The notes: a model not told the origin generated them from the sequence alone. Counted from the stretch's first letter, positions 1-55,139 are shown. The stretch is 55,139 bases of DNA from Salpingoeca rosetta (GCA_033442325.1 JAWQFM010000010.1:1275022-1330160); one strand, 5' to 3'. Translations and numbers: made by a program.

Positions 1-63
1 TGTTTGCCTCACGCCTCTGGCCACGCTTCCCCCCCCCCTTCCGCGGGCCTGCACACTGCACAG

Positions 64-2702
<2,639 letters not shown>

Positions 2703-2770
2703 GGCGCGCACCTCTTGTGCCGCACACACACACACACAAACACTCACTCACTCACTCACTCACTCACTCA

Positions 2771-2810
<40 letters not shown>

Positions 2811-3498
2811 CTCTCTCTCTCGCTGTGACTGTCTTGCGCCCCTTGCCTCCTTCTCTTTCACCCACCTACCACCGCTTTTCTTGTTTGCATCCGCTATATG
2901 CTTGTGAGCGGTGCTGGTCTCGGTGCTATTGTTGTCGGTGTGCAGTGGCCTATTCTTGTCAGACCCTTTCCAATTTGTTGTCGGGTCGGTGAAAAGTTGT
3001 GGCGTGTTGTCGTTGGTGGTGCGGTGATAGCTTGCCAAAGAAGAGGGGGAGGGCGGCATGTTTGTCGATGGGAGTTGTGGCGGTGGGGGCGGCTTGCTTG
3101 TGAAGGAACAGCGTGTGATTTGCGCTTGCTCTTACTATTGTTGCATGTGCATGTGCATGTGCATGACAGCCGTTTGTGTCTGCCACTTTTGCTGCCATCC
3201 TTCCTCCGTTCTTACGACGCCCTCATGTCTTCTTCCACTTCTCTGTTGTTGTTTATGGTGGTGATCGACGAACGAATGAACGCAAAGGTTGCACGTGGAC
3301 AAGGACAAATATGCGAGATAGAGCGGGTGGAGGGGTAAGGAAGTGTTGAGGTGAAGGGGAAGAAGGATGGTGCACAGACGTGGTGATCTGGTGATGTACC
3401 ACAACATACACATACACACAACACATATACACATTCACACTCACACACCACAACACACACACACACACACACACACCACAACATGCACACACACAGAC

Positions 3499-4152
3499 TT
3501 ATGACGAAGGTGTGCTGGTGGTGTGGTCTCCGTTCTGCCCCTTGGTGGCTGCTGCCTGTGCCTCTGGTGCCTTGCCGCTGAGTTTATCAACGGCTTGCTT
3601 GAGCATCTGGTTGCAAAGTGCCGCATATGGGTTGAGCTTCACGGCCTCATGTCGCGCCCAGGCGTTGCCATACATGCCTGCTGTCTCAAAGTCCTTGCGG
3701 GCGCCCTCTGTGTCGCCGTTCAGGCGCTTGAGCACGCCGCGCTGGGCATACACCTGCTGCGCCACCTTGGTGCTCAGCTCGCACTTCTCAATGGCGTAGT
3801 CGAGGTCTTTCATGGCGGAATCCTTGTCGCCCTTCATCTGGTACACCTGCGCGCGGTCGTTGTACCCGGCTGCGCGCGAGGGGTTCTCCTTGATCAGCTC
3901 CGAGAACGCCGCCAGCGCCTCGTCGAGCTTCTGGTCCTCGGCGAGCTTGATGGCGGCCCGCTCCTTCTCGCGCATGCGCTTCTCTTCCTCCGTGTCTTCC
4001 TTCGCGTCCGCTGGGCCGTGCAGCTCGGGCTCCTGTGTTGCAGACCCAAAGGGCATGTTGGGGTTGAAGATGGCCTCAAGCACATCCTCCTCGCACGGCA
4101 CATGCCCCTCTACTTGCTGCTGCTGGGGCTGCTGGTCTGCCTTGTCGGTCAT
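3499..4152 (-). CDS. TTC36: Tetratricopeptide repeat protein 36
   Basis: Single exon from MTDKADQQ. Motifs VLEAIFNPNMPFG, RAAGYNDRAQ, QRGVLKRLNGD, ARKDFETA and LNPYAALCNQML match TTC36. Confidence 0.92.
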   Translation of the reverse strand: MTDKADQQPQQQQVEGHVPCEEDVLEAIFNPNMPFGSATQEPELHGPADAKEDTEEEKRMREKERAAIKLAEDQKLDEALAAFSELIKENPSRAAGYNDRAQVYQMKGDKDSAMKDLDYAIEKCELSTKVAQQVYAQRGVLKRLNGDTEGARKDFETAGMYGNAWARHEAVKLNPYAALCNQMLKQAVDKLSGKAPEAQAAATKGQNGDHTTSTPSS

Positions 4153-4328
4153 CGTGGCCGTCTGTGGGAGCAAGGTGCTTGGGCTGGTGTGGCGTGGTGT
4201 TGCTTGAGTTGTGCTTTGTGTGCGGGAGAATAATGTGCAATCAAAGTTGATTGTGCAAGAAGCGAAGTGTGCAGAAGGAAGAAGAGGAAGGACAGCAGCT
4301 GCTGGTGGTGTGTTGTGTTGTGTTTGCG
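4153..4328. promoter_or_regulatory. Putative bidirectional promoter, TTC36/PEX7
   Basis: 176 bp between divergent ATGs. Confidence 0.6.
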
Positions 4329-6496
<2,168 letters not shown>

Positions 6497-6558
6497 ACCG
6501 ATGGTGTCTGTGTGTGTGTGTGTGTGTCTATCTGTCTGTCTGTCTGTCTGTCTGTGTG

Positions 6559-6635
<77 letters not shown>

Positions 6636-6943
6636 GTGTGTGTGCGTGCATGTACATGCTTTTGCACTTGTGTACTCGTCCGTGTGTGTACATTCACTTC
6701 ACCCTCATCTGCTCGCTGGCACGACAACACTCGCTTGCCTGTTGATTTATCGTTGATTGCACACCACCACGACCACACAACACCTGCTGTGTTATTCCAA
6801 ACCAAGTATCCAACTACTACTAGCTAGTGACGATTTGTTCCAACAATACTATGCAAATACATATGACGACCAAACAAGCAAGAGTGCAAGCACGTGTGCT
6901 CGAGTGGCGCGTATACACGCGAAGGGTCTCCGGCATTCCCAGG

Positions 6944-12884
<5,941 letters not shown>

Positions 12885-12992
12885 GTGTGGTGTGGTGTAT
12901 GTGGTGTGTGTGCGTGCACGTTGTTGTGCTGAAAGTGCGCAGTCGTCCCATTTGTGTGTGTTCATGGTTTGAGACTGAATTCAGGGTCGGTT
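12885..12992. promoter_or_regulatory. Putative bidirectional promoter, TANGO6/ESD
   Basis: 108 bp between the inferred divergent ATGs. Confidence 0.55.
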
Positions 12993-15235
12993 ATGGAGGC
13001 GAAGGAGGACAGTGGAGATGTGCGCGAGGTCGCCTGCTTTCGTTGCCATGACGGCCATCAACGGACGTACGAGCACTGGAGCAGCACCCTCCACTGCCGC
13101 ATGCGCTTCAGCTTCTTCAGCCCTCGAGCGGTGCGTTTGTGTGTATGTGAACGTGCATGTGTGTGTTTGTGTGTGTGTGTGTATGTGTGTGCATGTGTGC
13201 ATGTGTTTGTGCATGTGTATGTGTGCGTGTGTGTGTTTGTGTGTGTGTGTGTGATTGTGTGTGTGTGCATGTGTGTGTGCGTGCATGGGTATGTTCATGT
13301 GTGTGTTTACACGTGTGTGTTTACACGTGTGTATATACGTGTGTGTGTGTTCGGTGCAAACAGAAGCGCAGTCATGATGTCGTGGCCGAGACCATACTGC
13401 TTTCCCGCTCTTCTTTCTCTAACGACATTGTACTCTCCTCATATCCCGTGCCATCACACGCTGCGGACGGTTAGATCAGCAAGCAACGCTTGCCAGTGAT
13501 TTACTTCCTCTCTGGACTCTCCCGAACAGAGCAGACGTGTCCAGAGCAGGTTCACAGCCATGATGCCACGGGTGTTTGCCTTTGAGATGTATGTGTGTGC
13601 TGCACATGTTTTGCTTGCGCGTCAGGCTTGCTCACAAGGACATTGCATCTAATCCAAGCAGCAACTGCGTTGTTTGTTTGTCTGTGTAGGGAGGCACGCA
13701 ACAGTACCTGTGCAAGCACAACCTTTGCATGGTGTGGCCAGGTACGAACGCACATACCCTGTGTGCCTGTGTCTGTGAGTGTGCTGCAGGGCAGGGTGGC
13801 TATGCTGTGCATTGGTGATCCTTGCCTTTCTAATCCTTGCTTGTCATTTCCATGCTTGGCTTACACCCAGACACAAGCCCAAGAGGACTGGAGTTGGACA
13901 AGACCGTAGAATCTGCTTGGTACGGTCCAGGTAAGCCGGGGATCACGCACACATGAATGGATGGTCTTACTTGGTTTACGTTTCGGTCTACATGCTGATG
14001 CTTATACAGACACACATGACTTGAGACGTACACACACACACACTGACGTTGACTCATACACACTCATGTTCACTCAACCACACGTTCACGTTCACTCATA
14101 CACACACTCTCATGTTCACGCATATGCACACACTCTCATGTTCACGCATACACACACTCATGTTCGCTCACAAACTCTCTCATGTTCACTGATATGCATT
14201 CCTTAACGCCTTCGCTCGTGCAGGCGCCAGCTTCTATGTGGATGCGACGGAGAAACCGTGGGAGGACCACTACCGCATGTTCACGTACATCACACAGGAG
14301 CTTCCCGCGCTCATCGAAGAAGTGCGACTGTGCGCGTGCACACCTGCATGCCGCTGTGTGAAGACAAATCATGTGCTGAACACTGTACGTTTGTGATATG
14401 CGTTGACGTGATGTGGCGTCTTGTAACGTGCGGTGTCTTGCTTGCTTGCTTGTGTTATCGCGTTGCTTGTTGAGCCAGCGCTTCAACGTCACCAAGGAGA
14501 AGGGCGTCTGCGGGCACAGCATGGGTGGACACGGTGTGTTTGCCATCTTGGTCGTGTGCATGCTGCTCACTTTTCTGGCTGATGTGACGTGACTGATGTC
14601 CCTCCAGTCAACACTCATCACGCTCTCGTTGCCACCAACACTGCACGCAGGTGCTCTCATGTGCATGCTCAAGCAACCCAAACTCTTCAATTCTGTCTCC
14701 GTCTTTGCGCCCTTGTGCTCCACTATGTCAGTGTGCATGTGTGTTTCAGTGTGTGTGTGTGTTACAGTGTATGTGTGTGCGTGTGTTTACGTAATGTGTG
14801 TCAATGTGTGCGTGTGTGCGAGCCATGGTTGGCAAAGTTTCGAAGCTGCATTCTTGCATGTTGTTCCTCACCGTCTGATTCCTGATGATGTGCACCTCGC
14901 CCATCTCGCTTGGTATCCATGATCTCTGCAGCAAGTCCCCTGTCAGCCAGCGCGCAATGCTGCGATACTTTGGCGAAGACAAGTACGTTGATTGACATGA
15001 GTTGGATCAAGGGGCAATTGTACACAATGCGTGTGTGTGTATGTGTGTGTTTGCATTACTGTGTGCAGCATTGAGTGTCGGTGCACAATTGCTCAAGCTT
15101 GTGTGCATGTTCGCTGCTGTCGTGCACAGGGGCGCGTGGGCACCTTGGGACGTGTTGACGCTGGCACTGCAGCTCCCGAAGGACACCAGCCCCATTCCAA
15201 TTCTCATCGACCAGGCGTGTGTGTGTGTGTGTGTG

Positions 15236-15283
<48 letters not shown>

Positions 15284-15301
15284 CGTTGTTGTTGCTGCTG
15301 C

Positions 15302-15346
<45 letters not shown>

Positions 15347-15370
15347 CGTTGTTGTTGCTGCTGCTGCTGC

Positions 15371-15455
<85 letters not shown>

Positions 15456-15842
15456 GTAGTTGTTGNNNNNNNNNNNNNNNNNNNNNNNNNNNNNNNNNNN
15501 NNNNNNNNNNNNNNNNNNNNNNNNNNNNNNNNNNNNNNNNNNNNNNNNNNNNNNNNNNNNNNNNNTGTGTGTGTGTGTGTGTGTGTGTGTCCGCCTATCC
15601 ATCTGACCATGCATGAGAGTGTGCTGCTGGCCTTCAGGCCCTGTGTTTACGCATGGCATTACCCTTTCACTCATACTGACATTCACTCACCACTGCACAT
15701 GGATATGTTGCATCAGGTCACCTACCGCCGGCAGGAGGAGTTTGGGCATGGCTACTACTTCCTGCAAACGTTCATCGCAGACCACATTTCCTTCCACGCC
15801 AAGCACCTCAACCCACCACCACCACCACCATCATCGTCGTAG
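12993..15842 (+). CDS. ESD: S-formylglutathione hydrolase / esterase D; one exon probably lost in the N gap
   Basis: Exons give [56 protein letters not shown], the nucleophile elbow [22 protein letters not shown] and [22 protein letters not shown]. Confidence 0.93.
15466..15565. other. Assembly gap (100 N) flanked by (GTT)n and (GT)n repeats
   Basis: Run of N. Confidence 1.
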
Positions 15843-15938
15843 TTGTGGCGAGCACGGCGCGTGACGATACAGTGCCCGAACGCTTGTTAGATCACTCTCC
15901 CTTTGGCTAGTGTGCTTGCTCTTGCGCGCGCGCGTGTG

Positions 15939-16012
<74 letters not shown>

Positions 16013-16247
16013 CACTCTTTGCTCCAAGCTCCTTCGCCCCATTCTTCGCTGCCTTGCTTCCTTGCGGACATCTACAGTGAACCAGCATCCTAAGTGTTTA
16101 TGTGTGCTGGTCTGGTGATGGTCGTGGTGGTGGCGATGATTGAAATGATTGCAACACAAGCAACGTGCTTGATCAAGAAGAACATTGAAATCACACAACC
16201 ACTGCATAACGGATGAAGCGAGACCAAGACGCGAGCGAAGAGCCATG

Positions 16248-16296
<49 letters not shown>

Positions 16297-16334
16297 TGTG
16301 TGTGTCTGTGTGTGTCTGTGTCTGTGTGTCGCCA

Positions 16335-17459
16335 TCAGTCCACGACACGGACGTTGAAGAGCCTGATCTCCGTGTCAAAGAGGAACGGCGGCTGAAGGTT
16401 CTTGAGGAAGATGACCGACCAGAAGAATGCGGTGAACCAGATGGACGAGCGCCCGCTGCCCTGGTACCGCCGCGTGATAATCGGATGCGGCACGGGCAGG
16501 AGACCAACCAGCGTGCCGTTCTTGAGGAACTCAATCACCTCAACCTCATGCGTCACGCTCCTGCAATGAATGCGTAACGGTAAGGGGAGGGAGCAAGGCA
16601 AAGGGCGTGTTGTGTGGTGACATGATGGATGGGTGGAGTGTGAATGGATCAAAGACATACATGACATAACGTCTTGATTGACACGGTTGTGCTTGAATGT
16701 ATGCAAGCAGTACAGCACCACGTGTGCACGAGTGTACAAACACGCACACATATACACACATACATACACTCGTACACGCACTCGTACACGCACTCACACA
16801 CACACACTCGTGTAAACACACACACACACAAACATCATGCACACATGCACATTCACACACAGAGTAACAACTCAAAGCAAGCCTTGCATGTGTGTGTACG
16901 CACTTGTCTGAGCAGAGACGCTCGACCTGCGGGACGAGGACTTTGAGCAGTCGCTGGATCGTCTGCAGCGGCAGGTGCGGGAACCACGAGTCAAGCTGCA
17001 CGGGGGGGGGGGGGAGGGGGAGAGGAATGATGGGGTATGGGGTATGGGGGGGAATATGATGTGATGGGTGGATGCGAGATGCGTGTGAGGATGATAACGG
17101 AGAGTGATTCGGGGAACAGAGTATGGACGCATGCATCACACACACGTACACACACATGTACACACGTGCGCACGCGGTTTTTTTTTTTGTTTTGAGTCAT
17201 ACGCGAGCACCACGCACCCAGTCCTGTGTCGGCTGCCAGCCGGTACGGGCTGACACGATGGCCGTTTCCTGCACACCAGAGGTGCCTGCCTGCTGCTGCT
17301 GATGTTGCTGCTGCTGCTGCTGTGTGTCAGCGACAGTAAAGTGCTCGGTTGCGTCAGATGGCTTGAGTGTTGACTGGATGACGGCGCGCTGCTGCGCGGG
17401 CGTCGCGTCCGCCACGGGCCGCTCCGGCGCATACACATTCAGTGCCTAGGCGGCCCAGA

Positions 17460-17545
<86 letters not shown>

Positions 17546-18464
17546 CGTGCGTGCGTGCGTGTGTGCGTGTGTGCGTGTGAGCGTGTGAGCGTGCGTGTGT
17601 GCGCGCGCGCGCGCGTGTGTATGTGTGTGCGTGCGTGTGTGCGTGTGTGCGTGTGAGCGTGCGTGTGCGCGCGCGCGTGTGTGTGTGTGTTCGGTGTCAG
17701 TTTGCAGCGTGAGATGAAGAATTGAAATGAGTGAGAAGTTGCATGTGCAATTTTCGCAATCCATGCCCACGTATCAAGTGATGCAATAGCCCCTTGTCAG
17801 AATACCTCGGCTGCCTGGTCGCGCGGGTAAGCTGGGTGCTTCGCATGCGGCCTTGTGCGTGCGTGCGTGTGCGTGTGTGTGTATGATATGGCGACATAAC
17901 GAGGGGAGGCGATGATGGTGAGGCTCAAGAGTCGAACAAAGCAACTGAAACAACGGATGAGACAACACAGCAAACGAAAATCACGCGTGCGCACACATCA
18001 ACCACAAGCACACAGCTGAGCGTGTGAGCTTACGGCAGCGGGTGGGATGGGTCGACGCCTCTTGGATCAGCCGGCGCTGCCTGCTGCGCTTCGCTGCTCA
18101 CATCACCCTCTGCAGTCGCTGCGGTAGCGGTGGAAGTGGCAGCCTGTGCTTGGTCACTCTCCTGCTGCTGTTCCTCTTCCCCATGCGCGCCTTGCTCCTC
18201 ATCGCCTGCATCACCAGTCCCCTGCGTGCCGGCCTCCTCCTCGTCATCCTCTTCATTCTCGTCATCCTCTTCATTCTCGTCATCCTCATTGTTCTGTCCT
18301 TCCTCTTCCTCTCCCCCTTCCTCCTCCTGCTGCTGCTGCGTGGTGTCGGTGTCGTGTGGAAGCGTGAGAGCTGAGAGGTCGAAGAAGAGGGACCGCCGTC
18401 GGATGATGCAGTACACCAGGTGCTGGTTGCCCTCAAACTGGTACTGGATCAGGTTGTTGAACGC

Positions 18465-18551
<87 letters not shown>

Positions 18552-19540
18552 AATCGAGAGCACACAGGCGTAGAGTGACGCCACAGTCTCTTCTTACACA
18601 TGACGCACAACATGGCATCTTGCACCTGACATCCCAGCAGCGCGCACCAGGACGGCGTACCTCGAGCAGGAAGAAGACGAGCCGGTGGTTTGGTTCGCTG
18701 GCGAAGATGTACTTGCGCGACGAAAACACCTGGAAGAGATGCACGAGCTTGTTGGCAGACTGCAGCGACAGCCGCTTTACAAACGGCGAAACTGAAGGGT
18801 AATGATGATGATGGTGGTGGTGGTGGTACAGGTGAAGAAGAGTGTCGTGAGTAGTGGCGCAAAGAGACATTGGCAACATGTCGAGGTGAGTGTGGTTTGG
18901 AGATTGAAGGTAAATGGCACGTGCCACAAAGCACACAGCTGAGGCGATACGTACTGTTGACGACAATGGTGAGAATGAGCTCGTAGAGGGACGTCAGGCG
19001 ACGGTTGTTCGCTGCAGCACACAAGAAAGCGTGGGGGTGGGTGGAAGCGTAAGCTCAGGGGACTTGCAACGAATGCTCGATCTGTCACGGCCCTCAAAAA
19101 ATGAACACGCACACACACACGCACACGCACACACACACACGCACACACACACACACACGCACACGCACACACGCACACGCACACGCACACACGCACACAC
19201 ACGCACACACACACACACACGCCGCGCGCCTCCACCTTCACAAGCGCAAACACACGCACACATCGACGCGACCACCACCACCACGACTGCTGCCACCGCA
19301 CTTGTGAGGACGGCGTGAAGGACCATAATCATGAGATCGGCGTAGTTGCCGTTGCTGAAGGGGATCCCTTCAAACCGCACACTCGCATCCCACTCCTGCA
19401 CAACACACAGCACACATGCGAGCAGCAGCAATAACAACCAAGCACACATCCACCACACACGTGCATGGATGGTTTGTTGGATGCTTGTGAGGACGCAGCT
19501 GCATACGCCAGCGCAAGCCAGCTTTCGTATGGTTGCGCGC

Positions 19541-19593
<53 letters not shown>

Positions 19594-22381
19594 TGTGTGT
19601 GTGTGACCGCACCTTGTTGAGGCGGACGGAGAAGTTGCGCTGGCCGCTCAGCAGCAGCAGCGTGTACACGCAGATGTGCACCAGCCCAATTTGGCCTTGG
19701 CGCGTTCAGACACAACGCACATGGAAGGATGAGAGGCAGCATAGGGCAAATTGATGAATGACAACAGAGTTTGCGAGACTGATCAGATTACATTACATGG
19801 TAGACGCGATGGAAACAGCCAACCTCAACAGCATACATTGGTACATGAACCGTGCAGCTGCTATCAACACACCCACACACACCACAGTCCATTGGTCTCC
19901 ACGCAGGCATGCACACACACACACACACCTGGCACGTCTTTGTTGTCGTTGAGCCGGTAGAGAACAGGCAGCAGCACATCGAGCACCTGAAAGGAGGAGG
20001 AGACAAGGAATATGCGCGCGCGCGTGTGTGTGTGTGTGTGTGTGCGTGTGTGTGTGTGCGTGTGTGCGTGTTGGCGTTAAGTGGGACGGTCGCACATGGC
20101 CATCGCTGCTGTCAGTGTCGGCATCACATCATGGTGGTGATGGTGGTGGTGAATTGCCGACCTTGCCGGTGCGGAGGATGCGAGACACAAAGGCCTTGTT
20201 GGTTTCGCAGATGCGCCAGAACAGAGTGATCAGCTCTGCAGCCACAACATGTACATTGCATGCGGTGAGTGGTTGTGGCTCGCAGGAACTCAATTGTATG
20301 TTTCATACACACACAGCTTCAACACATGCCGATCATCGTCACACAATCCTTCCCGACACACACGCACGCACACACACACATACACACGCACACACATACA
20401 TACACACACACACCGTGGTGCATATCGACGGCCTTGAAGGAGGCGGGGAGATATGAGCCCTGCAGGGGATTGTTGAGCAGACGGGCGATGTTGTCCGCCA
20501 CAAAATCAAAGTCCTCCTCGCTCTAGTTACGATGCAACACACGAACGAAGAAAACGTAAAGCGTGTGATGTGAGGGGTCAGGAAACCATGGAAGCAACGG
20601 CAAGACACAGGTAGTGTTAACATAATGTTCCCTGTCGATCACGTGAACTACAGAGACGGCACTGCCAAGTTGTCACGCTGCTGCCATCACCACCCACGAT
20701 ACCACCACGCGCATCACAACAACCATCACAATTACACCCGACCACCACCACCACCACCACCACCACCATGGCGACTGTGCACCTTGAGGGAGGCGATCCA
20801 GTCGATGAAGACGTTGCTGCCGTGCGGGGCGCCCTCGGGATCAGACGGCTGCGGATATGGCACAAAGTCGAGCAGCAGACACAGCACCTCCCCGCTCAGC
20901 TGGACACACACGCACGCACACACACACACACATGCACGCACACACACACACATGAGAGGGGACAAGGGGTAATGTGAGAGGAAGAGGTGGTGATATTGCT
21001 TGGGATGCGAACACCAGCACATGCACACGAGTGGTGTGGATGCACGAAAACAAAAACAAACAAAACAAAACAAACAACAAACAAACAAGCAGACACGAAT
21101 GCTCAATCACCTGTGCAAGCTTGTCGCGGTCGTCGTCCGGCATCATGACGTAATTGTAGGGCAAGCCGTAGCCAATTGGATCGTACGAGCACAGCGCATT
21201 CAGCAGCGAGCGCACAATCACAAGCGTGTTGCGGTGCGACCCGCCTGTGACACACGGCACACACACACACGCGAAAACACACACACACACAAGTCGAATA
21301 AATGAGACAGCAGCAAGGCTTGAAGTGGTCGCCTGAGAAAACATCACCCACGCCCACCCCAGGCGCAATCCCCTGCCAGTCAACATTCAAAACAAGCACC
21401 ATCCAACAAACAACATTCAACATACAACGTTCAACGTTCAACGTCAGCGGACCTGCGACAAAGGTGAGCCAGGGGTCGGCACGCACATCCAGGCTGTGGT
21501 GGTGGTGATACAGCGGGCGGGAGAAGCACGCCAGCAGCAGACGCAGCAGATCGCACCGCCGCTGCACAAACTTGGGCCGCTCTGCCGACGCTGCCTTCGC
21601 CTCAACGCCCGTGTACCTGATACGCCGTAGTGGGAATTGGGGGGGGGGGCGTAACGGTGATGTCAGCGAGAGTGAGTATGTGCATGTGTGTGTGTGTGTG
21701 TGTGGTTGTCCTAAAAACGCGCTATTCATGTGCTGTTCATGCATGGTTATTCACCGTGGAGCAGACACAACCACCACCACCACCAGCAGCGCATGCGAGC
21801 GGGCATGTGGTGTGCAGCACCAGGTGAGGTCGAGGGCGTGGATGGCGGCGAGTGGACGGCAGGCGACAGGATATGTTGAGCCAAACGACAGCGACCGCTG
21901 TTGCGCATGGGGAAGTGGGAGATGTGCACGTGAGATGAGCACATGGACGCGCGTGGGAGACGCGAATAAGTACATTTGTTGAAGCAAAACGGGGGGGGGG
22001 AGCATCACCACACGCACGCACGCACGCACACACGCACGCACACGCACACGCACACGCACACACGCACACACACACGCACGCACACACACACACACGCACA
22101 CACACACACATACGCACGCACGCACACGCACGCACACACACACACGCACACACACACACACATACGCACGCACGCACACGCGCGCGCAAACACACACCAC
22201 GTTCTTGAGGACGCTGTACCCTGGTGCGAACATCAGATCCTGTTGAAGGTGATGATGTGCACACGTGTGGTGAGCATGCATGCACGCATGTACGCAATGA
22301 GTGCACGGGCATGCGTAGCAAATCAGAGCCCATACCAACCAGCAATGCCCAAAAACGAACAAGGCACGCCAACAACACATC

Positions 22382-22423
<42 letters not shown>

Positions 22424-23769
22424 ATGAAAACAGGTGTGGCTTGTGTAAACCACATGTGTGAGTGCGTGCTTGTTCGCACCAGGACGGCCATGAGGAGGGT
22501 CTCAAAGAGGGCCGGTGGCGGGTTGGTCGGCATCTCGGCCACCTCCAGGTCCGCTTGCCGCTGCAGAATTGCCTCCTGCTTCACGTTGTCGGGGCATCCT
22601 TTCACATACCCGTCCTCAATCGACCCTTCCGGCTGATGTGCGTATGCGTGCAGACGTGCAATGTGGGCATCATAGTGCTTTGCGTGTAAGCTCAACAGGC
22701 AGGCTCCACACCTCCAAGGACAAGAGCGCATGCGGTGGTGTTCTAACTTGTGTCACGTTTGCACGCGTACATGTGTGCATGTAAATGCACGTGACTGTGC
22801 GTGTGCAGGCACGTGAACGCTGTCAGCGCTGAGGTTGAGCGCCGTCAGAATATGGCGTACCAGAGAAACGGCGACGCCAATGGGGGTGGCGGTGAGCCAG
22901 AAGTCTTCCCACGACGGGTCCTCGAACATGATGGGAAGCACGCGGGTCAACAGCCGCACGATGTTGCCCACTGCAACGAGCAGCACGCAGAGCCGCAACG
23001 GGAGATTGGCGGTGCCACGCCTGTGAGTGCGTGCACATACGCAAACAAGTATGTGGCGCCACGACTCGTACACAACGGAGAATATACAGTGGTGCAGACA
23101 ACGTGCAGAACGTGCACATCACACCACACAAAGCACACCAGCTCATGACCTGCCACAGCCGCCGCAATTCGACCCACCTTGGACTTTTGCTTCCTGGCTT
23201 GCCACAGCGCCCTGTCGCGTGTGCGCCGCCAGCGTGACAACTGCGCGGCGAATCAGCGTTGCAAGGTTCTTGGGACACTTGGACCGCACTTCCCGCAGCG
23301 CATCAGACGTGAATGCCTTGTACAGCTGTTGCGTGAGTGTGTGTGTGTGTGTGATCGTGTGTGTGTATGTGTGTGTGATCGTGTGTGTGTGTATGTGTGT
23401 GTGTGTGTGTGTGTCGTTGCGGCACGATCGGACTCACAATTCTTCAAGCGAGCACACCAGCAAACAAGCACACAAGCAAACAAGCACACCAGCAAACAAG
23501 CAAACAAGCAAGCAAACAAGCATTTGCATTGCCATCTCCAACCCCAGCCACAACAACAACCACAACTCCAACCACAGCCAACACCACAACCGCAACTTCG
23601 ACTACAATCACACAATCACAACCACAACACGCCGAACCTCTTCGTTTGTGATGGCCTCCTCTGTGGGCCAGAACTTGGACCAGAAGGCCTCATCCTGCAT
23701 CTCAATCACATCCACGCGCGAGGACAGCTCCTGCGCCGCACCAGCCAACACGCTCGTTGCACCTCCCAT
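16335..23769 (-). CDS. HID1: HID1 (Hid-1/Ecm30 family) peripheral Golgi protein
   Basis: N-terminus MGGATS...DEAFWSKFW, then PKNLATL, RLLTRVLPIMFEDPSW, SLLNALCSYDPIGYGLPYN, LLLLSGQRNFSVRLNK, FNNLIQYQFEGNQHLVY, LPLQTIQRLL, and C-terminus FLKNGTLVGLLPVPHPIITRRY...FDTEIRLFNV. Many GT-AG introns. Confidence 0.95.
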
Positions 23770-24145
23770 GTTGATGACGATGGTGTCTTGTGTCTTCTCT
23801 CCGTTGCTGGTCTCTGCTGTTCCTTGTCTGCGTTGTCCTTTCCCTCGCTTGCTTGCTGGCTTTTCTTCGCTTTGCTTGTTCCTCTCTTTCTTCTTTGCTG
23901 CTACTCTCTCGATAGTCAAAGTTGCCTTTGTGGAGTGAATGGCAAAATTTGCCTTTGTTGGATTCCACGAGAAATTATGTGGCCGTTGCCACATCCAGCA
24001 AAGCGCACCACCACGCAAGCCAGCCATCAAATCACGGCCAGCCACACAACAACACCCAAACAAAAACCAACAGCCACCGCGCCAACGGCACCCATCCGCG
24101 CACAGCGCAAACAAACCACCAACCCACAAAACAACAACACACACG
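23770..24145. promoter_or_regulatory. Putative bidirectional promoter, HID1/ZF-MULE gene
   Basis: 376 bp between divergent ATGs. Confidence 0.55.
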
Positions 24146-24476
24146 ATGGACGAGCCACAGTCGCAGGCGGTGGAACAAAACCCTGCCCCTGCAACGCCAA
24201 CTACAACAACAACAACACCCACCACCACCGCCAACAACAACAACAACAACGGTAACGATGATGAAACGGCCGGTAGTAGCAGCGACAACCGTGATGCCAA
24301 TGCAGAAGCACCGCACACAGACGCTGTTTCGCCTGCGAGTGTACCGGCTCCGGCACCTACAACAGACACACCACTACAGGAGCCTGGCGGGCAAGATGCC
24401 ACTTCGACGTCGGTCGTGCTTGCAATCCCGGAATCAACTGTGCGCGCAGCAGCCCAACTCTTGCAACAACGCCAGC

Positions 24477-24544
<68 letters not shown>

Positions 24545-27500
24545 CCACAAGCACATCAGATCTCAGCCCCGCCTGCGTCTGCCGTCGCCTCCAGTACGAT
24601 TGCATCCTTGCCCACTCTCCCAGACATCCTGCCGCCCTTGGACATGTCTCGCAACTCCGGCCCTGCCGCCACATCCTCCTCCTCCTCCTCCTCCTCCTCC
24701 GCTGCTATCACCACGTCCTCTACTCCCTGGCTTCCGCACAATTCGGGAATGCTGAGCCGTGGGCCAACGACATCGGGCCTGCATCACATGGGTCTCGGAC
24801 ACGCAGACAACAGTGGAGGCAGCGGCACCGGCAGTAGCGGCTCGCACCGCATCCCATCCGTCTACGCCATGTCTGGCTTATCAGGAACCCAGCCCGCTCA
24901 TCTGGGGACGCAACACCCTCACCACCACATGGTACAGGACCCGTTTCACCCGTTCCTGTCCGCGCCGTCTTCATCCACCAGCGCTGGCGCCACCTTCCAG
25001 GACACGCACGCTGCCGCCCAGCAGCAGGCCATCGACCTTCCCTATGCGGCCTCCCTTCCTCAACAACAGCAGCTGTTGCTGCATCAACGCCTGCGCATGC
25101 TGCAACCCGCGCTTGACTCGCAGCTTCTGCCCGGGTTTGATATTCGCCTCCCTCCCGTCGGTTCAACAGCAGGACAAGACACCTCACACCAACAGCAACA
25201 GAAGCAGCAGCAGCAGCAACAGCAACAACAGGAACAACAGCACCTTCTTCAGCACTTGCTTCATCAGCACCAGCGTTTGTTGCAGCAGCAGCAGCAACAG
25301 CAACAAGAAGACCGAGACACCCAGCAACAAGGTGAAGGGGACGTTGAGCAAGCAACAGCAGCGGCAGCCAGTGTGTCGCGAGAAGAGCGGGACAAGGCAG
25401 AGGACACGCGCGAGAAGCAGCCGGAGAAGCAACAACCCAAGCAGCGCCAGCAGCCAGCCGGCAAGCAACGGCAAAAGCAACAGCAGGAGCAGCAGAGTGG
25501 CGACGTCCCGTCCTCGGCCGCAGCAGACAAGCAGCAGGGCAAAACCAGCGATGGCGGTGGCGGTGGTAGTGACAGTGGTGCCGCCGAGCACAGCACCGAC
25601 GATGACGGCAAAACTGCTGCTGCTGCTGCCACTGCTGCTGCTGCCACTGCTGCTGCTGCCACTACCGCTGCTGAGAGCGCGGCCAAGCCACCAAGCCTGC
25701 GCCGCAGCGCGCAGAGAAAGAAGCGAGTAACTCCAGACAAAGTGGAGCGCAAGTGCCCGGCGGAGGGGTGTAGCAAGACGTTTGACCTTGTCAAGCGGCT
25801 GAAGGAGCACATCAAAACGGAGCACGCCAACGCACGCGAGTTGCTGGAGACGCTGAAACCCGCAGCAAAGACGCACCACTGCCCGTTTTGTGCAAAGGCA
25901 TACGCCTTCAAATCGGGCCTCTTCCGGCACATCCGCGAAGTCCACCCGCACCGCGCAGACGTAAGAGCAAGGCACTCTTGTGTGCGTGTGTGTGTGTCTG
26001 TGTCTGTGGGGGGTCTGTTTCTGCGTGTGTATACGTTGTGTTGTGTCTTGTAGGCTTGCTACATTTTGAAAGTACACACCAGCGAGAGCATGTTGCAGCT
26101 GCTCATGTACGTGCTGTCACCACCGTGCATATTCAGGAGGTGATTACACCAAAGCACGATGCGCGCTTCCCCTGCTTCTTCTGCGACACGGTCCCGTTCA
26201 AGTCTGTCACCTCCTTCATTCAACACACCCGCGAGCAGCACCCAGCCCAGTTTGAGGACTCCATTGGTGGGTGTGTGTGTGTGTGTGTGAGTGTGTGTAC
26301 TCATGTGTGTGTACTCATGTGTCTTTGTGTGTGTGCACATGTGTGTATGTGTGTGTGCATATGTGTGTGCACATGTGTGTATGTATGTGTGCATACGTGT
26401 GTGTGTGTGTGTGCTTGTGGAGCTGTTAGTGCTGCATCCAACACATGATACAATGTCACTGGATGCTTCACCTCTTCCTTCAATTCCTCTTCACTCGCCT
26501 CCTCTTTCCCCATCCCTTTCGCGACCACCAGACTACACTGTGCGCTATTTCCCTTCGATGGACGCGTTTTCGGACTGGCTGCGCCACGAACAAGACACGA
26601 CGTACACGGAGTATCTCCTGCGGTACAACCACACCACAGACTCCTACCAGACCTGGGGTGAGTCTCCTTTTGCGTCTGCCTGCTTATGCCCATGTGACAT
26701 GAAGCGCTAACAACACACGCATGTGTCTGGCGTATCCCCGCATCCACACGCGTTCACACACACGCACACACACTCTCTCCCCCCTCTCTTAATCTCACCC
26801 TCACACACAAACACACACACAAACACACACAAACACACAACGCATCAACAGACAATCAGCGTGTCAAGGTTGTTGGGCGGCGGTATCGCGTGTGTGCACG
26901 CAACCGCCCCGCTCCCTCACAAACGCGCAACAAACGCCCGCGGCGCAAGAAGCTGCCCAAGGGCGTCGGTATGTGCCTTGCGCGCATGTGGATCGACATT
27001 GCAGACGACAAGCGCGTGCGTGTGCGCTTTCTGCGCAACCACAGCCACAAGTGCACGCCCGAGCACACGTCCATCCCCAAGAACCTGCGTGACTTCATCG
27101 CCACGCAGATTGCCGCGTGCATCCCACCCGTGAAGGTCCTCAACAACCTGCGGTCGGCGTTTGCGGGCACGGAGCGTGCAGCTCTCATCACGCTGCAGGA
27201 CATCAACAACATAGCTCGCACGTGTGTGCGTGCACAGCTTGACCACGACGACTCGCAGTCGCTGATGCAACGCCTGCACGACCTTGCACACCACGACCCT
27301 GGCGCAATCGTGAGCCTGAAGGCGCCTGGCGAGCCCGCATTCCGCACGTTTCCATCTGTTCAGGGCATGCCCGTCACCGCCGACTTTGCCGCTGAAGATT
27401 TCGTCCTTGTTCTTCAGACGGCTTTCCAGAAGCAGCTCATGAAGGTGTGAGTGTGTGGGTGTGTGGGTGTGAGTATCTGCGTTTGTGGGAGGGAAAGCGC

Positions 27501-29952
27501 TTGCTGCGTATGCTTTTGGGTGTGTGGGTGTCAAAGTGTTTATTCATCCCCCCCCCCCCTTCTCCGTAGCGTTTGAAGTTCAAAACACGAAGCCACGTTT
27601 TCTCTGCCTCACTCTCCCAAATTCAACCAACAACAACACTGCCCTTTCATGTCATGCAGGAGTGTGGGTCGCGCGGGGTGTTCCTTGCTGTTACGGCGCA
27701 GAACAACAAGTACCACTACCCGACAATGACGCTCGTTGGTGAGAGCCCTGCCGGCAATGCAGTGGCGCTGGCACACTGCATCTCCAACAAGAAGACGGCA
27801 AGCACAACCCGCCTCTTCTTCGCCAGCACCACCGTGCCACTCGGTGTCAGGCCGCACACATACCTCTTCATGAACGAGCAGACGGATGCCGCGGATTTTG
27901 AAATTGCGCGCGAGACCTGGGGCGCGTCTGTGAGGCCGCTTCTCTGCACGTGGGCACACGGCGATATCTGGTGCGCCTTTCTTGCTCGTTGGCACGTTTT
28001 CTTGCTTGCTTGTGTGCGTGCGTGTGTGCGTGTGTTTTGTGCTCGCGTGATGGAAATGTTGGTCAGATTTCTGAAACAAATCTCCAAGTCCATACACTAA
28101 AACCCTGTCACCTCCCCCCTTCTCTCTCTCTCTCTCTCTCTCCACTTGCTCCCCTGTTTGTTCGTTTCTCTCAACCCGCATGTGCGTGTGTATGCGTGTG
28201 TGCGTGTGTATGCGTGTGTGCGTGTTGCTCCGCAGGCAAACAGAGGCCACTGCTCGGGCGAGCACGCCTCACCAAGGCCGCAAGGCGTTCAAGGCACTTG
28301 TGCATCTTCTTCGCGCACAGAACCCGCAGGCGTTTGAGGCGTCATGGGATGGGTTTTGCCGGCTGTGGAAGCCAACGGAGCCCGACCTGGTGGAATGGGC
28401 GAGTGAACACATGTACGAGAAGCGGACGCTGTGGGCCCGCGCTTTTCGCGAACCGAGCGACCCCTCCACCGAGAACATCCTCAGCGTGAGTGGCAGGAAC
28501 ACTGTGTGTGCGTGCATGTCTGTGCGCGCGCGCGCGTTTGTGTGTGTCTGTGTGTCTGTGTCTGTGTGTCTGTGTGCGCGCGCGTTTGTGTGTGTCTGTG
28601 TTTGGGAGGCAGCTCGTCTGGAGATTCTTACCCCATCGTTTTGCTGATTGCTCACAACCAGTTGCTCTCCTCGTTTCCACCACCAACATCATCACCAACA
28701 TCATCACCATTGCAGGAGTACCAGGCTGCTGTGCGCGAGACGGCGGTGTGCGATACGGCCGCGGCCTCCCTGGAGCAGCAGGTGGAGAGTCTGTTCAAGC
28801 TGGACACGTGGCAGCAGAACCTTGCCAACCGCGTTCGTGAGGAAGGTGACAGCGTGGTGTTGGCGCTCAAGGCCGCGCAGGCCATTCGCGAAGGAAAGGT
28901 CATCAGCCCCCTCAACATCGAGCAGGCAGGCCCGGCACTCTTCAAGGTGTGGTGTGTGTGTGCGTGTGCGCTAGTCACCTTAACAACAAACAAACTGGGT
29001 CGGAACGTCGCATCACCTTGTTTGCAAAGCATAGCTCTCGCCTCTCCATAACTGTCTCTTTCCCTCTTCCGCCTTACATGGCCTCACACGCACGCGTACA
29101 TTCACGCTCATCTTTTTTTTTTTCAAGGTGAAACACGATCAGTCGAACACGACGGTGCACACGGTGACACGCCAGGCCGTGCCGACCTGCATGCACTGTC
29201 GCGTTCTTCCGTGCATCCACGTCTTTGACTGCACGTGCTTTGACTTTGCCGTCAGCAACACTGGCGTGTGTCAGCACACGGGCGCCGTGTATTCGCTCAT
29301 GGTTGAGCGGACCGATGCAGGCAGGAAGAAGCGACGCGCCAAGCAGGACAAGGACACCCAGGCCCAGTCGCAGCAGACAGGCGAGGGCCCACAGGCCCCT
29401 GATACTGCTGCGACAACTGCTGCGAGTGATTCAGCGAGTGATGGGACCCCGGCTCATCCACCACCACCCCTGATGACGCCACAGCCGCAAGGGCAGCCTG
29501 CACAGAGCCCTGCCGTTCAGGGCCAGCACGTGCCGCAGCCGCACTCACAAGCACAAACGCCCACACGCAGCGAGAACGACAGCGGTGCTGGCGTTGGCGG
29601 GGACAGTGGCGTGCAGGAGTCACAGCCACAGCCAGGGCCACAACCTCTGCCACAACAGCAACCGACCCAAGCCCACAAGCAGCAGCAGGAACGGCAGCAG
29701 CAGCAGCAGAGCCAAAGTGAAAAGCAGGGAGGAGAACAAGCGACTGCTGCGAGCACTGCTGGTGCCGAGGGCAACACGAGCGGCAGTGACAGCGGGCACA
29801 GCAACGAAGCAATTGGCGCGGCCGGTGCCACCGTAGCCACGTCGCCTCAGCAGCCAGTCAATGTCGTGGTGGACGAAGCACATGCTAGCACGGAGACTGG
29901 CACGGAGACTGGGGAGCCGCCAGCCAAGCGCGCGCACACCACCACCGAGTGA
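24146..29952 (+). CDS. Q-rich, 3x C2H2 zinc finger + WRKY/GCM1-like finger + degenerate MULE (Mutator) transposase core + SWIM finger protein; probably a domesticated transposase
   Basis: Eight phase-compatible exons at about 24146-25960, 26137-26266, 26532-26657, 26852-27444, 27660-27970, 28236-28485, 28716-28947 and 29128-29952. C2H2 fingers CPAEGC..H..H, CPFC..H..H and CFFC..H..H. YRVCAR...CLARM...HSH finger. MULE-like blocks FVLVLQTAFQKQLM, LLCTW and WARAFR. SWIM-type CTC...CQH. Confidence 0.8.
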
Positions 29953-30009
29953 CGTGCTGCACGTGGTGTCCGTTTGCTGTGTGTGTGTGTGTGTGTGTGT
30001 GTGTTGTGT

Positions 30010-30053
<44 letters not shown>

Positions 30054-30404
30054 TTGCTCTTCGTCTTGTCGGTGACCTGATGCTGTGACATGTGATGTGA
30101 CATGACTTGCCATGTTGCCCTGTTGGCTTGAAGCTTCTCTCATGTTTTGTGTTACGGAGCAGTTTATGTTCTGCTGCTTGGACTCTCACCAATAGAGAAA
30201 AAGAACAAAATCACGTTGTTGCAGCACGTGTAAGAATAGGACAAAGCAGCAAAGAAGCAACGCAAACACCAGACCACATAGCACAAACACGATTGCCACA
30301 CCACAACCAGCCGCATACGGCCGTGAAATTTGACTCATCAAAACGCCACTTCAACAAACAAGTGCGAGTGCGGGGAGTGGGCGGGGCAGCAAGCCTCTTC
30401 CCGT

Positions 30405-31117
30405 CTACTGCAGCGTGCTTGCAAGCTCCTGGCCCACAACGCCCTCCACAATGCGCTGCACGTCGCCCTTGCCCGTGACAGCGGGGCGTTCGCGCGCAAC
30501 GTGCTTGAAGCGCTCGTGTTCATCAGGTGTACCGTTGTCGAGGAACGTGCCAACAATCTGACCGTCGCGCACCCACACGGCACCATACTTCTCGCCCTCA
30601 CTGCACACAGGGAGAGGGGGAAATGGGGTGTGAGCGGTGTGGTGATAGGGGTACGTGTGAGTGTGCATGTGTGAGTGAGCGAATGCACATGTGCGTGCAT
30701 GCGTGAGTTGGGGAATGCACAAATGAATTCAACTCAAGTTGGTGCGACGAATGAAAAGCACAGACACACACACACACACTTGCACAACCGCAGAAACGCA
30801 CACAACATGCAGACACACACACGCACACACGCTTGACTTACGCCAGGACGCCAAAGTGCATGATGTCGCCCTCGTTGACGCCATAAAACTTCCAGTTGAA
30901 GTTGAGACAGCGGCTGTAGAAGTATGGTGTGTAGTCGTAGGCCGGAGCAGGGCGCCCGTCCTCCTCCGCCAGCAACACATCCACAATGTGGCGCGCAGTC
31001 TCGCGCGCTGGGGGTGGTGGTGATGATGATGGTGGTGGTGAGAAAGGTGTCAATAGAAGCGGGAAGTGCGTGGATACACACACGGATGAAAACAAACACG
31101 AAAAACACAACCCACAA

Positions 31118-31195
<78 letters not shown>

Positions 31196-32256
31196 CCCAC
31201 ACACACAACCACACACCGTTCTGCACGTGTTCCTGGCGGACGTGCTTTCCGCCCTCGAGAACGAGCGGGAAGGCGGCAATGTCGCCAATGGCATACACGT
31301 CCTGTGCGGTCGTGTGCAGCTGCCCGTTCACCTTCAGACCGCCCGCTGTTGTCTCTAGCTTGCCATCGAAGAGGGACGTGTCTGGGCGAGCTCCAATACC
31401 AGCAACCACCAGGTCGCACTGCACGCTGCAGTCAGCCAAACACAAAGCGTGCATAGTGGAGGATGGTTTGGGGTTAAAACAGAGGGAGGGAAGGTGAGAG
31501 GAGATGCAGTTGAGTGCAAGAGTATGTGCATGTCTGCTGCAAGACTTGGCCGTGGCAAACGCGCTTCGAAAGTGGGCGTTCACGACCATACACACAGCAT
31601 GTATGTCTGTGTATGTTGCACGCGTAAGCAGATTTAGTAGCACACACATACACACAGACACATACACACACAGACACGTACACACACAGACACACACATA
31701 GACACACAGACACAAACACACACATACAATTCACATTTTTACTCACGTGCTGCCGTCATTGAGGATGGCGCCAGTGACGTTACCCTGTGCATCATGCTGG
31801 AGGGACTTGAGTGTTCCCTTTGCAAACGAGACACCGCGATCTGCAAACGCCTTTGCGTACACCTCCGCGAGCTGCGGAGAAAACAGCCGGTTCATCAGGC
31901 GGTCCTCCGGAAACACCATCGTCACCTGCAGTTGCGCGCACGTGATGTTGCGTGTTGTGGAGGGGGGGGGGGTTCAATGGGATGCAAGGGTTGTCAGGGT
32001 GATATGAGAATCAGATGAAGGTGACGGTGTCGGCATTTGCACGCGCGTACGTGCTGACAAAATCGCACTCGCTGATAACCTCACATCCACGAACACAAAT
32101 GTACACATGCATACATGTGTACATGTCCACACAAGCATACACACGCACCTGCAGGCCATTTTCGATGAGCTTGGCGGTGACCTCGGTGCCAATGTACCCG
32201 CCGCCAATCATCAGCGCATGCCCACCGCGGTGTGAAGCCATCGCCTGTGCGTACGT

Positions 32257-32331
<75 letters not shown>

Positions 32332-32440
32332 ATTGTGTGTGTGTGCATATGTGCATGCGTGTATGGTGTTATTGTGTTATTGTGTGTGTGTGCGTGTGTG
32401 ATGAGTGAATACGATCGAGGAGACGCCTGACAAGGCAAGG

Positions 32441-32523
<83 letters not shown>

Positions 32524-33908
32524 CACACGGACCTGACACCCAATGCCGCATGTTACCACACCTGTGACAGGCGCTCTGCGTCGGCGAGGCTGCGCAGGTA
32601 AAGGATGTCGCCACGGTCATCGACTTTGTCCGCAGGGAGGTGAGAGGACTGCGAAGATTTGTGGGGGGGGCGGAGCAGAGAAGACAAGCGTTGAAGATAT
32701 GACCAGCCATCTGCCGCACATGCTGTTTCAATCACCGCTCAAGGGGACGACACACACGCTAATAAACACACATTCACACACAAACACAGACAAACAAGCA
32801 AACACACTACTGAACACACATTCACACACAAACACAGACAAACAAGCAAACACACACCCACACACACGCACACACACACACACACACACACAAACACGCA
32901 CACAAGTTCCCTTCCCTGACATGTGTGTACCTCGACGCCTGTGGCGATGATGAGCTTCTCAAAGGAAATGCTGTGCCCGCGCGCCGTGGACATGACGTGG
33001 TTGTCAAAGTCAACGCTGGTGACGTCTTGCTCGCCAAGCCACGTGATGCCATGCTCCACATACCTGCCAGTTGTGCGTGCGTGCGTGTGTGCACCGGGAA
33101 CACGAGGCAAACACGTTCAGTCGCACATGCACAACGTGACACAAGCGCGCAGATGCGCAGATGCAGACAGAAACATGCAATCACAAACAGATCCATTAAC
33201 ACAAAGCACACACATAAACACAAAGCACACGCAAAGCGCGCAAACTTACGAACGCACACACGCACACAGACAATAACAAACAACTAACCAGGCTTCATCT
33301 TGGGGCTCGCCCCCAGTGCCAACCGTGGTGTGGAAGCCCGGGAGCCTGTAGCGTGTTGCATGGGTTGGCGGCGTAACTGCCCGTGAGCGAGGTGTGCCTC
33401 AGAACGAAGAAGCGCAGCAAGTCCAACAATCACGGTGGAAGGCAAGGACAATTCTCCAGCACGCGGCACAGGCACTGCTGGGTTGTTGTGTTGAGGAAAC
33501 GGTTGTCAGGGCACGTGCACGGTAGGCGCACCGAGCTGGCTTTGAGGCGTTGAGGAAGCCCTTGGAAAGCGCGGGCCGCTCAAAGGGAGGTGCGGTGTCG
33601 CGCGAGATGAGGGCAAGCTCGTCCTTGCCCCTTCCTTTGTCTGCAAATGCCTTGGCCACATACCCGGCCGACGTGCCGCCGCCAAGGACGACGTACTTGA
33701 ACCTGCAGGTGTGGGTGATGATTGTTGTGATGAGCAAGCACATATTAGGTGCGTTTGCGAACCATGGGTGGCGTCAGCATGGGGGAGCCGGCGCCGTTCC
33801 CACTGCAAACACACAGAGAGAGAGAGAGAGAAGTGGGGGATAGAGGGAGGGAAGGACAGAAGGAGGGAAGGAGAGAAGGAGGGAAGGAGGGAAGGGCAGA
33901 GAGAGGGG

Positions 33909-33946
<38 letters not shown>

Positions 33947-34180
33947 GCACACACGCGCGCACACGCAGACACACACGCACACACGCACGAAAGCATGCAC
34001 CCTCGCTGGAACCCACTTGTCCATGTGGCTTGCTGTTGAGAGCATCCTTTTTGGCTGAGTAGAAGCAGCAGAGGTGTGCCGGAAACAGGAGCGAAAGAGA
34101 AATGGCATCCTGTGGACACGGGCGGATGCACGACGAACACAGCAAGAAGAACCAGCCAGCAGCAGCAAGTTCACCACCAT
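30405..34180 (-). CDS. MDAR: Monodehydroascorbate reductase, plant/algal type, with an N-terminal presequence
   Basis: FKYVVLGGGTSAGY, PFERPALSKGFL, the MDHAR-specific loop ARLPGFHTTVGTGGE, IGGGYIGTE, MVFPEDRLMNRLFS, VYAIGDIAAFP, EHVQNAR, YDYTPYFYSR and WKFYG. In-frame ATG options at 34180, 34108, 34045 and 34024. Confidence 0.92.
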
Positions 34181-34420
34181 TGTTTGCACAGAATACAAAA
34201 GAAATGATGAGCTGCCCACCAGCAACCAACCACTGCACCCGAAGCAACCAAACGCAAAGCAACGCACACATGCACACCAGCAAATGTCATTTCATTCATG
34301 CATCCGCAATGTCTTGTCTCACCTGCTCCTTGTCATCATTGTTGCTGCCAAAAGAAACGACGGCGGGCGAGTCCTTCTTGGTTGATTTTTTTGCTGTCGC
34401 CAACCCAGGACAAAACAGCG
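34181..34420. promoter_or_regulatory. Putative bidirectional promoter, MDHAR/WD40 gene
   Basis: 240 bp between the most upstream MDHAR ATG and the WD40 ATG. Confidence 0.5.
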
Positions 34421-35649
34421 ATGGCGCACCCATCGCGCTCAGCACCAGCACCAGCACCAGCACGGCACGTCAGCGCTCACGCTCGGGTTCGCACGGAGAT
34501 GCGGCTGTCGCGGGATGGAGCGGAGCTGAAGCACACGCGAAGGACGGCGGGGAAGGTGACGTGCTTGGCGTTCTCCAGCGCAGGCTCCTTGCTGGCCACA
34601 GGCAGCGATGACAGCACCGTCCACTTGTGGGACGCAGACACCGGCGACATCACCTTCGTTTGTCGCAAGCACCGCCGCGCCGTCTGGTCCGTGAGCTTCT
34701 CCCCTGGCGGCTCCCGGCTGGCCAGCGGCGGTTGGGATGGCCACGTCTGCATCTGGGACCCCTGGACCGGAAACCTTGTTCACCACCTCGAAGCACACAA
34801 CGTGAGCGCCTGTGACAGACTTGCTGTATTTGAAGGAAGTGGCGATTCATGACAGCATGGATCAACTCCCAGTCATGAAGTGGCGGCGAGACCGATGCGT
34901 GCACGCAGAGAAGCGCAGGCTGCAATGCTGCGTTGCTCCTTCTTGTATTTGGGGCCGTCCTTCACATGTTCACGCCTTCAAATCGCCGCTCCATGTTTGT
35001 GTTGTTTCGTTCTCTCCAATATGTTGTCGTGATTTGCGTCCTTGTGTCGGGTTGGCTGTTGCTTCTGGGGCATGCATGTTCGCCCACCAGGGACCCGTGT
35101 GGGCTGTGGTGTACAGTGCCAGCGGAAGCATCCTTGCATCTGGTGGCCGCGACCAGCGCATCATGCTGTGGAATGCCAACACTGGGCAACTGCTCGACTA
35201 CTTTAAGGTGCCGTGCACTCGCACGTGTCTCTTGCCTGCAAGCATGCATGCCTCTGAGCGTGCTTCTTGCCACCTCGCTTCTGCTTGCCAGACACCAGAT
35301 CTTGCCTGCTTGCTTGCTTGCTTGCCTGCTGGCTTGCAAGCAACGCAAAATGTGGCGACAATGATGTTGGACCAAGGCTGACACGCATTGGGCTCGCCTT
35401 GCGTTGTTTTCTTTTCGCTGCTCCATGCCGGTGTCAGTCTTAGCCTAATACCACGACACACACCACACCTGTGTTGTTGTCGTTTGCAGCATGGAGTTGT
35501 CCACCCAATCTACTGTGTGGCCATCAATCCTCAGGACACGCTCTTAGCAGAGGGTAGCATGGACAACACGGTTCGCCTTTGGTCGCTGGATGAAGATTCA
35601 AACATCATGCGCAAGCTTGAACGAAGGTGTGGCTCCGTCGCGTGTCGTG

Positions 35650-35725
<76 letters not shown>

Positions 35726-36524
35726 GTTTTGTGTGCGTGTGTGCATATGTGTGTGCTAGTTGTGCATCTGCGCTTGACCTCTGCGAACGTGTATCTACAT
35801 CTGCGTTCACCGTTGCTTCCTTCCTCACATGCTTCCTTCAATTTCGATTTTGTCTGCCTTCCCCCCCCCCCAAATCATGTTCACCTCGTTGCTTTTACAC
35901 CATCTCTTGTCACTGATCAGCGAGAAGATGGCAGCACAGGCTGCGACACGGACGTTTCAATCCCGGGAGGGCCAAACCGCGCTGCGAAAGGTGTGCGCAC
36001 GTGCGCTTGCTGCGCTGCGTCAGTTCACCTTCGCACTCACACTTCACATCTGTTGCTGCGCGCCTGGCATCGTACGATTTTGAGTTACGACTCACAACCC
36101 GTGCTTCCTCACCTTTTAAAAATGTATGCATGCACGCAGGCAAAGGCCAAGGTCCGACAGAAGAAATTCAGCTTCTTTGGGGCGGAGGCAGGGCGGGAAG
36201 AACACGCAGACTCGCGTGCACGTGAAGCAAGCCCCATTGGGCAAGAGCACCCTGTTCGGGTCTTGACACGACACACAGGACCCGTCGTCTCTGTCGCCTT
36301 CTCCCTGGATGGCGGCATGCTCGTGTCTGCCTCGCACGATCGCACGGCCATCCTGTGGGATCCAGCTTCTGGCAACGTGCTGCACGTGATCAAGAGCGCC
36401 TCCAACTCCCCCGTTTGGTGCTGCGTGTTTTCTCGCGACTCGACGCTGCTTGCATTGGGTGCGTGCGTCTGTGTCGTGTGCGTGCATGTGTGTGTGTGTG
36501 TGCGTGTGCGCGCGCGCGCCTGTC

Positions 36525-36577
<53 letters not shown>

Positions 36578-55139: not shown

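What the first reader, a model, noticed from the sequence alone, without database searches (positions are those of the whole stretch)
24146..29952. Domesticated, apparently catalytically dead Mutator (MULE) transposase fused to a Q-rich region and C2H2 zinc fingers
Seen: after splicing, the protein has the full MULE domain order of WRKY/GCM1-type finger (YRVCAR...CLARM...HSH), RNase-H-like core and SWIM finger (CTCFDFAVSNTGVCQH). By eye, every catalytic position is altered. The first Asp (consensus like CxDxTH) reads FLAVTA, the second Asp (FMSD) reads FMNE, the CxWH signature reads CTWA, and TNxxxE reads TENILS. The zinc-binding modules and reading frame are intact across 7 canonical introns. 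No terminal inverted repeats are evident, and the gene sits 376 bp head-to-head with HID1. Known: plant FHY3/FAR1 and MUSTANG genes and yeast Aft1 are host regulators derived from MULEs. Inference: this is an independent domestication into a transcription factor in a unicellular relative of animals, with the ~530-aa Q/S-rich N-terminus as an activation domain.
Basis: partly seen in the sequence, partly recalled or inferred. Interest (0 to 1): 0.82.

Follow-up and report, generated by a model that had tools for sequence, protein, structure and literature searches.

The report
Domesticated dead Mutator transposase gene
This single-copy, expressed gene of the choanoflagellate Salpingoeca rosetta (PTSG_04039) descends from a Mutator-like transposase, keeps its zinc-finger DNA-binding parts but has lost the cutting residues, so it is a new but not unprecedented case of a host gene made from a transposon.

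Summary
Window 24146-29952 (+) is PTSG_04039 of Salpingoeca rosetta, annotated only as a hypothetical C2H2 protein. Eight exons joined by GT-AG introns give one open frame of about 1,300-1,450 aa. Domain order is three C2H2 fingers, a WRKY-like finger, an RNase-H-like core and a SWIM motif.

Pfam does not recognise the protein. It is nevertheless collinear with MULE-domain proteins and with the active SrosM transposon of the same genome (28-bp TIRs, 9-bp TSD). Its predicted core matches the IS256-family ISCth4 transposase best (Z 10.2).

At the canonical catalytic positions it has A, N and S in place of D, D and E, and A in place of the CxxH histidine.

It is single copy and has no TIRs. Published RNA-seq gives 3.7-22 FPKM. 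A reciprocal-best orthologue on a Tara Oceans scaffold shares five intron positions and also lacks both Asp residues.

- The C2H2 fingers are not a new fusion. SrosM, an intact relative and animal MULEs all carry them.
- The introns are inherited from the transposon.

A transcription-factor role is plausible but untested. Verdict: a new member of a known kind, of moderate interest. Other first-reader notes in this scan flagged SrosM and DDE-less paralogues elsewhere in this genome.

The parts
24146..25960 (+). Exon 1. It encodes a Q/S/A-rich low-complexity region followed by C2H2 fingers 1 and 2. The 5' end is uncertain: the public model uses ATG 24300 plus an extra intron of about 24408-24622 across the CAG repeat.
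   Evidence: The frame is open from 24002 to 26050. Models were compared. The donor GTAAGA lies at 25961.
25754..25825 (+). C2H2 finger 1 (CPAEGC...HIKTEH; Cx4Cx12Hx4H).
   Evidence: Position. The AlphaFold model shows a beta-beta-alpha unit here. It is homologous to SrosM ECPASGC...HICTSH and to L028.
25880..25945 (+). C2H2 finger 2 (CPFC...HIREVH).
   Evidence: Pfam zf-C2H2 gives E 0.046, below the cut-off. AlphaFold shows a beta-beta-alpha unit. Foldseek matches C2H2 arrays.
26137..26266 (+). Exon 2, with C2H2-like finger 3 at 26173-26241 (CFFC...HTREQH). It is 67% identical to the Tara orthologue.
26532..26657 (+). Exon 3, the N-terminal part of the WRKY/GCM1-like domain.
   Evidence: It is 60% identical to the Tara orthologue. 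The junctions match P0001.
26852..27444 (+). Exon 4. It holds the WRKY-like zinc module (YRVCAR...MCLARM...NHSHKC, to about 27060), a basic KRPRRKK patch and a helical linker.
   Evidence: H631 and H633 are nearly invariant in 32 relatives. AtWRKY18 is a fold match. The exon is 51-53% identical to the orthologue.
27660..27970 (+). Exon 5, the RNase-H-like core. Ala775 (27687-27689) replaces Asp 1. Asn837 (27873-27875) replaces Asp 2. CTWAH (27945-27959) replaces CxxH.
   Evidence: Alignment. In the model, Ala775 lies on strand 1, Asn837 in the loop just after strand 4, and the CTWAH motif at the end of strand 5. ISCth4 is the best fold match.
28236..28485 (+). Exon 6, the helical insertion. 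It ends in STENILS, with Ser952 (28483-28485) at the catalytic Glu position.
   Evidence: SrosM ends the homologous exon in TTNNYIE, with an intron at the same position.
28716..28946 (+). Exon 7, a helical region. It is the least conserved part (22% identity to the orthologue).
29128..29952 (+). Exon 8. It holds the SWIM motif CxCx10CxH at 29230-29277, a basic RKKRR patch and a Q/P/A-rich tail up to the stop codon.
   Evidence: InterPro SWIM (IPR007527) is listed for this gene in the supplement of PMC4054682.
26317..26409.
20844..23776 (-). The 5' exons of the divergently transcribed neighbour HID1.
   Evidence: Pfam Hid1 hits. An MGGATSV... start lies in the minus-strand frame ending near 23770.

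Best explanation
PTSG_04039 is a host gene exapted from a Mutator-like (MULE) transposase. Its source lineage is the choanoflagellate lineage that also gave rise to the active SrosM transposon.

The ancestral transposase already had three N-terminal C2H2 fingers, a WRKY/GCM1-like finger, an IS256/Mutator-type RNase-H core, a SWIM finger and spliceosomal introns. In this copy the terminal repeats are gone. The catalytic Asp-Asp-Glu residues and the CxxH histidine are replaced at their canonical positions.

The change happened before S. rosetta and an uncultured marine relative diverged, because both lack the two Asp residues. The zinc-binding modules stayed under the strongest constraint. The protein can therefore no longer cut DNA.

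It most likely acts as a sequence-specific DNA-binding regulator. The dead core and SWIM region would serve as a scaffold or dimerisation surface, and the low-complexity tails as effector regions, as in plant FHY3/FAR1.

Shown here: the descent, the loss of the catalytic residues, single-copy status, conservation and expression. Inferred: DNA binding, nuclear location and the regulatory role.
For: **Descent from a MULE.**
- Exon-by-exon collinear matches (26-37% identity) link the gene to a multicopy family.
- That family's core exon hits Pfam MULE at 1e-12, and it keeps FLDSTH, ITDKT, LCQFH and TTNNYIE.
- The family has 28-bp TIRs, a sharp common end in four copies and a 9-bp TSD. It equals SrosM of PMC6875170.
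- phmmer of residues 380-1100 aligns end to end with MULE-domain proteins: P0031 at 5e-34, P0009 at 3e-30 and P0018 at 1e-24.
- The predicted fold matches ISCth4 best (Foldseek E 1e-4; VIA Z 10.2, 214 residues). The next best match scores Z 6.3.

**Loss of catalysis.** The alignment is. The residues fall at the expected structural positions.

**Host-gene status.**
- There is one 100% locus in the 55.4-Mb genome; the next best match is 31% identical or less.
- There are no TIRs and no flank inverted repeats.
- The Tara scaffold L017 is a reciprocal best hit (53% identity, 203 bits, against 43 bits for the next).
- L017 shares five intron positions and has Ala and Gly at the two Asp sites.
- The frame is intact over about 600 codons although dS is 1.1-2.3. 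Amino-acid identity is 67-68% in the C2H2 and WRKY modules, 53% in SWIM and 35% in the core.
- The gene and L017 form a clade with 100/99 support.

**Expression.** FPKM is 3.7-22.4 in eight samples. It is highest in solitary swimmers, with log2 fold change 1.9 against attached cells (P 1.2e-7).
Against: - Pfam finds no MULE, FAR1 or SWIM family in the full protein. Membership therefore rests on transitive homology and a predicted fold.
- Only one orthologous lineage was found. It comes from an unidentified organism on a 4.3-kb scaffold, so its copy number and genomic context are unknown.
- dS is saturated, so omega (0.19-0.73) is not reliable.
- An Asp, a His and a Glu lie 4, 1 and 1 residues from the canonical second Asp, CxxH and Glu positions.
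- No read-level evidence for the splice junctions could be obtained.
- Nothing here shows DNA binding, nuclear location or any target gene.
Confidence: 0.72

Rival explanations
1. The protein is a transposon regulator rather than a general transcription factor. In this reading a dead transposase derivative binds SrosM ends or the SrosM transposase and tunes or represses the active element of the same genome.
For: SrosM is young, has about 23 copies and is highly expressed in the same genome. The two proteins share the whole set of DNA-binding and multimerisation modules.
Against: The WRKY-like and C2H2 modules are only 26-35% identical to those of SrosM, so shared target sites are unlikely. 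The gene lineage is much older than the present SrosM copies, which are 94-99% identical to each other. No SrosM-type TIR lies near the gene.
Confidence: 0.13
2. The locus is a fossil of an immobilised MULE copy with no host function. It would merely happen to be transcribed from the bidirectional HID1 promoter region.
For: Pfam no longer recognises the core. The middle exons are weakly conserved, at 22-35% identity. Another DDE-less paralogue in the genome (L007) shows that such copies arise repeatedly.
Against: A frame of 1,300 codons or more is open across eight exons here, and about 700 codons are open in the orthologue, despite saturated synonymous divergence. The zinc ligands are all intact and 53-68% conserved. 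Five intron positions are conserved. Expression differs between cell types.
Confidence: 0.07
3. The protein is still an active nuclease or recombinase. It would use displaced acidic residues (Asp841, Glu953) and His865.
For: Like residues lie 1-4 positions from three of the four canonical sites, and MAFFT can place Asp841 in the second-Asp column. The RNase-H fold is predicted with fair confidence.
Against: The first Asp is Ala in both orthologues, with no nearby acidic residue. The nearby Asp is not at a conserved position between the two orthologues, and the orthologue has no Cys or His of the CxxH motif. The gene is single copy and has no TIRs.
Confidence: 0.03

Closest known systems
SrosM, the MULE-like DNA transposon of Salpingoeca rosetta (Southworth et al. 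2019, PMC6875170)
   Same: It has the same domain order: three C2H2 fingers, a WRKY-like finger, an RNase-H core and a SWIM finger. It has introns at two or more identical positions and sits in the same strongly supported clade.
   Different: SrosM has 28-bp TIRs, a 9-bp TSD, about 23 young copies and intact D, D, CxxH and E motifs. PTSG_04039 is single copy, has no TIRs, lacks those residues and is only 26-37% identical.
Plant FHY3/FAR1/FRS and MUSTANG genes (MULE-derived regulators)
   Same: They are host genes derived from a MULE transposase. They keep an N-terminal WRKY/GCM1-type finger, a transposase core and a SWIM finger, and they act (FHY3/FAR1) as transcription factors. That is established knowledge (see PMC13306707, listed).
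   Different: PTSG_04039 has no Pfam FAR1 or MULE hit. It carries three extra C2H2 fingers inherited from its own transposon lineage. It arose in the choanoflagellate MULE clade, so the domestication is separate. Its function has not been tested.
Vertebrate ZSWIM1/ZSWIM3 (Pfam PF21056, ZSWIM1-3 RNaseH-like)
   Same: They are holozoan proteins with a MULE-type RNase-H-like domain and a SWIM finger. PF21056 hits SrosM and the animal relatives of this gene.
   Different: PF21056 does not hit PTSG_04039. No ZSWIM sequence was available to place in the tree, so the relationship is untested.
ISCth4 (IS256-family) transposase, PDB 6XGX/6XG8/6XGW
   Same: It is the best structural match to the predicted core (Z 10.2, 214 aligned residues). 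IS256 is the prokaryotic counterpart of eukaryotic Mutator; that statement is from my own knowledge.
   Different: It is bacterial, catalytically active and 6-12% identical. It has no C2H2, WRKY-like or SWIM modules.

Membership tests
MULE / Mutator-superfamily transposase | Pfam PF10551 (MULE domain) above the gathering score | tested here: not met
   No family at E <= 0.1 in the full-length P0001, and none in the separate exons.
MULE / Mutator-superfamily transposase | Collinear sequence homology to proteins that carry the MULE domain | tested here: met
   phmmer of residues 380-1100 gives 5e-34, 3e-30 and 1e-24 against P0031, P0009 and P0018 over about 520-670 residues. These proteins hit PF10551 at 5e-11, 5e-12 and 7e-5; the P0018 hit (23.7 bits) is below the gathering score. 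SrosM exons match collinearly, and the SrosM core hits PF10551 at 1e-12.
MULE / Mutator-superfamily transposase | RNase-H-like fold of the IS256/Mutator type | tested here: met
   The AlphaFold model has pLDDT 76.6 and beta1-3/alpha/beta4/alpha/beta5 topology. ISCth4 is the best match by Foldseek (E 1e-4) and by VIA (Z 10.2). This is a predicted model built on a 17-row alignment.
MULE / Mutator-superfamily transposase | Catalytic DDE triad and C/DxxH motif | tested here: not met
   Ala775, Asn837, Ser952 and CTWAH stand at the canonical positions. The orthologue has Ala and Gly, no CxxH, and keeps the Glu.
MULE / Mutator-superfamily transposase | Terminal inverted repeats, a 9-11-bp TSD and multiple copies | tested here: not met
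   No SrosM TIR lies in the window, and the best flank inverted repeat is 21 bp at E 0.06. There is one locus in the genome.
Domesticated (exapted) transposase gene | Single-copy orthologue in another species with the frame maintained | tested here: met
   L017 is a reciprocal best hit. About 700 codons are open, five intron positions are shared and the clade has 100/99 support. Only one other lineage was found, and its copy number is unknown.
Domesticated (exapted) transposase gene | dN/dS significantly below 1 | tested here: inconclusive
   NG86 omega is 0.19-0.73 by region and 0.34 overall, but dS is 1.1-2.3 and therefore saturated. YN00 failed for most regions.
Domesticated (exapted) transposase gene | Expression | tested here: met
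   FPKM is 3.7-22.4 in all eight samples of PMC4054682, Additional files 7 and 12. No reads were laid here.
FHY3/FAR1 family | FAR1 DNA-binding domain (Pfam PF03101) | tested here: not met
   No hit at E <= 0.1. The domain is WRKY-like by predicted fold only.
SWIM zinc finger | CxCxnCxH signature; Pfam PF04434 | tested here: inconclusive
   CxCx10CxH is present. It is conserved in the orthologue, in SrosM and in four of the six animal or metagenome relatives aligned; the other two do not cover this region. There is no Pfam hit. InterPro IPR007527 is listed for this gene in PMC4054682.
C2H2 zinc finger | Cx2-4Cx12-13Hx3-5H with a beta-beta-alpha fold | tested here: met
   There are three units with complete ligands. 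AlphaFold predicts beta-beta-alpha for each. Foldseek matches CTCF, Klf4 and Zif268 at prob 0.85-0.97. Pfam is below its cut-off at E 0.046.
Sequence-specific transcription factor | DNA binding, nuclear location and an effect on target transcription | not testable with these tools
   There is only indirect support: the zinc modules are the most conserved parts, and the basic patches KRPRRKK and RKKRR are conserved in the orthologue.

The most novel reading that the evidence does not exclude
PTSG_04039 may be an old, choanoflagellate-wide regulator built from a C2H2-bearing MULE transposase. It would be a holozoan-protist counterpart of plant FHY3/FAR1 that arose independently. Its three-fold higher expression in solitary swimmers than in attached cells would reflect a role in switching between S. 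rosetta cell types.
Probability: 0.25. Interest if true: 0.7.

Novelty: new member of a known kind. Interest (0 to 1): 0.52.

Why it matters
Host regulators derived from transposases are well documented in plants, fungi and vertebrates. They are hardly documented in the unicellular relatives of animals.

Here the dead derivative sits in the same genome as a living element of its own transposon clade, SrosM. An orthologue from a second species is also available. The steps of exaptation can therefore be read directly:
- loss of the ends;
- loss of the catalytic residues;
- retention of every zinc module.

S. rosetta can be edited with CRISPR, so the function can be tested. The case also shows that the C2H2-WRKY-core-SWIM layout belongs to a MULE clade that includes animal proteins and the choanoflagellate elements. 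This matters for annotating the many 'C2H2-type domain-containing' proteins of invertebrates.

Tried and rejected
**Steps that failed or found nothing.**
There is therefore no read-level splice or strand evidence.
- Those places were sent to no search tool afterwards. A local splice-site script did read through them and printed short translated candidates. One search masked them.
- A second run search with an intron-7 probe was meant to separate DNA holders from RNA holders. It was inconclusive: X6 holds 0.88 of the intron words, and the other candidate RNA rows were not listed.
- Pfam on the eight separate exons and on the full protein gave no MULE, FAR1 or SWIM family.
- The search for homologous proteins on residues 500-1095 found only the protein itself.
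- A profile search of PDB sequences found nothing meaningful.
- Two metagenome scans, with exon 4 and with the SWIM region, found no further orthologue.
- YN00 dN/dS failed for most regions because of saturation.

**Ideas rejected.**
- My first choice of intron-1 acceptor (26082 or 26053). I now prefer the annotated acceptor at 26136, which is matched by a conserved CAG in the orthologue.
- The C2H2 array as a post-domestication fusion.
- A single domestication shared with the second DDE-less paralogue L007. L007 groups with an intact element (95/92).

Full report
**Identity of the locus**

The window lies on contig C10 of a 55.4-Mb genome. The gene's exon 4 matches a public protein at 100% identity. 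That protein is P0001, 1,303 aa, XP_004994936.1 / EGD83432.1, UniProt F2U7L5. It is named 'hypothetical protein PTSG_04039 [Salpingoeca rosetta]' or 'C2H2-type domain-containing protein'. No paper in the searchable library names the gene.

**Gene model**

Starting from the open frames, I built a spliced model with seven GT-AG introns. It gives an uninterrupted frame of 1,444 codons from ATG 24146 to the stop at 29950-29952.

Junctions 2 to 7 are identical to those of P0001. The exons from exon 2 onward are:
- 26137-26266
- 26532-26657
- 26852-27444
- 27660-27970
- 28236-28485
- 28716-28946
- 29128-29952

The public model differs in three ways. It uses an acceptor at 26136 for intron 1; I accept this because the orthologue has a CAG at the same place. 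It uses a start at 24300 in another frame. It adds an extra intron that removes the CAG repeat.

No read evidence could be obtained, and I worked around those places afterwards.

**Is it derived from a MULE?**

Pfam says nothing. There is no MULE, FAR1 or SWIM family at E <= 0.1, neither on the separate exons nor on the full protein. Homology is nevertheless clear through intermediates.

1. *The resident multicopy family.* Six-frame searches of the genome with exons 4 and 5 find one 100% locus and a set of loci at 22-45% identity. These are collinear with the WRKY-like region, the core, the middle exon and the SWIM region.
   - The core exon of that family hits PF10551 (MULE) at 1e-12 and PF21056 at 2e-10.
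   - The copies are 94-99% identical to each other and end at a sharp common 3' terminus.
   - They carry a perfect 28-bp TIR, and one copy is flanked by a 9-bp TSD with one mismatch.
   - This is SrosM of Southworth et al. 2019: 8,326 bp, 28-bp ITR, 9-bp TSD, 23 copies, 19,480 reads, only young copies, and a transposase gene with introns (PMC6875170).
2. *Proteins from other organisms.* A phmmer search of 1.84 billion representatives with exon 4 returned 31 proteins.
   - The long ones carry PF10551 and PF21056 just after the matched region.
   - With residues 380-1100 as query, they align end to end: P0031 at 5e-34, P0009 at 3e-30 and P0018 at 1e-24.
3. *Predicted structure.*
   - AlphaFold of residues 745-1095 (17-row alignment, pLDDT 76.6) gives the RNase-H strand-helix order. 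The best PDB match is the IS256-family ISCth4 transposase (Foldseek E 1e-4, prob 1.00; VIA-align Z 10.2, rmsd 4.9, 214 residues). Next come Hermes (Z 6.3), RAG1 (Z 6.0) and retroviral integrases.
   - AlphaFold of residues 405-765 (pLDDT 85.5) shows three beta-beta-alpha fingers, a WRKY-like sheet (AtWRKY18, prob 1.00, TMt 0.57, E 0.018) and a helical region.

**Catalytic residues**

The alignment holds the gene, its orthologue, SrosM, the paralogue L007 and six animal or metagenome MULE proteins.

| Site | Relatives | PTSG_04039 | Tara orthologue |
|---|---|---|---|
| First Asp | D in SrosM, P0031, P0009, P0018, P0006, P0005 | Ala775 | Ala |
| Second Asp | D | Asn837 in the gap-free register | Gly |
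| CxxH | CxxH in SrosM, P0031 and P0009 | CTWAH (His one residue late) | no Cys, no His |
| Glu | last residue of the exon (SrosM TTNNYIE, then the intron) | Ser952 (STENILS, then the intron), Glu at +1 | Glu kept |

- For the second Asp, an Asp lies four residues on in this gene and two residues on in the orthologue. These are not homologous positions.
- In the model, the altered residues lie where an RNase-H fold expects the catalytic ones: Ala775 on strand 1, Asn837 in the loop after strand 4, Ser952 on a later helix.
- Without the first Asp a DDE enzyme cannot work. That statement is established knowledge for the superfamily.

**Is it a host gene?**

- *Copy number and ends.* It is single copy. 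The window has no SrosM TIR even with mismatches. The flanks share only chance-level inverted repeats.
- *Orthologue.* A Tara Oceans scaffold (L017, 4,282 bp; also a second contig, L018) encodes an orthologue.
  - Per-exon identity is 66, 60, 51, 32, 35 and 31%.
  - It is a reciprocal best hit against the S. rosetta genome (203 bits against 43 for the next).
  - Five of six intron positions are shared.
  - The two form a clade with 100/99 support.
- *Selection.* Synonymous divergence is saturated (dS 1.1-2.3), so omega (0.34 overall) is only indicative. About 600 aligned codons have stayed open in both lineages.
- *Conservation by region* is graded in a telling way:

| Region | Amino-acid identity |
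|---|---|
| C2H2 and WRKY modules | 67-68% |
| SWIM | 53% |
| Dead core | 35% |
| Exon 7 | 22% |

- *Expression.* Published RNA-seq lists the gene at 6.8, 3.7 and 4.2 FPKM in thecate samples, 22.4 in swimmers, 6.6 in chain colonies and 10.2-14.8 in rosettes. Swimmer against attached gives log2 1.9, P 1.2e-7 (PMC4054682, Additional files 7 and 12).
- *Neighbour.* HID1 is confirmed as the divergent neighbour.

- *The C2H2 fingers were not added on domestication.*
  - The full-length SrosM copy on C12 encodes ECPASGC...HICTSH, CPENTC...HQLRDH and a third finger. These are 35% identical to fingers 1-2 here (E 9e-7).
  - An apparently intact relative on a Logan contig (L028: DGTH, ITDD, CVFH, TTNNIVE) has the same pair.
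  - Animal relatives carry N-terminal C2H2 fingers that align with these: krill, brittle star, sea slug, bugs and a beetle.
- *The introns are inherited too.* SrosM has introns after ...KQAW and ...NYIE, exactly where this gene has them.
- *Q-rich tracts occur in SrosM as well*. They say little about an activation domain.

**Independence of the domestication**

The tree places SrosM, the pair PTSG_04039 plus Tara orthologue, and the pair L007 plus L028 in one clade (100/100), apart from the animal proteins. The domestication is therefore separate from the plant and fungal cases. It happened inside a choanoflagellate MULE lineage. The relationship to vertebrate ZSWIM1/3 could not be tested.

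**Mechanism**

The most likely reading is a catalytically dead, MULE-derived DNA-binding regulator.
- The three C2H2 fingers and the WRKY-like finger would read DNA.
- The core and SWIM region would act as a scaffold, by analogy with FHY3/FAR1. This is inference.
- A role as a regulator of SrosM is the main functional rival.
- A neutral fossil or a still-active enzyme is unlikely.

**Novelty**

This is a new member of a known kind. Domesticated MULE transposases are known. This one is unreported, lies in a group where such genes are little described, and is experimentally tractable.

Other first-reader notes of this scan describe SrosM-type elements and DDE-less paralogues elsewhere in this genome. 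I confirmed their claims about the C2H2 array and the intact triad on my own loci.

Noticed in passing
L007 = G000:C27:613577-616810 (also L023): This is a second divergent MULE-derived locus. It has a long poly-Q insertion, an upstream C2H2 match and introns. It has Ala at the first Asp, no CxxH and no Glu (SNTTAKV), but it keeps the second Asp. Pfam MULE gives 2e-5. In the tree it groups with the intact element L028 (95/92), so its decay is independent of PTSG_04039. Whether it is a gene or a relic is open.
   Followed up: partly
G000:C12:948059-956896 and the inverted copy near C12:906700-913000: Two SrosM copies lie about 40 kb apart in inverted orientation and are 97-100% identical. The full-length copy has no matching 9-bp TSD at its two ends. 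This would fit recombination or inversion between the copies.
   Followed up: no
G000:C8:292534-299766 (te_c8): This SrosM copy of 7,233 bp lacks the 5' C2H2 exons present in the 8,838-bp C12 copy, yet it keeps both TIRs and a 9-bp TSD (ccaaacatc / ccaaagatc). It is an internally deleted but recently inserted copy.
   Followed up: partly
G000:C6:612778-613104 (-): This is a further WRKY-like match. It scores better against the Tara orthologue (42.6 bits, 28% identity) than the SrosM copies do, and it has one in-frame TGA. It may be a third old MULE-derived lineage or a pseudogene.
   Followed up: no
window 24300-24622: The public model of PTSG_04039 starts in a different frame from the long open frame (24002-26050). 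It splices out exactly the CAG repeat. This looks like a possible annotation artefact at a length-variable repeat.
   Followed up: partly
P0005 (Meganyctiphanes norvegica CAL4078084.1): This krill protein contains two tandem copies of the whole WRKY-like plus MULE unit. The two copies are almost identical (tree branch lengths 0.09 and 0.12).
   Followed up: no
PMC4054682, Additional file 12: The file is captioned 'upregulated in thecate cells', but its column heads compare Swim with Attach and Colony. The values for PTSG_04039 show it highest in swimmers.
   Followed up: partly
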